From Chitinivibrionales bacterium (lineage in GTDB: Bacteria; Fibrobacterota; Chitinivibrionia; Chitinivibrionales; WJKA01): a stretch of DNA of 64,000 bases. Where the stretch lies: the NCBI GenBank assembly GCA_038247415.1, contig JBBRUX010000002.1:1-64000 (forward strand). The letters run 5' to 3'. Within the stretch, counting starts at the first letter, position 1. Every line of letters starts with the position of its first letter. A program made the position numbers and the translations under genes. The notes beneath the pieces are model-generated. The model did not search any database, was not told the origin of the DNA, and worked only from the letters and a program-made list of their open reading frames with translations. Of the stretch, positions 1 through 64,000 are shown piece by piece.

Positions 1-172
1 AGGGCTCATTACAGAACGGCAATATTTTTTCACTGTGGCGGATTGGATTTGTACCCATATCCTCCTGCAAAGCCTTGTTTACGTTATAGAACAGTGTGAA
101 CACAATATATGGGGTATACCCATGAAAAACCCGGATGCGCCTAATATATTAACCTTTTGTCTGGAGGAATAG

Positions 173-1246
173 ATGAAGTATCTGCGTAGTCTTATTGCAA
201 TGGTGGTTGTGGGATTGTTTGCGGGAAGTGTTTTTGCGGGGACGAAAACACTCAATACATTTGAGAGCACATCGCTTGGAAGGGCCATGACCTACTGGGT
301 CTATCTCCCTTCCAACTATGATGCAAAGGTAGCTGCAGGCGAAAAATTTTCGGTGATCTATCTGCTTCACTGGTACCAATACGCGGCGGACGGGTGGCAT
401 GTATCCGATGGCACGCGTGTATGTCCTCTTATGGAAACAACTATTGACAGTGTACATAATGTGATCGGAATTGCACCCCAGGATGAGAGCTTTCAAGATG
501 GTAGGGGCACAAGCTGGTGGGTCAACAGTTTATCGTTTGGCAAATATGGCGATTTTGTATCAAAAGATCTTGTTGCAGAAGTCAACACCAAGTACACAAC
601 CTACGGCGATTCTGCTCACAATGGCATCACGGGCTGCAGTATGGGCGGTTTCGGCGCTCTCCATCATATTCGCGCCAATAAGAATGTTTTTAGCAAAGGT
701 TATGGAATCGTATCGCTGACAGACCTTTCGAAAAGCAGTCGAACTGGGGCCCTCTACAACCCAGCCGGCTGTCTTTGGGGGCTCTGCTCCATTTTCGGGA
801 CCAATTACTGGGGAGATTCGGCTATTCAGTCCAAATGGGCGCCTATTGCACACGCTGCTGACTACGCAGGCGTTAAGTTTGGCTTCAGTTCTTCGACGGG
901 AGATTTCTTTAAGAAAGACAACGATGATTTTGCAGCCGCCCTTAAGGTAGCAGGCGTAACTTCCAATTATGTGTGCTACAACACCAACGAAGCGCATGAG
1001 TATCCGACTCCTGCGAGAATGACAGGCATCTTAAAATTCCTTTTTGAAGATGGTCCAGCGCCAGGAGTAACCGCCTCGATTCTTTCCAAAAATGTCAGTT
1101 CAATTGGCAATGGTATTGCTAAACCATCTCATCTTTCTGTTTCTCTTGCAAAGGGAAATAGTCGATCGGTTAACAATGCAGTCGGTATTGATGGCAGAGC
1201 AATTAAGGCCAGTGCTTCTGGCGGAATTATCATTAAAGTCAAGTAA
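173..1246 (+). CDS. Secreted alpha/beta-hydrolase (putative esterase, CE1-like)
   Basis: Signal peptide; YWVYLP and VIYLLH motifs; nucleophile elbow GCSMGG; C-terminal His (AHEY); SD GGAGG upstream. Confidence 0.8.
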   Translation: MKYLRSLIAMVVVGLFAGSVFAGTKTLNTFESTSLGRAMTYWVYLPSNYDAKVAAGEKFSVIYLLHWYQYAADGWHVSDGTRVCPLMETTIDSVHNVIGIAPQDESFQDGRGTSWWVNSLSFGKYGDFVSKDLVAEVNTKYTTYGDSAHNGITGCSMGGFGALHHIRANKNVFSKGYGIVSLTDLSKSSRTGALYNPAGCLWGLCSIFGTNYWGDSAIQSKWAPIAHAADYAGVKFGFSSSTGDFFKKDNDDFAAALKVAGVTSNYVCYNTNEAHEYPTPARMTGILKFLFEDGPAPGVTASILSKNVSSIGNGIAKPSHLSVSLAKGNSRSVNNAVGIDGRAIKASASGGIIIKVK

Positions 1247-1267
1247 TTTTTGAAGCTCTATTTTTTT

Positions 1268-1309
1268 AAAACCCTTACATGCACACGCATGTTAAGGGTT
1301 TTCTTTTTT
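1268..1309 (+). terminator. Intrinsic terminator, possibly bidirectional
   Basis: AAAACCCTTACATG-cacacg-CATGTTAAGGGTTTT followed by a T-tract. Confidence 0.75.
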
Positions 1310-1313
1310 CACG

Positions 1314-1330
1314 CCCCTCATCGCCATCTT
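1314..1330. repeat. 17-bp direct repeat copy 1 (att-like; displaced mnmD 3' end)
   Basis: CCCCTCATCGCCATCTT, identical to 4293-4309. Confidence 0.85.
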
Positions 1331-1631
1331 CTCCAGAATCAAAGCTTTATTGCACTATTGTACAGCCCCTCAAGCAATTGGTATAGGCGAAACAGAGTTT
1401 TTAAGGGCCAATGTTCAATCACGGCTAGCCGGGTGTAAATTCCGCACATAAATTAGCGCATTGTTAAGAAGACAACTGCTCCATTCAGCGAAGTTTTAAA
1501 TGTAAAGCACCACTCCACCACTTAATATTGAGGAGATAAGCTGTTCTCTGCACTATCATGAGAAATTCAAAACAATAGTTAGTCACCTGCTTTGCATTTC
1601 TGCGGAATCAGGTACTCTCTATATTTTTTCT

Positions 1632-4214
1632 CTATTTTGACAAACCACATCTGATTCCAAAAACACTGGCAAACGAAGTGTCCCCCCAATGCCAATCCAT
1701 ATACCGAGAAGCAGATTGTGAGTACACAAAGGGAGTATAAAACTCATTGGCTGATTCAATGGCAGCGCCGCCTCTGCAAATTTTTGATGAGCCCGAGGCT
1801 GGTCCCTCAGGATCAGTCAAGGGGGAGGTTGTTACATAGTCACCATACCAATCATTGCATCGTTCCATAACATTTCCTACCATGTCATAAAGACCCCATG
1901 CGTTTGGTAGTTTTGTACCAACTGAACCGAATCGAGCTGCACCGAATCCATCTACATAGAACCAAGCCCGCGAACCCATTCCAACAGTGTCATTCCCCCA
2001 CCAATATGTTGTTCTGCTGCCTGCGCGGCACGCAAATTCCCATTGCGCTTCACTGGGTAGTCTAAAGGCTCTAACGCCATACCGAATCTGTAATCCAAGG
2101 AGATTTGCACATGTATTTCCCGTCATGGTTTTGCTAGCGTAAGCATAGAATGTATCAAGCCCATTCGCCTTGCTGCGGGCATTGCAATAGAGTGCGGCGT
2201 CAAACCAGGTTACCATATTAACTGGATATGTTGTATTTACAACTGTTGACGGATTGAAACCCATTACTGATTGGAAGTTCTGCTGGCTAACTTCGACCGT
2301 GTCTAGCCAGAATGAGCTGATACTTACAGTGCCGTATGTCGCTGGATGTGTGTTAAATGTTTTGGCGAATTGTCCTGCCGAAAGCACCGTTTGGCTTAAT
2401 GGGTGAGCTGTGATTGATGGGGCATCCAAGGCAAAAATTGCAGTGACGCTCTTTGCTCCATCCATGACAACGGAAGTCGGACTGGTGGTTCCGGTAGCGT
2501 CACCCGACCATGCGCTGAAATGATACCCCATGTTTGCGGAAGCGTTAATGGTTACCGAGCTGCCATGGTTGTAGGTTGACGCTGCAGGAGTGGGGGACAG
2601 GCTTCCTCCCGCCGCTGGCGAACTTGTTAATGTCAAGGCATACTTTTTTAGTGTATAGGTGGCTGTTATAGTCTTGCTTGCGTTCATGGTGACGTCAAGG
2701 GGATTTTGGGTTCCCGATGTACCACTGCCACTCCAGCCTGTAAAGGTATACCGATTATCCACCGGCGCTGTTAGCGTAACCACACTGTTGGAATCATAGG
2801 ACGTTGCATCAGGATTCCTCAATACGCTTCCCGTGAAGCTTCCTACGTCGGCGCTAATGTTTGCAGTGACTGAATATTTCTTAATGGAAAAATTCGCAAT
2901 CACAGTTTGAGCGGATGTCATTATAATGTGCGTTACAGCATTTGTTCCCTGTGCGGAACCAGTCCAGCTCGTAAACGAATACCCTATATTCGGAGAAGCT
3001 GTCAGTGTCACTACTGTTCCCGAATCAAAATCAGTACCTGCTGGATTTGTTGCAACGCTTCCATTTAATCCATTTAAGGTTACGTGATAGCGAACACTGG
3101 TAAAGACAGCAGCAACTGTTGCATTTCCACTTGTTACTACAACACTCGTAGTTTTGTTTAACGAGTCACCGAGTGTTGCACTTCCTGATGGAATAGTCCA
3201 CTTTGAAAATGAAAACCCAGAATTTGGAGTTGCTACAATTTGCGTAGATGCCCCATGATTAACAGTTGTTGCTATTCCGTTCGATGGATTCGTGGAACCG
3301 CCAGATCCAGAATTCACTGTCAACAGGTAGGTTTTTAGCGGAAAGGAGGCCGTGATATTCTTTGTAGCCCTCATTGCAATTTTTATTGAACTCGCACTAT
3401 TGACAGTATCCCCAGTCCAACCGTTAAAAGCACTGCTGTTTGAAGGTGTGGCAATAAGCCGAACTGTGTCACCGTAAAGGTAAGATGATTTATCTGGATT
3501 TTTTGATACTGTGCCACTTCCCGTTCCTGTAGTTGCACTATTTAAAGCAAGAGACCCGGTGCGAACAAATGAAGCTGTAATGATTCTATTTTTCTTTATA
3601 GTAAGCTTCATAACAGAATCGGTGGCCGAAGTATCTCCTGCCCAACCTGCAAAATAAAAGCCTGTAATGGGTCTGGCTTTTAAAGTTAGTGTATCGCCCG
3701 CAACGTAACTGGATTTTTGATTTGAGTTAATAACCGTGCCACTATCTGCCGTAATAGCAAGAGTAAATTTTTGAGCTGCGGCTGCTATAGAGAGAGTACA
3801 GGTTTTAACCACAGAATCGTAGGTATTCCAAACCTTTACTGAATAGATGCCCGAATCTCCTACCGCTAGATTTTTGAGCTTAAGAACGCTTGATGAATCA
3901 CCCACGCTCGACCCATTGCTCTTTTTCCATAAATAGTTAAGCGGAGCAGCGCCTGTTGCAGCAACCGTAAACACCGCTGAATCTCCAGCACTTTTTTGAA
4001 CATTTGCAGGAAGCAGTGATGTTATCTGAGGAGACAATCCCTTGCCAACTACAGAAAGTGTGCAAGCTTCACTAGTATCAATTGCTTTAACATTCTTTAT
4101 AACGCAATAATAAATACCACTATCGCCTAAAGCTACTTGTGAAAACGCAAGAGCTTTGAGTGTATCTTTTGGTAACAAGAAACAGGGCTTCTGGCAAGGC
4201 TGGAGCGATCTCAA
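1632..4214 (-). CDS. Surface protein with Ig-like domains, tandem InlB B-type repeats and a C-terminal FGE-sulfatase (SUMF1, CLec-fold) domain; probably 5'-truncated
   Basis: Repeated 'VTLTA.P..GY.F..W.G' units; RLPSEAQWEFACRAG and PNAWGLYDMVGNVMERCND motifs; no signal peptide, begins mid Ig domain. Confidence 0.8.
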   Translation of the reverse strand: MRSLQPCQKPCFLLPKDTLKALAFSQVALGDSGIYYCVIKNVKAIDTSEACTLSVVGKGLSPQITSLLPANVQKSAGDSAVFTVAATGAAPLNYLWKKSNGSSVGDSSSVLKLKNLAVGDSGIYSVKVWNTYDSVVKTCTLSIAAAAQKFTLAITADSGTVINSNQKSSYVAGDTLTLKARPITGFYFAGWAGDTSATDSVMKLTIKKNRIITASFVRTGSLALNSATTGTGSGTVSKNPDKSSYLYGDTVRLIATPSNSSAFNGWTGDTVNSASSIKIAMRATKNITASFPLKTYLLTVNSGSGGSTNPSNGIATTVNHGASTQIVATPNSGFSFSKWTIPSGSATLGDSLNKTTSVVVTSGNATVAAVFTSVRYHVTLNGLNGSVATNPAGTDFDSGTVVTLTASPNIGYSFTSWTGSAQGTNAVTHIIMTSAQTVIANFSIKKYSVTANISADVGSFTGSVLRNPDATSYDSNSVVTLTAPVDNRYTFTGWSGSGTSGTQNPLDVTMNASKTITATYTLKKYALTLTSSPAAGGSLSPTPAASTYNHGSSVTINASANMGYHFSAWSGDATGTTSPTSVVMDGAKSVTAIFALDAPSITAHPLSQTVLSAGQFAKTFNTHPATYGTVSISSFWLDTVEVSQQNFQSVMGFNPSTVVNTTYPVNMVTWFDAALYCNARSKANGLDTFYAYASKTMTGNTCANLLGLQIRYGVRAFRLPSEAQWEFACRAGSRTTYWWGNDTVGMGSRAWFYVDGFGAARFGSVGTKLPNAWGLYDMVGNVMERCNDWYGDYVTTSPLTDPEGPASGSSKICRGGAAIESANEFYTPFVYSQSASRYMDWHWGDTSFASVFGIRCGLSK

Positions 4215-4279
4215 ATGAGAAATACCTAATGAGGCTCTTGCACAAAAAGTAACAGCCTAAAAATTTACATACACAACAA

Positions 4280-4978
4280 TTACCTCTTAACCCCCCTCAT
4301 CGCCATCTTTTTCCCTCCAAATCCCGGATACCGTTCCATATCAAATCCCGCACTCATTAGTCCTCTTCTTACATGCCCTGCAACAGTAAAGGTGCCTACA
4401 GTACCGTTTGTATGTGTTTTTTCACCTACTGCATTTAAAACCTCTGTGCGCCAGATTTCTGGGTTTTTTTTAGGGCCGTGACCGTCGAGAAACCATGCAT
4501 CACATACTTGACACAAGGATTGTATCATTGCCAGAGCTTCGCCAAAAAATAATCTCACCTCAATTGTTCCAAGCGCTCGCTCAAGCTTAAAAACATGCCA
4601 TCCCGGCACAGATATATCTACCATGGCATACCCCTTGACAAATTCAATAATAGCGGAAGAGGCACGATCATTAAAAAGCGCCAGAATCTGTTCCATGCGA
4701 CTAGCAGCCATCGGGAATAGTTCAACGCTCTGAAAAATAATGGTTCCATGTTTAATGGCGTGTGTGTCGATCATGTACATAAGCGCTAACAGATTTCGCC
4801 CTGCGCCAAAGCCTGTTTCCCCAACAACAAAATCCTTGTGCATGGTCTTATTGGCTACGAGCCGATTGAGGATGTCATTTCCTTCGATGTAAATTTTTGA
4901 CGATTCGTAAAGAGCATCTACAACATCGAAGTAGCGATCGTTGAAATGTTCATTAACAAGATAATCGGGGGTTTCCAT
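4280..4978 (-). CDS. mnmD: tRNA mnm5s2U34 methyltransferase (stand-alone MnmC methyltransferase domain)
   Basis: ETGFGAGRN, DAWFLDGHGPKKNPEIW, TFTVAGHVRRGL and PGFGGKK motifs. Confidence 0.88.
   Translation of the reverse strand: METPDYLVNEHFNDRYFDVVDALYESSKIYIEGNDILNRLVANKTMHKDFVVGETGFGAGRNLLALMYMIDTHAIKHGTIIFQSVELFPMAASRMEQILALFNDRASSAIIEFVKGYAMVDISVPGWHVFKLERALGTIEVRLFFGEALAMIQSLCQVCDAWFLDGHGPKKNPEIWRTEVLNAVGEKTHTNGTVGTFTVAGHVRRGLMSAGFDMERYPGFGGKKMAMRGVKR
4293..4309. repeat. 17-bp direct repeat copy 2 (within mnmD 3' end)
   Basis: CCCCTCATCGCCATCTT, identical to 1314-1330. Confidence 0.85.
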
Positions 4979-4987
4979 TACGACACC

Positions 4988-5869
4988 TTATCGTCTTAAT
5001 TTTCTCTCGCGCATTTTAAAAAACGTCACGATAGGGGCAATGAAATCTTCGTGGGTAGAAATATGTATTTCGTCGACACCATTCGACTTAAAAAGTGATG
5101 ATCGAGAAGCTGTTCGGCTTTCGTACTGGCGAGTAAATTCTTGTTGCACCCGTTTATCGGACGTATCTACAAGGCAATATTCCCCCGCCTCCGAATCGTA
5201 AAGATCTACGAGCCCAACCGAGGGAAGGGATTTTTCGCTAGGGTCAACCAGAGAAAGTGCAATCACATCGTGGCGCCGTGCGCTTGCTTGCAAAGGTTTT
5301 TCGTATCCTGATGCCAAAAAGTCTGAAACCAGAAATGCTACTGCCTTTTTCTTTTGTACCTTATTTAAAAATTGCAGTGCTGCGCCAATATTTGTTCCTT
5401 TGTGCTGTGGCGTAAAGCAGAGCAATTCACGAATGACACGCAAAACGTGATTTTTGCCTTTTTTTGGCGGAACAAATGTTTCGATCTGATCTGTAAACAT
5501 GATAAGGCCAACGCGGTCGTTATTTTTAAGAGCAGAAAAAGCGAGCACCGCGCACAATTCTGCAGCTAATTCATTTTTAAATTTATTTACCGATGCAAAA
5601 TTGCCCGATGCAGATGCATCAACCACAAGCATAACCGTAAGTTCGCGCTCTTCCATATACTTTTTGACGTACGGTTCCCCAATTCGTGCAGTCACGTTCC
5701 AATCGATAGATCGAATATCGTCACCTTCAACATACGACCGCACTTCTGAGAATTCCATTCCCTGGCCACGAAATACACTATGATACTCGCCAGAAAGGAT
5801 AGTATTAAGAATACTTTTTGTACGGATTTCGATCCGATGAACTTTTTGAAGAATATCTGATGGAATCAT
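4988..5869 (-). CDS. DUF58 domain protein (vWA-like)
   Basis: GEYHSVFRGQGMEFSEVRSY..GDDIRSIDWNVTAR signature. Confidence 0.92.
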   Translation of the reverse strand: MIPSDILQKVHRIEIRTKSILNTILSGEYHSVFRGQGMEFSEVRSYVEGDDIRSIDWNVTARIGEPYVKKYMEERELTVMLVVDASASGNFASVNKFKNELAAELCAVLAFSALKNNDRVGLIMFTDQIETFVPPKKGKNHVLRVIRELLCFTPQHKGTNIGAALQFLNKVQKKKAVAFLVSDFLASGYEKPLQASARRHDVIALSLVDPSEKSLPSVGLVDLYDSEAGEYCLVDTSDKRVQQEFTRQYESRTASRSSLFKSNGVDEIHISTHEDFIAPIVTFFKMRERKLRR

Positions 5870-6864
5870 AAATTTTTTACCGAAAGGTCCCGCAAAAGAA
5901 GCAGTGATTGTAAAAATGTTTTTTGTTTATTTCGCATCGAAATCATTTGAATTACTATGCCGCAGAGCAAAAGAAATGCAACACCATTGCCAAGAAGAAT
6001 CCATTTTAATAATTTCGCGCGCTGTTCTTTTTGTTGTTGTGCGCGGTCTTCCGCCTCATTTTGCTCCTCAAACTCTTGTTTAATGCGCTTAATAGTTTCA
6101 GCATTCCCCGTACCAGTTTGCAGCAAATCGAATTTCCCTTGAAATTGCTTATAGAGCCCTGGGAGATCATCTCCCGAAAAGCCTAATATATTGAGATTTG
6201 AAATCATTTCGGAACGCATTGCTTGTCGCTGCTTTTTGGCGACTTCCCGAAAACCCTCCCCATTGCTATACGACATTCCAAAAGGAAACTGCTCTGCAAG
6301 TTTGATATATAATATAGAAGCAGTATCGTAATTTCCTGCTGTCTGATAATAAAATGCAATTTCAAAAAGGGCGTCATCTGCCACATCTGATTCCGGATAG
6401 ACATTAAAAATATTTTGCATGGTAAACATCATATGCTCAGATTCTCCGAGCTGACGATACGTTTTGCCGATCCACAGGAGATATTCTGGCTTTGATTCAA
6501 GCGAATCTGCATGCATAAAATTTTTAAGCGCGTTACCAAAATCTCCTGCAGTAAAATAGTCTAGACCAGATTTTAGATACGTAGCTGATGGATCTTTTTT
6601 ACGCCCTTCCTGTATATCATGACGATCTGCAGGAGCCACGACCTTTTTAAGCTGCATTGATGTTGGTTCGGGGGATTTTTTTTCTGGAAGCGCACTGCGC
6701 GGTGCAGCCTTAGGCACAGATGCCGTTTTAGGTGCATCTTTGTCGACAAAGATAATGCCTTTTTCTTCGTCGTAAACAAGCACCTTTTCGGCTTGAACCA
6801 AAAAGCATATGCCACACACATACCAAAAAAGCATCAAGAACCGTGGCACACATAGAAAATTCAT
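5866..6864 (-). CDS. Tetratricopeptide-repeat membrane protein
   Basis: TPR-like helices (YPESDVADDALFEIA), N-terminal signal, C-terminal TM; start uncertain. Confidence 0.7.
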   Translation of the reverse strand: MNFLCVPRFLMLFWYVCGICFLVQAEKVLVYDEEKGIIFVDKDAPKTASVPKAAPRSALPEKKSPEPTSMQLKKVVAPADRHDIQEGRKKDPSATYLKSGLDYFTAGDFGNALKNFMHADSLESKPEYLLWIGKTYRQLGESEHMMFTMQNIFNVYPESDVADDALFEIAFYYQTAGNYDTASILYIKLAEQFPFGMSYSNGEGFREVAKKQRQAMRSEMISNLNILGFSGDDLPGLYKQFQGKFDLLQTGTGNAETIKRIKQEFEEQNEAEDRAQQQKEQRAKLLKWILLGNGVAFLLLCGIVIQMISMRNKQKTFLQSLLLLRDLSVKNL

Positions 6865-6914
6865 AAACAATCTACCCTGTTGGCTATAAACGTTTCGACC
6901 CTGCACACTATCTT

Positions 6915-6957
6915 AAAAAGGAAGAAAGCCTATTGCATACGCTATCATACAATAGGC
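6915..6957 (-). terminator. Intrinsic terminator after sugar isomerase
   Basis: GCCTATTG...CAATAGGC hairpin followed by a T-rich run on the minus strand. Confidence 0.6.
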
Positions 6958-6988
6958 CCCCATTAGTATTATCACGTAAAGAATCTTA

Positions 6989-7975
6989 TTAGGCAATAAG
7001 ATTTTCACGAATAAAAGCAGAAGTAGCCACAGGATCTCGCTGACGAATTAACTTTTCGGTAGCGTCAACCCCAATTTTATCGAGCAATTTGTGCATTTTT
7101 TGAACAAAGAGCATCGAGCTTCGCACAGCACCGTAGCCGTCTTCTCGGTAGGGATACTGATCCATGCTGTACCATCCTTTGTATCCCGTTTTTTCTGTCC
7201 AGTATACTATTTCAAAGAACTCAACTAAATGAATAGACCCAACGATCATGTCGTCATCCCACGAGCCAAAATTATCGTTAAAATGCATATGATAGAGTTT
7301 ATCGCCAAACATTTTAAGGAGTGCAATAGATTCGCCAACATTCTCGTAGGCCAAAAATGCATGGCCTGTATCCACGCCCACACCAACATTTTCCATACCT
7401 GGCAAATTTGCAACCAAAAGAGCATCCGATACGCGGGCAATATAGGAATGGGTGCGAGGTTCTTTCATTTTATATTCGAGAGCAATTTTAACTTTTTTGG
7501 GTTTTGCATACGCAGCACATTGACGAATGCTATCAACCATCCATTCGCGTTCTTGAATGTAATCTGCAGCCAGAGGATAATCGAAACCATCCTGCCCAGG
7601 CCACAAATTAATAAGATCGCACCCAAGCATCACGGCAATATCAATCATCTTGTTGATTTCCGCAACTGCATCTTTTCTAATCTGGGGGTCTGCAGATGCG
7701 ATAGATCCTTTGCCCCATTTTTTCTGGCCAAAAACATCGGGTATAATAGACGAACACGCCAAGCCATTGTCAGAAAGTTTCTGCTTCATGGATACAGCAT
7801 TATTTTCGTCTATATCCCAGGTGCCAACAAGTTCTATACCTGTAACACCCTCGATAGAGGCGGCTTGCTTAATCATGAGATCCTTGTCGAGGGCTTCTTT
7901 ATATCCGCTTGACAAAAACCGATCGCAGGTATTTCCAAGATTGCCAAGGATTACCGAATATTTTCTTGCTGCCAT
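6989..7975 (-). CDS. Xylose-isomerase-like TIM-barrel sugar isomerase
   Basis: WPGQDG, EYKMKEPR, DTGH, HFNDN, WDDD and MDQYP metal-binding motifs. Confidence 0.85.
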   Translation of the reverse strand: MAARKYSVILGNLGNTCDRFLSSGYKEALDKDLMIKQAASIEGVTGIELVGTWDIDENNAVSMKQKLSDNGLACSSIIPDVFGQKKWGKGSIASADPQIRKDAVAEINKMIDIAVMLGCDLINLWPGQDGFDYPLAADYIQEREWMVDSIRQCAAYAKPKKVKIALEYKMKEPRTHSYIARVSDALLVANLPGMENVGVGVDTGHAFLAYENVGESIALLKMFGDKLYHMHFNDNFGSWDDDMIVGSIHLVEFFEIVYWTEKTGYKGWYSMDQYPYREDGYGAVRSSMLFVQKMHKLLDKIGVDATEKLIRQRDPVATSAFIRENLIA

Positions 7976-8007
7976 AGAAACTCCTTTGTGTAGTAAGGTA
8001 AGAAATT

Positions 8008-8886
8008 TTAATGCTCGTTACGTCGCCACTGATGAGGCGTTATTCCATAGGTACTTTTAAACTTTCGCAAAAAACAGGAAAATGTTGGAAACCCAGTGCC
8101 TGCTGCAATATGGTCTGCACTTTTATTTGACGATTTAAGCTCGAGGCATGCCATAGCAAGGCGAACACTTAAGAGATAATCGAGTGGATTTTTTCCAATT
8201 GCCTTATAAAAAATTCTTCTAAAATGGGGTATACTCATGGAACATAGTGAAGCAAGCGCCGAGATTTCGATTTTATTGTTAAAATTGATGCAAATATATG
8301 ATAGCGCTGGATTAATTCTTGTGAGACTGCTGGAAGAAAACGACTCGTCGTGCTGCACATATGCATGAGGGAAATGGCGATACATAAGAAGCATAAGATA
8401 CAAAACAAGCGATCGCACAACGCGCTGATAATGAAGTTTTACTTCGCGCAGTTCGTTTACAATAAGAACAATAGCTGCGTGAACATCTGGCAGCATTGCC
8501 TCCGAAATAACATTCTCAAACATTTTTCCGCAAAACGGGGAAATATCAAAAACCGATACTTCTACAGAAAATTGGGCAAGTAATTTTCCTACGTCAAGAT
8601 ACACCCAGCTAAACACCGATTCGACACCTTCTCGACTTTGAGCCCGATGCGGTTCCCGATCGTTGATAAAGATCACATCGCCCGTTTTGTAGCTGAGCAC
8701 CTTATTTGCAATAACAAAGATACCTTCGCCTGCAATGCACGTCCCAAGTTCAAGACAGTCGTGCATATGCAAGGTTGCGATTTTATGATCGTGCACTATA
8801 TCGGGGAAAATCAGAGCTGGAAACGTTGTTTGAAATTCAACCAGCGCTGGATCCAGAGGATATGTGGATATCTGATTTTTTGTCAT
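8008..8886 (-). CDS. AraC-family transcriptional regulator
   Basis: N-terminal cupin (LHMHDCLE); C-terminal double HTH (GF.TFS.F.RKFK..YGITP). Confidence 0.92.
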   Translation of the reverse strand: MTKNQISTYPLDPALVEFQTTFPALIFPDIVHDHKIATLHMHDCLELGTCIAGEGIFVIANKVLSYKTGDVIFINDREPHRAQSREGVESVFSWVYLDVGKLLAQFSVEVSVFDISPFCGKMFENVISEAMLPDVHAAIVLIVNELREVKLHYQRVVRSLVLYLMLLMYRHFPHAYVQHDESFSSSSLTRINPALSYICINFNNKIEISALASLCSMSIPHFRRIFYKAIGKNPLDYLLSVRLAMACLELKSSNKSADHIAAGTGFPTFSCFLRKFKSTYGITPHQWRRNEH

Positions 8887-9049
8887 GGTGCAGAACCAGC
8901 TAAAGCGTGCAAAAGGGATTAGAACAGAAAAATAAGTATATGGAAGAGAGCTCGTCTATAATTTTGACATATTGATGCATGGATGATTAAGAAAGCTATT
9001 ATTTTTAATCATTATATTTCTAGCAATTCAGATTAAGGAGAATTCACGT

Positions 9050-10105
9050 ATGGTTAAAATCGGGATCATCGGCACCGGTAACATGGGAAACCAACATGCA
9101 AAAGCGCTAGAAGCCATAAAAGGCACCAAAATTATTGCCTGCTGCGATATTAATGAACAACGAAGCACCGCCTTTGCAAACACCTGGAAAATCCCCCATG
9201 TGTATACCGATTACAAGCAGATGCTTGCGAGCGAAAATCTCGACGCCCTTTACAACATTACCGTCGACGCGCTGCATGCACCCATTTCTATAGCCGCGCT
9301 TAAGAAAAACATTGCCGTCCTCTGCGAGAAACCCCTCGCTACAACACTTGCCGAAGCAAAAAAAATGACCCTCGCAGCAAAGGCAAGTAGTGCTATATCC
9401 ATGATCAACTTTACCTATCGTAATGCTCCTGCTGTACAAGGTGCTGCAAAAGCCATTGCCGCAGGAAAAATTGGTCGCATTATGCATGTTGAGGCAAGCT
9501 ATCTGCAAAGCTGGCTTGTTCAAGCTGCTTGGGGCGATTGGAAAACAGATCCAACCTGGACCTGGCGCCTTTCGACAGCTCACGGAAGCGGTGGGGCATT
9601 GGCCGATGTGGGTTGCCATATCTACGATCTTGTTACCTTTTTATGTGGCGATATCACTACCATGGCGTGTACCACCAAAACATTTGATAAGGGCTTTAAA
9701 AATAACCGCATTGGCGAATTTGTTCTGGATGCAAACGATAGTTTTGTTTCAACCGTCGAATTTGCCCACGGTGGCGTAGGAACAATCCACGGAAGCCGCT
9801 GGGCTACCGGAAAAATGAATGCCCTGTCGGTTCGCATTTTTGGTGATACCGGCGCTCTTGATATCGATCTTGACAGAAGCGCCGATAGTTTCAAAATGGT
9901 GAGCGGTACAGCGGCATGTACTTCTGCAACCTGGGAGACTATCTCCTGTAAACCTGTTCTAACAAACTCCGAACGCTTTATTCGTGCAGTTTCAAAAGGC
10001 GTCGCAGATCAACCCGACTTTGATGCAGGACTTAAGGTCCAGGCATACTTGCATTATAGCCAGATTTCCAGCAACGAGAAAAAAACGATTGCAATAAAAA
10101 TTTAA
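9050..10105 (+). CDS. Gfo/Idh/MocA oxidoreductase
   Basis: GIIGTGNMG, VLCEKP and GGALADVGCH motifs; SD AAGGAG. Confidence 0.93.
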   Translation: MVKIGIIGTGNMGNQHAKALEAIKGTKIIACCDINEQRSTAFANTWKIPHVYTDYKQMLASENLDALYNITVDALHAPISIAALKKNIAVLCEKPLATTLAEAKKMTLAAKASSAISMINFTYRNAPAVQGAAKAIAAGKIGRIMHVEASYLQSWLVQAAWGDWKTDPTWTWRLSTAHGSGGALADVGCHIYDLVTFLCGDITTMACTTKTFDKGFKNNRIGEFVLDANDSFVSTVEFAHGGVGTIHGSRWATGKMNALSVRIFGDTGALDIDLDRSADSFKMVSGTAACTSATWETISCKPVLTNSERFIRAVSKGVADQPDFDAGLKVQAYLHYSQISSNEKKTIAIKI

Positions 10106-10137
10106 CGTTTAGCTTTTTTCCTTTAAAGGAGTTTTGC

Positions 10138-11169
10138 ATGGCTCTCGAACTGTTTTCCGACAAGCCCGAAAATCTCGATTATCGCGAATTTACCCCTGGC
10201 CCCGTTGCGACGGGCGACGTTATAATCGCCACCGAATTTGGCGCCATTAAGCATGGAACCGAATTTTTTCTCTTTAGTGGTAAATCGCCTTTCACTAACC
10301 TCGAATTCGATATGAATCAGAGGATGTTTGTTCCTTCTGTTAAAGAAGAAGGTCCTTTTGTATATCGCCCTGGCAATATGGCAGTTGGAACCATTACCGA
10401 AATCGGCAGTGGTGTAACTGAATTTGCAGAAGGGGATAAAGTCTATTGCTATTCTTCGCTCAAACAGAGTATTACGATTAATGCAGCAAAAATTAAAAAG
10501 CTTCCCAAAGAAATGTCTGCATCAGACGCTGTGTGTACCGATCCGTCCTGGTTTGCATTTGGCGCTGTGCGTGATGCCCGCGTACGCGTAGGCGACACAG
10601 CAGTAGTAGTGGGCCTTGGCGCTATTGGCCTCTTAGCGGTGCAATTTTTAAAGCTTTCGGGATGTGTAGAAATTCTGGCTTTCGATCCTATCGAAAAACG
10701 TCGAAAGCTTGCCGAAAAATTTGGAGCTACCTTTACAGCCGATCCTCTTGCCGAGGATGCGGGTGTTGCTACACATCGCCACCTTGGACGCGGTGCAGAT
10801 GTTGCTCTGGAAATAAGCGGATCGTATGCAGGTTTGCAAAGTGCCATGAAATCGGTTGCCATGTGCGGCCGTGTTGTAACGGTTGGTTTTTACAAAGGAA
10901 ATCCTGCTGCAATACAACTGTCAATGGAATGGCATCATAACCGTCTCGAATTAATCAGCAGCATGCCCGATTGGGAAAACCCCGATCGGGATTATCCTTT
11001 ATGGGATAAAGCTCGTTTACAAAATACAATTATTCGCCTCTTTTGCGAAAAGAAGCTGAGCTCACAGGGAATTGTAGATCCCCTTGTAGATTTTTCAAAA
11101 GCAAAAGATGCCTATCTTGAGGTGTATAAAAATCCAAACTCAAGTGTTAAACTTGGGGTTACTTTTTAA
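10138..11169 (+). CDS. MDR-family (zinc-binding-like) dehydrogenase
   Basis: GroES-like N-terminus (HGTE); Rossmann GLGAIG. Confidence 0.85.
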   Translation: MALELFSDKPENLDYREFTPGPVATGDVIIATEFGAIKHGTEFFLFSGKSPFTNLEFDMNQRMFVPSVKEEGPFVYRPGNMAVGTITEIGSGVTEFAEGDKVYCYSSLKQSITINAAKIKKLPKEMSASDAVCTDPSWFAFGAVRDARVRVGDTAVVVGLGAIGLLAVQFLKLSGCVEILAFDPIEKRRKLAEKFGATFTADPLAEDAGVATHRHLGRGADVALEISGSYAGLQSAMKSVAMCGRVVTVGFYKGNPAAIQLSMEWHHNRLELISSMPDWENPDRDYPLWDKARLQNTIIRLFCEKKLSSQGIVDPLVDFSKAKDAYLEVYKNPNSSVKLGVTF

Positions 11170-11193
11170 GGACCTACTATCCAGAATACTGTA

Positions 11194-13383
11194 ATGAACT
11201 ATTCTGTTAAGCGTGTTTTAGTACTGGTTTTCCTCGTGCTGCCATGGGGTGCATGGGGATCACCAGCGCCTTCATTGATTGTGGACACGATTGCTACTCG
11301 AGAAATTCGCGAAGGAAACTATCGACAAGCTTTTGCTGAATTGACAAAATATCCAACTCCTGCCGATACTGCGTTTTATTGGTACCGTATGGGGCTTATT
11401 TCGGCAGGGCTATCTAACCGTAGTGGCGCATTGCACGCATTTATGAAATGCGTCAGTAGCAACGCCTCATGGAAGCCGTTTGTGTACCAACAAATAGGCC
11501 AACTCGAAGAACGCAACAAGAATACCGCCGCCGCACTTATGGCGTATCGAACTGCTCTCGATGCATCAACACTTACAGCACAAAAAAAGGCACTACGCGC
11601 CCAACTCTACTCTCTTTACACAACAGATTCATTGTTTGCAACGAACATCCCCTGGCTCGATAGCGCCAACCAAAAATCTGAATTAACCAATGAAACCTGG
11701 GTTGTTTCCATACTTGACACAATGCTGAGCACCCAATCCTACCAGCGCGCCGACACCCTTTTGGGTCGGTTCGACGAAAAAAGTACCCGTACCACAATTG
11801 CCCTCATGGGCGTGCTTAAGCGTCGTATGGTGCCCGATACTGCTTTTAGTAGCACTCGATTCATGAGCCTTGCGCGTATATCTTCGGCGTGTCGGGAATA
11901 CTCGCTTGCTCAGCAGTTTCTCACAAAATCAATTCATCGCGAAGGAACTGGTATACTGCCCAATAACCAGCAAGATTTTCTCTTTGCCATTGGGCTGTAT
12001 TTCAAACTTGGAGATTATTCCCGGGTAACTGCTCTAGTTGATAAATACGATCGAAAATTTGGGGCATCTTCGCAAAGCATGCTTTTATTGGCTCGCTCGT
12101 TTCGTAAACTCGGCAAAACAGCGCGTGCAGATTATTGGTACGATCGGTTTATTTCTTTGTATCCAACCAGTCCCGAAACCATCGAAATTCTCTGGTACCG
12201 CGCGTGGCAACGAGAAGCCGAAGGGAAGTATTTAGAAGCAATCCCCATTTATAAAACTATCTCAAAACGTTTTCCGGCAAGTAATCGAGGAGATGTCTCT
12301 CTTTTTAGGATTGGCTTATGCTTGTATAAAAATCGTATTTACGATTCTGCTCAGGCCATTTTTGCAGCGCTCCCCAAACAATTTTCGGCATCCAATTTTA
12401 TCCCAGCGGCAGAGTATTGGCGAGGCAAATCCGCCTGGAGCCAGGCGGATACCTGCGGTGCAAAAACTATTTTTTGTAATCTTTTGCAAGCATACCCCTA
12501 TTATTATTATGCTTTTAGGGCTCGAGAAATGCTTCTCTTGCTGGGCGATAGTATCACTGCCCGAAAACCCTGGATCGATACCCTTTGTACGCCCCCGCGT
12601 GCAGCTTTGTGGCTAGACTCTGTAACGGCGTCTAAAACTGCCACTCTGGATTCAGCGGAATCAACAGTTTTTAGAATGGGGGCCTCCTTATTATTCTGCG
12701 GTTACCCCGATCTAGGTAGAGCCATTCTCATTCCCTTAGATGTGCGCTATGCAAAATTCAGTTCTTTTTCGTATAATTTGGCACGTTTATATGCCCGCTT
12801 TGGTGATCCAACTATTTCTTATAGAAGTGGTTTGCGACTTTTGGGAAAAATTCCGACATCAACCCGCGATTATATGCCGCTAGATTTCTACAGCCTTATT
12901 TATCCTGCGCCGGTCTTTATGTATGTTTACCACCAGGCAAACCTCGACACCATACCCTGGCACCTTGTGTATGCTGTTATGCGGCAAGAATCGATGTTCG
13001 ATGCCGACATTCAATCGCCCGCTGGAGCTGTTGGACTCATGCAGATCATGCCGCAAACTGGTCGTACTCTGGCACGTCAGCTTAACACACCCTTTGCCAC
13101 CGATTCGCTTTTTAATCCCTTTGTAAATATTCGTTTTGGCGCCTTTTATCTTTCCCAATTGCTTAAAGAGTTTAAGGGAAATATGATTCTAGCAATTGCC
13201 GCATATAATGCAGGGCCCGATCGTGCCCACGAATGGGGCGCAAAAGGCGCAGCCATCCCTCCCGATTTATTTATCGAAAATATCGAATTTACCGAGACGA
13301 GAGAGTATGTCAAAAAGGTTTTGGGGAACTTTTGGACGTATTCGGCCCTAGGCCCTCGGATTTCTAACCTTTACACTCCATGA
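11194..13383 (+). CDS. slt: Soluble lytic murein transglycosylase with TPR repeats
   Basis: RQES, GLMQIMP, AAYNAG and ETREYV SLT motifs. Confidence 0.9.
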   Translation: MNYSVKRVLVLVFLVLPWGAWGSPAPSLIVDTIATREIREGNYRQAFAELTKYPTPADTAFYWYRMGLISAGLSNRSGALHAFMKCVSSNASWKPFVYQQIGQLEERNKNTAAALMAYRTALDASTLTAQKKALRAQLYSLYTTDSLFATNIPWLDSANQKSELTNETWVVSILDTMLSTQSYQRADTLLGRFDEKSTRTTIALMGVLKRRMVPDTAFSSTRFMSLARISSACREYSLAQQFLTKSIHREGTGILPNNQQDFLFAIGLYFKLGDYSRVTALVDKYDRKFGASSQSMLLLARSFRKLGKTARADYWYDRFISLYPTSPETIEILWYRAWQREAEGKYLEAIPIYKTISKRFPASNRGDVSLFRIGLCLYKNRIYDSAQAIFAALPKQFSASNFIPAAEYWRGKSAWSQADTCGAKTIFCNLLQAYPYYYYAFRAREMLLLLGDSITARKPWIDTLCTPPRAALWLDSVTASKTATLDSAESTVFRMGASLLFCGYPDLGRAILIPLDVRYAKFSSFSYNLARLYARFGDPTISYRSGLRLLGKIPTSTRDYMPLDFYSLIYPAPVFMYVYHQANLDTIPWHLVYAVMRQESMFDADIQSPAGAVGLMQIMPQTGRTLARQLNTPFATDSLFNPFVNIRFGAFYLSQLLKEFKGNMILAIAAYNAGPDRAHEWGAKGAAIPPDLFIENIEFTETREYVKKVLGNFWTYSALGPRISNLYTP

Positions 13384-13389
13384 GGCACT

Positions 13390-14718
13390 GTGTATTTCTT
13401 TTCTAAAAGATTTTTTATAGAGTCTCGATACTCCCCTCGTAAAGCACTCGAAACCCTCAAAGTGAATCGCGAATGGCCAGGATATTTCGGTCTCTACGCC
13501 TTTGTGTTTGTTCGTGTATCTCTATCTGAGTTTTTACTTAACCATTGCATAACGCGCGCATCGGCGCTTGCTTTTGCCCTCCTTATTACGCTTATTCCTC
13601 TTTTAGCATCAAGCGCTTATATGCTCAGCAGTGTTATCGATGTAAACCAAGCTGCTGTTGGACAAATGCTGGGAGTCTTTTTACCATTTGCTCCACCATC
13701 GCTTCTTGCAACCCTCACCGATTTTTTTAGTAATGCCCAAAAGCTCCGGGGCCTTGGCATTGCCATGCTCATTATTATGGCAGTTGGATTATTTGGTACC
13801 GTAGAAGAATCGCTCAATACCATTTGGAAGGTCGTTCATTCGCGTTCATTTTTTACGCGGCTACGCACGTTCACCATGGTCATGGTATATAGCCCCATTC
13901 TGTTTCTTGCTTCTTTACAGCTGCGAAGATATCTTGTTGCCAATGTCGAAGGCCAAACGGCGGCATTACTCGATCTGCTTCCTTTTTTACTTTCGGTACT
14001 GGCGTTTACATCACTTGTGTGGTTTGTTCCCAACACCAAAGTATCCTTTAAGCCAGCCTTTTTTGGAGGGCTTGTTGCAGGATTATTGTTTGAGCTCGAA
14101 CGCCGCCTTTTTTCTACGTATGTAGAACTTTCTATTCAAACACAAACAATCTATGGCGCGTATGGGCTGCTTCCGCTTTTTTTAGTTTCCCTTCTTGTCG
14201 TATCGATCTGTGTTTTATCTGGTGCCCAGATTGCCTATGTAGCCCAAAACTTTCATGCGCTTTTGCGGGGAAAAACACGCTGGGACCGACGCGTTGGCGA
14301 TCAGACAACCTATGTTGCTTTTCGCATGATGCTTGATGCAACCACCGCATTTATCAAACGACATCAACCACCAACGCTTTCTTATTTTGTTAAAATATAC
14401 GAACTCACAGAAAGTCAGGCAAGTGGCCTTTTGCGTTCGCTCGTGCGTTCTGGATACATGCTTATTCTCAAAGACAATGGCGGTTATGTGCCTGCCTACG
14501 ACATGTCGCAAACGTCAATACAGGAAGTTTTAGGCTCTATCGAAGACCAGCATCGTAAAGTTCCGCCTTTTCCCGATGACTACATGCGAAGCTATCTCTT
14601 AGAGCTGCTTGGAGGTCTTAAAAATACGCCGATTCCTCAACTTGAGGGGATCACGTTCAAGATGCTCATTGAGCAGATTGACAACAATAATTCCAAGCGC
14701 ATTGCTGGCTCTTCTTGA
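13390..14718 (+). CDS. YihY/BrkB-family inner membrane protein with C-terminal wHTH-like extension
   Basis: RASALAF..L..LIP, LNTIW and IYGA motifs; multiple TMs. Confidence 0.85.
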   Translation: MYFFSKRFFIESRYSPRKALETLKVNREWPGYFGLYAFVFVRVSLSEFLLNHCITRASALAFALLITLIPLLASSAYMLSSVIDVNQAAVGQMLGVFLPFAPPSLLATLTDFFSNAQKLRGLGIAMLIIMAVGLFGTVEESLNTIWKVVHSRSFFTRLRTFTMVMVYSPILFLASLQLRRYLVANVEGQTAALLDLLPFLLSVLAFTSLVWFVPNTKVSFKPAFFGGLVAGLLFELERRLFSTYVELSIQTQTIYGAYGLLPLFLVSLLVVSICVLSGAQIAYVAQNFHALLRGKTRWDRRVGDQTTYVAFRMMLDATTAFIKRHQPPTLSYFVKIYELTESQASGLLRSLVRSGYMLILKDNGGYVPAYDMSQTSIQEVLGSIEDQHRKVPPFPDDYMRSYLLELLGGLKNTPIPQLEGITFKMLIEQIDNNNSKRIAGSS

Positions 14719-14820
14719 AATAGTGCACCCTCTTGGAACATTCAATTTCCTCGGGATGTAATAGCACAGTTCAGGAGTGTCCAGAGAATCCGGGGCGGCC
14801 CTCTCAACAAGCTCAATTAT

Positions 14821-14849
14821 TTGACAAGCCTCCCACAAGGCCGTATTTT
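14821..14849 (+). promoter_or_regulatory. Sigma70 promoter for aminotransferase
   Basis: TTGACA-N17-TATTTT. Confidence 0.6.
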
Positions 14850-14906
14850 TAACCAATTTATTTTTTACAAAAAATTACAAAAATCTGCACCCTAAGGAGA
14901 CTATGT

Positions 14907-16217
14907 ATGAGCCATGATCCGCAAGCCCTCGCGCTTAATAAAACCATTGAGGGTGCGAATCAGCATGTTTATGCGATGCTTTCTACACGAGGCCAGGGAA
15001 TCTTTTTTCCCAAACTTGGAATTTTAGCACAGTCTGCAGAAGCAGCTGGCAAAAAAATTAACGCAACAATTGGTACTGCCCTCGAAGAAGACGGGTCGCC
15101 AATGTGTTTGCCAGACCTTTTATCCCAATTCTCATCGGGGAATAAATTATTCTTTAATTATGCTCCAAGTCCTGGCCGCCCCGATACCCGCGCAACCTGG
15201 AAACAAATGATGCTTGCCAAAAACCCGCAACTTGGCACCAAGCAGATCAGCATGCCGGTGGTAACAAATGCCCTCACCCATGGGCTTTCGATGGCTGGAT
15301 ATCTTTTTGTAAACGAAGGTGACGAAATTATTGTTCCCGATTTATACTGGGAAAACTACGATCTTATTTTTAAAAACACATATGGTGCTCAGTTTCGTAC
15401 CTTTCAAACCTTTGAAAACAATGGATTTAACACAAAAGGTCTTAAGGCTGCGCTTACTGCAAGTACCTCTGCGAAAAAGATTGTAATGATTAATTTTCCT
15501 AATAACCCAACTGGTTATACAGCCACCATTTCAGAAGCACAAGAGATTATCAACATACTCGTTGCCGAAGCATCTGCAGGAACAAATCTGGTCGTTCTTC
15601 TGGATGATGCCTATTTCGGGCTTGTTTTTGAGTCTGGGGTTGCAACTGAATCTTTATTTGGCACTCTTGCCGATGCGCATCCACGCATTCTTGCAATTAA
15701 GCTCGATGGCCCCACAAAAGAAGATTACGTGTGGGGTTTTCGTGTTGGATTTATGACCTTTGGCTGCGGATCATCATCGCCAGAACTGTACGCAGCACTC
15801 GAGGCAAAGTGTGGCGGTGCGGTTCGCGGTACCATTTCAAACGCATCTAATCCTGCCCAGATGATGTTAGCTAAAGCGTATACTAATCCTAATTACCAAA
15901 CGCAACGAGCAGAAAAGTTTGCTATTCTCAAATCTCGCTACGAAAAAGTTAAGGCGATTTTTGCAGCTCATCCCGAATATGCAAAAGTTTTTAACCCTTT
16001 ACCTTTTAATTCCGGCTATTTTATGTGTGTTAAAACACATGGAATCGACGGCGAAATTCTGCGCAAAAGGATGCTAGCGGCCTACGATACGGGTGTTATC
16101 GCACAAGGAAATGTTATTCGGTTGGCTTTTTCGGCAACGCCTCTGCATCTTTTAGAAATGCTTTTTGATAATATGTATAAGGCTGGTTTAGATTGCATGG
16201 GGGAACAACGCGCTTAA
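14907..16217 (+). CDS. PLP-dependent aminotransferase class I/II
   Basis: NFPNNPTG, DDAY and DGPTKEDYVWGFRVG (PLP Lys); SD AAGGAG. Confidence 0.9.
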   Translation: MSHDPQALALNKTIEGANQHVYAMLSTRGQGIFFPKLGILAQSAEAAGKKINATIGTALEEDGSPMCLPDLLSQFSSGNKLFFNYAPSPGRPDTRATWKQMMLAKNPQLGTKQISMPVVTNALTHGLSMAGYLFVNEGDEIIVPDLYWENYDLIFKNTYGAQFRTFQTFENNGFNTKGLKAALTASTSAKKIVMINFPNNPTGYTATISEAQEIINILVAEASAGTNLVVLLDDAYFGLVFESGVATESLFGTLADAHPRILAIKLDGPTKEDYVWGFRVGFMTFGCGSSSPELYAALEAKCGGAVRGTISNASNPAQMMLAKAYTNPNYQTQRAEKFAILKSRYEKVKAIFAAHPEYAKVFNPLPFNSGYFMCVKTHGIDGEILRKRMLAAYDTGVIAQGNVIRLAFSATPLHLLEMLFDNMYKAGLDCMGEQRA

Positions 16218-16243
16218 TCGCACACCTAAAAAGTGCGCAATTA

Positions 16244-16272
16244 TTGACCTGAGCTTAAGCATGCATTATTTT
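16244..16272 (+). promoter_or_regulatory. Sigma70 promoter for tRNA-Lys
   Basis: TTGACC-N17-TATTTT about 30 nt upstream of the tRNA. Confidence 0.55.
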
Positions 16273-16301
16273 ATTCGACTGTTTTTTGCGAGGCGCAATC
16301 C

Positions 16302-16373
16302 GGGCTAGTAACTCAGCGGTAGAGTATCGCCCTTTTAAGGCGAGAGTCGATGGTTCGAATCCATCCTAGCTCA
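16302..16373 (+). tRNA. tRNA-Lys(UUU), CCA not encoded
   Basis: Acceptor GGGCTAG/CTAGCTC; anticodon arm TCGCC-CTTTTAA-GGCGA; T-loop GGTTCGAATCC. Confidence 0.96.
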
Positions 16374-16380
16374 ATTAATC

Positions 16381-16425
16381 AAGCCTGTCTTTTCTGCATG
16401 CAAGCAGTAAGGGCAGGCTTTTTTT
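16381..16425 (+). terminator. Intrinsic terminator after tRNA-Lys
   Basis: AAGCCTGTCTT...AAGGGCAGGCTT followed by a T run. Confidence 0.75.
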
Positions 16426-16531
16426 GTATCCTGTAGTTCGATTTAAAAGATTCCTGACAATTAACTTTTTTAAAGTATATTGTTTCTAATGTTTCTTAAT
16501 AAACATACCCAAACCCAAGAGGGGGAGCTGA

Positions 16532-17899
16532 ATGCGGCCATTTATCGCAAATGCAAAAATCGAAGACAAAATACTCTCCGATTACGCCCACAAAGTTACT
16601 CACAACAACACGATCGATTCGAGCCTCTTTACTAAATATAATGTCAAGCGTGGGCTTCGCAATGCAGATGGCACGGGCGTTCTTGTTGGCCTTACCACCG
16701 TTGGTGAAGTGCATGGCTACGTCTTTGACGAAAACGAGAAGCGTGCCGTAGAGGGCCGTTTGCGCTATCATGGTATAGAAATAGAAGACCTTGTAGAAGG
16801 TTTTCAAAAAGAAAAACGTTTTGGATTTCACGAAACCGCGTATCTTTTATTGTTTGGTGAATTGCCAACGCTATCGGAACTACAAGCCTTTGACGATCTC
16901 CTCGATTCGCAACGAGATCTGCCTGAAGGCTTTACCGAAAACATGATTCTTAAAGCACCTTCACCCGATGTAATGAACAAACTTGCACGAGCGGTTTTGG
17001 CATCGTATTCCTACGATGAAAATCCTGATGATATTAGCTTAACCAATATGCTTAGGCAATGCATCGAGCTCATTGCCCGTTTCCCTACCATGGCAGCTTA
17101 CGGCTATCAGGCAAAACGGCATTACTACGATAATAACAGCTTGTATATTCATAGGCCTGCCACGGGAAAAAATACAGCCGGGAACTTTTTGCAAATGATT
17201 CGTCCGGATATGAGCTATACCCCACTGGAAGCCGAACTTCTTGATCTGGCGCTTGTCCTCCATGCTGAGCACGGTGGCGGAAACAATAGCACCTTTGCCG
17301 TGCATGTTGTATCATCTTCCGATACCGACACCTACTCGGCCATTGCATCGGCTCTTGGTAGCCTTAAGGGACCTAAACACGGTGGTGCAAATGTTAAGGT
17401 TGTGCAAATGATGAACGATATGAAATCGAACCTTTCCGACTATTCAAACGAAAAAGCCATCGAAGATTATTTGGCTGGCCTTGTGCGCAAAGAACAGTTC
17501 GACAAAAAAGGTCTTATTTACGGTATGGGACATGCGGTATACACGGTATCCGATCCCCGTGCAATTATTTTGCGAGAAAAAGCAATGGAACTTGCAAAAG
17601 AAAAAGGACGCACCGAAGAGTTCGAATTTTATAAGCTCGTTGAAAAATGCGCCCATCATATTCTTTGCGATATGAAGAGTGGCAAGCAAATTGCCACCAA
17701 CGTCGACTTCTACTCTGGGCTTGTTTACGATATGCTCAATATTCCGCCAGAACTGTATACGCCTATCTTTGCAATTTCCCGTATGGCCGGATGGGCTGCC
17801 CATCGCATAGAGGAAAATGTATCTGGGGGTAGAATTATACGCCCTGCTTATAAGAGCGTTTCGGGAGTGTTGCCCTATATTCCAGGGCATGAAAGATAA
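16532..17899 (+). CDS. gltA: Citrate synthase
   Basis: LHAEHGGGNNST, GPKHGGAN, GMGHAVY..SDPR and NVDFYSG motifs. Confidence 0.93.
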   Translation: MRPFIANAKIEDKILSDYAHKVTHNNTIDSSLFTKYNVKRGLRNADGTGVLVGLTTVGEVHGYVFDENEKRAVEGRLRYHGIEIEDLVEGFQKEKRFGFHETAYLLLFGELPTLSELQAFDDLLDSQRDLPEGFTENMILKAPSPDVMNKLARAVLASYSYDENPDDISLTNMLRQCIELIARFPTMAAYGYQAKRHYYDNNSLYIHRPATGKNTAGNFLQMIRPDMSYTPLEAELLDLALVLHAEHGGGNNSTFAVHVVSSSDTDTYSAIASALGSLKGPKHGGANVKVVQMMNDMKSNLSDYSNEKAIEDYLAGLVRKEQFDKKGLIYGMGHAVYTVSDPRAIILREKAMELAKEKGRTEEFEFYKLVEKCAHHILCDMKSGKQIATNVDFYSGLVYDMLNIPPELYTPIFAISRMAGWAAHRIEENVSGGRIIRPAYKSVSGVLPYIPGHER

Positions 17900-17920
17900 T
17901 CGTTTATAGTTTAAGACTTT

Positions 17921-17962
17921 AAAAAAGGGAAGAAAGCAAATGCTTTTTTCCCTCTTTTTTTT
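17921..17962 (+). terminator. Intrinsic terminator
   Basis: AGGGAAGAAAGCA-aa-TGCTTTTTTCCCT followed by a T run. Confidence 0.75.
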
Positions 17963-17970
17963 GTTGACAG

Positions 17971-18063
17971 GTCATTTCTTCGGTCGTTGAGCAGTTCGAC
18001 AGGCTCACTATAACACTTGTCGAAATGACACCGGGCTTACTGCGTCCGCAGTGCGGACGCAGT
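17971..18063. repeat. REP-like palindromic cluster
   Basis: GTCATTTC...GAAATGAC, TTCGACAGG...CTTGTCGAA, and the 12-bp-arm palindrome ACTGCGTCCGCA-G-TGCGGACGCAGT. Confidence 0.55.
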
Positions 18064-18245
18064 CTGGGCGATACTGTCTCGTATATGCCCAACAAAATCG
18101 GACCGAAGCTTACCAGATACATTATTCATTGAAACATTCCCTCTTGCTGCGCCAATTCCACACCTATCTCATTCTTTAAAACATTGAGCATTTACAAAAA
18201 CATATCCGGATATACCAACACCAAATCTTAAAAAATCCTTCGCAC

Positions 18246-19550
18246 CTAATCTCTCACAAGCCGCACCGAGAATCCACAGCATTTAGAATTGCTCATTACA
18301 AACATTCCCCCATCGTCATAATAAAGATAGCTGTTCATTCCCTCCGCGGTCATAGAAGGTATTGCACTCCACCACATACCATAGGTTCCCTTACCGCTAA
18401 AATCCCCGAAATTATTGCGAAATCCGCCCGCAAAGGCTGTAAATCCTGTGCTATTATTGTTTTTCATATCATATCCAATCGCGCTATAGACATTGCTTGA
18501 TGACCAACCCGATTGAGCAGCTAGGGATTTACCATTAGAGCTTGTATTATCCCGCAGATTTTCCCACTCTGTCTGACTTGGCACGTGCCAACCCTTGGGA
18601 GCAATATTTTTGGTATGTGCTGTGTCAATAACATACCAGTTATATAATGCGCCATTTTTCTTGATACTATCTGCATTCGTGGTATTGCCATAGTAGCAAA
18701 AAATGGAAGCTTTACTATTTGCCCACGAAGTGCTTGACGTATCAAAAATGATGGATGTACCATCCGCATATTTTGTGGTTCTCAGATTTTCGGTTATCCA
18801 CACGTGGTGACCAATTCTGACTGCTTTGTACACATTGCCATCACCATCAACCATGGGATCAATAACTGCAGAAAGTTTTATTGCTATCCAGTTCGTATCC
18901 GCATAAGTAACCTTTATCTTGATAGGCACATACCCATTTTTGGTTATCATTAACGTATCCGACGTAGTATCGCGCTGAGCTATCGCTACTGGCGAAGTTT
19001 TAGTTGACCCAAACGGTATATCGGCTGCCCCACTCATTGCCCGCCATACACCCCCAAAAACACTACACTTAAGAATTATTGCCTTGCCAGACACATTAAT
19101 TTTGTAAAGATATATACCATCTCCCTTGCGCGGAAGGGCATACGAAAAGGTACCGCTGTTTCTTGTTTCGTTAAGATGCATGAATAATTTTCCATGTAGG
19201 TCACACCCAATGATTTCTAGGCTTTGTGCAAGCGGCAGTTTCAGGTGCAAAGAATTACTCTGAATTATAGCCGCAATAGGAGCTGGGATAGTGCGGGAAA
19301 TCTTGTTTCGATATCCAATAGTTGTTATAGGTATAGAAAATTTGCCACTGGTATCTGTGACTGCTTGCAGACCTGATTGCATAAGAACAACGAGCGCACT
19401 ATCGATTGGTACTGTCCCAGAAGTATCTGCCAACGTTACGATTCCACGAATATCTCCCATGCAAACCCATGCTGCAATTAAACCTATAACGAATACCTTA
19501 AAACTTTGCATAATAATTCCCACTCTGTGTTTTTTACCTGTATGATCCAC
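18246..19550 (-). CDS. FISUMP (Fibrobacter succinogenes major paralogous) domain protein
   Basis: DGDGNVYKAVRIG..VWITENL, GALYNWY, PKGWHVPS..EW and GFSVRLVRD motifs. Confidence 0.9.
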   Translation of the reverse strand: MDHTGKKHRVGIIMQSFKVFVIGLIAAWVCMGDIRGIVTLADTSGTVPIDSALVVLMQSGLQAVTDTSGKFSIPITTIGYRNKISRTIPAPIAAIIQSNSLHLKLPLAQSLEIIGCDLHGKLFMHLNETRNSGTFSYALPRKGDGIYLYKINVSGKAIILKCSVFGGVWRAMSGAADIPFGSTKTSPVAIAQRDTTSDTLMITKNGYVPIKIKVTYADTNWIAIKLSAVIDPMVDGDGNVYKAVRIGHHVWITENLRTTKYADGTSIIFDTSSTSWANSKASIFCYYGNTTNADSIKKNGALYNWYVIDTAHTKNIAPKGWHVPSQTEWENLRDNTSSNGKSLAAQSGWSSSNVYSAIGYDMKNNNSTGFTAFAGGFRNNFGDFSGKGTYGMWWSAIPSMTAEGMNSYLYYDDGGMFVMSNSKCCGFSVRLVRD

Positions 19551-19567
19551 TTGTTTTTATTTCAAAA

Positions 19568-19993
19568 TTGTTTTTTCGCCCTCAATCATTGACCTTGGAA
19601 AAAATACATTATTATTCTATAAGAATAGCTAAGAATATTCAGCTCCTAAAAAGCCCAAGGCTTTTTTCAAATGTTTGCTTTTTCATACTGCTGATGAGCA
19701 CCTTTTCAGCTTTTTGTAAAGATCTACAATATCAATCTCTATCAGTTACAAACGATTACACTGCCGATCCAAAAATTATTCATGAAGCCCCTATTCAAAT
19801 ACCACAAACATGGTTACACCAAAAGATTTCAGGAATACTTGCAGCACGCATCGCTCTTGACGAAAAAGGGGCAGTTAAATTGGGAATATTTATCCACTCG
19901 AAGTTAAGGCCGGGATCAACCCAAAAAGCAAAAGCCTCGCAACATATCAGGAAAAATACAAGTCCTCAGTTTTGGTGCGCTCCACACTTTTGA
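19568..19993 (+). CDS. Hypothetical protein, possibly a truncated TonB-C-like remnant
   Basis: Hydrophobic leader; 'P.....ISG....RIALDEKGAV' resembles TonB C-terminal start; then degenerates. Confidence 0.3.
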   Translation: MFFRPQSLTLEKIHYYSIRIAKNIQLLKSPRLFSNVCFFILLMSTFSAFCKDLQYQSLSVTNDYTADPKIIHEAPIQIPQTWLHQKISGILAARIALDEKGAVKLGIFIHSKLRPGSTQKAKASQHIRKNTSPQFWCAPHF

Positions 19994-20113
19994 ATTTGAA
20001 ACAAGACGATACAATTATCAATATTCCACTGTATGCCATTTCCCGATTAAAAAGCATTATCAAGCTCGCCGGATTGTAAGCTTACTATCTCTTGCCAAAA
20101 GATCCTTTTTTCT

Positions 20114-22387
20114 TTAATGCATTACAGAAAAGAAAATCCGCTGACTTTGAGATGCACCGCCTCGATCTGTAGAAATCTGCGCGCAATACATACCCATCGA
20201 CAAGAACGAATGTATAGTGCAGGTACGGGATTCGCTTTTTTTGTGCACAATGATGGCCCTACACACTCCTTTGCAATCAAAAATTGATATGCGCACGCTC
20301 TGTGCATCTGCTAGCAAAAAGGACAACGCATTTTTGCGTTGAAAGAGTCGCACGGTACCGCCTTGCGCGCCAAGCACATTGCTCTTGACAGTGGCTGTAT
20401 TCTGACCCGTATGAACCAATACCTTCGATGTAAACGGAGCAAGCTTGATGCTGCCAGAAACGGTTTGACTATCGAGGGTTAAATACACCCCGGTATCCAA
20501 AGCAATTGAACGCGTTAAGGTATCGTCATTGTATACCAATCGCGATGTCCCCCGTAAATCTGTAGGGGGGCTTGTTGCTGATCGAGTAATAATATCGCCC
20601 CGTGCTTTTTGATCTGCCTGGGTCCAATTTGTTTTCCACCACAAAAGGGTTCTGGCGTTTGCATTCCAAACATTTCCCGGTGGAGCATCGTACTGCGAAA
20701 TGACATCGGCACCTACTGGATTGCAATACCAATTACTAGAAATTGTTCCATAGGTATATTCTGGCCGATAGCTGAACGCCTTTTGGTCTACGGCAGTGGC
20801 ATAAAAAACATTCCCCACGATAGAGTCTTGAAGAGGGAGATTGTCGTTTGTATAAAAGCCTCCTTCAAGATGCATCCCGTTTACATTATCATAGCAAACA
20901 TTGCCGCGCACGGTAGAAGAAAAATTATTGGGGAAAAAGATACCATTGCCATGATGCCCATAGGCACAGGTATTATCGATGATTTTCTGCCCTTTAAAAT
21001 GGCTTAAGAATTCGGGCCAAATACCATTTCCCCCATTGAGATGAAACGGACTCCCCTCCCAACTGCCAATAGTATTAAGAATGATATTATTACGAATAAG
21101 TGAAGAATCGCAATTGGTATATATTGCCGCCCCGTCAACAAGTGTTGCCATTGCGTGATTAATAAAGTTATATTCCGCAGTATTTTGCGCACTCCCTAAA
21201 AGTATTGCGGCATATCCTATCGAATCGAAACGACAATTTCGAATGCGCACATGATTTCCTGCGTAAACAACAACACCTGCTGCATGCCATGAACCTTTTC
21301 CGCCATATCCCGGCATAATTCCTTGAGCCACAATGGTATCAGATTCGATGAGTGTTTCGGTAGTAGCAGCAGGATTTTTTACAATGCTAATAGCGACGTT
21401 TTGATTATGCGAAAAAGTGCAATTGACAATCTTGCTCCCTGATGCATTCCAGGTATGGTTGACAGCAACCCCACCACTATCACCCCCAATTCCCGAAAAG
21501 GTACACTGCGAAAGAATGCATTGCCAATCTATCGATACCCCAGTTTTTCGATACTGTCGAAATTCAACATCGCGGACAATTGCTGTTGAAAGCGACATCC
21601 CCGCGTCAAGCACTGTTCCTTCAATCAAGGCAGTTTCAGGCGCTACACCCGGGGGTGGATAGAGATACACACGGCTTGCAGCAGAATCATAGAACCACTC
21701 TCCTGCTGTATCAAGCTCCGATAACTTTCCGTCAAGATAAAATCCCCAATCTGTTTTTCCGTTGCCATCATTTTGAACTGGCGCACCAGCCAATGTCATG
21801 GTGCCAGAAGCAGCATAGCTTTGTATAATTCTTGTATCAAAGTACCAATTCCAATGACGCCACCGCATCCGACAACCATTCCAATATCCAGCAGCATTTT
21901 GAGGGTTTGCACTAAGACCCGAGCATGAAACAATGTGAGATGTCGCATCGTTGGCTGTAGTACGAAAAAAACCACTATTTGGATACCGAGCAATGCGCAT
22001 GAGCATAGTATTGACATAAAGATTCTCGATCGGAGTGCTCATCGTGGCAGAATATACGCCAGCACGACCAGTCCAGGGTGTCCATCCAACAATACGCTGT
22101 GATCCACACATAACGGGCCGATTTCCAGTGCCATATGCTCCCATTTCTCTCCCGCTACCAAGCGATAAACCACCTTCACGAAATACATCACCTCTTTTAA
22201 GCATGATTTTATCACCCGATACTACTTTTGTTAGAGCATAGCCAACCGTTTTAAAGGGCGTGCTTTCACTCTCACCATTAAAACTATTATCCCCAGAAAC
22301 CGAAACATACAAGGTTTTGGCAGGGACAGAAACAGCCATTGCTACAAGCACTATCGCACAGGATGCACAGTGTAGAGAGGGGTGCAT
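20114..22387 (-). CDS. Secreted right-handed beta-helix protein with T9SS-like C-terminal domain
   Basis: Signal peptide; YVSVSGDNSFNG..STPFKT; ARYPN; LDTAGEWFYD; Asn-rich PbH1-like repeats; C-terminal ISIFDCKG...GMYCAQI. Confidence 0.8.
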   Translation of the reverse strand: MHPSLHCASCAIVLVAMAVSVPAKTLYVSVSGDNSFNGESESTPFKTVGYALTKVVSGDKIMLKRGDVFREGGLSLGSGREMGAYGTGNRPVMCGSQRIVGWTPWTGRAGVYSATMSTPIENLYVNTMLMRIARYPNSGFFRTTANDATSHIVSCSGLSANPQNAAGYWNGCRMRWRHWNWYFDTRIIQSYAASGTMTLAGAPVQNDGNGKTDWGFYLDGKLSELDTAGEWFYDSAASRVYLYPPPGVAPETALIEGTVLDAGMSLSTAIVRDVEFRQYRKTGVSIDWQCILSQCTFSGIGGDSGGVAVNHTWNASGSKIVNCTFSHNQNVAISIVKNPAATTETLIESDTIVAQGIMPGYGGKGSWHAAGVVVYAGNHVRIRNCRFDSIGYAAILLGSAQNTAEYNFINHAMATLVDGAAIYTNCDSSLIRNNIILNTIGSWEGSPFHLNGGNGIWPEFLSHFKGQKIIDNTCAYGHHGNGIFFPNNFSSTVRGNVCYDNVNGMHLEGGFYTNDNLPLQDSIVGNVFYATAVDQKAFSYRPEYTYGTISSNWYCNPVGADVISQYDAPPGNVWNANARTLLWWKTNWTQADQKARGDIITRSATSPPTDLRGTSRLVYNDDTLTRSIALDTGVYLTLDSQTVSGSIKLAPFTSKVLVHTGQNTATVKSNVLGAQGGTVRLFQRKNALSFLLADAQSVRISIFDCKGVCRAIIVHKKSESRTCTIHSFLSMGMYCAQISTDRGGASQSQRIFFSVMH

Positions 22388-22575
22388 AAGTGCCTCTTGA
22401 AAAAAAAGGTTAGTCCAAGGAATAATTTTTAAAATACGTCATCTGCCATCGCTGCTCTTTTGTTTCCTCCATTTAAAACATCAAACTTCCGTAGATATTC
22501 ATACATAGTGTATTTTATGATTTCTTTTTAAATTTTCAATCTGGCAGATATCACCTCTTTAACAAGGACCGTGTC

Positions 22576-22959
22576 ATGAAGTTTTTTGGCAAACTCCTGT
22601 TTATAGCAATGGCGTCATCCCTTCTTGTAGTATCATGCGCACGAATGGAAAAACTTGGGCCTCGCTACGATGCCAAACAATGTCCTTTTTGCACCCAAGC
22701 TAAAGGCGTTTGCGCCACATGCCATGGAACCACAGCGTGCAGCTTTTGCAAGGGAACAGGCAAACGAACAACAATCTCAGCCGAATTATCCGACAAACAA
22801 ATGCCCACAGCTACCTATACCGAAGTATGCCCCTATTGCAAAGGATCGGCCAAATGCACGCTGTGTGATGCGACTGGCAAATGCTGGCCATGTCATGGAA
22901 CTGGCGCCATTGAATCGTGGGATTTTTACGCAGCTCATCAACACAAAAAGAGTAATTAA
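22576..22959 (+). CDS. Lipoprotein with six CxxC (DnaJ-type zinc finger-like) motifs
   Basis: Lipobox LVVSC; CPFC, CATCHG, CSFCKGTG, CPYCKG, CTLC, CWPCHGTG. Confidence 0.7.
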   Translation: MKFFGKLLFIAMASSLLVVSCARMEKLGPRYDAKQCPFCTQAKGVCATCHGTTACSFCKGTGKRTTISAELSDKQMPTATYTEVCPYCKGSAKCTLCDATGKCWPCHGTGAIESWDFYAAHQHKKSN

Positions 22960-22973
22960 AAAAGGAAGTTTAT

Positions 22974-24482
22974 ATGAATAACAAACCAGTATGTCTTATT
23001 ATCCGCGACGGTTGGGGCAAAGGAAAAGACGAACCATCAAATGCTATTTACATGGCTAAAACTCCCTTTACCGATGCCTACGAAAAAGAAAACCCAACAA
23101 CCCTTGTCGAAACATCGGGCTTGTCTGTTGGGTTACCACGGGGGTACATGGGCAATAGCGAAGTTGGACATCTTAATATTGGCGCCGGAAGAGTTGTATA
23201 TCAGAGTCTTACCCGCATTGATAAATCAATCGAAGATGGCGATTTTTTTACCAATGCAAATCTTCTGAAAGCTATCGATACTGCCACAGCACGCAAGAGC
23301 ACCATACATCTTATAGGACTTATCCAAGAAGAAGGAGTACATTCGGTAACTCGTCATTGTCATGCACTTCTTAAGCTTTGCAAACAGCACAACTTCTCTA
23401 ATGTTCTGGTTCATGGTATCTCCGATGGTCGTGACACCGCCCCAAAATCTGCTCTCGAGCATTTTACTTTTTTACAAAAGGGTATCGACGAAATCGGTAT
23501 TGGCCGCGTTGCAACAGTTATTGGTCGTTACTATGCCATGGATCGTGATAATCGATGGGATAGAACCCAACTTGCCTACGACTCTCTTATGAGCGGCACA
23601 GGAAAAAAAGTTTCTTCCTGGAAAGAAGCTATCGATTCTGCCTATGCAGAAAAAGTCAACGACGAATTTATTAAGCCTTGCACTATCAATTTTTCGGGTA
23701 TTAAAGACGATGATGTTATTATATTCTTTAATTTCCGCTTCGATCGTACCCGTCAACTCACCAAGGCATTTGTAGAAAAAGATTTTGGCGATTTTCCTGT
23801 TAGGAAAAACAATATCCTGCTTGTTGCCATGACTCACTATTACGATAATGGTAATTTTTTGGAAGTATATCCAGAAATGGAAAACGATAACCTTTTAGGC
23901 GGTGTTCTTGCCAATGCGGGTTTAAAACAATTACGCTGCGCTGAAACAGAAAAGTATGCTCATGTTACGTTCTTTTTTAACGGCCAGCTTAATGACCCCT
24001 TTAGCAATGAAGACCGCATTCTTGTCAGTAGCCCAAAGGTTGCAACCTACGATTTACAACCCGAAATGAGCGCCTTTGAAGTACGCGACAAACTGGTTGA
24101 AGCAATCAACAGTAAAAAATATGATGTGATTATCACCAATTTTGCCAATTGCGATATGGTTGGCCATACCGGCTTTTTCGATGCGATTATTAAAGCTGTC
24201 GAAACAGTCGACTTGTGTGTCAATGATGTCGTTCAAGCAGTGCGTGCGCTCGGTGGTGTATGTATTCTTACAGCCGATCATGGCAATGCCGATCAAACCC
24301 AGCTTCCCGATGGCTCTCCCATGACCGCACACACAACCAATCCTGTTCCCCTTACTATTGTTGGAGCGGGTTCGCGCACGGTTCGCGCCAATGGCAAGCT
24401 CGCCGATATTGCGCCTACCATGCTCGATCTTTTAGGCATTGCAAAGCCAGCCGACATGACCGGCGAATCGTTGCTCGTGTAA
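22974..24482 (+). CDS. gpmI: 2,3-bisphosphoglycerate-independent phosphoglycerate mutase
   Basis: MGNSEVGH, GRYYAMDRD, AETEKYAHVTFF, DMVGHTG and TADHGN motifs. Confidence 0.97.
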   Translation: MNNKPVCLIIRDGWGKGKDEPSNAIYMAKTPFTDAYEKENPTTLVETSGLSVGLPRGYMGNSEVGHLNIGAGRVVYQSLTRIDKSIEDGDFFTNANLLKAIDTATARKSTIHLIGLIQEEGVHSVTRHCHALLKLCKQHNFSNVLVHGISDGRDTAPKSALEHFTFLQKGIDEIGIGRVATVIGRYYAMDRDNRWDRTQLAYDSLMSGTGKKVSSWKEAIDSAYAEKVNDEFIKPCTINFSGIKDDDVIIFFNFRFDRTRQLTKAFVEKDFGDFPVRKNNILLVAMTHYYDNGNFLEVYPEMENDNLLGGVLANAGLKQLRCAETEKYAHVTFFFNGQLNDPFSNEDRILVSSPKVATYDLQPEMSAFEVRDKLVEAINSKKYDVIITNFANCDMVGHTGFFDAIIKAVETVDLCVNDVVQAVRALGGVCILTADHGNADQTQLPDGSPMTAHTTNPVPLTIVGAGSRTVRANGKLADIAPTMLDLLGIAKPADMTGESLLV

Positions 24483-24484
24483 CC

Positions 24485-26131
24485 ATGAAAGTTGCACTTT
24501 GTCAGTTTAACCCTCGTGTGGGTGATTGTAGAGGAAATGCTGAGCGCATCATGGAAATGGTTCGCTCGTACTCACAATCAGGCGCCGAACTCTTTGTTTT
24601 TCCAGAATTATGCATTCAGGGTTATCCTCCCAAAGATCTTCTTACTACACGCATTCTTGAGCAAACAACACATCACGCACTAGAATTGCTGTGTGATTTT
24701 TCAAAAACGATTCCTACCTGCGGTTTATGCATTGGTACTGCAACCTATCACACCTGTAAACCAGGCAGAGGCCTTTACAACAGTGCTGTACTTATCGAAA
24801 ATGGCAGCATCCTCTTTACGCAAAACAAAACGCTCTTGCCAACCTACGATGTATTTGATGAGACTCGCTATTTTGATCCGGCTCCCGCTCGCAGGTGTTT
24901 TGTTTTTCATGGTGAACACCTTGGCATCACAATTTGTGAAGATGCGTGGAACAGTGCCGACACATCCGATCCTTTGTATGCGCATAATCCTGTTGCCGAA
25001 CTATGCGCTCAAGGCGCTACAATTCTTGTCAACCTTTCTGCTTCTCCTTTCCATATGGGCAAGCAACGCGCACGCAGCCACCTAATGGCCATGCATGCAA
25101 AAACCAATGCTGTTCCCTTTATCTTTGTAAATCAGGTTGGAGGAAACGACGACCTTATTTTCGATGGCGCATCACTCTGTATAAGCAGTAATGGTTCTAT
25201 CATTTCCGCTGCCCCCTCTTTTAAGGAAGCCGTGATTGTTACCAACACCACTTCGCACACAACTCAATCTCTTGAGAGCTTGCCCTTCGATTCCATTGAG
25301 CAGGTGCACGATGCCCTTTGTTTGGGAATTACCGATTATGTGACCAAATGTGGCTTTACAAAAGGACTTATTGGATTATCAGGAGGAATAGATTCTGCTG
25401 TTGTTTGTGCACTTGCAGTACAAGCACTAGGCCCACAAAATGTTGTTGGCATCACCATGCCGTCGCGGTATAGCTCAGAAGGAAGTGTCAACGATTCGTT
25501 AATTCTTGCAAAAAATTTACATATCGCCATCGAAACAATACCCATAGAGCCACTGCACACATCATTTACCGAAACAATGCTTCCGCTCTTTGCGGGCACC
25601 CCATCAAATCTTGCAGAAGAAAATGTACAGGCACGTTTACGCGGAACAATTCTTATGGCGTATTCAAATAAATTTGGCCATCTGCTTTTAACAACGGGCA
25701 ACAAGAGTGAAATGGCCGTTGGCTATTGTACTCTGTATGGAGACATGAATGGCGGCCTTGCCGTAATCGCCGACCTTCCAAAAACCCGTGTGTACGAACT
25801 TGCACATTATATCAATCGAAGCAAAGAAATTATTCCTTTAGCAACTATCCAAAAGCCACCATCTGCAGAATTACGTCCCGATCAAAAAGATCAGGATACT
25901 CTGCCGCCCTATGAAACTCTCGATGCAATTTTAGAATTGCTCATCGAAGATGGATTAACATCTACGGAAATTATCAAACAAGGTTTTGATGCAACTACTG
26001 TCAACTTTATTACCACAGCAATCCGCATTTCCGAATACAAGCGCCGTCAAGCTGCTCCAGGACTTAAAGTAACATCGAAAGCTTTTGGGATTGGCCGTCG
26101 TTTTCCTATTGCTTCCCAGTACGAACTCTAA
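24485..26131 (+). CDS. nadE: Glutamine-dependent NAD+ synthetase
   Basis: Nitrilase domain (FPEL, ICEDAW) plus GLSGGIDS, ENVQAR, TTGNKSE and PSAEL; start placed at ATG 24485. Confidence 0.95.
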   Translation: MKVALCQFNPRVGDCRGNAERIMEMVRSYSQSGAELFVFPELCIQGYPPKDLLTTRILEQTTHHALELLCDFSKTIPTCGLCIGTATYHTCKPGRGLYNSAVLIENGSILFTQNKTLLPTYDVFDETRYFDPAPARRCFVFHGEHLGITICEDAWNSADTSDPLYAHNPVAELCAQGATILVNLSASPFHMGKQRARSHLMAMHAKTNAVPFIFVNQVGGNDDLIFDGASLCISSNGSIISAAPSFKEAVIVTNTTSHTTQSLESLPFDSIEQVHDALCLGITDYVTKCGFTKGLIGLSGGIDSAVVCALAVQALGPQNVVGITMPSRYSSEGSVNDSLILAKNLHIAIETIPIEPLHTSFTETMLPLFAGTPSNLAEENVQARLRGTILMAYSNKFGHLLLTTGNKSEMAVGYCTLYGDMNGGLAVIADLPKTRVYELAHYINRSKEIIPLATIQKPPSAELRPDQKDQDTLPPYETLDAILELLIEDGLTSTEIIKQGFDATTVNFITTAIRISEYKRRQAAPGLKVTSKAFGIGRRFPIASQYEL

Positions 26132-26160
26132 TAGTAGGTTACCATTCGAAAGTATATTTC

Positions 26161-27297
26161 ATGGCCACACTTGTTTTAAGTATATCGGCGCTCTATCTAG
26201 GAATAACGCTTCTGTTATTACGCGGCCTTTTAAAAACCGCAAAAACAACTCAGCATAAACCCTTCCAGCATTCTTTTTCGATTGTTATTGCTGCCCATAA
26301 CGAAGAAGAAACCATTGTCGATTGTCTCAATTCGGTTTGTAATCAAACTATTAACGCGAGCAGATTTGAAGTCATCGTTGTAAACGATCGCTCCACCGAT
26401 GCCACGGCACAACGCATAGCAGAATGTATGCTTAGGTTTCCTAACCTCTGCACCATATCCATCACCCATACAGAAAAAACTATTGCTCCTAAAAAGCATG
26501 CTGTTCTAAAAGGGATTGCCGCTGCCCATAATCCAATAATTGTATTTACCGATGCAGATTGCAGAGTTCCAGCTACCTGGCTTGTAAGCATTGACACGTG
26601 CTTAGCTCCAGAAGTCATGCTTATGCAAGGCATAACCAAACATGTGCAATTGCCCTCAATGAATCCGGTTTTTTTTAGGATGCAAGCTCTTGATTTTTGT
26701 TCTCATGGCATAATTGCTGCTGCTGGTATAGGATGCAGTATTCCCATCAACAGCAATGCCAATAACATGGCATTTAGAAAAAGCGCCTTTGATACCATAG
26801 GCGGCTATGGTGGAAACGAAAAAGTTGTTCTTGGGGATGATGATTTACTCGTGCAAAAGATTTCTTCTTTGGGGAAAAAGGCACTTTTGTTTAATACCGA
26901 TCCTTCGGGCAGTGTTGTAACACTTCCAACTAAAACAATAGGGGAACTTTTTGAGCAACGCAAAAAATGGGGTTCTGTAGCGGTTCATTATGGTCCTCAA
27001 CAGCTTGCGCTGCTCGGAACGATTTTTTGTTTTTATGCGCTTTTAGCTTTTTTACTTATCGCATCTATTGTATATCCTGCTTGGATAATTTGGGCCTTTT
27101 GTATGCTTGGCGTAAAAGTACTCGGCGAATTATTTCTTTTATGGCCCGGCACAAAAATATTTAATGCACAAGATTTACGAGCAGTCATTATTCCTTCATC
27201 GATTTTGCATTTGCCAATGGTGCTCATAGCAGTAGTTATGGGTACGTTTTTTAAATTCGATTGGAAAGGTCAGAAATTCAAAAGAACTCTTAAGTGA
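26161..27297 (+). CDS. Glycosyltransferase family 2 (membrane)
   Basis: IAAHNEE, NDRSTD, FTDADC, GDDD and QRKKW motifs. Confidence 0.9.
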   Translation: MATLVLSISALYLGITLLLLRGLLKTAKTTQHKPFQHSFSIVIAAHNEEETIVDCLNSVCNQTINASRFEVIVVNDRSTDATAQRIAECMLRFPNLCTISITHTEKTIAPKKHAVLKGIAAAHNPIIVFTDADCRVPATWLVSIDTCLAPEVMLMQGITKHVQLPSMNPVFFRMQALDFCSHGIIAAAGIGCSIPINSNANNMAFRKSAFDTIGGYGGNEKVVLGDDDLLVQKISSLGKKALLFNTDPSGSVVTLPTKTIGELFEQRKKWGSVAVHYGPQQLALLGTIFCFYALLAFLLIASIVYPAWIIWAFCMLGVKVLGELFLLWPGTKIFNAQDLRAVIIPSSILHLPMVLIAVVMGTFFKFDWKGQKFKRTLK

Positions 27298-27332
27298 CTC
27301 TTTTTTTTCGATTTTATACCAAAGGAAATTCT

Positions 27333-28349
27333 ATGACAATTCAAGAAGCTATATCGCTTTTAACGCATAAGAATCACTTGACAGTAGAAGATACTCAAGA
27401 TGCTTTTCGTGAAATCATGAATGGGCAAGCGTCCCCCGCCCAGATCGGTGCCTTTATTGTTGCACTGCGCATGAAAGGTGAAACCATCGAGGAGATCACC
27501 GGTGCCGTAATGGTCATGCGCGAAAAAGTAACCCGCATTATCCCCAGCAGTACCAAATACCTAATCGATACCTGCGGAACCGGCGGGGATGGTTCTAACT
27601 CCTTTAATATTTCTACCGCTACAGCGTTTGTTGCTGCTGGTGCAGGGGCACTCGTTGCCAAACATGGTAACCGATCTGTTTCCAGTCGCTGCGGAAGCGC
27701 CGATGTGCTTGAATCTCTTGGTGTCAACGTAACCATTTCTCCCGAGCTTGTAACGCGCTGCATCAATGAAATTGGAATAGGCTTTTTATTTGCGCAAACG
27801 CTCCATGGAGCCATGAAATTTGCTGCTGGCCCTCGCAAAGAAATAGGAATTAAATCGATTTTTAATATTCTGGGTCCTCTTACCAATCCTGCTTTTGCCC
27901 CAGGACAAGTACTTGGAGTTTTTTCACCAGACTTAACAAATGTTATGGCTCATGTGCTGCGTAATGTTGGAACGCAAAGGGCATTTATCGTACACGGCAA
28001 GGATGGCTTGGACGAAATTTCAATAACATCCGAAACATTAATTTCCGAACTTTGTAATAATACGATTACAAGCTATACAGTTACTCCTTCGCAATTTGGC
28101 TTTGAGCTTGCTTCCAAAGACTCTTTACTGGGTGGATCTGCCCAAGATAATGCATGTATCATCAAGGCCATTTTCGACGGACAAAAAGGAGCACCTCGAG
28201 ATATCGTGGTGCTTAACGCGGGTTTTGCATTAGTAGCCGCAGGCATTGCTCAATCACCCCAAGAAGGAATACAGCGTGCAATGAAATCTATCGATTCTGG
28301 TTCGGCCCGTACAAAACTTGAGGAGCTTGTTTTATTAACAAATAGTTAA
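27333..28349 (+). CDS. trpD: Anthranilate phosphoribosyltransferase
   Basis: DTCGTGGDG, FNISTA, KHGNRSVSS..GSAD and GLDE motifs. Confidence 0.96.
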   Translation: MTIQEAISLLTHKNHLTVEDTQDAFREIMNGQASPAQIGAFIVALRMKGETIEEITGAVMVMREKVTRIIPSSTKYLIDTCGTGGDGSNSFNISTATAFVAAGAGALVAKHGNRSVSSRCGSADVLESLGVNVTISPELVTRCINEIGIGFLFAQTLHGAMKFAAGPRKEIGIKSIFNILGPLTNPAFAPGQVLGVFSPDLTNVMAHVLRNVGTQRAFIVHGKDGLDEISITSETLISELCNNTITSYTVTPSQFGFELASKDSLLGGSAQDNACIIKAIFDGQKGAPRDIVVLNAGFALVAAGIAQSPQEGIQRAMKSIDSGSARTKLEELVLLTNS

Positions 28350-28406
28350 TTTTTTCGATCTCATTCTTTAACAACGAAGTCTGTATGAAATCCTATGGTG
28401 ATGGAA

Positions 28407-28802
28407 CTAAACTTTTTGTTTCAACGTTGCGGCCATTTCTTTTGTAAGTGTTTTAAATCGCACAAGATGAACCGAAACGCCCACTGCTATAAGACCCACG
28501 GCAACTTTCATCCAAAAAATATGCACAATAAATACTGCAGAAATTGTGATGGTTATCCACAAAAACACAAGTGCCGAAATTTTGGCTTTTTTAGGTATAG
28601 CGCGAAATTGAAGGTATGATTTTATATAAAAACCAAAAATTTTATGATTTACAAGCCAAGCATGCTTTTTTGGAGAACTTTTAAGAAAACAAACTGCAGC
28701 AAGAATTAGAAACGGAGTTGTTGGCAAAAGAGGAACAAAGATCCCTGCTATGCCTATTCCCAAGACACAATAGCCGGCACATAGATATAGAAATTTTTTC
28801 AT
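28407..28802 (-). CDS. YbaN/DUF454 inner membrane protein
   Basis: GIFVPLLPTTPFLILAA.CF..SS motif. Confidence 0.9.
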   Translation of the reverse strand: MKKFLYLCAGYCVLGIGIAGIFVPLLPTTPFLILAAVCFLKSSPKKHAWLVNHKIFGFYIKSYLQFRAIPKKAKISALVFLWITITISAVFIVHIFWMKVAVGLIAVGVSVHLVRFKTLTKEMAATLKQKV

Positions 28803-28965
28803 AGTTAACACGCCTGGCTTAAAATATAGTTCATTATGTCCTTATTAAATAGAGTCTTTTAGAGCTTTTTGTATTTTTCTATTCATGTATATGATCGTTC
28901 GCATGTATTTTCTAGCACGCAGACCTCACGTGAGCGCTTAACTATTTTTTAAAAAGATTACTACA

Positions 28966-29904
28966 ATGAATAATTTACAAGGTACGCTTCCAGAGTATCC
29001 TTACATTGAGCTCTATAATGATTCCCTTAAAGTGATCATCTATCAACCCGACGCCAATAATGGTTATTATCGAGGGTCACGATTTGACTGGGCGGGAATG
29101 ATAGGCCCGGTAACGTATAAAGGCCATTCCTTTTTTAGCCATTGGGCCCTTCCCCATAATCCCCTTAATCCCGAACACGGGATTGGACCTGTAGAAGAAT
29201 TTGGTGTAGATAGCGCCTTAGGCTACGACTCTACTGCACGTGGTGATACCTTTATTAAAATTGGCGTTGGCAAACTGATACGACCAGTCGATAGGGAAAA
29301 GTATTTTTTTGGGCACCGTTATACTATTCAGGAGCCGGAGCAATGGGATATCGCCCACACTGATACATCCATTTCTTTTACCCAAAATTTATCCGACGAA
29401 AAAGGATGGGGATATAGCTATGTCAAAACAATTATGCTTGATAACAATGTCATTACCATAAAGCATGATCTTAGAAATACAGGGTTGCATAAAATTAAAA
29501 CCGACGTTTACACGCACAATTTTATCGCCATCGATAACGAACCCATTAACGAACATTACCAAGTCACCTTTGGATTCATGCCACCTCTCACCCGGGCCAT
29601 TATCGATCGATTTGCCAGCTACGCATCTTTACACGATAATTGTATTACGATCACCAAACAAGTTGATGGAAAGCCGCTCTTTGCCACGTTCGATGGGTTA
29701 ACCAAGAGCATTGCGGAAAATTATGCAAAGGTAGAAAATCTTCTTACAGGGGCATCAATAACAATAGAGGGCTCTCATGCGCCCGATCAATATCGGTTTT
29801 GGGCTTGCACATCGGCGATATGCCCGGAGCCTTTTATTGCAATTGATGTAAACCCAGGAGAAGCGTTCTCCTGGGATACAAAATTTACATTTGAAAGTAG
29901 GTGA
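28966..29904 (+). CDS. Conserved hypothetical protein, galactose-mutarotase-like fold
   Basis: GYYRGSRFDWAG, YTHNF and CPEPF motifs. Confidence 0.65.
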   Translation: MNNLQGTLPEYPYIELYNDSLKVIIYQPDANNGYYRGSRFDWAGMIGPVTYKGHSFFSHWALPHNPLNPEHGIGPVEEFGVDSALGYDSTARGDTFIKIGVGKLIRPVDREKYFFGHRYTIQEPEQWDIAHTDTSISFTQNLSDEKGWGYSYVKTIMLDNNVITIKHDLRNTGLHKIKTDVYTHNFIAIDNEPINEHYQVTFGFMPPLTRAIIDRFASYASLHDNCITITKQVDGKPLFATFDGLTKSIAENYAKVENLLTGASITIEGSHAPDQYRFWACTSAICPEPFIAIDVNPGEAFSWDTKFTFESR

Positions 29905-29984
29905 TAAACTTACGGCATTTTTAATACCCGCTAAAAAGTCTTGCCCTATCATCAGATTGCCCATTATGTGCTGTAAACACATGC

Positions 29985-30329
29985 TTAATTCCTGGCACAT
30001 GCGCAACAGTTACTATTGATGCTATGCGTTGCTAATACTGTTGTAATTTTTTGTGGATCGATCTTTAAAAGTTTCATTTCGCGAATATCCGTTGCGCTAT
30101 TAACGCCAGCGTCGATAGAAATAAATGTTCCGTCTTCATTGGGAATGAGAAACAAGTCCGATATACCTGTTTTAACTTCATATCCAGAAGGCAATCGCTG
30201 AGATGTTTCTATAAGAGAAAATCGTTTCATTTCCATGTTAAACTGTATACCAAGAAGAGCCACAGCACCAACAATAAATATCACCACAATTCCCGTAATG
30301 ATCAATAAAGATTTTACCGTTTTATTCAT
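29985..30329 (-). pseudogene. 3'-truncated metallo-beta-lactamase-fold hydrolase
   Basis: ISIDAG...DPQKITTVLATHS breaks off at the start of the HxHxDH motif. Confidence 0.6.
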
Positions 30330-30418
30330 CTCAATGCTCCATTTTGTATTTATAGTTTTGGTTTTTTATGGTTTATCGCTTTTGTTAACTTACATGAAGT
30401 AAGCCCAGCAGTATTTCA

Positions 30419-30552
30419 AGGAATCCGGTCATTTCATCCTTAATGCACCGAGTGGGTTACATCGAAAAAATGGGAACTGGCATCAATAGGATCAAAAGAA
30501 GAATCTATACAGCGGGTCAACCAAAAAAGGCTCCTGGCAGATCATAGAATAG
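30419..30552 (+). pseudogene. Remnant of ATP-binding regulator (HATPase_c_4/RecG-C-like with terminal HTH)
   Basis: Manual translation RNPVISSLMHRVGYIEKMGTGINRI, then in another frame GSTKKGSWQIIE*. Confidence 0.6.
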
Positions 30553-30601
30553 GGATTGCCGAAGGCTTCGGTATCAAGATTAAAAAGGGTGGTATCATAA
30601 A

Positions 30602-30901
30602 ATGAAAAATGCATCTGAATCACAGATTATTTTCTATCTAGCCGAAGATGGTACAATTAAGCTCGATGTACCGTCAGAGGACAAAACGGTCTGGCTGACA
30701 CAAGCGCATATGGGTGATTGTGTTTCTGTTTTGCTCCCCGAAGATGACGCGAAGTTTACTAAGGTAACCTATAACTATTATGAGCAATTGAATGGCTCTA
30801 CCTATCTTAAATCACTCGGAATAGGCTATCATTTTTATCAAGACAAATATACATATGCTTTTAATAAATTCTTTTCACAATCGAGTTCTCATGAAGAATA
30901 A
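30602..30901 (+). pseudogene. RhuM-like N-terminal fragment fused to unrelated sequence
   Basis: IIFYLAEDGTIKLDV...KTVWLTQAHM matches the RhuM-family N-terminus; similarity ends at about 30712. Confidence 0.6.
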
Positions 30902-32577
30902 CCTCACTTTGCAGAGATTCTTTCAATCTGTATTTGCTCTGTCTCTTTTTTTATCAACTACAACTTTGGGGATACCTTTCGATAATCCATTTGGCACGGC
31001 CCAACCAACCAATTTCATATACGTTTCTCCGTCTGGGTTGAATGCGAACGATGGCACCATCAATTCGCCCAAACAAACCATTCAGGCTGCTCTCAATAGT
31101 TGTATACCAGGTACAGCCATAATGGCAAAAACGGGAATCTATAACGAAAATATTTCTATATCGAAAAGTGGAACCGCCAGCGCTCCCATCTGGATTCTCT
31201 CGACAGATGGTATAGGTAGTGCATCCATCGTGCCATTAACTTCACAAAGTACCATTCAAGGGTATGGCATTAATTATATGATTATACAGGGATTTGCCAT
31301 TACCGCGCCGCATGCGGCAGGCGGCGATAACGATGGAATCAAAATGGCGCAGGTCACTGATGACTACTCCAAACCCAATTCACATATCGCCATTCTCGAT
31401 AACATAATCCGTAGTCCAACCGATGGATTTTGTACCATCAAGATCAGCCAAATTGATAATTTGTATATTCTGAGAAACCAACTTTTCGACTCGGAAGTCG
31501 ACATCGATTTAGTTGCCTGCCAAAAATCTGAAATTGCCTATAACTTTTGCAGCCATTCGGGAATCAATAATTCTTATGGGATTTACGAAAAGGGTGGATC
31601 ATACGACATTACTGTTCATCATAATTATGTAAATGGTTCAAAATTCGGTATATTTTTTGGTCAGTCAAGCGCTTCGTATACCTGCTGGTCCGCGTGCATG
31701 GGAAGCTAAAAACATTACCGCCCACAATAATATTACGCACGATAATGTGAGTCAGGGTTATTCTTTTCAAGCGGCTGTTGACAGTCGCCTCTACAACAGT
31801 TGTGCCTACCGGATTGGATGGAGTCCGGTAACTGCCAACAACAATGCAGTTACACAAATGTCGGATGGTACATATGTCCCGCTGCTGTATTCCGCGCGCG
31901 ATACCGTTTATAATTGCTCATTCGACAAGGCTTCATGGTTTTATGCAGACTCTTTGGACACTATGGCTGTTACTGCAACTAACATCGTTCCCCTGCGCAT
32001 GCTGACAGGAGATGCCGGCAACAATTCATGTTCGGGAGGATTTGCCATTATTTCCTCGAATGCAGGAAGAGATACCCTCAACATGGTCTCCGGAATGGGC
32101 ATAACCGAGTTTACCGATTTTTCCTTGACTAACGATGTGGTCACTTTTGCAGGCTATGGATTTGGATCCTTTGCCGATATTATGGCGGTATGTACACAGG
32201 TGGGTCCGCATGCAGTATTTAACCTTACCGACAGTAGTTCCCTTTGGATCGACAATGTCAACAAGAGCCAATTTACTGCTACTAATTTTATCATTAAAAC
32301 CACATCTCTTATCAAACGTTCGGGTTCATTAATCACGGAGCACCGTGAGCCAAGAGTAACCATCGGGAGAGAGGTTATAAAATTTACAGAGTGCAATAGT
32401 TATATGTCAAGTATTAGAATATTCAATCTTCGCGGGATGCTTTTGGCTACGGTCCCAATAATCAGCAGTGCTGCACAATGGAACCCAAACGCTTCCGCTA
32501 CACATTCGGGAGTCTATATAGCAGTATTTATGAGCAAAGACAAGAGAGAATATTCAGTGAGCCTAAGAATTCCATAG
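30891..32577 (+). pseudogene. Frameshifted secreted beta-helix protein with T9SS-like C-terminal domain
   Basis: ORF 30891-31709 (signal, YVSPSG..ANDGT..SP.QTIQAAL) continues in another frame 31633-32577 (WEAKNITAHNN ... IRIFNLRG...SGVYIAV); shift at about 31680. Confidence 0.7.
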
Positions 32578-33151
32578 CATGCATCTGAAAGGCCAAAAAC
32601 GAGATACGATAATACCATAAAAATACCAGAATAGAATCTCCGAGAAGGATTCCCCTTACCAGAAAGTAAAAGCGCCATTGTTTCACAATTGACTGCGGCA
32701 GCCCCCAAAATTCAATACGGTAAGCTGTAATGTTATCTCTTTCGAAATTGCTTGATGGCCTTAAAAAAGCATTGTTCGATTTAATCGCTTAATCTTAATG
32801 CTTCGCTTGATATCCTCGCACTATACCTTCTTTTAGAAATTATCTTAAAAAATTCTGAAACTATTTGTGCAGGTGTGAGAAATTTTGAGGGATATTTCCG
32901 GCCGTGGTACTCCAAATCAACCCTCACGATCATTAAAACATACCGCACACCAAATATCCACCCTTCTATATCCGTAAAATTTGGGATCTCTAAAGATTTA
33001 TTTCTGATCCAATACTTCGCATGGTAGCAGAGATACGAAGAATTAAACCCAAGAGATTAACGTTTAACAATTTTATTGTTTATGCATATATCAAGTGCCC
33101 TTCTGTTTTGCAAGGAGAACGATCAATCATTTAAACAAAGGTATAGATAGT

Positions 33152-35104
33152 ATGACTCAGCCCAATTCATTGGTTTACCCACCCAAACAGGCTCTTTTTG
33201 GTTCATCCTTTATAGCGTCTTCGGATCACTACACCAAGCTTTACAAAGAAAGTATCGAAAACAATAGTGCTTTCTGGGAAAAGCAAGCACGCGAGCTCAT
33301 TTATTGGCAGCACGATTTTCAATGCGTAAGTGATTGCGATTTTAGAGAAGGCCTTTCGTCTTGGTTTTTGGGAGGCAAACTCAATGTCTGCGAAAATGCT
33401 GTTGACAGACATGTAACAACCAAGGGCGATCAGGTTGCGCTTATTTGGGAAGCCGATGAGCCCGGGACAGAAAAGCGGATTACCTATAAGGAGCTCTTGC
33501 GTGAAGTATCCCGGCTTGCCAATGTTTTGAGGAATAATGATATTCGTAAAGGAGACCGCGTTGCCATCTATATGCCTATGATACCCGAAGCTGTGTACGC
33601 AATGCTTGCGTGTGCACGCATTGGAGCAGTACATTCTGTTGTATTTGCAGGGTTTAGTGCAGAATCTCTGCGCGACCGCATCAACGATTCGCATTGTAAA
33701 GCTGTTATTACTGCCGACGAAGGCGTGAGAGGGCACAAAATTATTCCACTCAAGCGTATGACCGACGAAGCGGTGATCGGGTGTCCGAGCGTTAAAGTTG
33801 TATTTGTAGCAAAGCGAACGGGTAACAAGGTTCCGTTTTATCCTCATCGGGATATTTGGTTGCAAGAAGCAATGGCTGCAGAGCGCCCTTATTGCCCAGC
33901 CGAACACATGGATTCGGAAGACACCCTTTTTCTACTTTACACATCGGGAAGCACTGGCAAGCCAAAAGGCATCGCGCATACAACCGGAGGATATGCTGTA
34001 TTTGCTGCTCTTACGCATAAATATGTTTTCGATTATAAACCGGGTGATATTTATGCGTGCGTTGCAGATATCGGTTGGGTAACCGGACACTCATATGTTG
34101 TGTATGGCCCTTTACTTAACGGAGCGACAACGGTTTTGTTCGAAAGCATCCCAACTTATCCCGATCCTGGCAGGTACTGGGAAATGGTTGACAGACTTCA
34201 AGTTACGCAATTGTATACTGCTCCAACGGCAATTAGAGCCATTCAGCGAGAGGGCGATGAATGGGTTAAAAAATATAAGCGCACTTCTTTGCGAATTTTG
34301 GGTTCGGTTGGTGAACCTATTAGCCCGGAAACCTGGCGCTGGTATCATGACGTTGTGGGAAACTCTCAATGTTCAATTGTAGATACCTATTGGCAAACCG
34401 AAACAGGCGGGATTCTTATTAGCCCCTTACCGGGAGCCACAACAACCAAACCAGGATCAGCAACATTACCGTTTTTTGGTATAGAGCCCGTCCTCCTTAA
34501 CGAAGGTGGAGAGGAAATACAAGGCAACAATGTATCGGGTCTTTTGGCACTCAAGAAGCCGTGGCCAGGAATGGCACGTACTATACAAGGAGACCATCAA
34601 CGTTTTTTTGCAACGTATTTAGAGCCTTTTAAAGGATATTATCTCACCGGCGATGGGGCACGTCGTGATGAAGACGGCTATTATTGGATTACTGGTCGCG
34701 TTGACGATGTGATAAATGTTTCAGGGCATCGTATTGGCTCTGCAGAAGTTGAAGCGGCTTTGGTTACACACTCTTCCTGTTCAGAAGCTGCGGTGATTGG
34801 ATTTCCTCACGACATTAAAGGGGAGGGGCTCTTTGCATATGTTATTCTTAAAGCCGATTACAAAGAAACCGATGCCATTGTGGGGGAACTACGCAATGAA
34901 GTTCGTCATCATATTGGGGCCTTTGCAACTCCTGACCAAATTCTTATCGTTCCCGGTTTACCCAAAACACGATCAGGCAAAATCATGCGAAGAATTTTAA
35001 GAAAAATTGCAGCGGGCGATGTTTCGGATCTGGGAGATATCAGCACTCTTGCTGATCCTGGGATTGTAGAAAAGTTGGTTGAATTGAGATCGGCTTTAAA
35101 CTAG
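33152..35104 (+). CDS. acs: Acetyl-CoA synthetase
   Basis: YTSGSTGKPKG, DTYWQTETG, GRVDDVINVSGHR and PKTRSGKIMRR motifs. Confidence 0.97.
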   Translation: MTQPNSLVYPPKQALFGSSFIASSDHYTKLYKESIENNSAFWEKQARELIYWQHDFQCVSDCDFREGLSSWFLGGKLNVCENAVDRHVTTKGDQVALIWEADEPGTEKRITYKELLREVSRLANVLRNNDIRKGDRVAIYMPMIPEAVYAMLACARIGAVHSVVFAGFSAESLRDRINDSHCKAVITADEGVRGHKIIPLKRMTDEAVIGCPSVKVVFVAKRTGNKVPFYPHRDIWLQEAMAAERPYCPAEHMDSEDTLFLLYTSGSTGKPKGIAHTTGGYAVFAALTHKYVFDYKPGDIYACVADIGWVTGHSYVVYGPLLNGATTVLFESIPTYPDPGRYWEMVDRLQVTQLYTAPTAIRAIQREGDEWVKKYKRTSLRILGSVGEPISPETWRWYHDVVGNSQCSIVDTYWQTETGGILISPLPGATTTKPGSATLPFFGIEPVLLNEGGEEIQGNNVSGLLALKKPWPGMARTIQGDHQRFFATYLEPFKGYYLTGDGARRDEDGYYWITGRVDDVINVSGHRIGSAEVEAALVTHSSCSEAAVIGFPHDIKGEGLFAYVILKADYKETDAIVGELRNEVRHHIGAFATPDQILIVPGLPKTRSGKIMRRILRKIAAGDVSDLGDISTLADPGIVEKLVELRSALN

Positions 35105-35125
35105 CTTTTATCAATATTTTATACA

Positions 35126-35157
35126 TACTATCCTGCAAGCCATCTTGTGGGATAGTA
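35126..35157 (+). terminator. Hairpin after acs (probable terminator)
   Basis: TACTATCCTGCAAG-ccat-CTTGTGGGATAGTA; weak T-tail. Confidence 0.5.
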
Positions 35158-35264
35158 CTATAAAGCTTGGGATAATTTTCTAAACCTGCAACCAGTGTAT
35201 CTCAATTTGATATATCATTCTTAATAATTGCTCTTTTTTTACGAGCAATAATAATTCTCAATAA

Positions 35265-35438
35265 AGGTACCTGCAAAACTCCCGAAGGCACTTGGACCCT
35301 TCGACATGCTCAGGGACCAATACCTCAGTGCCCGCTTTCTAATACGCTGATTTTATAAAACAGCCCTACCCTGAGTTTGGGGCCCCTGAGCTTGCCCAAG
35401 GGTGGAAGAGTACTTTTAAATGAGTTTTGCAATTACCT
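35265..35438. mobile_element. MITE-like non-autonomous element
   Basis: Terminal IRs AGGTACCTGCAAAACTC / GAGTTTTGCAATTACCT (15/17); internal IR pair 35297-35315 / 35384-35402 (16/19); no ORF. Confidence 0.55.
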
Positions 35439-35517
35439 CAGGAATACAATTATTTATTATTTCATCGTTCTTGCAAACTCCTGAACCGCAGAAGCTCCTT
35501 ATTTCTCAGATGTTTTA

Positions 35518-35533
35518 TGGCACAACTATTGCA
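35518..35533 (+). promoter_or_regulatory. Sigma54 (-24/-12) promoter
   Basis: TGGCAC-AACTA-TTGCA matches TGGCAC-N5-TTGCW, about 50 nt before the ATG. Confidence 0.7.
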
Positions 35534-35584
35534 TCTTTACATTTATTATTATTCTACTATTAATCATTTAATTTGGAGGTTTAT

Positions 35585-36346
35585 ATGATGTCTCCTGTAA
35601 AAGTGTTTCTAACGTTTACTATTTGTCTCGCTGCCTTTGTACCGTCAGCTCGTGCAGGCGAAATAGATACCTGTTCAGCTATGAAAGCAGCCATGAAACC
35701 TGATCGCCAATATGGCTATCTGAGCGTTGGTACCACATGGTTTGCAAACGATGATCTAAATGCCAAACTTAAGAGTTCAGCTTACTCTTCTTTCAAGAGC
35801 AATGCTTTAACTTTTTCCATAAGCGACCACAAAGAGTACAAACGTCTTATTTTTGAAAGTCCTCTCTCTCTCCATTTTTGGAAAGACAATGTCGATTCCG
35901 GAATAAGAACGTCTCTTTTTAGCAGTGATTTACTCTGGAACACAGGATTTAATGTGCTTCCTTCTAACCTTCCTGCGATTCTTTTTCCAGAGCTTGGGTT
36001 GGGGCTTGGCTTTAACCTTATGCGAATTAGATCTGATTCAAAAACATTGGCTACAATTCTAACCACAACAGAACCAAATTCTCTCTTGTGGCAAGGATCA
36101 TTTCTTTTCAATGTTGGAATAGGTTCGGATCTTATTGTGGCCGCTGCTGATAGAAACGCGGGGTTAACCATCGGCATTCGCGCAGGATATACTCTCGATA
36201 TTTACACTGCAAAGCATTGGTACTCAGATGGTGTGACAATTTCAGATGTACCATCGTTGCCGCATAATGGGCCTTATGTACGAGTGATCCTAGGAGGATG
36301 GGGCGAGAAGAAACCTATGAAATGTGATATGAAACCAAGCACCTAA
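35585..36346 (+). CDS. Exported protein, likely outer-membrane beta-barrel
   Basis: Signal peptide (ARA); alternating beta-strand pattern (LGLGLGFN, IGIRAGY, GPYVRVILG); SD GGAGG. Confidence 0.65.
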   Translation: MMSPVKVFLTFTICLAAFVPSARAGEIDTCSAMKAAMKPDRQYGYLSVGTTWFANDDLNAKLKSSAYSSFKSNALTFSISDHKEYKRLIFESPLSLHFWKDNVDSGIRTSLFSSDLLWNTGFNVLPSNLPAILFPELGLGLGFNLMRIRSDSKTLATILTTTEPNSLLWQGSFLFNVGIGSDLIVAAADRNAGLTIGIRAGYTLDIYTAKHWYSDGVTISDVPSLPHNGPYVRVILGGWGEKKPMKCDMKPST

Positions 36347-36378
36347 GAATCAGCTAAAGCGGTTCATTTGCAGTAAAG

Positions 36379-36412
36379 AACAGCTATTGCCTTGCTAAAG
36401 GCAGTAGCTGTT
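36379..36412. terminator. Hairpin between convergent genes
   Basis: AACAGCTATTGCCTT-gcta-AAGGCAGTAGCTGTT. Confidence 0.6.
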
Positions 36413-36494
36413 GGATGCTGATAAAAAATGTGCTCAAGTGAATCTCAATAAGGAAATTTTTATACCCTATATAAAGTATCAACCAAGAAGAAAT

Positions 36495-36776
36495 TCAACC
36501 TTGTTTTCGAGTAAGCTTGACAATATGTCTTTGTAATCTTGATTTAACATCGTATCTCCCTGATAGCGAAAAAACCTCTTGCGTTAGATCCCATACACAG
36601 GCAAATGCCTCTGATTTTGAAATCTTGACTGGTGCTTCTGTTTGCTTTGCATTATTTCTGAAAATGTGTATTTCTTTTTTATCCAGGTTCAAAAGAGCGC
36701 TCCTCTGCCCAGCATATTTTTCAAATAGATTATCTTTTTGATAGTAAGGAGTAAAATTTGGAGAGTATTGAAACAA
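36495..36776 (-). CDS. Small hypothetical protein (start uncertain)
   Basis: Open frame with plausible C-terminal 'WDLT.E.....G......RLQR' motif. Confidence 0.4.
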   Translation of the reverse strand: MFQYSPNFTPYYQKDNLFEKYAGQRSALLNLDKKEIHIFRNNAKQTEAPVKISKSEAFACVWDLTQEVFSLSGRYDVKSRLQRHIVKLTRKQG

Positions 36777-36806
36777 TGGTCAAAAATGATCTCAAGCGGT
36801 CACGTC

Positions 36807-37286
36807 TTATTCTTTAACATGCGCCTTTTTGCTCTGATTCAAAAGCACTTGGTCGGTGCGGTAGAGGCGTCGGGCGAGTTCGCGGGCGATATTGAGGACG
36901 AGGATTGAAAAGAGTTCTTTATCGGTTTTAAAAGTATCCATGAGAATTTGTTTACTAATTACAAGAATTTCGGTGGGATCGATTGCAATGACGGATGCGC
37001 TATGATTAAGGATGCCGATCATTGACACTTCGCCAAGACAATTGCCAGGGCCAAATTCTGCAACTTCAAACGGTTCGGAATCAATCCCTAAAACAACTTT
37101 TACTTTACCTTGCAAAATAACAAGAAGTTCTTTACCGGGGGTGTTTTCGCGAATTATGGTTGCACCAGCAGCATATTCAAGAATTTCACATTCGTTCGTT
37201 ATTTGGCGAAGGTTTTCGTCGGATAACCCAGCAAAAATGGTAACATTTTTGAGAATCGGAAGAAGAATTTCATTATCTATTTTCAT
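36807..37286 (-). CDS. Cyclic-nucleotide-binding domain protein
   Basis: IFAGLS, IIRENTPG, GKVKV and GEVSMI....HSASV cNMP fold. Confidence 0.88.
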   Translation of the reverse strand: MKIDNEILLPILKNVTIFAGLSDENLRQITNECEILEYAAGATIIRENTPGKELLVILQGKVKVVLGIDSEPFEVAEFGPGNCLGEVSMIGILNHSASVIAIDPTEILVISKQILMDTFKTDKELFSILVLNIARELARRLYRTDQVLLNQSKKAHVKE

Positions 37287-37408
37287 GCAATGGCATCCTT
37301 ATTAAAGCCAACCAGACGGAACAATACACAAAATCGTTGCCCGTTTTAGGATCCGATACTTATAAAATTACTGTGCTCCTGCGCACGATGCAAATAATAC
37401 CTATTCCG

Positions 37409-38740
37409 CTATCGGCGACGACGATCATTTACTCGCACAATATGCGCGCCAAGTGCATTAAGTCGTGAATCGATAGCATGATAACCCCGGTCGATTTGAC
37501 CAATATTCTGAATAATGCTTGTACCATCTGCTGCAAGAGCCGCAATGAGCAGCGCCATTCCAGCTCTGATATCCGGCGATGCCATAGTACACGCTCCAAG
37601 AGCTGTGGAGCCCGAAACAACCACCCTATGCGGATCGCACAGCACTATCTGTGCACCCATGTTGAGAAGCTTGTCAACAAAGAAAAGTCGCGCCTCGAAC
37701 ATCTTCTCGTGAATAAGGCACGTTCCCTGACATTGGGTAGCCACAACAACCATAATGGAAATGAGGTCGGCAGGAAAGCCGGGCCACGGAGCGTCATCGA
37801 TGCGAGGCATTGCATTGCCAAAATCTTTTTTAATACAAAGTTTTTGACTTGCAGGAACAAAAATGGTTTTCTGTTCGTGGTTTGTTTCTACTTCTACACC
37901 AAGTCGCTTAAATTGAAACAGGATCATGCGCATAACAGGAATGTCGATATCGGTAATGGTGAGCGCAGAACCCGTTGCGGCTGCCAAACCAATAAAGCTT
38001 CCAGCTTCGATATAATCGGAACCAATAGTATGCGTTGCTGCAACAAATGAGTTTCTGCCCTTTACACTAAGAAGATTTGAGCCAATCCCTTTAATGCTTG
38101 CACCTAGGGAAACCAAAAAATGACACAAACCTTGCACATGCGGTTCAGATGCAGCATTGGCGATCGTGGTTGTTCCCTTGGCACCGGCTGCCGCAATGAG
38201 CGCATTTTCGGTTGCGGTTACCGATGCTTCGTCAAGATATATATCGGTTCCAACAAGCCCTTTGGGTGCAGCAAGCGAAAATGAAGTTACGGGGGTTCCC
38301 TGGGTGCTTGTCGAACGACTAATTGTCAACTCTGCCCCAAGCGCACACAATGCATGAAAGTGCGTGTCGATTCTCCGTCTGCCAATAGCATCTCCACCCG
38401 GTTGATGAATGATAGCAGAACCCGTTCGGCATAAAAGCGCAGATGCAAATAATATTGATGCTCGAATTTCTGAGGCAAGCCCAACTGGTAGCACCGATGA
38501 CACGATATGTGTGGCTTGTATGGTAAGTTCGTTATTTACAATATCGGAAACCGTTGCCCCAAGCTCCGAGGCAATTAAGCACATGGCGCGCACATCCTGA
38601 ATGTCGGGAACGTTAGCAAAACAAACTGGTTCTTTAGATAGAAGTGCGGCAGCGACAAGGGGCAATGCTTCGTTTTTATTGCCCATAACACGTATTGAGC
38701 CCGATAATTTCGGTTTGCCTTCAACGGTAAAATAGCTCAT
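37409..38740 (-). CDS. murA: UDP-N-acetylglucosamine 1-carboxyvinyltransferase (Asp at the Cys115 position)
   Basis: GNKNEALP, RASIL, PGGDAIGRR, SVTATEN, PWPGFPAD, DIRAG and IDRGY motifs. Confidence 0.95.
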   Translation of the reverse strand: MSYFTVEGKPKLSGSIRVMGNKNEALPLVAAALLSKEPVCFANVPDIQDVRAMCLIASELGATVSDIVNNELTIQATHIVSSVLPVGLASEIRASILFASALLCRTGSAIIHQPGGDAIGRRRIDTHFHALCALGAELTISRSTSTQGTPVTSFSLAAPKGLVGTDIYLDEASVTATENALIAAAGAKGTTTIANAASEPHVQGLCHFLVSLGASIKGIGSNLLSVKGRNSFVAATHTIGSDYIEAGSFIGLAAATGSALTITDIDIPVMRMILFQFKRLGVEVETNHEQKTIFVPASQKLCIKKDFGNAMPRIDDAPWPGFPADLISIMVVVATQCQGTCLIHEKMFEARLFFVDKLLNMGAQIVLCDPHRVVVSGSTALGACTMASPDIRAGMALLIAALAADGTSIIQNIGQIDRGYHAIDSRLNALGAHIVRVNDRRRR

Positions 38741-38770
38741 GATTTTCCAAGGGGGTATACTGCATACAGA

Positions 38771-38799
38771 AATGGGAAGCGCACTATGCGCTTCCCATT
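38771..38799 (-). terminator. Hairpin after enolase
   Basis: AATGGGAAGCGCA-cta-TGCGCTTCCCATT, perfect 13-bp stem. Confidence 0.7.
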
Positions 38800-38820
38800 A
38801 TAAAAATAACCAATCGAAAC

Positions 38821-40341
38821 TTATTTCTTGGCAACAGCAGGGATTTTTACACCCTTTGGTATTCCCTTGAAACCAGTAACAACAGTCTTGATTCCCGCAT
38901 CATTCATTTCCTCTTCGGCGCGAATGAGTGGGTTATAGTTCTGAAGGTTGCGTTCGCCATTAGGAGCGCCAGCCTTAAACCATACGCGAGGCGATACCAT
39001 ACCGTACATAAGAGGAAGATACGGCAAAAATTCCGATGATCCTTCTGTTGATCGATGCGAGAAGAAAGCAGAAAAGCCACCCTTGGCAATATTTTCGAGC
39101 GCAGCTTCTAACGAAGCAACGCCAATTGCTTTGCAATCTGCAACGACCTTAGCAAGATCACCACGAGCATCCAAAAATGATTTGACAACCTTAGCATCTG
39201 CAACACCAAGGGTAATTTCGGAAGCTAAACGAGTTTCGGTAAACGTTCCTGCCTGGTTAAGCTTAATAAGAACGGCATTTCCTGCACGATCCTTACGATC
39301 TTTACCGCACAAAAATGGAATAACATAGCGCATTTGAGTAACTGCTAAATCGTCGAGAACAATTTGAACGCGATCACCAAAACGAGCATTCATAAGCTTA
39401 TGTGCTTCTACGTCATTTTCGGAACCAGGATCTTCCATGGTAACGAAATTTGGTGCACTATTAACAACTTTTCCATCAAAATCGATAAGTTCTTCGCGGC
39501 TTTTTTCGCCAAGACCAGAAAAGCGCATATTGTAACGACCAGCTTTAATGAGCTCTTCGCCTTTTTGAACTTCGGAAAATGCATTATCGGTTCCGATTGC
39601 GTAATCTGTTTCTTTAAGTCCAAGCTGCTGTGCACATTCTTTAATGCGGTTAAGACCTTCGAAATTATCTTTAACAGGGAAAACAAATCCACGTTCTTTG
39701 GCTGTTCCTGTTGGTAAACCATCGCGTACCAGGTTCTTTTCGAACTGGCGGAAAAACTTTGTACCTGTGGTAAAAACACCCTTCACCGATTTTTCGTTCA
39801 TAGCAAAGAAAAACATTTCCTGAATATCTTGTTTTGTTCCAGGAACATGTTCGCCACCACATACCATATTAAACGCAATATTTGGCATGTTGAATGTTTT
39901 TTGACCCTTAGCAGCAAAAATTTCCCATGCTTTGTATCCCGACGCCTTAAGCAAGGTCTGAAAAAATACTGTTGAGGAAGCAAGAGTTGCATTGCCACCC
40001 CAGATTTTCTTATTAGGACCGGCACCCTTAACCATTGCAAGGTCAAATGCTTCACATGCACGAAGAATATCGGCAGGTGATTTAATTACAACCTTTTTTG
40101 GAAGAAGCGGGATAATGTTTTTTTCTATTGACTTAATGGCTTTATCGTTATCGATATAGATTGCTTCGTTTTCGCCATCGGAGGTTCCCTTTGCAATACC
40201 GTTGCGTTCTTCGATAGTATAGCTGTCTTTTCCTGCGTCAACGCGAGCGCTCATGACACCTTCGAGTGTGAAATTTGCATAGGACGAAAGAATTTCACGT
40301 CCTTTTAAGGTAAACTTGGAAACAACTACCTCTTTAGCCAT
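38821..40341 (-). CDS. eno: Enolase (highly divergent)
   Basis: GREI, GGEH, DIQE, TMED, LDDL, LIKLNQAGT, SHRS, FKAG and YN.LIR.EE motifs; SD GGAGG before ATG 40341. Confidence 0.82.
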   Translation of the reverse strand: MAKEVVVSKFTLKGREILSSYANFTLEGVMSARVDAGKDSYTIEERNGIAKGTSDGENEAIYIDNDKAIKSIEKNIIPLLPKKVVIKSPADILRACEAFDLAMVKGAGPNKKIWGGNATLASSTVFFQTLLKASGYKAWEIFAAKGQKTFNMPNIAFNMVCGGEHVPGTKQDIQEMFFFAMNEKSVKGVFTTGTKFFRQFEKNLVRDGLPTGTAKERGFVFPVKDNFEGLNRIKECAQQLGLKETDYAIGTDNAFSEVQKGEELIKAGRYNMRFSGLGEKSREELIDFDGKVVNSAPNFVTMEDPGSENDVEAHKLMNARFGDRVQIVLDDLAVTQMRYVIPFLCGKDRKDRAGNAVLIKLNQAGTFTETRLASEITLGVADAKVVKSFLDARGDLAKVVADCKAIGVASLEAALENIAKGGFSAFFSHRSTEGSSEFLPYLPLMYGMVSPRVWFKAGAPNGERNLQNYNPLIRAEEEMNDAGIKTVVTGFKGIPKGVKIPAVAKK

Positions 40342-40420
40342 GAGAACCTCCATTGTGTGTTATAAAAAGAAACCTTGAATTATAGCCAGTTTCAAAAAAT
40401 ACATTCCGTACGGCACCATT

Positions 40421-40449
40421 AAAAAAAGGGACTCCACTGCGGAGCCCCT
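40421..40449 (-). terminator. Intrinsic terminator closing the E1/lipoyl-FabH operon
   Basis: Minus strand AGGGGCTCCGCAGTGGAGTCCC followed by TTTTTTT. Confidence 0.8.
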
Positions 40450-40487
40450 CGTTATAGTATCTAATCAGAATCGAATACATGCAAACG

Positions 40488-41816
40488 TTACCATTCGAGG
40501 GTTATTGCCGCCGAGGTTAATCCTGCGCCTACCGTGCAAAAAACAATTTTATCGTTACGGTGCAGAAACTTTTCTATTTCTGCAAGTGCGATAGGAATTG
40601 ACGCACAGGAAGTATTTCCTACATGATCGATATTAAGGAAAAAGCGTTCGAAAGGAACACCGGACTTTTGAGCCGCAGCCTTTAAAATTCGAGCATTTGC
40701 CTGATGCGGTACAACCCAGCGAACTTCGTCTGGTAGCCACCCACTTTGAGCTATTACATCGGCAACAAGCTTTGCAAAACCGCCTGTGGCATGGCGAAAA
40801 AGTGCTTTGCCATCTAAACGAACATATGGATCTGCGGCGGTGCTATTAGCTGGAATTTCGTATCCAGGGTATTCCCGTCTGGCAAGACGCAATCCCGAAG
40901 AATCGGCAAAGAGCATCTCTTTTTTAATACGGTGTCCCTCGCTTGTGCGGGCCAGAACCGTTGCGCCTGCGCCATCACCAAAGAGGAAATAGGTATCTTT
41001 GTCTTTTTTATCGAGTAACCGTGACTGCATATCAACACCAACGCACAAAATGTTATCGGCTATACCCGCAACGAGCATTCCCTTCGCCATAGTCAATGCA
41101 TACAGCCAACCCGAACAAGCAGCGTTCAAATCGAAGCACGGCACACTTGTTATACCAAGCATCCCCTGCAAAATACATGCAGTTGACGGCATAGAAAAAT
41201 CGGGCGTATCGGTAGCAAGTACAATAGCTCCAATGTCCGAAGGCTTTAGTCCAGATTTGGCAATAGCCTCAACTGCTGCATGATATGCGAGTGTTGATGG
41301 TTTTTCGTCAATGTCTGCCCAGCGACGTTCTTTGATGCCTGTTACGCCAAAGATATACTCTTCGGTAATATCGGGAAATTCTTTGAGAAGATCGGCATTC
41401 GTTACAACTCGTTTTGGCAAATACGAACCAATGCCAAGTAAACTAACTTCGGTATTAAAACCCAATGAGGCAGCAGCTGGTTTTGGTTGCGCTTTTGGCG
41501 CTACGGGCTCTTGCGGAGCTGCTTCTGGTTGAGTAGCTTTTGGAGCTGTTGCCAAAAATGCTGCGTCGCTCGTTTGAATTTCGATAACGGGCGTTTCAAA
41601 GGAAACCGTGGCACTTGCAGCTTCAAGAATGCGAACAACAACACCTGCAGCCGGAGCTTCAAATTGAAATGTTGATTTTGCGCTTTCTGCTTCTGCTAAA
41701 ACCGCACCCTTTACAAAGGTATCTCCCGGTTTAACGTTCCACGAAATAATTGTGGCTTCTGTTTCAGCTGCTGCTTGCGCTGGCAGTGATAGTGTTGTCG
41801 TAATCATGTGACTCAC
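40488..41816 (-). CDS. fabH: Lipoyl domain - 3-oxoacyl-ACP synthase III (FabH) fusion
   Basis: N-terminal W.VKPGD.F.KG..LAEAESAKS...EAP..G (lipoyl Lys); Ala/Pro linker; KAS III triad AACSG, PHQAN, GNTS. Confidence 0.9.
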   Translation of the reverse strand: MSHMITTTLSLPAQAAAETEATIISWNVKPGDTFVKGAVLAEAESAKSTFQFEAPAAGVVVRILEAASATVSFETPVIEIQTSDAAFLATAPKATQPEAAPQEPVAPKAQPKPAAASLGFNTEVSLLGIGSYLPKRVVTNADLLKEFPDITEEYIFGVTGIKERRWADIDEKPSTLAYHAAVEAIAKSGLKPSDIGAIVLATDTPDFSMPSTACILQGMLGITSVPCFDLNAACSGWLYALTMAKGMLVAGIADNILCVGVDMQSRLLDKKDKDTYFLFGDGAGATVLARTSEGHRIKKEMLFADSSGLRLARREYPGYEIPANSTAADPYVRLDGKALFRHATGGFAKLVADVIAQSGWLPDEVRWVVPHQANARILKAAAQKSGVPFERFFLNIDHVGNTSCASIPIALAEIEKFLHRNDKIVFCTVGAGLTSAAITLEW

Positions 41817-43888
41817 CGTAATTCTCCCATCATGGAGGTAATAGCTTCGCGAATAGTATCGATATTAGGCAAATATTGTTTTTCGAGTTCAGGTGCAAAA
41901 GGAACTGGAATATCGGGGGCGCCAATGAGACGTGGCGCTGTTTTAAGTGAAGAAAATGCCTCTTCAACAATTTTTGCAGAGAGCGTTGCCCCAATTCCCG
42001 CAGTTACCCCAGCTTCTTGAACAATTAAAAGGCGTCCTGTTTTGCGAACCGATGCAATGAGGGGTTCCAAATCAAAAGGATTTAAAATAAATGGGTTCCA
42101 GATATCCATCGAATATTTTAGCGTTGATGCCAAAGTTTGTACATGTTTAAGCATTGCGCCAAAACCAATAATGGTGATATCCGACCCCGTCGAGTACGAT
42201 CGAGATTTAAAAACATTTGAAACATCGCCATCAAAGGAGATATCACCCGTGCTTGAGCCATACAGCAATTTATGCTCGAACACCAAGCATGGGTTTGGAT
42301 CGTAAAATCCTGCCACAAGCGCTTCGAACGTTTCTTGTGGTGTAAATGGATACAAAAGTTTAAGACCAGGAAAACGAGACCAGAGCCCATCAAATTCTGC
42401 CGAATGAAAAGCACCAAGCGTTACGCCCCCACCACAGGGGAACCGGTATAATATTTGAGCTCCTTGATGGGCTCTAAAAAACCAGGTTCCCGCATTGAGA
42501 CCAATTTGTGTAACGGCCTCAGTTCCAAAATCGGCAAATTGAAATTCTATAATAGGCTTGGCACCACATTGCGATGCCCCAAGCGCAAAACCGGCAATTC
42601 CCGCTTCGGCAATGGGCATATCCATAACGCGATGTTCACCAAATTTCTCGAATAATCCCTTGCATGTTTTAAAAGCAGACCCATACGGCCCAATGTCTTC
42701 GCCAAGCAAGAGTGCCGACGGTTCGTTTGAGAGGATATATGAAAGTGCCTGAGTAACAGCGGTATTATTTTTAGCTTTTGTTTCGGCAAATGGCTTAAGC
42801 TTTGGTATTTCTGACGAGGCAAACACTTTAATTGACGACAGTGGAAAGGTTGGTCGTCCTAATTGAGTTGCCCGACCACACGCTTCGGTTACAAGATCAC
42901 GTGCAGAAGCTTCGAGAGCATCGATATCGGCAGCACTCATTGACAATTCGGTTTCGAGCACACTACGCGCCCGTGCAATTGGTTCACGCGTCATCCAAAT
43001 GGTTCGTTCGGCTTCGGTTACATATTCGGCATTATCGTATACTGCATGACCTGCAAGTCGAAGCGTTTGAGATTCGAGAATATAAGGTTTGGATGTTTCC
43101 TTCATGATGTCAAGAGCATCGCACACCGACAAATACACGGCCCATGGGTCACATCCGTCAACCGTTTTGCCCAAAATGCCATACCCTAGTGCCCTATCGG
43201 ATAAATTGGCACAATTATACTGGTATCGTGTTGGGGTTGAATAGGCATAATGGTTGTTTTCGATAAGAAAAAGAACGGGAATGTTGCGCACCGAAGCAAT
43301 ATTAACGGACTCGTGAAAATCCCCCGTTGATGTTCCACCATCACCAATAACGGCGCAACCATATACCTCTTCGTTTGCTTGACGAGCGGCATATACGCCA
43401 CCAACAACCAAGGCCAACATATCACCTAAATGGCTTATCATAGGAAAGCGGCGCATGGGCACATTTCCATGATGCACATTGCCTTCTCGCGCATGAGTTA
43501 TTGAACCCTCATTCGCCAAATACTGACAAAAGAGCGCAAAGAGATCGGCGCCTTGCATAACATGCGCACACAAATCGCGATGCAAAAAAGAGAGAACATC
43601 TTTACCAGGGCGAAACGGCAACCCCAGACCAATATTTGTTGCCTCGTTGCCCATACAGGGAATAACTGTACCGCGCGCTTTTCCCTGTCGATACAGCATA
43701 ATAGCTGCATCATCAAATGCACGTGACAAAAGCATATAATGATACGCTAAAGGATAAAACGCTTCGCGAGACATCCGATGAGGATACCGAATAAGCGTAT
43801 CTGGAGGATATAATCTCGATAATTCCGAAATAAGAGACCCCTTTACCAATAAAGTGCTTATTTGTTGAATGCGAAAATTGCGCAGCAC
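41813..43888 (-). CDS. 2-oxoacid dehydrogenase E1, alpha and beta subunits fused (branched-chain-like)
   Basis: ThDP motif GDGGTSTG...ENNHYA; RLAGH; beta part GEDIG, PIAE, EFQFADF, FHS, FEHK; start uncertain (ATG 43774 alternative). Confidence 0.92.
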   Translation of the reverse strand: MLRNFRIQQISTLLVKGSLISELSRLYPPDTLIRYPHRMSREAFYPLAYHYMLLSRAFDDAAIMLYRQGKARGTVIPCMGNEATNIGLGLPFRPGKDVLSFLHRDLCAHVMQGADLFALFCQYLANEGSITHAREGNVHHGNVPMRRFPMISHLGDMLALVVGGVYAARQANEEVYGCAVIGDGGTSTGDFHESVNIASVRNIPVLFLIENNHYAYSTPTRYQYNCANLSDRALGYGILGKTVDGCDPWAVYLSVCDALDIMKETSKPYILESQTLRLAGHAVYDNAEYVTEAERTIWMTREPIARARSVLETELSMSAADIDALEASARDLVTEACGRATQLGRPTFPLSSIKVFASSEIPKLKPFAETKAKNNTAVTQALSYILSNEPSALLLGEDIGPYGSAFKTCKGLFEKFGEHRVMDMPIAEAGIAGFALGASQCGAKPIIEFQFADFGTEAVTQIGLNAGTWFFRAHQGAQILYRFPCGGGVTLGAFHSAEFDGLWSRFPGLKLLYPFTPQETFEALVAGFYDPNPCLVFEHKLLYGSSTGDISFDGDVSNVFKSRSYSTGSDITIIGFGAMLKHVQTLASTLKYSMDIWNPFILNPFDLEPLIASVRKTGRLLIVQEAGVTAGIGATLSAKIVEEAFSSLKTAPRLIGAPDIPVPFAPELEKQYLPNIDTIREAITSMMGELR

Positions 43889-44089
43889 TCAAGATCTGAT
43901 GCTTCCCCGTGGAACCGCATAAGCACAGGCTTTGAAAATAAGTCATTGCGATCGCTACGGAAAGGATGATTTAGGTTAAAAATGTGTTAGGAATCTAAAA
44001 CAGAGTAAGAATTTGGAAGAAGGGCTCTCTTTGGATTATTTTTAATTTCCTTTAAAGTGCCGATATTCTAATCTATATGTATTGGTCGA

Positions 44090-45361
44090 ATGCCTCTCAA
44101 AAGAGCGTATCACCAAAAATATCGGAATTATCTTAATTGTGAGGAGGATAGCCTGCTACAGCTCTTACTTGGCCCAACACTTATCACCAAAGCTCTTTTT
44201 ATCGTTGCGGTTGGTTTAACCGGCGCATTGTTTGTTTTTTCTGCCTTTACCGTGCTCTATCACCGATTTATCTACACGAGATCTGTTGTCCGCCGCTATA
44301 AAGGTCCGTATACACCTCGTTGCACCATTGTATTGCCCTGCAAAGGAATACCAAAAAATCTCGATCGCAATCTTAATGCATTTCTTTCGCAAGATTATCC
44401 CAATTACGAATTCATTTTTACGGTTGAAAATGAAAATGATCCTGCATACGCAATCATAAAAGCTGCCATCGCCAATAAACCTCAGGCTAAGATCGTCGTG
44501 GCTGGTTTAGCAACAACGTGTTGCCAAAAAAACAAGAATATGCTCGCAGCACTCGAAATCGCTACGAATCCAGAAGTGTACGTTTTTGCCGACGCCGACA
44601 TAGGACCAACAGCATCATGGCTTAAAGACCTTGTACTGCCCCTTTCAGATCCTAAAACAACCATTGCCACCGGGTTTCGATGGCTTATGCCAGAAAAAGG
44701 AACGCTTGCCGAACTCGTTCACTTTTATATGAATGCATTTTTATATATACTGTATAGCCCAACCTCATACATGGGACAAGTACATGCCTGGGGTGGATCT
44801 ATGGCTATTCGTAAAGCCGATTTCGAACGATGTGGTATTGCCAAGCGTTGGGCAGAAACCGCCGTCGATGATAGCAGCATGTGTGAAGAAGTGCTCAAAC
44901 ACAAAGGCACTTCGGTGCTTGTTCCCCTTTGTATCACGCAGACAAATGATCTCATTCAAACCGTTGGTGGCGCCATAACATGGTTTGAGCGTCAAATGAT
45001 GTATTTGAAATTATACCAAACCCCTATCTGGATTGGTACCGTTCCCGTGATACTTTTTGGTATGGCCATGCAATTATGGCTCCCCATCGCGCTTATTCTC
45101 TCCTTTACCATGCATATTTCATTTTGGGATATCGGTGGAGGCGCAGCACTATCATTTTATATTTGTAAATTTGCCGGCGACATGCTTTTTCCCCTTATTG
45201 GAAAAACACCGCGATGGTTCCTGTTCTACTGCACCCAGCCAGTTTTATTATGGTGCTTTTTGGTGGCATGCTTTAGAACCATATTTACCAATACCATAAC
45301 CTGGAGCGGCGTAAAATATCGTTGTAAATTAAACGGCGTTGTCACAAGCGTGCGGAGATAA
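44090..45361 (+). CDS. GT2/GT21 (ceramide glucosyltransferase/HpnI-like) glycosyltransferase
   Basis: LPCKG, QDYPNYE, KNKN, FADAD, WGGSMA, VDD and ITWSG..Y motifs; start may be CTG 44153 after GAGGAGG. Confidence 0.82.
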   Translation: MPLKRAYHQKYRNYLNCEEDSLLQLLLGPTLITKALFIVAVGLTGALFVFSAFTVLYHRFIYTRSVVRRYKGPYTPRCTIVLPCKGIPKNLDRNLNAFLSQDYPNYEFIFTVENENDPAYAIIKAAIANKPQAKIVVAGLATTCCQKNKNMLAALEIATNPEVYVFADADIGPTASWLKDLVLPLSDPKTTIATGFRWLMPEKGTLAELVHFYMNAFLYILYSPTSYMGQVHAWGGSMAIRKADFERCGIAKRWAETAVDDSSMCEEVLKHKGTSVLVPLCITQTNDLIQTVGGAITWFERQMMYLKLYQTPIWIGTVPVILFGMAMQLWLPIALILSFTMHISFWDIGGGAALSFYICKFAGDMLFPLIGKTPRWFLFYCTQPVLLWCFLVACFRTIFTNTITWSGVKYRCKLNGVVTSVRR

Positions 45362-45366
45362 CGGTT

Positions 45367-45984
45367 ATGCGCGCAGCTGTTTTTGCATCGGGAGGTGGAT
45401 CTAATTTCGGTGCACTATTGGCCCGTAAAGCAGCGGGTGATTTACACATCGATTTCGCCTGTGTCATTAGTAATAACAGTGGCGCAGGGGCACTCGATCG
45501 TGCAAAAACAGCGGGCATTCCCACCTTTCACCTACCGCCTACAAAATGTGCAAGCGAAGCAGAGTATTGTTCAAAACTCTTTGCCATACTAAACGACCAT
45601 GCTGTTGACATATGCATTTTAGCCGGGTATATGAAAAAGTTTCCCGATGCTTTAATTGCTCACTACTTTGGTAAAATTATCAATATTCATCCCGCTTTGT
45701 TGCCAGCATTTGGCGGCAAAGGTCATTTTGGGCACCATGTACACGAAGCCGTCATTGCAACCGGTGCAAAAGTTTCGGGGATTACGGTGCATTTTGTGGA
45801 CAACGAATATGACCATGGTCCAATCATATTGCAGCAAACCATTCCCGTTCTTGATACCGATACTGCCCAATCGCTTGCCGATCGAGTGCTGAAACTCGAA
45901 CATCAGTTTTTTTATGTAGCTATCGAGGCTCTTGCCACAGGAAAATTGACAATCTCAGGACGACGGGTTTTATGGCATGACTGA
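45367..45984 (+). CDS. purN: Phosphoribosylglycinamide formyltransferase
   Basis: ASGGGSN, LAGYM, NIHPALLP and G.TVHFVD..YD.GPII motifs. Confidence 0.96.
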   Translation: MRAAVFASGGGSNFGALLARKAAGDLHIDFACVISNNSGAGALDRAKTAGIPTFHLPPTKCASEAEYCSKLFAILNDHAVDICILAGYMKKFPDALIAHYFGKIINIHPALLPAFGGKGHFGHHVHEAVIATGAKVSGITVHFVDNEYDHGPIILQQTIPVLDTDTAQSLADRVLKLEHQFFYVAIEALATGKLTISGRRVLWHD

Positions 45985-46612
45985 TTCGAAAGAACTGTAC
46001 GCCTTTGATGTGCTTATCGCACGAGACCGTAACGCACGTGTGGTTGGCTTAGACGAAGCCGGCAGAGGGCCTCTTGCTGGCCCGGTTGTAGCAGCAGCGT
46101 GCATACTAGATTACGATAGCGAAATACTTGCTGTCAACGACTCGAAAAAACTAACCGCTGCCAAGCGAGACATTCTCTTTGATCAGATTATCGCTAAAGC
46201 AAAGGCCTATTCTATAGCAGAAGCCTCGTGGGAAGAGATAGATTCTCTTAACATTCTTAATGCATCACTTTTGGCCATGCATCGAGCGCTTATGGCGTTG
46301 CCAAAAATATGGTCGCTTGCGCTTGTGGATGGGAACACTCCAATAACAGCACTCCCTCAACAGCAACAGCTGTGTGTTGTCAAGGGAGATGCGCAAAGTG
46401 CGTGTATCGGAGCTGCATCTATTTTAGCCAAGGTAACACGCGATCGGATCATGATCGACATGCATAGTAAATACCCAGAATACGGGTTCGACATACACAA
46501 AGGATATCCAACACCAGCGCATATTAAAATTCTCAAAGAACGCGGAATGACACCCATTCATCGCAGGTCGTTTAGCATAAAGTTTGTAGCACAAACAACC
46601 TTAGAATTATAA
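45977..46612 (+). CDS. rnhB: Ribonuclease HII
   Basis: GLDEAGRGPLAGPV, DSKKL, DGN, KGD and AASILAKV.RD motifs. Confidence 0.97.
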   Translation: MTDSKELYAFDVLIARDRNARVVGLDEAGRGPLAGPVVAAACILDYDSEILAVNDSKKLTAAKRDILFDQIIAKAKAYSIAEASWEEIDSLNILNASLLAMHRALMALPKIWSLALVDGNTPITALPQQQQLCVVKGDAQSACIGAASILAKVTRDRIMIDMHSKYPEYGFDIHKGYPTPAHIKILKERGMTPIHRRSFSIKFVAQTTLEL

Positions 46613-46673
46613 TTGTAGTGCAGCATCTGTAAGGTTGCTGCGAGACGCATTCATCAATAAGGAGTTCCCGATC

Positions 46674-47978
46674 ATGGCAGAGATTAAAGCTTTTAAAGGT
46701 TTTCGTTATGCGCTTTCTACGCCAACAGATCTTGGCCGCCTTGCGGCACCCCCCTACGATATGATTGATGATGATATGATCGATGCCCTGTATGCACAAG
46801 ATCCGAGCAACGTTGTTCGCCTTATTCAGAATCGTAAAGAGCCAACCGATACTGCAAATAAAGATCGACATGTGCGTGCAGCTTCTTTTCTTACGCAATG
46901 GATTAAAGACGGCACACTACACCGTGATGATGAAGCAGCAGTGTATGTGTATCGGCAAACATTCTCTACCGGTGAAGGCGCTCGAACAAAACAGCACGAA
47001 CGTACCGGTGTTGTTGTCCTCACAAAACTTACCGATTTTTCTGAAGGTGTTGTCAAACCACACGAAAACACGCTCTGGGCTCCCAAAGCAGACCGCTACG
47101 AAAATCTAACCCACCTAGAATGCAACGAGGGCATAATTTTTGGCATTGTGCCCGACACCGGAAGTTTTTATGCGGCAATTAAAGCTTGTGGCACAGGTAA
47201 TCCTGTTGGTGACTTTACCGATAAAGATGCTGTTCGGCATATGCTTTACAAATGCACAGATGCTGCTAGCATAAATACCCTTATCGAATTGGCCAAACCA
47301 AAAACAATCCTTATTGCCGATGGGCATCATCGGTACGAAACTGCGGTTCGCTACGGACGCGAAAAAGGTGATGCTTCACATAGTCATGTGATGATGACAC
47401 TTGTTTCTATGGCCGACCCCGGGCTTGTTATTCGTCCGTTTCATCGGTTGATTCGTACGCAAACGTCGTGCTCTCCAGAACAATTCCTTAACAAACTTTC
47501 TGATTATTTCTCGGTGACAAAAATAGGAACACCCAGTCAAAGTGCGATAGAAGATTTTGTTGCTTCATCGAGTGGCCCCGACCTCCTGTATTGCCATACC
47601 AGCACAAAAACACTCTTCGCCCTTACGCTTTTGGATGCCGGCACTGTGTTTTTACAAAGCAGGAATAACGGACAATCTGCAGCCTGGAACAAGCTCAATG
47701 TATCTATTGTTAATACTATTGCCGTAGGCTCAATTTTATTGCTTCCTTTAAATGGTGAAACCTTGCACGATGTGGTTCGCTACGAAAAAATTGTTTCTAC
47801 AGCCCTTGAGCCAGTCCTAACAACCCCCGATTATTATGGTGCCTTTTTCTTACGATCGATTTCTATCGAATCGATTGATACCATTGTTGACGGGGGTGAA
47901 CGTATGCCTCAAAAATCAACGAACTTTTTCCCAAAGTACTATTCTGGTTTGGTCTTTAATAAACTCGATATCGACTAG
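46674..47978 (+). CDS. DUF1015 family protein
   Basis: PPYD, PHENT, IADGHHRY and MPQKST.F.PK motifs; SD AAGGAG. Confidence 0.9.
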   Translation: MAEIKAFKGFRYALSTPTDLGRLAAPPYDMIDDDMIDALYAQDPSNVVRLIQNRKEPTDTANKDRHVRAASFLTQWIKDGTLHRDDEAAVYVYRQTFSTGEGARTKQHERTGVVVLTKLTDFSEGVVKPHENTLWAPKADRYENLTHLECNEGIIFGIVPDTGSFYAAIKACGTGNPVGDFTDKDAVRHMLYKCTDAASINTLIELAKPKTILIADGHHRYETAVRYGREKGDASHSHVMMTLVSMADPGLVIRPFHRLIRTQTSCSPEQFLNKLSDYFSVTKIGTPSQSAIEDFVASSSGPDLLYCHTSTKTLFALTLLDAGTVFLQSRNNGQSAAWNKLNVSIVNTIAVGSILLLPLNGETLHDVVRYEKIVSTALEPVLTTPDYYGAFFLRSISIESIDTIVDGGERMPQKSTNFFPKYYSGLVFNKLDID

Positions 47979-47997
47979 TAAGGATGGGCACCGATAG

Positions 47998-48996
47998 GTG
48001 TCCACATCTATGAAAAAAATCATTCAGATTTTATTAGGCATGGCAATTGGTGGCGTGGGTCTTTATTTTTTCCTGCGTGGTTTTAATGTAAAGCTTTTGG
48101 GGCAGCAACTTTTGCACACGCCCCTTCTTACCATTGTTCTTGCATCTGCACTCGGTATTGGCAGCCTTTATTTTAGGGCCCTGCGATGGCATATCATGCT
48201 TCCTGTGCTCCCTGGCACCAATAAAACCAAACTTTTTCCTATTGTTGTGATAGCGTTCATGATTAATAATATTTTACCTGCTCGCATTGGTGAAGCAGCC
48301 AGGGTTGTTATATTATGGCGACACAACAAATATCCCGTATTTATTGGTATTGGGACTTTATTACTTGAACGATTTTTTGACACTGCTTTTATTGCCCTCT
48401 TTTTTATTATTCCTGTGTTTCTTATTCCCGGACTTTCAAATTTAGCATCTTCTGCTATTCCCATTGGTATTGGCATTGGCTCAATTTCGCTTGTTGGGAT
48501 CTTATATCTTTTTATTCCTAAACGCATTAAGGCCCCGTTTAAATGGCTGTGCTACAAATTTCCTGCTGGTTTACAAACCAAACTTCTTGCAACAGGACGA
48601 GATCTCTGCGCCAGCGCCGGATGGGCATCCTCGTTTTCTTCATTAGTAACGGTTATCATCCTTTCTTTCGTTGTTGAACTTTGTTACGCTGGTATTGTTC
48701 TTGTCGTGGTGCGAGATCATGCACTCTGCACATGGCTTATGGCCCTTTTTGTGCAGGCAGTTGCATCTCTTGGAGCAGCCATTCCCCTTGCTCCTGGATA
48801 TGTTGGTACCATGGACGCAATGATGTTCTTTGCACTTGAGAAAGTTGGTATTGCGGGTGATTCGGCTCGTGCCATTGCCATTATTTTTCATGCTGCAACA
48901 TGGTTGCCAGTTACGCTTTTAGGCTTATATTACTTTTTTGCCATGGATATTAAATTTAAGGATATAACCAAGGCTAAAGACGAAATTAAAAAATGA
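47998..48996 (+). CDS. Lysylphosphatidylglycerol synthase TM / UPF0104 flippase-like protein
   Basis: RALRW, NNILPARIGE..R, ERFFD and P.APGYVG motifs. Confidence 0.88.
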   Translation: MSTSMKKIIQILLGMAIGGVGLYFFLRGFNVKLLGQQLLHTPLLTIVLASALGIGSLYFRALRWHIMLPVLPGTNKTKLFPIVVIAFMINNILPARIGEAARVVILWRHNKYPVFIGIGTLLLERFFDTAFIALFFIIPVFLIPGLSNLASSAIPIGIGIGSISLVGILYLFIPKRIKAPFKWLCYKFPAGLQTKLLATGRDLCASAGWASSFSSLVTVIILSFVVELCYAGIVLVVVRDHALCTWLMALFVQAVASLGAAIPLAPGYVGTMDAMMFFALEKVGIAGDSARAIAIIFHAATWLPVTLLGLYYFFAMDIKFKDITKAKDEIKK

Positions 48997-50054
48997 ATCT
49001 AGCGTATTATATAACATCTCATGGATTTGGTCATGGAGTTAGATCTGCCCTTATTGCCGATTCTTTTGGACCCACTACCCATCTCTTTTTGCGCTCAGAC
49101 CTTCCTGCTGCATTTTTTCACGAAGAAATAAAGCGTCCTTTTGTTCTCTCTGGCGCAGAATTTGATTGCGGTTGCATTCAAACCGATGGCATTACCGTTG
49201 ACATACCCGCTACTATTAAAGAATATACGCGCATTGAGGCTCTTAATAAATCAAGACTTTCCGAAGAAGTTGCTTGGTGTAAAATCAATAACATCGACGC
49301 AATAATTGTTGATACAACACCCTTTGCGTGCGAAATTGCACACGCCGCTGGCATTGCTTCTTTTGTAATAACAAATTTTACCTGGCACGACATCTATGAA
49401 CCCTATGTATCAGATTATCCAGCCTTTAGCCCTTTTGTAGAAACTATAAAAAAACAATATGCCTCAGCAACTGAACTTATAGCGCTGGCTCCCGCAAATC
49501 CAATGACCTATTTTCAAAAACACGTTGACGGAGAAATAGTGGGGCGACGTGGATTTAATGTTCGCAAATCCCTTTTGGAACATTTTAAATGTGATCCCGA
49601 TGCGCATGTCGGATTAATTTACTTAGGGGGATTTGGCTTTGATCGTGCTGCCTGGAATACTCTGCGCGATTTTAGTGGCTGGGAATTTTTTGGATTGTAT
49701 CCTTTTTTTAGTGCGCCGCCAAATTATCATATTATCGATAAAGCATTTTTTCCCTACGAAAATCTTACCGCAACGGCAGATTGCGTTATTGGTAAAATAG
49801 GTTATTCTACCGTTGCCGAATGCATGTGCAACGGAACACCCCTAATTTATTTACCTCGCGAAAACTTTGCCGAATATCCGTATTTATCTGCCGGGGTAGA
49901 AGCCTGGGGAGGCGGGTATTGTTTCACCGAAGAAGCTTTTGACTCGCTTGCTATTGGCGATGCACTTGATAGTTGCGTATCAAAGCCAAAACCAAAAGCC
50001 TGTTATACCGCTGCGGAAAAGAAAATTGCAGCACACATAGAAGCCACGGTCTAA
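48993..50054 (+). CDS. GT-B fold glycosyltransferase-like protein
   Basis: YYITSHGFGHG.R, TNFTW..IY and D.VIGKIGYSTV.E motifs. Confidence 0.75.
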   Translation: MNLAYYITSHGFGHGVRSALIADSFGPTTHLFLRSDLPAAFFHEEIKRPFVLSGAEFDCGCIQTDGITVDIPATIKEYTRIEALNKSRLSEEVAWCKINNIDAIIVDTTPFACEIAHAAGIASFVITNFTWHDIYEPYVSDYPAFSPFVETIKKQYASATELIALAPANPMTYFQKHVDGEIVGRRGFNVRKSLLEHFKCDPDAHVGLIYLGGFGFDRAAWNTLRDFSGWEFFGLYPFFSAPPNYHIIDKAFFPYENLTATADCVIGKIGYSTVAECMCNGTPLIYLPRENFAEYPYLSAGVEAWGGGYCFTEEAFDSLAIGDALDSCVSKPKPKACYTAAEKKIAAHIEATV

Positions 50055-51274
50055 GGCAACCAGCCCCTCGGATTAAGGGCATCGGTTGATCTGCGCACTT
50101 CAAAATGCAGAATCCCACTCGCCGAAAGCGTTCCCATGCTCTGATGAGCCGTCACTTTGGCATCACGCTCTACCTCTATTTTGTCCAGATGCGCATAAAT
50201 GGTTATAACATCACTATGGTCAATCATAACAAAATTGCCAAGCCCGCGCATAGACCCAACATACGCAACAACACCCGCTCCCGCTGCGCCAACAATGGCA
50301 CCCGCCGACGCCTTGATATCAATGCCATTATTCATGGTTATGGTATTATAAACAGGGTGTACCTTTTTCCCAAACTCTTCTATAACCGTTCCGCTAACCG
50401 GCCAGGCCAATAAACGAGCGGGCGAAACCTTTTCGACCACTTCGGTTTTTTTCTTGACAGTTTGTATATTCTGCTTTACAGAGGCCCGTTTACGAAGCAG
50501 TTGTGTTACTAGCGCACCAATCTGCTTTTCGGCCATTTCGAGCTGGGCTATTGAAGCGAGATACGCATCTTTTTCTGCCCTAATGTTAACAATTAGTTTT
50601 TCTCTACCCTTTTTTTGCTCCACCAAAGATTGCTGATGCGCAACTTTTACTACTTTATATCCATCCAATGTTTTTTTGCGATGCGAAACGGAATCTTTAC
50701 GTGCTACGATATCGCGCCGAGAACTATCTATCGCAAAAAGCATAGCCTGATCATACGCCGCAAGATCATTAAAATAGCGAACACGATTAAACAAATCGGT
50801 AACCGACGTTGATCGCGTGAGAAGATCGAAAATGCTTTTTTCTTCGAAATGAGGATAGCCGCTATTCTGATACATTGTTCTTAAACGTACCTTCATAATT
50901 TCTTGACGTTTAGCTAGCCTTTGCTCTGCAGAATGTACCGAATCGGATAATATACCAATATGAACACCCAGCGTATCGATAGCATGGGACAATGCAAAAA
51001 CATAGTTTGTGGTGGTAGTAAGATTGATATCGATCTGACCAAGCTGAGCAACTGAACTGCCTTCTCGAATCTTAAGATCGGCCAGCTTAGATTTACCAAG
51101 CTCAAGCGCTGTTTTGATAGAATCTAATTGACGATTGCGATCTTTGATTTTTCCTTCATACTCATCGGAGACGGTTTTTGAGCGCCCCGATTGCTTTTCA
51201 GCAGCATTCACGCAAAAAACCACAAGAAGACTTAGGATAAAAATTTGCGCACAGCGCCAAGACTTCCAATGCAC
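50051..51274 (-). CDS. envC: Murein hydrolase activator EnvC (coiled-coil plus M23/LytM)
   Basis: Long coiled coil; WPVSG, NNGIDI, YAHL and LHFEVR motifs; next to ftsX; GTG start inferred. Confidence 0.85.
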   Translation of the reverse strand: MHWKSWRCAQIFILSLLVVFCVNAAEKQSGRSKTVSDEYEGKIKDRNRQLDSIKTALELGKSKLADLKIREGSSVAQLGQIDINLTTTTNYVFALSHAIDTLGVHIGILSDSVHSAEQRLAKRQEIMKVRLRTMYQNSGYPHFEEKSIFDLLTRSTSVTDLFNRVRYFNDLAAYDQAMLFAIDSSRRDIVARKDSVSHRKKTLDGYKVVKVAHQQSLVEQKKGREKLIVNIRAEKDAYLASIAQLEMAEKQIGALVTQLLRKRASVKQNIQTVKKKTEVVEKVSPARLLAWPVSGTVIEEFGKKVHPVYNTITMNNGIDIKASAGAIVGAAGAGVVAYVGSMRGLGNFVMIDHSDVITIYAHLDKIEVERDAKVTAHQSMGTLSASGILHFEVRRSTDALNPRGWLP

Positions 51275-52086
51275 CCGGAAACGACCCCCACAGAAAGTAT
51301 GATTGTCGGAATTAAAAGACCACCCCACACCAGAGGAACACCCTGTAGTGCAAAGCGCACAATTACCAGAGCAATAAGAGCAACACAGGCCCCCAAGCAC
51401 CCTTGTACAATACCTTCCATTATAAAAGGGCCCCTAATAAAAAACCCCGTGGCCCCAACAAAGTGCATATTAATAACCAGTTCTTTGCGTCCATAAATAG
51501 TAAGTTTAATAGTATTAGCAATCATAAAAATGAGGATACAAAAAATGACTATTGCAATAATAATAATTGCTGAACCAAAGCTTTTATGCAATTTTTGTAG
51601 CCTATCGATGTAAGTTCGACTATACTGAACAGATTCGATATCAGGTGTTTCATTGAGGCTCTTGACAAGAGTATCGATAGCAGCAAGTGTTTTTCCCTGA
51701 GTGGTTACTACTACTTCCAAAGAGGCGGGAAAGGGGTTATTATCAACCGACGACAACATGCTTGTGCCATACATTGTAGCAAATCGATCCCATGCCATTT
51801 TTTTAGTGATTAATCGTACAGTGTCAACCCCTTGCAAAGTACGAACGTGCTTCAATGCTTGCTGGCTTAAAAGAGTATCGTCAGATGCTCGATCGTTGCA
51901 ATACAGCGTAATGGTGCCGGAATAGGATGCAATCGAAACCCATTTTTCTACCGTAAGATAGGCAGCACAACAGATCCCCAGAAAAAAAAGGGCAGAACCA
52001 ATAGTTCCAATTGACACAACCGTCAAAAGACGAGCACCAATAAGACCCCGAAAAGCTTCGGTAAGAAAGTAGATTACTGTTCGCAC
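51232..52086 (-). CDS. ftsX: Cell division permease FtsX
   Basis: NPFPAS, I.NTIKLTI..R..E...M..VGAT..FIRGPF..EG motifs. Confidence 0.92.
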   Translation of the reverse strand: MRTVIYFLTEAFRGLIGARLLTVVSIGTIGSALFFLGICCAAYLTVEKWVSIASYSGTITLYCNDRASDDTLLSQQALKHVRTLQGVDTVRLITKKMAWDRFATMYGTSMLSSVDNNPFPASLEVVVTTQGKTLAAIDTLVKSLNETPDIESVQYSRTYIDRLQKLHKSFGSAIIIIAIVIFCILIFMIANTIKLTIYGRKELVINMHFVGATGFFIRGPFIMEGIVQGCLGACVALIALVIVRFALQGVPLVWGGLLIPTIILSVGVVSGCIGSLGAVRKFLS

Positions 52087-52111
52087 GCGGAATTTCTTGT
52101 TAAGTACTTAT

Positions 52112-54250
52112 TTAAAATTCAGTATCGGTTCCTGTAAGTTGGCTTTGATTCCATAACTTAATAGAAAGAACCCCTGTTAGATTTGTCGAATACCCCACAT
52201 CTCCATCGTAAAGCCCCCCAAGTGTTGCACTACCCTTATATGCAGGGGAACATTGAAGGTCGATCGATGTTACTTCTATTACGCCAGTGGTGGTAGTAAA
52301 CGAACCAAAAAAGCCACCTTCTCGAGGAACTTTCAAATTTAATGTATAGGCCCTCTTCAAAGCTGTGTTTGCAAATGATATTTCCTTAATTCTGCTTACT
52401 GCCGGCCATGCAATACGGGATAACGTTGATCCCGATACGAGCGCAGGTGTGAAAATAATCGAATCTGCCCGTAGTATAATTTCCGCAGAATCCTGCACTT
52501 TACCATAGCCCCCAATCATCAAGGTCCCCAAACCTTTTGCATCAAAGGTACCTGTTGCTATTCGATACCCATTTTTTAATGTTGTAGAAAGCTCGAGTGA
52601 ATCGGATACAACACATCCACCATTGGTCTGTGGCGTTATGCTTCCATGATAATCAAACCCCAGCGCAAGGCGCGTTGGCGAAGAATAACGAATAGCTCCT
52701 GACACAAGATCTTTGATATAAATAATGCCTAAAGAGTCTTTGTTGGACCCAAGCCAAAAATAGCGTACGGTATCTCCTGCGGTACTTCTTGACCAAACGC
52801 TCGATTTTGAGCGAAAGAGTGGTTGAGCTCCACCATAAAAAAGGTTACACACAGAAGGCCCCGCATTAGGCGCTGTCATGTTCTGAAACTTTTGAGGAAT
52901 TGTTGGGGTATAATTCCACACCGCAGAATCCAGCGGAAGCGTATCTGCGGTGAGATATTTAAAATAGTCGGTACGCTTAAGTGAAGAACATACTATCTGA
53001 TTGGTATCCCACGTTGCATCATGCTTAACAGAAAAATAAATCCGGGAGCTGTCGTAGCCTTCTAAAAACTGATCTACCGCAGGATCTTTGGTACTATGCC
53101 GAACAAGGGTAGAAAGCAGCGCCGTCGAATCGGTTATCATCGAAACAACATATTCATTATAGTTTGTGCTCAGGCCATTTTCACGACGAGTGAGTGCTGT
53201 TAGCCGAGGTTTTGTAAGGCTTGTAATTTGTTGTGAATAATCGAGAAAAATAGGAACACTTATGCCCGATTGTGCAGAGCCAACTGTACCGTTTGTTAAT
53301 ACTCGAATAGTTTGCACACTATCGGTAAAAATATAAACAACCCCATCAATCTCAAGCGTACCATTTATTGTGCGAGCAGAATCTGCAAATACTACCGTCG
53401 ATACTGCGCTTCCTTTTTTGAGCGTATCGGCCATAGAAAATACGCGCGACCCTGCCAGTATAGTCCATGGTAATCCTGTTGTATCAATCTCGCGTGTCAC
53501 ATGTTGAACACGTTCTCCAAAACTTGGATCTACGCTTCGCACAACTTCTTGAGCTACATTTTTAAGTATACGCATGCTGCGTTGAGTAAACGATGTGGTC
53601 CCGCTTTTTTGTATGGTTTGCGTTTTAACAATAAGCGACAAAATACAGGCATTAACCGTAGTGTCGGATCCTGTATATATTTCGGTATCTGCAATAGCTG
53701 TGGATTGTGCCCCTAAAAGAGTTCTGATCCGCCACAGAGTATCGATGCGTACCCACGCGGATGCCAAGAGACCCGACTTTTTATAATGACCAACCATCGT
53801 ATCTTTTACGGTATTAAATACCGAATCGGCTTTTGTTATCGCATAGCGAAAACTAACGGTATCATCCGCATAGGCAGAATCTACCAGAGAATCTGTCAAG
53901 ATAGTGGAAAAGGGAGCATACCGATTCAGGCTCCCTTTTGATGAATCGACAAGAGCTTTATAAAAATTGATACATTCTGGTAGGGCCGGATTTAAAGGAA
54001 CAAGATTGGTACTTGGTAAATCGGAAACAACTCTATCAAAAGAAAATGTTTGAAGTGCATTCTTGATATCGCTTAAAACTTCTAAGGGTCGCAGAACCGA
54101 AAGTAGATCGGACACAACGGTAATACCGCGCTCTCCAAGTTGGGGCCGTAATGGTGGCTTTTCGGGATTTGCGCATGATACTAAAATTATGGCAGTAATA
54201 CTAACGGCACAGAGCTTTACGGCTCTGTAAGATCCCATTTTTTTTTGCAT
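52112..54250 (-). CDS. Large hypothetical lipoprotein
   Basis: Lipobox ILVSC; 712-aa Ser/Thr-rich beta-type sequence; no recognised motif. Confidence 0.65.
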   Translation of the reverse strand: MQKKMGSYRAVKLCAVSITAIILVSCANPEKPPLRPQLGERGITVVSDLLSVLRPLEVLSDIKNALQTFSFDRVVSDLPSTNLVPLNPALPECINFYKALVDSSKGSLNRYAPFSTILTDSLVDSAYADDTVSFRYAITKADSVFNTVKDTMVGHYKKSGLLASAWVRIDTLWRIRTLLGAQSTAIADTEIYTGSDTTVNACILSLIVKTQTIQKSGTTSFTQRSMRILKNVAQEVVRSVDPSFGERVQHVTREIDTTGLPWTILAGSRVFSMADTLKKGSAVSTVVFADSARTINGTLEIDGVVYIFTDSVQTIRVLTNGTVGSAQSGISVPIFLDYSQQITSLTKPRLTALTRRENGLSTNYNEYVVSMITDSTALLSTLVRHSTKDPAVDQFLEGYDSSRIYFSVKHDATWDTNQIVCSSLKRTDYFKYLTADTLPLDSAVWNYTPTIPQKFQNMTAPNAGPSVCNLFYGGAQPLFRSKSSVWSRSTAGDTVRYFWLGSNKDSLGIIYIKDLVSGAIRYSSPTRLALGFDYHGSITPQTNGGCVVSDSLELSTTLKNGYRIATGTFDAKGLGTLMIGGYGKVQDSAEIILRADSIIFTPALVSGSTLSRIAWPAVSRIKEISFANTALKRAYTLNLKVPREGGFFGSFTTTTGVIEVTSIDLQCSPAYKGSATLGGLYDGDVGYSTNLTGVLSIKLWNQSQLTGTDTEF

Positions 54251-54274
54251 ACCTATCCTTATTATACCGGTTAT

Positions 54275-56050
54275 TTACTGTATCGGAACAAATTGTTTAT
54301 TTGCTATTTTTAAAATTGCGGCAGCCTGATTTGCGCCATTTTTTCCCGAAAAGGAGACCCGGCCGGCAACACCCTGATAATCTCGTAAGGAAAGCAATGC
54401 GCGTGAGAGCTTTGCAGGATCAACTTTGCCCCCACCGTTACCCAAGGCTTCGGAAACAATCATCACGGCATCATAGCCCAAGGCAGCAATACGATCGGGG
54501 TCTTGTTTATATTTCGTTTTGTAAGCAGATTTAAATTCTTGCGCAGCGGGCGTTGTGGGCACAGGATAATCCGATGCAATAAGTGCATTATTAACATAAT
54601 CACCACCATTAGCCAGTACTTTAGGAGAATGCCACCCATTGGCCCCCAGCATTTGCGTGCGAATTTTATAATAATATGCCTGCGCTGCAAGCATTACTGC
54701 ATCTTCGGCTTCGGATGGGATAAAAAGCCCTCCAAGAGACATGGTTGTATCTGCCAAGTAAAGACTATCGGCTCTCCGTAGTTTTCCCGAAGGGCTCTTG
54801 CTCGTGCGTACATAAAACATCTGCGATCGAAGCGATTCGAATTGTGCCCTAAAATCGGTTGTTCCTTCTATATATGTTTCGGTTGCGATAATGGTTGCTC
54901 CTAAACGAAGTGCCTCTGCTTTAAAAGAATTGGCAAGTTCGGTACCGTAAGCGGATGATGGTGCAATAATTGCAAATTCCCGGATAGTAAGATTCTGTAT
55001 CGCATACCGCGCCAGTGAAGACCCTAGCGCCCCAAGTGTAGTGTTTACTAAAAAGACCGACGACGAAAGCTCAGCAATGCCATCGTCGGTTGCTGTTGGC
55101 GAAAGCATTACTGCATTATTGCCACACGCAAGAATTGATGCAGAAATTACCGCATCGGATGATAGCATTGGGCCAATAAGAATTTTAATACGATCCTTAT
55201 TGACAACTGCCAATGTCTGATTTGCGCACTCAAGCGGGGAGCTTTTGGTATCCCGTTCAATAATACGAAGCGGTATCGATCGTGTTGCATTGGCTTTTTC
55301 TAATCCAATCATTGCACCTTGCATAATAGATCTTCCAATGTCGTTATCAGCTCCGGTAAGTGGCGCCAAAAGGGCAAGGGGAATACTGCGCGAGGTATCT
55401 TCTTCAATAGTTTCAGGCATCGCCACAGCAGGCAGCTGATATCTCGATCGCGGATACCGTTGCTTAAAAAGCACGATCAAATCGTTCATTTTTTCAGTTT
55501 TGCCATTTTTTTCCTGCTTTAAAATATCGAAATAATCGATAATTTCTCGCATTAAACCATTGAGCGAACCATTATTACGAATACCATCAAAAACTGGCTG
55601 CATATACACATCATTACAAATTCCAAAGGTGCTCTTAACACAGAGGGAATCGAGGGCTGCACTTGCATGAGTGCCAAGTGCAAGCGAAAACGTATTCATT
55701 GCAAGCCCAGGATTTTTTTGCTGATATGCGGCATATCCTGCGCAATAATACATTCTCCCCATAAATGGCGAGGCTGCATATTTTTTCTTGTATAAATCAT
55801 AAAGCTTAAGAGTTGTTGCTCCGTCACCTTTACGAATAAGAGATTCACATAACAAAGGAATAAGTTGCTCGTTTGCAGGATGCTTTCCATTCGCACGCAC
55901 GAACTCAAAAATGGTAGCGGCTGCATCATCATAGCGGCTATCCCGATACATCTGTTGGGCTTTATTTAAAACATCGGTTGCATCTTGCGCGTAAACGGTC
56001 GCAATACTGCAACAGAGCAGCGCAACTCCGGTAATAACCTTACGAATCAT
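54275..56050 (-). CDS. LpoA-like / periplasmic binding protein type 1 with N-terminal TPR
   Basis: Signal peptide; TPR; LLAPLTG, IGP..S, AYG..LA..F and AALGYDA motifs. Confidence 0.75.
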   Translation of the reverse strand: MIRKVITGVALLCCSIATVYAQDATDVLNKAQQMYRDSRYDDAAATIFEFVRANGKHPANEQLIPLLCESLIRKGDGATTLKLYDLYKKKYAASPFMGRMYYCAGYAAYQQKNPGLAMNTFSLALGTHASAALDSLCVKSTFGICNDVYMQPVFDGIRNNGSLNGLMREIIDYFDILKQEKNGKTEKMNDLIVLFKQRYPRSRYQLPAVAMPETIEEDTSRSIPLALLAPLTGADNDIGRSIMQGAMIGLEKANATRSIPLRIIERDTKSSPLECANQTLAVVNKDRIKILIGPMLSSDAVISASILACGNNAVMLSPTATDDGIAELSSSVFLVNTTLGALGSSLARYAIQNLTIREFAIIAPSSAYGTELANSFKAEALRLGATIIATETYIEGTTDFRAQFESLRSQMFYVRTSKSPSGKLRRADSLYLADTTMSLGGLFIPSEAEDAVMLAAQAYYYKIRTQMLGANGWHSPKVLANGGDYVNNALIASDYPVPTTPAAQEFKSAYKTKYKQDPDRIAALGYDAVMIVSEALGNGGGKVDPAKLSRALLSLRDYQGVAGRVSFSGKNGANQAAAILKIANKQFVPIQ

Positions 56051-56054
56051 ATGC

Positions 56055-56543
56055 TTACTCCTGATAATAGGTACCAAATTCGAGAGTATCTCGTGAAGAT
56101 ATAAAATTTTGCAGCTCTACTGCATCGGAACTTTGCAACAGATCTCGTACTTCATACAATAAAAAGAGCGCCTCAGAAATGTAGAGAGTCTTTTTAGTAC
56201 GAAGCGCTAAAGCAAAAGCATCGGGATAGCGGCATACAATCCACTGAGTTGCTCCGCTTGGTGCCATAACCTCGATACGCGCGCCACCAAGAGCAGAAGA
56301 ACAATCAACAATTATTATTCTTTTAATCTGGATATCGGCAAGCAAACACAAGGTTTTTGCAAGATCAACCGAGAGTGAACCCTCTGCACACGTTTCCGAA
56401 AGAGCCATTGCTATTGCATTGATATCCAAAGGACTACACGTTATTTTCGCTTGTCGCAGTCCAATAGTTTCTCTCATCAAAATTAAAGGCATGCCATTTT
56501 GAACATCTAAGGAAAATTGTAGAATTTCTATAGGAACAAGCAT
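56055..56543 (-). CDS. Bifunctional nuclease (DUF151)-like protein, divergent
   Basis: P.ILMRE, AIAMAL and RYPDAFALALR...LYI pattern. Confidence 0.6.
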   Translation of the reverse strand: MLVPIEILQFSLDVQNGMPLILMRETIGLRQAKITCSPLDINAIAMALSETCAEGSLSVDLAKTLCLLADIQIKRIIIVDCSSALGGARIEVMAPSGATQWIVCRYPDAFALALRTKKTLYISEALFLLYEVRDLLQSSDAVELQNFISSRDTLEFGTYYQE

Positions 56544-56797
56544 AGATGTTTCCTGGATATCTTAACTCTAGTGCACGCGTTCTTAATACATTATTATAAT
56601 GCACATAAAAATAATCAATGGCTCTATTTTTGCCTTTTCTAAATACTCGATTGAAAATGAGAGTTGCCACTATTTAGGATCGATACAGCCCCCAATTTAT
56701 TTTCTACTACCAAGAGAAATACCAGATCCTTTGCTAAAACTCTCAGATTTGGCTATATATCTCAAATTTTCCCGATTCTTTTTAAAGGAGCTTTGTA

Positions 56798-57913
56798 ATG
56801 GTACGGGTAGGATTTGTTGGCTGGCGGGGTATGGTTGGATCGGTTCTCATGGAACGCATGGTAGCCGAAAAAGATTTTACTGGGTTTGAACCCGTTTTTT
56901 TCTCAACCTCAAATAGCGGTGGCGATGCTCCAACGTTTGCCGCAACCACAGGAAAACTTGCCGACGCCTACGATATAGCTCTCCTCTGTAAACTTGACAT
57001 TGTTGTAACGTGCCAAGGTGGGGATTATACCAATGCGGTATACGAAAAAGTTATGGCCGCAGGATTTAAAGGATATTGGATTGATGCTGCAAGTGCCCTT
57101 CGCATGCGCGACAATGCCATTATCGTGCTCGATCCTGTCAATCGCGCGCTTATCGATAATGGTTTGCATAGTGGCATTAACACCTATGTTGGCGGAAACT
57201 GTACCGTAAGCTTGATGCTCATGGCGCTTCAGGGCCTCTTTCAAGCCAATCTTATTGAATGGCTTTCTAGTATGACGTATCAGGCAGCTTCTGGTGCTGG
57301 TGCTAAAAACATGATTGAACTAGTGCGACAAATGAGCGTGCTCGTTGATGCATCAAAACCTATCTTAAACGATCCTTCTCAAAATGCGCTTGCCTTAGAT
57401 GCCTGTGTAACGGCAACGCTGCGCGATAGTTCGTTTCCAACCCAAAACTTTGGTGCTCCCCTTGCAGCCAGCTTAATCCCCTGGATCGACAAGGCTCTTG
57501 ACAATGGACAAACAAAAGAAGAGTGGAAAGGCATTGCCGAAACCAATAAAATTCTTGGTACGAAACAAATCATTCCGGTTGATGGAGAATGTGTACGCGT
57601 CAGTGCCATGCGTTGTCATAGTCAAGGGCTTACCATAAAGCTTACTAAAGATGTGCCGCTCGATGAAATCAATAGCATTATTGCCTCGGCAAATAAGTGG
57701 GTATCCGTAGTACCCAACACAAAAGAGGCTACGCTTGCCAAGCTTTCTCCTGCAGCAGTATCGGGTACCCTTACCGTACCAATAGGTCGTATGCGCAAAA
57801 TGAATATTGGCCCGCAGTATCTTACTGCCTTTACTGTTGGTGATCAGCTTTTATGGGGAGCTGCGGAACCAATTCGCAGAATACTTAACATTGTTCTCGA
57901 GCACAAAGGGTAA
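56798..57913 (+). CDS. asd: Aspartate-semialdehyde dehydrogenase
   Basis: [30 protein letters not shown] and [11 protein letters not shown] motifs. Confidence 0.97.
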
Positions 57914-57914
57914 T

Positions 57915-58361
57915 ATGAGCGCAATTGGCGTTAAGCGACTTCCTCACGGAGAAGGGATGCCACTTCCCCCCCGTGCAACGGCTCTTTCGGCAGGATTTGA
58001 TCTTGCAGCTGCAATCGAATCCGACATCACCATTGCGCCCAATCAAAGAACGATTGTTCCAACTGGCTTAACATTAGAAATACCAGCAGGATATGAAGTG
58101 CAAGTGAGATCTCGATCCGGGCTTGCCGCAAAGCACGGTGTTTTTGTGCTCAATTCCCCGGGAACTATCGATGCAGATTATCGAGGCGAAGTAAAAGTTA
58201 TTCTCTTTAATTCGGGCGATTGTCCTTTTGTTATTAAACGCGGCGACAGAATTGCTCAGGCCGTTCCTGCCACAGTTGCGATAGACATCATATTTAAGGA
58301 ATCATCCGAATTGACACAAACAGAACGCGGGATAGGGGGTTTCGGCTCCAGCGGGATTTAA
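57915..58361 (+). CDS. dut: dUTP diphosphatase
   Basis: [27 protein letters not shown] and RG.GGFGSSG motifs. Confidence 0.97.
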
Positions 58362-58492
58362 ACTTCACTTTTATCAATGATCAAGGCTTTTCTCATGGAG
58401 ACCACATCTGCCGCAACACTTCCAGCTCTTTTTGTCGGCCATAGGTTCTTCTCTCTGCATTATGTTCAATTCGACTAACAAAGAAATACCTC

Positions 58493-59119
58493 ATGGAACT
58501 TAAAAAGCTTTTATCTTTTACAACCTTGTGGGGTGGCCTATCCGATACATCTCTGGACCAACTTACCACCATTGCCCTACCTAAAAACCTCAATCGTCAC
58601 GAAACACTTTTTCGCGAAAAAGACAAAGGCAGTGCTGTTTACATTCTCGGAAAAGGATCTATTGCTCTCACAAAAATTGGGGGCGAAGGAAAAGATGTTG
58701 CTATAAAAACAGTGGGCCCCGGAGAGGTTTTTGCCGAGGTAATTCTTTTTGAGCAAGATGTTTATCCTGTTACCGCAACAGCCCTTTGCGAATCGATTGT
58801 ATTTGTTTTACCAAAGAAGGATTTCCTCGCATTGCTTGCGAGCGAATCTTTTCGCAATGACTTCATTCGGTTTCTTATTCATAAACAACGCTACCTTACC
58901 GAGCGCTTGCGAAGTATCGCCTGTACCGATGTTCGCGAACGATTTTTATCCTACCTTAAAGACCATTACGCATCTCAAAAGCGTATTATTCCGGGATTAA
59001 CAAAAAAGGAATTCGCCGCAGCCATCCAAACCACCCCCGAAAGCCTATCTCGCCTTTTAACCAAACTAAAAGAAGAAAACGTTCTTGTTTGGAAAGGGAA
59101 TGGGATTAGTATTCTTTAG
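58493..59119 (+). CDS. Crp/Fnr-family transcriptional regulator
   Basis: cNMP domain (GEVFAE, YPVTA) plus HTH TTPESLSR. Confidence 0.92.
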   Translation: MELKKLLSFTTLWGGLSDTSLDQLTTIALPKNLNRHETLFREKDKGSAVYILGKGSIALTKIGGEGKDVAIKTVGPGEVFAEVILFEQDVYPVTATALCESIVFVLPKKDFLALLASESFRNDFIRFLIHKQRYLTERLRSIACTDVRERFLSYLKDHYASQKRIIPGLTKKEFAAAIQTTPESLSRLLTKLKEENVLVWKGNGISIL

Positions 59120-59250
59120 AAATTTGGTCGGGGGGCTTGCTAAGGAAAGCCATGGTTTTTGAATCGTTTATCATCCCATCGCAAAATGGGATTGATTTGT
59201 TTCTCTAGCCCAATGGTTGTGGGGATAGCGGGGGAATGGTTTACAAGCCC

Positions 59251-61608
59251 CTATTTCCCGTATTTCCATATTTTCTGCTTCGCACCAAACAACTGAATCG
59301 TTTTTTCTTGTTTTTTTAAAGAGGGCACTTCATTCCCATCCTTACATACGCTTACGTGCTCGAATAAATTCAATGTTAGGGGAAAAAAGCGAACCGGTTT
59401 ATATCCTTCAGATAGTGTTTTAATATCAATTGTTAATTCCGATGCATTAACGCTCATGACAATTTCATAGGTCGATTGTGTGCCATTTCGATATTCAAAC
59501 GATTCCCCATCGTCAGCTGTATATACATACCGCCACGTGCCGTTGGCGTTTGGTGCAACACAAAGAAGAAATTCGATATTTGTCAAATCAATTGCATTAT
59601 CCAATCGAATCCCTGGTTGCAGCGGAATAATTGCCCCTTCACGAATAAAAAGCGGCGTTGAATCTTTTTTCTTTTCTGCCTTTATAATCTGATTTCCACT
59701 AACCCATTCGAGGGTATCTGCACGATACCACGCACAATTCGGCAAAACTATTGTTCGAGATTTTTCTTTCTCTTTTACAAAGGGGGCCTGCATAATAGAG
59801 GGGCCAATCATACATTGATCATCGATGGTACCTAATGCGAGATTATCGGTATCTTCGAAATCATAAAAGAGCGGGCGCAAAATCGCTTCGCCCTGTATTG
59901 CTTGATTGATAAATAAATTATAGATATAGGGCATAAGGGTATAGCGCAATCTGACATAGCGCCGTAGGAGCTTGTGTACCGAATCTGAAAATTCCCAAGG
60001 CTCCTGTTGTTTGGTGCCCATACAGGTATGATTGCGTAAAAATGGAAACAAAAACCCAGCCTTCATCCAATCGAGCATGAGCTGTTCATTGGTATCACCG
60101 CCAAACCCACCTACATCGGGGCCATTAAAGGGCATTCCCGACAAAGCAAGATTAATAGACTTTCCAATACTCATAGACAAATGAGCATAATTAGAACAAT
60201 TATCACCTGTCCAGTTCCCAGAATATTTTTGAGATCCCGTAAACCCACTTCGTGCAATAAGAAAAGGTCTTTTGTTAGGAAACGCTTGCAACGCCCCCGC
60301 ATACGACGCCTTAGACATAAGCATTGCATACTGATTATGAAAAGCCGCATGTTCCACTGTGCCATTTTTAAAAAGCATTCCTCCACAATCCACAGGACCC
60401 GTAGACGGATCATTCATATCAAGCCATGCTCCAGAAAATCCTGCTTTTAAAAGTGATGCATACTTTTGAGCCCACCACGTTTGTGTTTGTTCTAAAGAAA
60501 AATCGGGAAAGGCTGTATACCCTGGCCACACCATACCTATAAAGTCTTTACCAGCGGCGTTTTTGCAAAAAACATCTAAGTGCGTTCCACTATCGTAAAC
60601 ACTATATCCAATTTCTTGCTTTACACCTGGATCAACAATCGGAATAACCTTATATCCACGATCTGTAATGGATTTAAGATTTGTCTCTATATCCGGAAAG
60701 TGCTTTGTGTCATGCGTAAATACCCGAAACCCATCCATGTAATCGATATCCAGCCATAACCCACTCACAGGAAACTGATGCAATTCAAATGAATCTGCCA
60801 AATATTCTAGATCTTTTATTCCTGCATAACCCCATCTGCACTGATGAAAGCCTAGCGCCCACACGGGAGGCAGCGCACTCTTGCCCGTAAGATTCTGCAT
60901 CTTCCGTGTTAACTCAGGAAGCGATGGCCCATACAATATATACAGCGATGGTTGCCCATTTTCTGCTCCAAGATACAGCGCATTATTCGAGACACCAATA
61001 GCTGTAGTTTGGTTTGCAATTGTTGCAGAAGGGGAAATAGAAATATATGACGGATAAGGATTATCTATCAGAATGGCACAATAGCGGTTTTTCTGCTTGA
61101 TTATCACATAGGGTATAGAAATATAATCGGGATCATACGCAGCCTGACTAATAGGGCTTTTATCAAAATCAGCCCATGCATCGGTGTTCCAAAATTTATG
61201 GACTCTGCCGGATTTTTCAAACGGAGTGCTTTTCTCGCCCATCCCGTAAAATTGCATATCAGCGTGCTGTTCAAATTGGAACATCCACGAATTGCCACAT
61301 ACTCCAAATGCCGCTGTAAGCGTAGACAAAAGCGAATCGTCGTTGTGCTGCAAACGAAAAGATCCATGCTCGCCAACACTCAACCGAGATTGCGCGGTTG
61401 TGCATGATGTATCTGGCTGTGCAAACGGGGTTAGTTCCGAACAGCAATAATTTTCTGGCCAAAGCTCTGCATTATTCACAGAAACATGGTATACCCCATT
61501 ACCATCGCCCACCGATTTAAAACTAAAACTTTTTAAAGATTCTGCATCTAGGCAATCTTCTCCCAAAAAATTAAAATTTTTGGGATGCTGATACTTATTG
61601 AAATACAT
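59251..61608 (-). CDS. Glycoside hydrolase family 31 (alpha-glucosidase-like)
   Basis: YGMGEK, PP.WALG.HQCRW, WLDIDYM, WLDMNDP, WTGDN and DVGGF motifs. Confidence 0.93.
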   Translation of the reverse strand: MYFNKYQHPKNFNFLGEDCLDAESLKSFSFKSVGDGNGVYHVSVNNAELWPENYCCSELTPFAQPDTSCTTAQSRLSVGEHGSFRLQHNDDSLLSTLTAAFGVCGNSWMFQFEQHADMQFYGMGEKSTPFEKSGRVHKFWNTDAWADFDKSPISQAAYDPDYISIPYVIIKQKNRYCAILIDNPYPSYISISPSATIANQTTAIGVSNNALYLGAENGQPSLYILYGPSLPELTRKMQNLTGKSALPPVWALGFHQCRWGYAGIKDLEYLADSFELHQFPVSGLWLDIDYMDGFRVFTHDTKHFPDIETNLKSITDRGYKVIPIVDPGVKQEIGYSVYDSGTHLDVFCKNAAGKDFIGMVWPGYTAFPDFSLEQTQTWWAQKYASLLKAGFSGAWLDMNDPSTGPVDCGGMLFKNGTVEHAAFHNQYAMLMSKASYAGALQAFPNKRPFLIARSGFTGSQKYSGNWTGDNCSNYAHLSMSIGKSINLALSGMPFNGPDVGGFGGDTNEQLMLDWMKAGFLFPFLRNHTCMGTKQQEPWEFSDSVHKLLRRYVRLRYTLMPYIYNLFINQAIQGEAILRPLFYDFEDTDNLALGTIDDQCMIGPSIMQAPFVKEKEKSRTIVLPNCAWYRADTLEWVSGNQIIKAEKKKDSTPLFIREGAIIPLQPGIRLDNAIDLTNIEFLLCVAPNANGTWRYVYTADDGESFEYRNGTQSTYEIVMSVNASELTIDIKTLSEGYKPVRFFPLTLNLFEHVSVCKDGNEVPSLKKQEKTIQLFGAKQKIWKYGK

Positions 61609-61632
61609 GCGACGTGCTCCTTACACTAAAAT

Positions 61633-61935
61633 TTAGATATTGTAATTAACAACCCTGCGTTCCAATCGAGCTTCCATAATATACGGCATTACTGCTTTAT
61701 GTAAAGGGTGCTCCTGGTAATCATCGAGTGCCTCGCGCGATTCAAACTCCGAATACAACACTACATCTGCACTCGTTTCGGAATTAGAAAAATCCAGACC
61801 TACTTCAATCGCAATCATCCCAGGGATTTTTCCGCACAAATCTTCGAGCTTGTCTTTAATTGCTGTAGCATTTTCTGCCTTCGTTTGCCCATGGGCAGTG
61901 TCTTTAAGTTTCCACATCACAATATGCTTAACCAT
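61633..61935 (-). CDS. Dabb (stress-responsive A/B barrel) protein
   Basis: MVKHIVMWKLK, IPG and F.S.EAL..Y..HP.H motifs. Confidence 0.92.
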   Translation of the reverse strand: MVKHIVMWKLKDTAHGQTKAENATAIKDKLEDLCGKIPGMIAIEVGLDFSNSETSADVVLYSEFESREALDDYQEHPLHKAVMPYIMEARLERRVVNYNI

Positions 61936-62328
61936 TATTATCCCTCTCTTTATGTTTATGTTTGTGCTTGTGCGCCTGCTTTTTCTATCTAGATAGAATT
62001 TAAAGCAGGTGGTGTTACTATCTCATCGATGGTGAATAACTTCTTAAAAACTGTCCTAAAGTATGACAGAATGTTCTATCTCTTTGCAAATCATTTTATT
62101 TATTAACAATTCAAAATAATGCAATGTTTATATCTTCATAAGATATTATGTTTTAATACTATACAACTTTTGTAATAATATTTTTTATTTTACTGATTCA
62201 AATTTCACTGACGATTTTCTTGCTTTTTTTTCCAATTATGGATATATTACTAACGCACCCTTAATTACGACAATTCATGTGAGCACGTATCTTTTACTTT
62301 AAAATAGATATGGGAGGGCTGTTCATCT

Positions 62329-62787
62329 ATGCAGTTACCCAAGTCCAGACGTCGCCAAAAGCTGCGGGAAAAAACATGTCAATATCCGGGCTGTGGAAAA
62401 ATTTTCTTTGGTATTCATATTTCAAAGTATTGTCCCGAACATCGTCAAGATAGATACCGAATTCGCAAGCGCACTAAGCCCGAAGACGTTAACATCAAGA
62501 ATCAGACCTATAAGCATGCTTATACTGAAGTTGTAACAATGGTCATGACGTGCTCACTTGAAGGGTGCGATAATCAATTTGAAGTTAAGATTTATCCGCG
62601 GCAATATGTTTATCCAAAATATTGCCCCACGCATCGAAATGAGTATAAGCGTATTCGACACCTGCAGCAGATCGGACGCGAAGATCTGATCGAACAAATG
62701 AAACAGGAAAGCGAAATGGCCGAGCTAGAAATCGGCGATAAAGAAATAGAAGCTGACCTGCCAGAAGCAATTACCGATGTAGCATAA
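62329..62787 (+). CDS. Hypothetical protein with two Cys/His zinc-finger-like repeats
   Basis: CQYPGC..SKYCPEH and CSLEGC..PKYCPTH; SD GGGAGG; acidic tail. Confidence 0.75.
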   Translation: MQLPKSRRRQKLREKTCQYPGCGKIFFGIHISKYCPEHRQDRYRIRKRTKPEDVNIKNQTYKHAYTEVVTMVMTCSLEGCDNQFEVKIYPRQYVYPKYCPTHRNEYKRIRHLQQIGREDLIEQMKQESEMAELEIGDKEIEADLPEAITDVA

Positions 62788-62810
62788 TTACATTCTGATT
62801 TGTTTTTTTT

Positions 62811-62839
62811 AAAGGGAAAGCATATGCTTTCCCTTTTTT
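62811..62839 (+). terminator. Intrinsic terminator
   Basis: AAAGGGAAAGCATATGCTTTCCCTTTTTT. Confidence 0.75.
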
Positions 62840-62907
62840 ATTTGTGCAGAGAATATTTTTATTCATAACGCCATACTCATTTAATCACCTGGAGACTCGC
62901 CATACCA

Positions 62908-64000
62908 ATGAAGACTACAGACTATGAAAGCATAATGAGCAAAACGGTTCCTGGTGTTGATCGTTTTATGAAAAAGACTTTTTCTAAAGTAGAAATTTCC
63001 ATCGAAGACGAGGAATTGCTTAAGAAAGTGTCTTCAGGGGCCTCGCTTATTACCTGCACCCATCGCAGCCATTGTGATTATTTTTTGCTGGGTGAGCTTT
63101 TATGGAAAGAAAAATATTTTTCTAATATCCGCTTTGCCGCTGGTGATAACCTAACCACGCTTCCTATTTTAGGCCAAAAATTTCTTAATTGGGGTGCCTT
63201 TCCCGTTTCACGCGATAGAGCTAACGATCGAAATTACATCCTTGAATTATGCAACCAATCCGTTGAAATGCTCGAACAAAAGCAAAATATCATTGTTTTT
63301 CCCGAAGGCGGGCGAAGTTACAAAGGAGAAATGCTCGAAATCAAGCAAACCCTTTTGGGCTCTGGTGTATTGGCTCAATCTCGTAATCCAGACAAAGATT
63401 TTTATTTTGTTCCCGTTGCTATATCGTATGAACAATTACCAGAATTACTTTATTTTAAAACCGTAGAAGACGGTAAAAAACTTCGCAAAGACGGCAAAGG
63501 TTGGTGGGATGCATTAAAAGGCAACGCTCTCTATTTTGGAGGTGATCTTTATGCCTTTGGTAAATTTCTTTTCGCCCATCGATTTCATAAAAACTATGGA
63601 CGCGTGTATGTAGATATTGGTAAACCAATTCTTATTCGCGAAGCGGCCGATCTTATAACCCTTTTTAATCCAAAAGCCCCCAACGAATTTTGGGGACACA
63701 GAACTGCCCTTAAACAGATTGCCGCTCAACTGAGAACGACGCTCCTTTCTCTGTATCGAATCCTTCCTCACCATGTGGTAGCGTACCTTATTATCAAAAA
63801 AGGGTGCTCATCAAAACACTCCTGCTTTGTTGCAGCCGAAGGCATTGTCGACCAGATCATAACTGCTGGGCTTAATACAAAAACGCTTTCATCACTTACC
63901 ACACGCGAGATTATTACTCAAGGACTATCCCTGCTCTCTATCATGAAAGGCATTCGCCTTCACAATGATGCTCTTGAAACACTAAACCCCGATGTAATTT
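62908..64000 (+). CDS. Glycerol-3-phosphate/1-acylglycerol-phosphate acyltransferase (PlsB/PlsC-like), runs off the window end
   Basis: Manual translation: THRSHCDY (HxxxxD), FAAGDNL, GAFPV.R, FPEGGRS, VPVAISYE; missing from the ORF track because no stop lies in the window. Confidence 0.85.
   Translation, partial: MKTTDYESIMSKTVPGVDRFMKKTFSKVEISIEDEELLKKVSSGASLITCTHRSHCDYFLLGELLWKEKYFSNIRFAAGDNLTTLPILGQKFLNWGAFPVSRDRANDRNYILELCNQSVEMLEQKQNIIVFPEGGRSYKGEMLEIKQTLLGSGVLAQSRNPDKDFYFVPVAISYEQLPELLYFKTVEDGKKLRKDGKGWWDALKGNALYFGGDLYAFGKFLFAHRFHKNYGRVYVDIGKPILIREAADLITLFNPKAPNEFWGHRTALKQIAAQLRTTLLSLYRILPHHVVAYLIIKKGCSSKHSCFVAAEGIVDQIITAGLNTKTLSSLTTREIITQGLSLLSIMKGIRLHNDALETLNPDVI

Follow-up and report, generated by a model that had tools for sequence, protein, structure and literature searches.

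The question raised by this locus is what becomes of an acyl group when a gene for a 2-oxoacid dehydrogenase E1 is paired with one that joins a lipoyl domain to FabH (KAS III, a β-ketoacyl-ACP synthase III). The pair lies in a window of 64,000 nucleotides, the whole stretch of DNA that was analysed, from a Chitinivibrionales bacterium (GCA_038247415.1, contig JBBRUX010000002.1). The accepted starting points of fatty-acid synthesis are acyl-CoA, taken up by FabH, the decarboxylation of malonyl-ACP, and a few special ketosynthases. From sequence comparison we consider it probable, with some reserve, that within a machine of the 2-oxoacid dehydrogenase type the E2 acyltransferase core has here been replaced by a FabH-type ketosynthase.

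All the features given with coordinates below are on the minus strand. The gene for the fused 2-oxoacid dehydrogenase E1 alpha-beta (41813..43888, 691 aa as the longest ORF) overlaps the gene for the lipoyl domain–linker–KAS III fusion (40488..41816, 442 aa) in a GTGA (41813..41816), in which the E1 gene stops (TGA) and the fusion gene starts (GTG). About 7 nt 5′ of this GTG there is a GGGAG. There is an alternative ATG start at 41807-41805, 9 nt inside the GTG, and the database copy of the protein (P0001) has 439 aa; whichever start serves, the two genes are, to judge from this layout, translationally coupled. The pair is closed by a predicted intrinsic terminator (40416..40450), which is strong, with an 11-pair stem (40450-40426, 6 G-C pairs) and then a T run. 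The two-gene unit, its overlap and its terminator had all been proposed in the initial annotation, and each was found again on inspection. Upstream of E1, a weak sigma-70-like promoter match (44035..44063) is a consensus match only, at 9 of 12 positions, and the count of sigma-70-like sites in the promoter region was not above that in shuffled controls.

The E1 protein comprises an alpha part (42857..43735; PF00676, residues 52-344) and a beta part (41852..42769; PF02779 at 374-544 and PF02780 at 566-679). The ThDP motif G182-D183-G184...N212, together with R277/H281/D285, E428 and H495, is invariant in all 41 aligned sequences; H281 in the alpha part and H495 in the beta part are the active-site histidines. 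These domains, the GDG...N motif and the two histidines uphold the earlier assignment as a fused ThDP-dependent E1 alpha-beta. The GTG at 43888 is just the first possible start: in an N-terminal comparison conservation begins near residue 33, and the real start would lie upstream of that residue, at an uncertain position. An ATG at residue 39 was rejected as too late, since the conserved sequence begins before it. Scores against pyruvate dehydrogenase E1 models (TIGR03181, NF006667 and related models) were 195 versus 411, 202 versus 321 and 201 versus 454 bits, and every NCBIfam E1 model matched by the protein scored under its cut-off. The alpha part scored best with the branched-chain E1 alpha of T. 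thermophilus and human, and the beta part with the pyruvate E1 beta of G. stearothermophilus.

The fusion protein begins with a lipoyl domain (41577..41795; PF00364, residues 8-80), in which Lys47 (codon at 41676-41678) stands in an E-S-A-K-S motif without Met-Lys-Met; the single-chain relatives described below have E-A-D-K-A. The lysine is kept in 119/119 fusion homologues and 24/24 single-chain forms. Every other NCBIfam model that matched over this N-terminal domain describes E2 or E1-beta-lipoyl proteins; no model of a biotin carrier is among them. An Ala/Pro-rich flexible linker follows (41451..41576; residues 81-122), 38-50 aa long among homologues, with residues 91-110 at a pLDDT below 50 in the AF2 model. 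Next comes the KAS III domain (40491..41450; residues 123-442; PF08545 at 228-305 and PF08541 at 356-442), and Pfam detected no E2 catalytic core (PF00198) in the protein. The KAS III domain is 40-45% identical to solved FabHs (2ebd, 1ub7, 1hn9), and the fusion protein exceeds the NCBIfam FabH cut-offs (TIGR00747, 296.3 versus 292.1 bits; NF006829, 318.5 versus 249). Its triad is Cys234 (codon at 41115-41117), His371 and Asn401, and Arg376 corresponds to the ACP-docking Arg249 of E. coli; all four residues are kept in the same 119 fusion homologues and 24 single-chain forms. The Pfam domains, Lys47 and the triad thus bear out what had been read initially as a lipoyl domain, an E2-like linker and an intact KAS III.

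An assembly chimera is ruled out by the occurrence of the same architecture in the best 120 homologues listed, every one of which combines PF00364 with PF08545 and PF08541, and in 58 genomes of the Fibrobacterota. These 58 were found in a sample of 201 genomes of the phylum; the fusion gene is full length in 55 and cut by a contig end in 3. An E1 orthologue is present in all 58, and in 54 of them it is the gene immediately upstream of the fusion gene, in the same orientation; in the remaining four the two are on separate contigs, and at least three of these fusion genes are near a contig end. A further genome, G157, carries decayed copies of both genes. The pair is accessory: it is missing from many relatives, and the genomes in which it occurs have a canonical FabH as well. 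There are, in addition, 24 proteins of 1047-1223 aa in which E1 alpha, E1 beta, lipoyl domain and KAS III form a single chain with no E2 core; such single-chain proteins bear the JGI automatic name '2-oxoisovalerate dehydrogenase E1'. Two others (P0147 and P0152) have the order lipoyl–E3_binding (PSBD)–KAS III, that is, the N-terminal half of an E2 with KAS III replacing the core. In Atlas clusters of such fused forms the commonest phylum is Planctomycetota, Fibrobacterota, Spirochaetota or Verrucomicrobiota. That other phyla hold PSBD-type or single-chain forms argues strongly that E1, lipoyl domain and KAS III work together. The tree did not resolve one shared origin of the fusion clades from several.

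The residues at the tunnel entrance of the KAS III bear on the nature of its acyl donor. Thr28, Trp32, Arg36 and Arg151 of E. coli FabH touch the adenine and phosphopantetheine of CoA (PMC4606726). The corresponding residues in the window protein are Ile150, Tyr154, Val158 and Lys273, which do not make up the canonical acyl-CoA primer site, and with Tyr276 and Phe277 they form a remodelled entrance. Among the 119 fusion homologues the Thr28 position is Ile or Val in 109, that of Trp32 is Tyr in all and that of Arg36 is Val in all; at Arg151 there are 50 Arg, 33 Met, 33 Lys and 2 Ile. In 24/24 single-chain forms Asp or Glu takes the place of Trp32, and Arg151 is absent. The stand-alone FabHs of Fibrobacterota keep Thr28 and Trp32 in 20/21 and Arg36 and Arg151 in 21/21, the single odd row probably being a wrong ORF. 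All four contacts are also kept in 8/8 plain FabH representatives that lack the clade signature; these were selected by the canonical residues themselves and so describe the split without serving as an independent control. Since Arg151 is kept in 50 of the 119, and one single-chain lineage (P0206) retains Trp32 and Arg36, loss of the CoA contacts is a strong tendency and not a rule; the Tyr at the Trp32 position could still stack on adenine. The KAS III of the fusion thus resembles an ordinary FabH in its thiolase fold, catalytic triad and ACP-docking Arg, all apparently intact, and differs from it in its N-terminal lipoyl domain and linker, its obligate pairing with an E1, Tyr276/Phe277 at the tunnel entrance and the replacement of Thr28, Trp32, Arg36 and often Arg151, so that the usual CoA-nucleotide contacts appear to be missing.

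Taking as observed the architecture, gene coupling, co-occurrence, conserved residues and cofactor machinery, we infer every chemical step that follows, including the direct transfer from lipoyl to cysteine, the involvement of E3 and the identity of the substrate. The ThDP-dependent E1 would decarboxylate a 2-oxoacid and reductively acylate the lipoyl group on Lys47 of the fusion protein. Through the flexible linker of about 40 residues the acyl-dihydrolipoyl arm would then be free to enter the substrate tunnel of the KAS III attached to it, and the acyl group would pass to Cys234 by thioester exchange. Condensation with malonyl-ACP, for which His371 and Asn401 would serve in decarboxylation and Arg376 in docking of the ACP, would give a 3-oxoacyl-ACP for type II fatty-acid synthesis. 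For re-oxidation of the dihydrolipoyl arm the route would draw on a dihydrolipoyl dehydrogenase (E3) whose gene is at another site in the genome, and no acyl-CoA intermediate would be formed along the way. The direct hand-over to the FabH cysteine suggested at the outset is supported by the comparison, and we favour the whole sequence, from acylation of the arm by E1 through direct priming of the KAS III to re-oxidation by E3, as the likelier account; each computational check suggested at the outset had the outcome expected from it. Counted against it are the pattern at Arg151, the Trp32 and Arg36 retained in P0206, best scores of the E1 that divide between branched-chain and pyruvate enzymes and, in the window protein, the lack of a PSBD (PF02817, not found by Pfam at E <= 0.01) for recruitment of E1 or E3; a further point against it, concerning E3, is given below.

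FabH begins its reaction with a thioester exchange that is reversible, and the KAS III occupies the exact place of the E2 core, also in the PSBD variants. The KAS III might then be a transacylase only, a non-homologous stand-in for that core which, by way of Cys234, moves the acyl group off the lipoyl arm onto CoA or holo-ACP without condensation; the module would in that case be an ordinary dehydrogenase that forms acyl-CoA or acyl-ACP with a different fold. KAS III-like acyltransferases are reported in secondary metabolism (ChlB3). We regard this as unlikely: His371 and Asn401, whose sole roles are in malonyl decarboxylation and condensation, do not vary in either the fusion or the single-chain set, the protein clears the FabH family cut-offs, and the replaced nucleotide contacts speak against CoA as acceptor.

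Priming of the KAS III by the lipoyl arm would need lipoylation and an E3. No E2 core, E3 or ACP is encoded on the contig of the window, as had been reported for the window itself, and the matches in the genome are on other contigs. The genome encodes LipA and, on the contig of the pair at a distance of about 24 kb, an LplA/LipB-type ligase; it also has two lpd genes and a BirA. A separate canonical fabH is part of a plsX-fabH-fabD-fabG-acpP-fabF cluster. The description of the system as minimal therefore stands within the window and fails for the genome as a whole, where E3 is very probably borrowed from elsewhere. An E3 match is present in 55 of the 57 module-bearing genomes of the order, and its presence does not discriminate, because genomes that lack the module often have an E3 too. 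The point reserved above is the module-bearing genome G053, 100% complete, in which no E3 match was found with 17 of 24 candidates scored.

There are three E1s in the genome: that of the window, sucA and a PDH-like fused E1, which is 23% identical to the window E1. Only two E2 cores (PF00198) are present (contigs C54 and C45), each clustered with an E1 of its own. It is conceivable that the KAS III still uses acyl-CoA and that the lipoyl domain tethers it to a complex with one of these E2s, or has a regulatory role; two true E2s and their E3s are there to be used, Arg151 survives in many homologues, and P0206 keeps Trp32 and Arg36. This is very improbable, given a dedicated E1 so distant from the PDH-like one, E2s already provided with clustered E1s, single chains that join E1, lipoyl domain and KAS III without an E2 core, an invariant lipoyl lysine, and replacement of Trp32 and Arg36 throughout the 119 homologues.

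If the KAS III is primed from the lipoyl arm, priming with acetyl-CoA would be left to the canonical FabH cluster, in parallel, and the module would most likely be a source of other primers. On circumstantial grounds these are probably branched-chain, derived from 2-oxoisovalerate, 2-oxo-3-methylvalerate or 2-oxoisocaproate. An NCBI-named KAS III of Chitinispirillum alkaliphilum has the same architecture (62% identity), and in the membranes of this organism anteiso-C15:0 is the dominant fatty acid, accompanied by iso-C16:0 (PMC4814513); the correlation is a hint as to substrate, from one named species.

The same chemistry might instead start a specialized lipid or polyketide-like metabolite and not bulk membrane fatty acids. 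The accessory nature of the module, with canonical FabH kept alongside and many relatives without it, fits such a role, as does the presence of a FlxY-like (flexirubin-type) acyl ligase a few genes downstream in 12 of 19 loci and of a GT2-DUF2062 protein in 10 of 19. The genome also has 12 PP-binding matches, some of them in multi-domain proteins of large size, and its contig C23 carries a KAS/ACP/type III PKS-like cluster. Downstream genes differ among relatives, however, and the window lacks the downstream neighbours of its relatives, so that the constant part is the pair only; neither an ACP nor a tailoring gene is conserved beside it, the FlxY-like ligase and radC of this genome are on another contig, the terminator ends the operon, and the KAS III is nearest to housekeeping FabHs. 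A specialized product thus seems improbable, and supply of primers for fatty-acid synthesis remains our preferred function.

In Bacillus subtilis, FabH follows a dehydrogenase complex for branched-chain 2-oxoacids that is made up of E1 alpha/beta, E2 and E3. The window pair shares with that arrangement an alpha/beta-type ThDP E1 and a lipoyl arm on a flexible linker, and its proposed route shares the need for E3, a primer derived from a 2-oxoacid and condensation with malonyl-ACP. It differs in having no E2 core (PF00198), a fused E1 alpha/beta, a lipoyl arm carried by FabH itself, replaced CoA-nucleotide contacts and, as proposed, no acyl-CoA intermediate. The architecture had been thought uncharacterized, in agreement with our literature searches, which yielded no published description of CoA-free fatty-acid priming by E1, lipoyl domain and KAS III. 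If the proposal is true, a FabH primed from a lipoyl arm adds a CoA-independent start in which a 2-oxoacid is committed directly to lipid, and the 2-oxoacid dehydrogenase scaffold is able to take up an unrelated fold where its E2 core would be. Such a route could then account for branched-chain membrane lipids in some anaerobes without a classical Bkd complex; thousands of database entries named 'beta-ketoacyl-ACP synthase III' or '2-oxoisovalerate dehydrogenase E1' would need correction, and engineers would have a compact two-gene or one-gene part with which to turn amino-acid precursors into branched or odd-chain fatty acids. More tentatively, and at slightly less than an even chance, priming of this kind, free of both CoA and E2, may be where iso and anteiso primers chiefly come from in a number of largely anaerobic lineages, namely Fibrobacterota (Chitinivibrionales-type), Planctomycetota, Verrucomicrobiota and allies, and Spirochaetota, with lipoyl-lysine as a third kind of acyl donor to ketosynthases, next to CoA and ACP, and three grades of fusion (two genes, PSBD form and single chain).

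Two other systems invite comparison. In the C2-unit relay of quinocarcin and naphthyridinomycin biosynthesis, a ThDP enzyme loads a lipoyl arm, from which an E2-type acyltransferase domain passes the unit to an ACP of the NRPS line. As is proposed for the window pair, the ThDP-loaded arm feeds a biosynthetic carrier rather than CoA; unlike the pair, transfer to the ACP is of the E2 type and no KAS III is known to take part. The initial annotation had named a KAS III as part of this relay, and no openly accessible paper was found that describes such a relay. The actinobacterial OdhA, a 'two-in-one' 2-oxoglutarate dehydrogenase, has its E1 joined to another catalytic domain and shares lipoyl or E3 functions with another complex (PMC10415282). 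OdhA resembles the window pair in the unusual re-fusion of 2-oxoacid dehydrogenase modules, but has a true E2 succinyltransferase domain and forms succinyl-CoA, where the window pair has a non-homologous ketosynthase.

The proposed module is encoded by two genes on the reverse strand of the window, one for a fused E1 alpha-beta protein (41813-43888 (-); 691 aa in the ORF listing) and one for a lipoyl::KAS III (FabH-type) fusion (40488-41816 (-); 442 aa). They overlap in the sequence GTGA (41816-41813 (-)), which joins the TGA stop of the E1 gene to the GTG start of the fusion gene, and GGGAG lies about 7 nt 5' of this GTG. An alternative ATG occurs 9 nt inward (41807-41805) and is the start used by the identical database entry P0001 (439 aa); judged from this arrangement, the two genes are translationally coupled with either start. 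A terminator hairpin of 11 pairs, six of them G-C, is followed by a run of T (40450-40426 (-)). Pfam assigns E1_dh, Transket_pyr and Transketolase_C to E1, and Biotin_lipoyl (residues 8-80), ACP_syn_III (228-305) and ACP_syn_III_C (356-442) to the fusion protein, which also passes the NCBIfam cut-offs for FabH. Its AF2 model (mean pLDDT 85.3) has a beta-barrel lipoyl domain, a disordered segment at residues 91-110 and a confident KAS III. The gene pair as described in the initial annotation, with its overlap, terminator, fused E1 and lipoyl domain joined to an intact KAS III, is thus borne out by ORFs, Pfam, NCBIfam and the hairpin. The true start of E1 is uncertain; in an N-terminal comparison conservation sets in near residue 33 (R-Y-P-x-R-M-S-R-E), which makes the ATG at residue 39 too late.

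It had been noted that no E2 core (acyltransferase), E3 (dihydrolipoyl dehydrogenase) or ACP lies in the window, and genome-wide searches place none of them on the window's contig. The genome assembly (3.84 Mb, 96% complete) has a canonical plsX-fabH-fabD-fabG-acpP-fabF cluster on contig C4, a sucCD-sucA-sucB-lpd cluster followed by citrate synthase on C54, and a PDH-like cluster at C45:10612-15867, in which E2 and E3 accompany another fused E1 alpha-beta (822 aa). The PDH-like E1 has only 23% identity to the E1 of the window. In total there are three E1 proteins and only two E2 cores, and the KAS III fusion is the third lipoyl-bearing partner. The search for E3, lipoylation and further fabH or E2 genes suggested in the initial annotation found, besides the canonical fabH and the two E2 cores, two lpd genes, LipA and an LplA/LipB-type ligase (C2:67298-68077, on the contig of the window). 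BirA is also present. A role of the N-terminal domain as a biotinyl carrier seems unlikely, because of the motif around its lysine, the E1 partner and the E2-type matches. A search for related loci among genome contigs returned only lipoyl domains of ordinary E2 proteins, with KAS III motifs in none of the 52 ORFs examined.

The fusion is not peculiar to this assembly. All of the best 120 database homologues listed contain PF00364 and both KAS III domains, the closest being named as from Chitinispirillum alkaliphilum, Chitinivibrionales, Chitinispirillaceae and one 'Fibrobacter sp.' MAG. With a Fib_succ_major domain protein in the window, these names place the genome in Fibrobacterota. In a survey of 201 genomes of that phylum, which counts the unpublished genome G194 (without the fusion) and used fusion and E1 each as query, the fusion was found in 55, that of the window included, as a stop-free match from about residues 1-17 to 442; three more genomes have pieces of it cut by contig ends, giving 58 in all. 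An E1 orthologue (at least 51% identity) occurs in 59 of the 201, namely all 58 with the fusion and G123 (79% complete), in which the fusion was not found. The lipoyl-KAS III architecture and E1 neighbourhood anticipated in the initial annotation therefore recur within the phylum; E1 immediately precedes the fusion, in the same orientation, in 54 of the 58 genomes. The pair is split over different contigs in G127, G133, G059 and G135, a contig edge being evident from the coordinates for the first three. An assembly chimera is rejected, given the recurrence of the pair in the survey and of the fusion among the best homologues listed.

Both genes are missing from whole families or genera within the 201-genome sample (family f3, 0/8; genus g17, 0/7), and E1 is found in none of the 78 genomes of the largest family, f10. 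In G157 both are decayed (L106, C3:420000-433000), with 23 in-frame stops in E1 and the fusion reduced to residues 169-318; this joint decay is consistent with E1 and the fusion being one functional unit. Across 19 loci (18 fetched and that of the window) nothing but E1 and the fusion is constant; in L093 and L094 the fusion was missed by ORF calling yet is intact in the survey. Downstream of the pair in relatives (L089-L105) are found, among the 19 loci, radC (17), a FlxY-like (flexirubin-type) acyl ligase (12), GT2-DUF2062 (10) and a TonB-type receptor (7). These were rejected as parts of the module, as they lie elsewhere in the window's own genome, with radC and the ligase on C70 and the GT2 gene on C16.

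The residues expected to carry out catalysis are retained throughout. Lys47 of the lipoyl domain (in E-S-A-K), Cys234, His371, Asn401 and Arg376 are invariant in 119/119 fusion homologues and in 24/24 single chains, in which E1 and the fusion form one protein; the ThDP motif and the histidines of the alpha and beta parts of E1 are invariant in 41/41 sequences. Arg376 corresponds to Arg249 of E. coli FabH, which serves in ACP docking.

The sites that contact CoA have been replaced. In E. coli FabH, Thr28 hydrogen bonds to the adenine of CoA, with Trp32 and Arg151 stacking against it, and the phosphopantetheine is bound by Arg36 (PMC4606726). At the corresponding positions the fusion clade (n = 119) has Ile or Val for Thr28 (109), Tyr for Trp32 (119), Val for Arg36 (119), and Arg (50), Met (33), Lys (33) or Ile (2) for Arg151; at the tunnel entrance Ile154 is replaced by Tyr (108/119) and Ile155 by Phe (119/119). 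In the single chains Trp32 is replaced by Asp or Glu (24/24) and Arg151 by Phe, Pro, Leu or Glu (24/24), and Arg36 is kept in 21/24; an exception is P0206, a further single chain, which keeps both Trp32 and Arg36. The control set consisted of 21 stand-alone FabHs, from 20 genomes of the phylum and the window's own, and retains Thr28 and Trp32 in 20/21 and Arg36 and Arg151 in 21/21. Its odd row, L112, has a branch length of 6.3 in the KAS III tree and is probably a wrong ORF. All eight plain FabH representatives lacking the clade signature also keep the four CoA contacts; as they were chosen by the canonical residues themselves, they describe the split and are not an independent control.

The most economical reading of these comparisons is that the module would be a 2-oxoacid dehydrogenase complex with a ketosynthase in place of the E2 core. 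E1 would form the acyl-dihydrolipoyl arm, which would enter the remodelled tunnel of KAS III where acyl-CoA would otherwise insert its pantetheine; Cys234 would then be acylated, the acyl group condensed with malonyl-ACP, and the arm re-oxidized by E3. The direct handover from E1 through the lipoyl arm to the FabH cysteine, put forward in the initial annotation, is supported by the comparative evidence, and we consider priming by this route rather probable. An E3 match occurs in 55 of the 57 module-bearing genomes of the order, the two without one being G053 (100% complete; 17 of 24 candidates scored) and G133 (68% complete). This is consistent with re-oxidation by E3 and is not proof of it, because E3 is also common in genomes that lack the module. 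A docking prediction for the lipoyl domain (residues 1-85) with two copies of KAS III (residues 120-442) as a dimer, run without controls, gave a score of 0.00 and a mark of 0.32, which speaks neither for nor against docking. The quinocarcin/naphthyridinomycin relay, cited in the initial annotation as a KAS III-containing precedent, could not be confirmed as such in the literature, and a full-text literature search found no publication that joins a lipoyl domain to FabH or KAS III. The database names of these proteins are 'beta-ketoacyl-ACP synthase III' or '2-oxoisovalerate dehydrogenase E1 component'.

Variants of the architecture bear on the same question. In the ESM Atlas, the commonest phylum of lipoyl-KAS III clusters is Planctomycetota, Fibrobacterota, Spirochaetota or Verrucomicrobiota, and the clusters include forms with E3_binding (PSBD) and with Transketolase_C. 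The 24 single chains (1047-1223 aa) combine the three E1 domains (E1_dh, Transket_pyr and Transketolase_C) with Biotin_lipoyl and the two KAS III domains, and align as E1a-E1b-lipoyl-KAS III; among representatives at 50% identity, a Pfam scan added P0206 to them and identified P0147 and P0152 as lipoyl-PSBD-KAS III. By predicted domain content there are three grades of fusion in the family, as would be expected of a KAS III that takes the place of the E2 core. An intact single-chain gene is present in the Planctomycetota MAG G201, and this form occurs in only 3-4 of 151 Planctomycetota genomes (four candidates per genome scored); as sampled, the family is patchy in that phylum. In a quick tree of KAS III domains, from which L123 was left out on a guess, the fusions of Fibrobacterota group together as a single clade (support 100); the tree does not place this clade relative to the single chains or the stand-alone FabHs, and so does not distinguish one origin of the fusion from several.

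In many single chains (P0121-P0144) the otherwise variable linker contains a motif of the type T-R-E-D-x-G-x-P-x-I-T, at which E3 or E1 could dock. What is conserved in the Fibrobacterota forms is another stretch, directly after the lipoyl domain (T82, D84). Three proteins of FabH length (P0149, P0156 and P0161; 328-378 aa) have no lipoyl domain and carry fusion-type entrance signatures (Tyr/Val or Glu/Leu for Trp32/Arg36). Gene calls cut short, or a split arrangement in which the lipoyl domain is a protein of its own, may account for them.

Comparison of E1 sequences did not decide the substrate. Branched-chain 2-oxoacids are favoured on circumstantial grounds, because the module exists in addition to a canonical FabH, because the genome has no third E2 for a Bkd complex, and because NCBI attributes a lipoyl::KAS III protein to Chitinispirillum alkaliphilum, a species with anteiso and iso PLFA. 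The PLFA given for this organism are mainly anteiso-C15:0 and C16:0, and C14:0 and iso-C16:0 also occur; the same source tabulates no iso or anteiso forms among the dominant fatty acids of Chitinivibrio alkaliphilus (16:0/16:1) and Fibrobacter succinogenes (PMC4814513).

Some other genes should be mentioned. On contig C23 (22147-25009), the gene for a small ACP is grouped with a KAS I/II-like gene and one that resembles type III PKS/chalcone synthase, perhaps as a cluster of the alkylresorcinol or pigment type. Citrate synthase is encoded twice, in the window (16532-17899 (+)) and beside the OGDH cluster (C54:14278-15420). Directly downstream of the operon, 38821-40353 (-) encodes a 510-aa enolase-superfamily protein with a long C-terminal extension, which scores 131 bits against an enolase cut-off of 300 and may not be a true enolase. 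Lipid- or envelope-modifying genes near the operon encode a GT21/HpnI-like glycosyltransferase divergent from E1 (44090-45361 (+)), a second GT2/GT21-like protein (26161-27297 (+)) and an LPG_synthase_TM protein (47998-48996 (+)); a Fib_succ_major domain protein is also encoded in the window.
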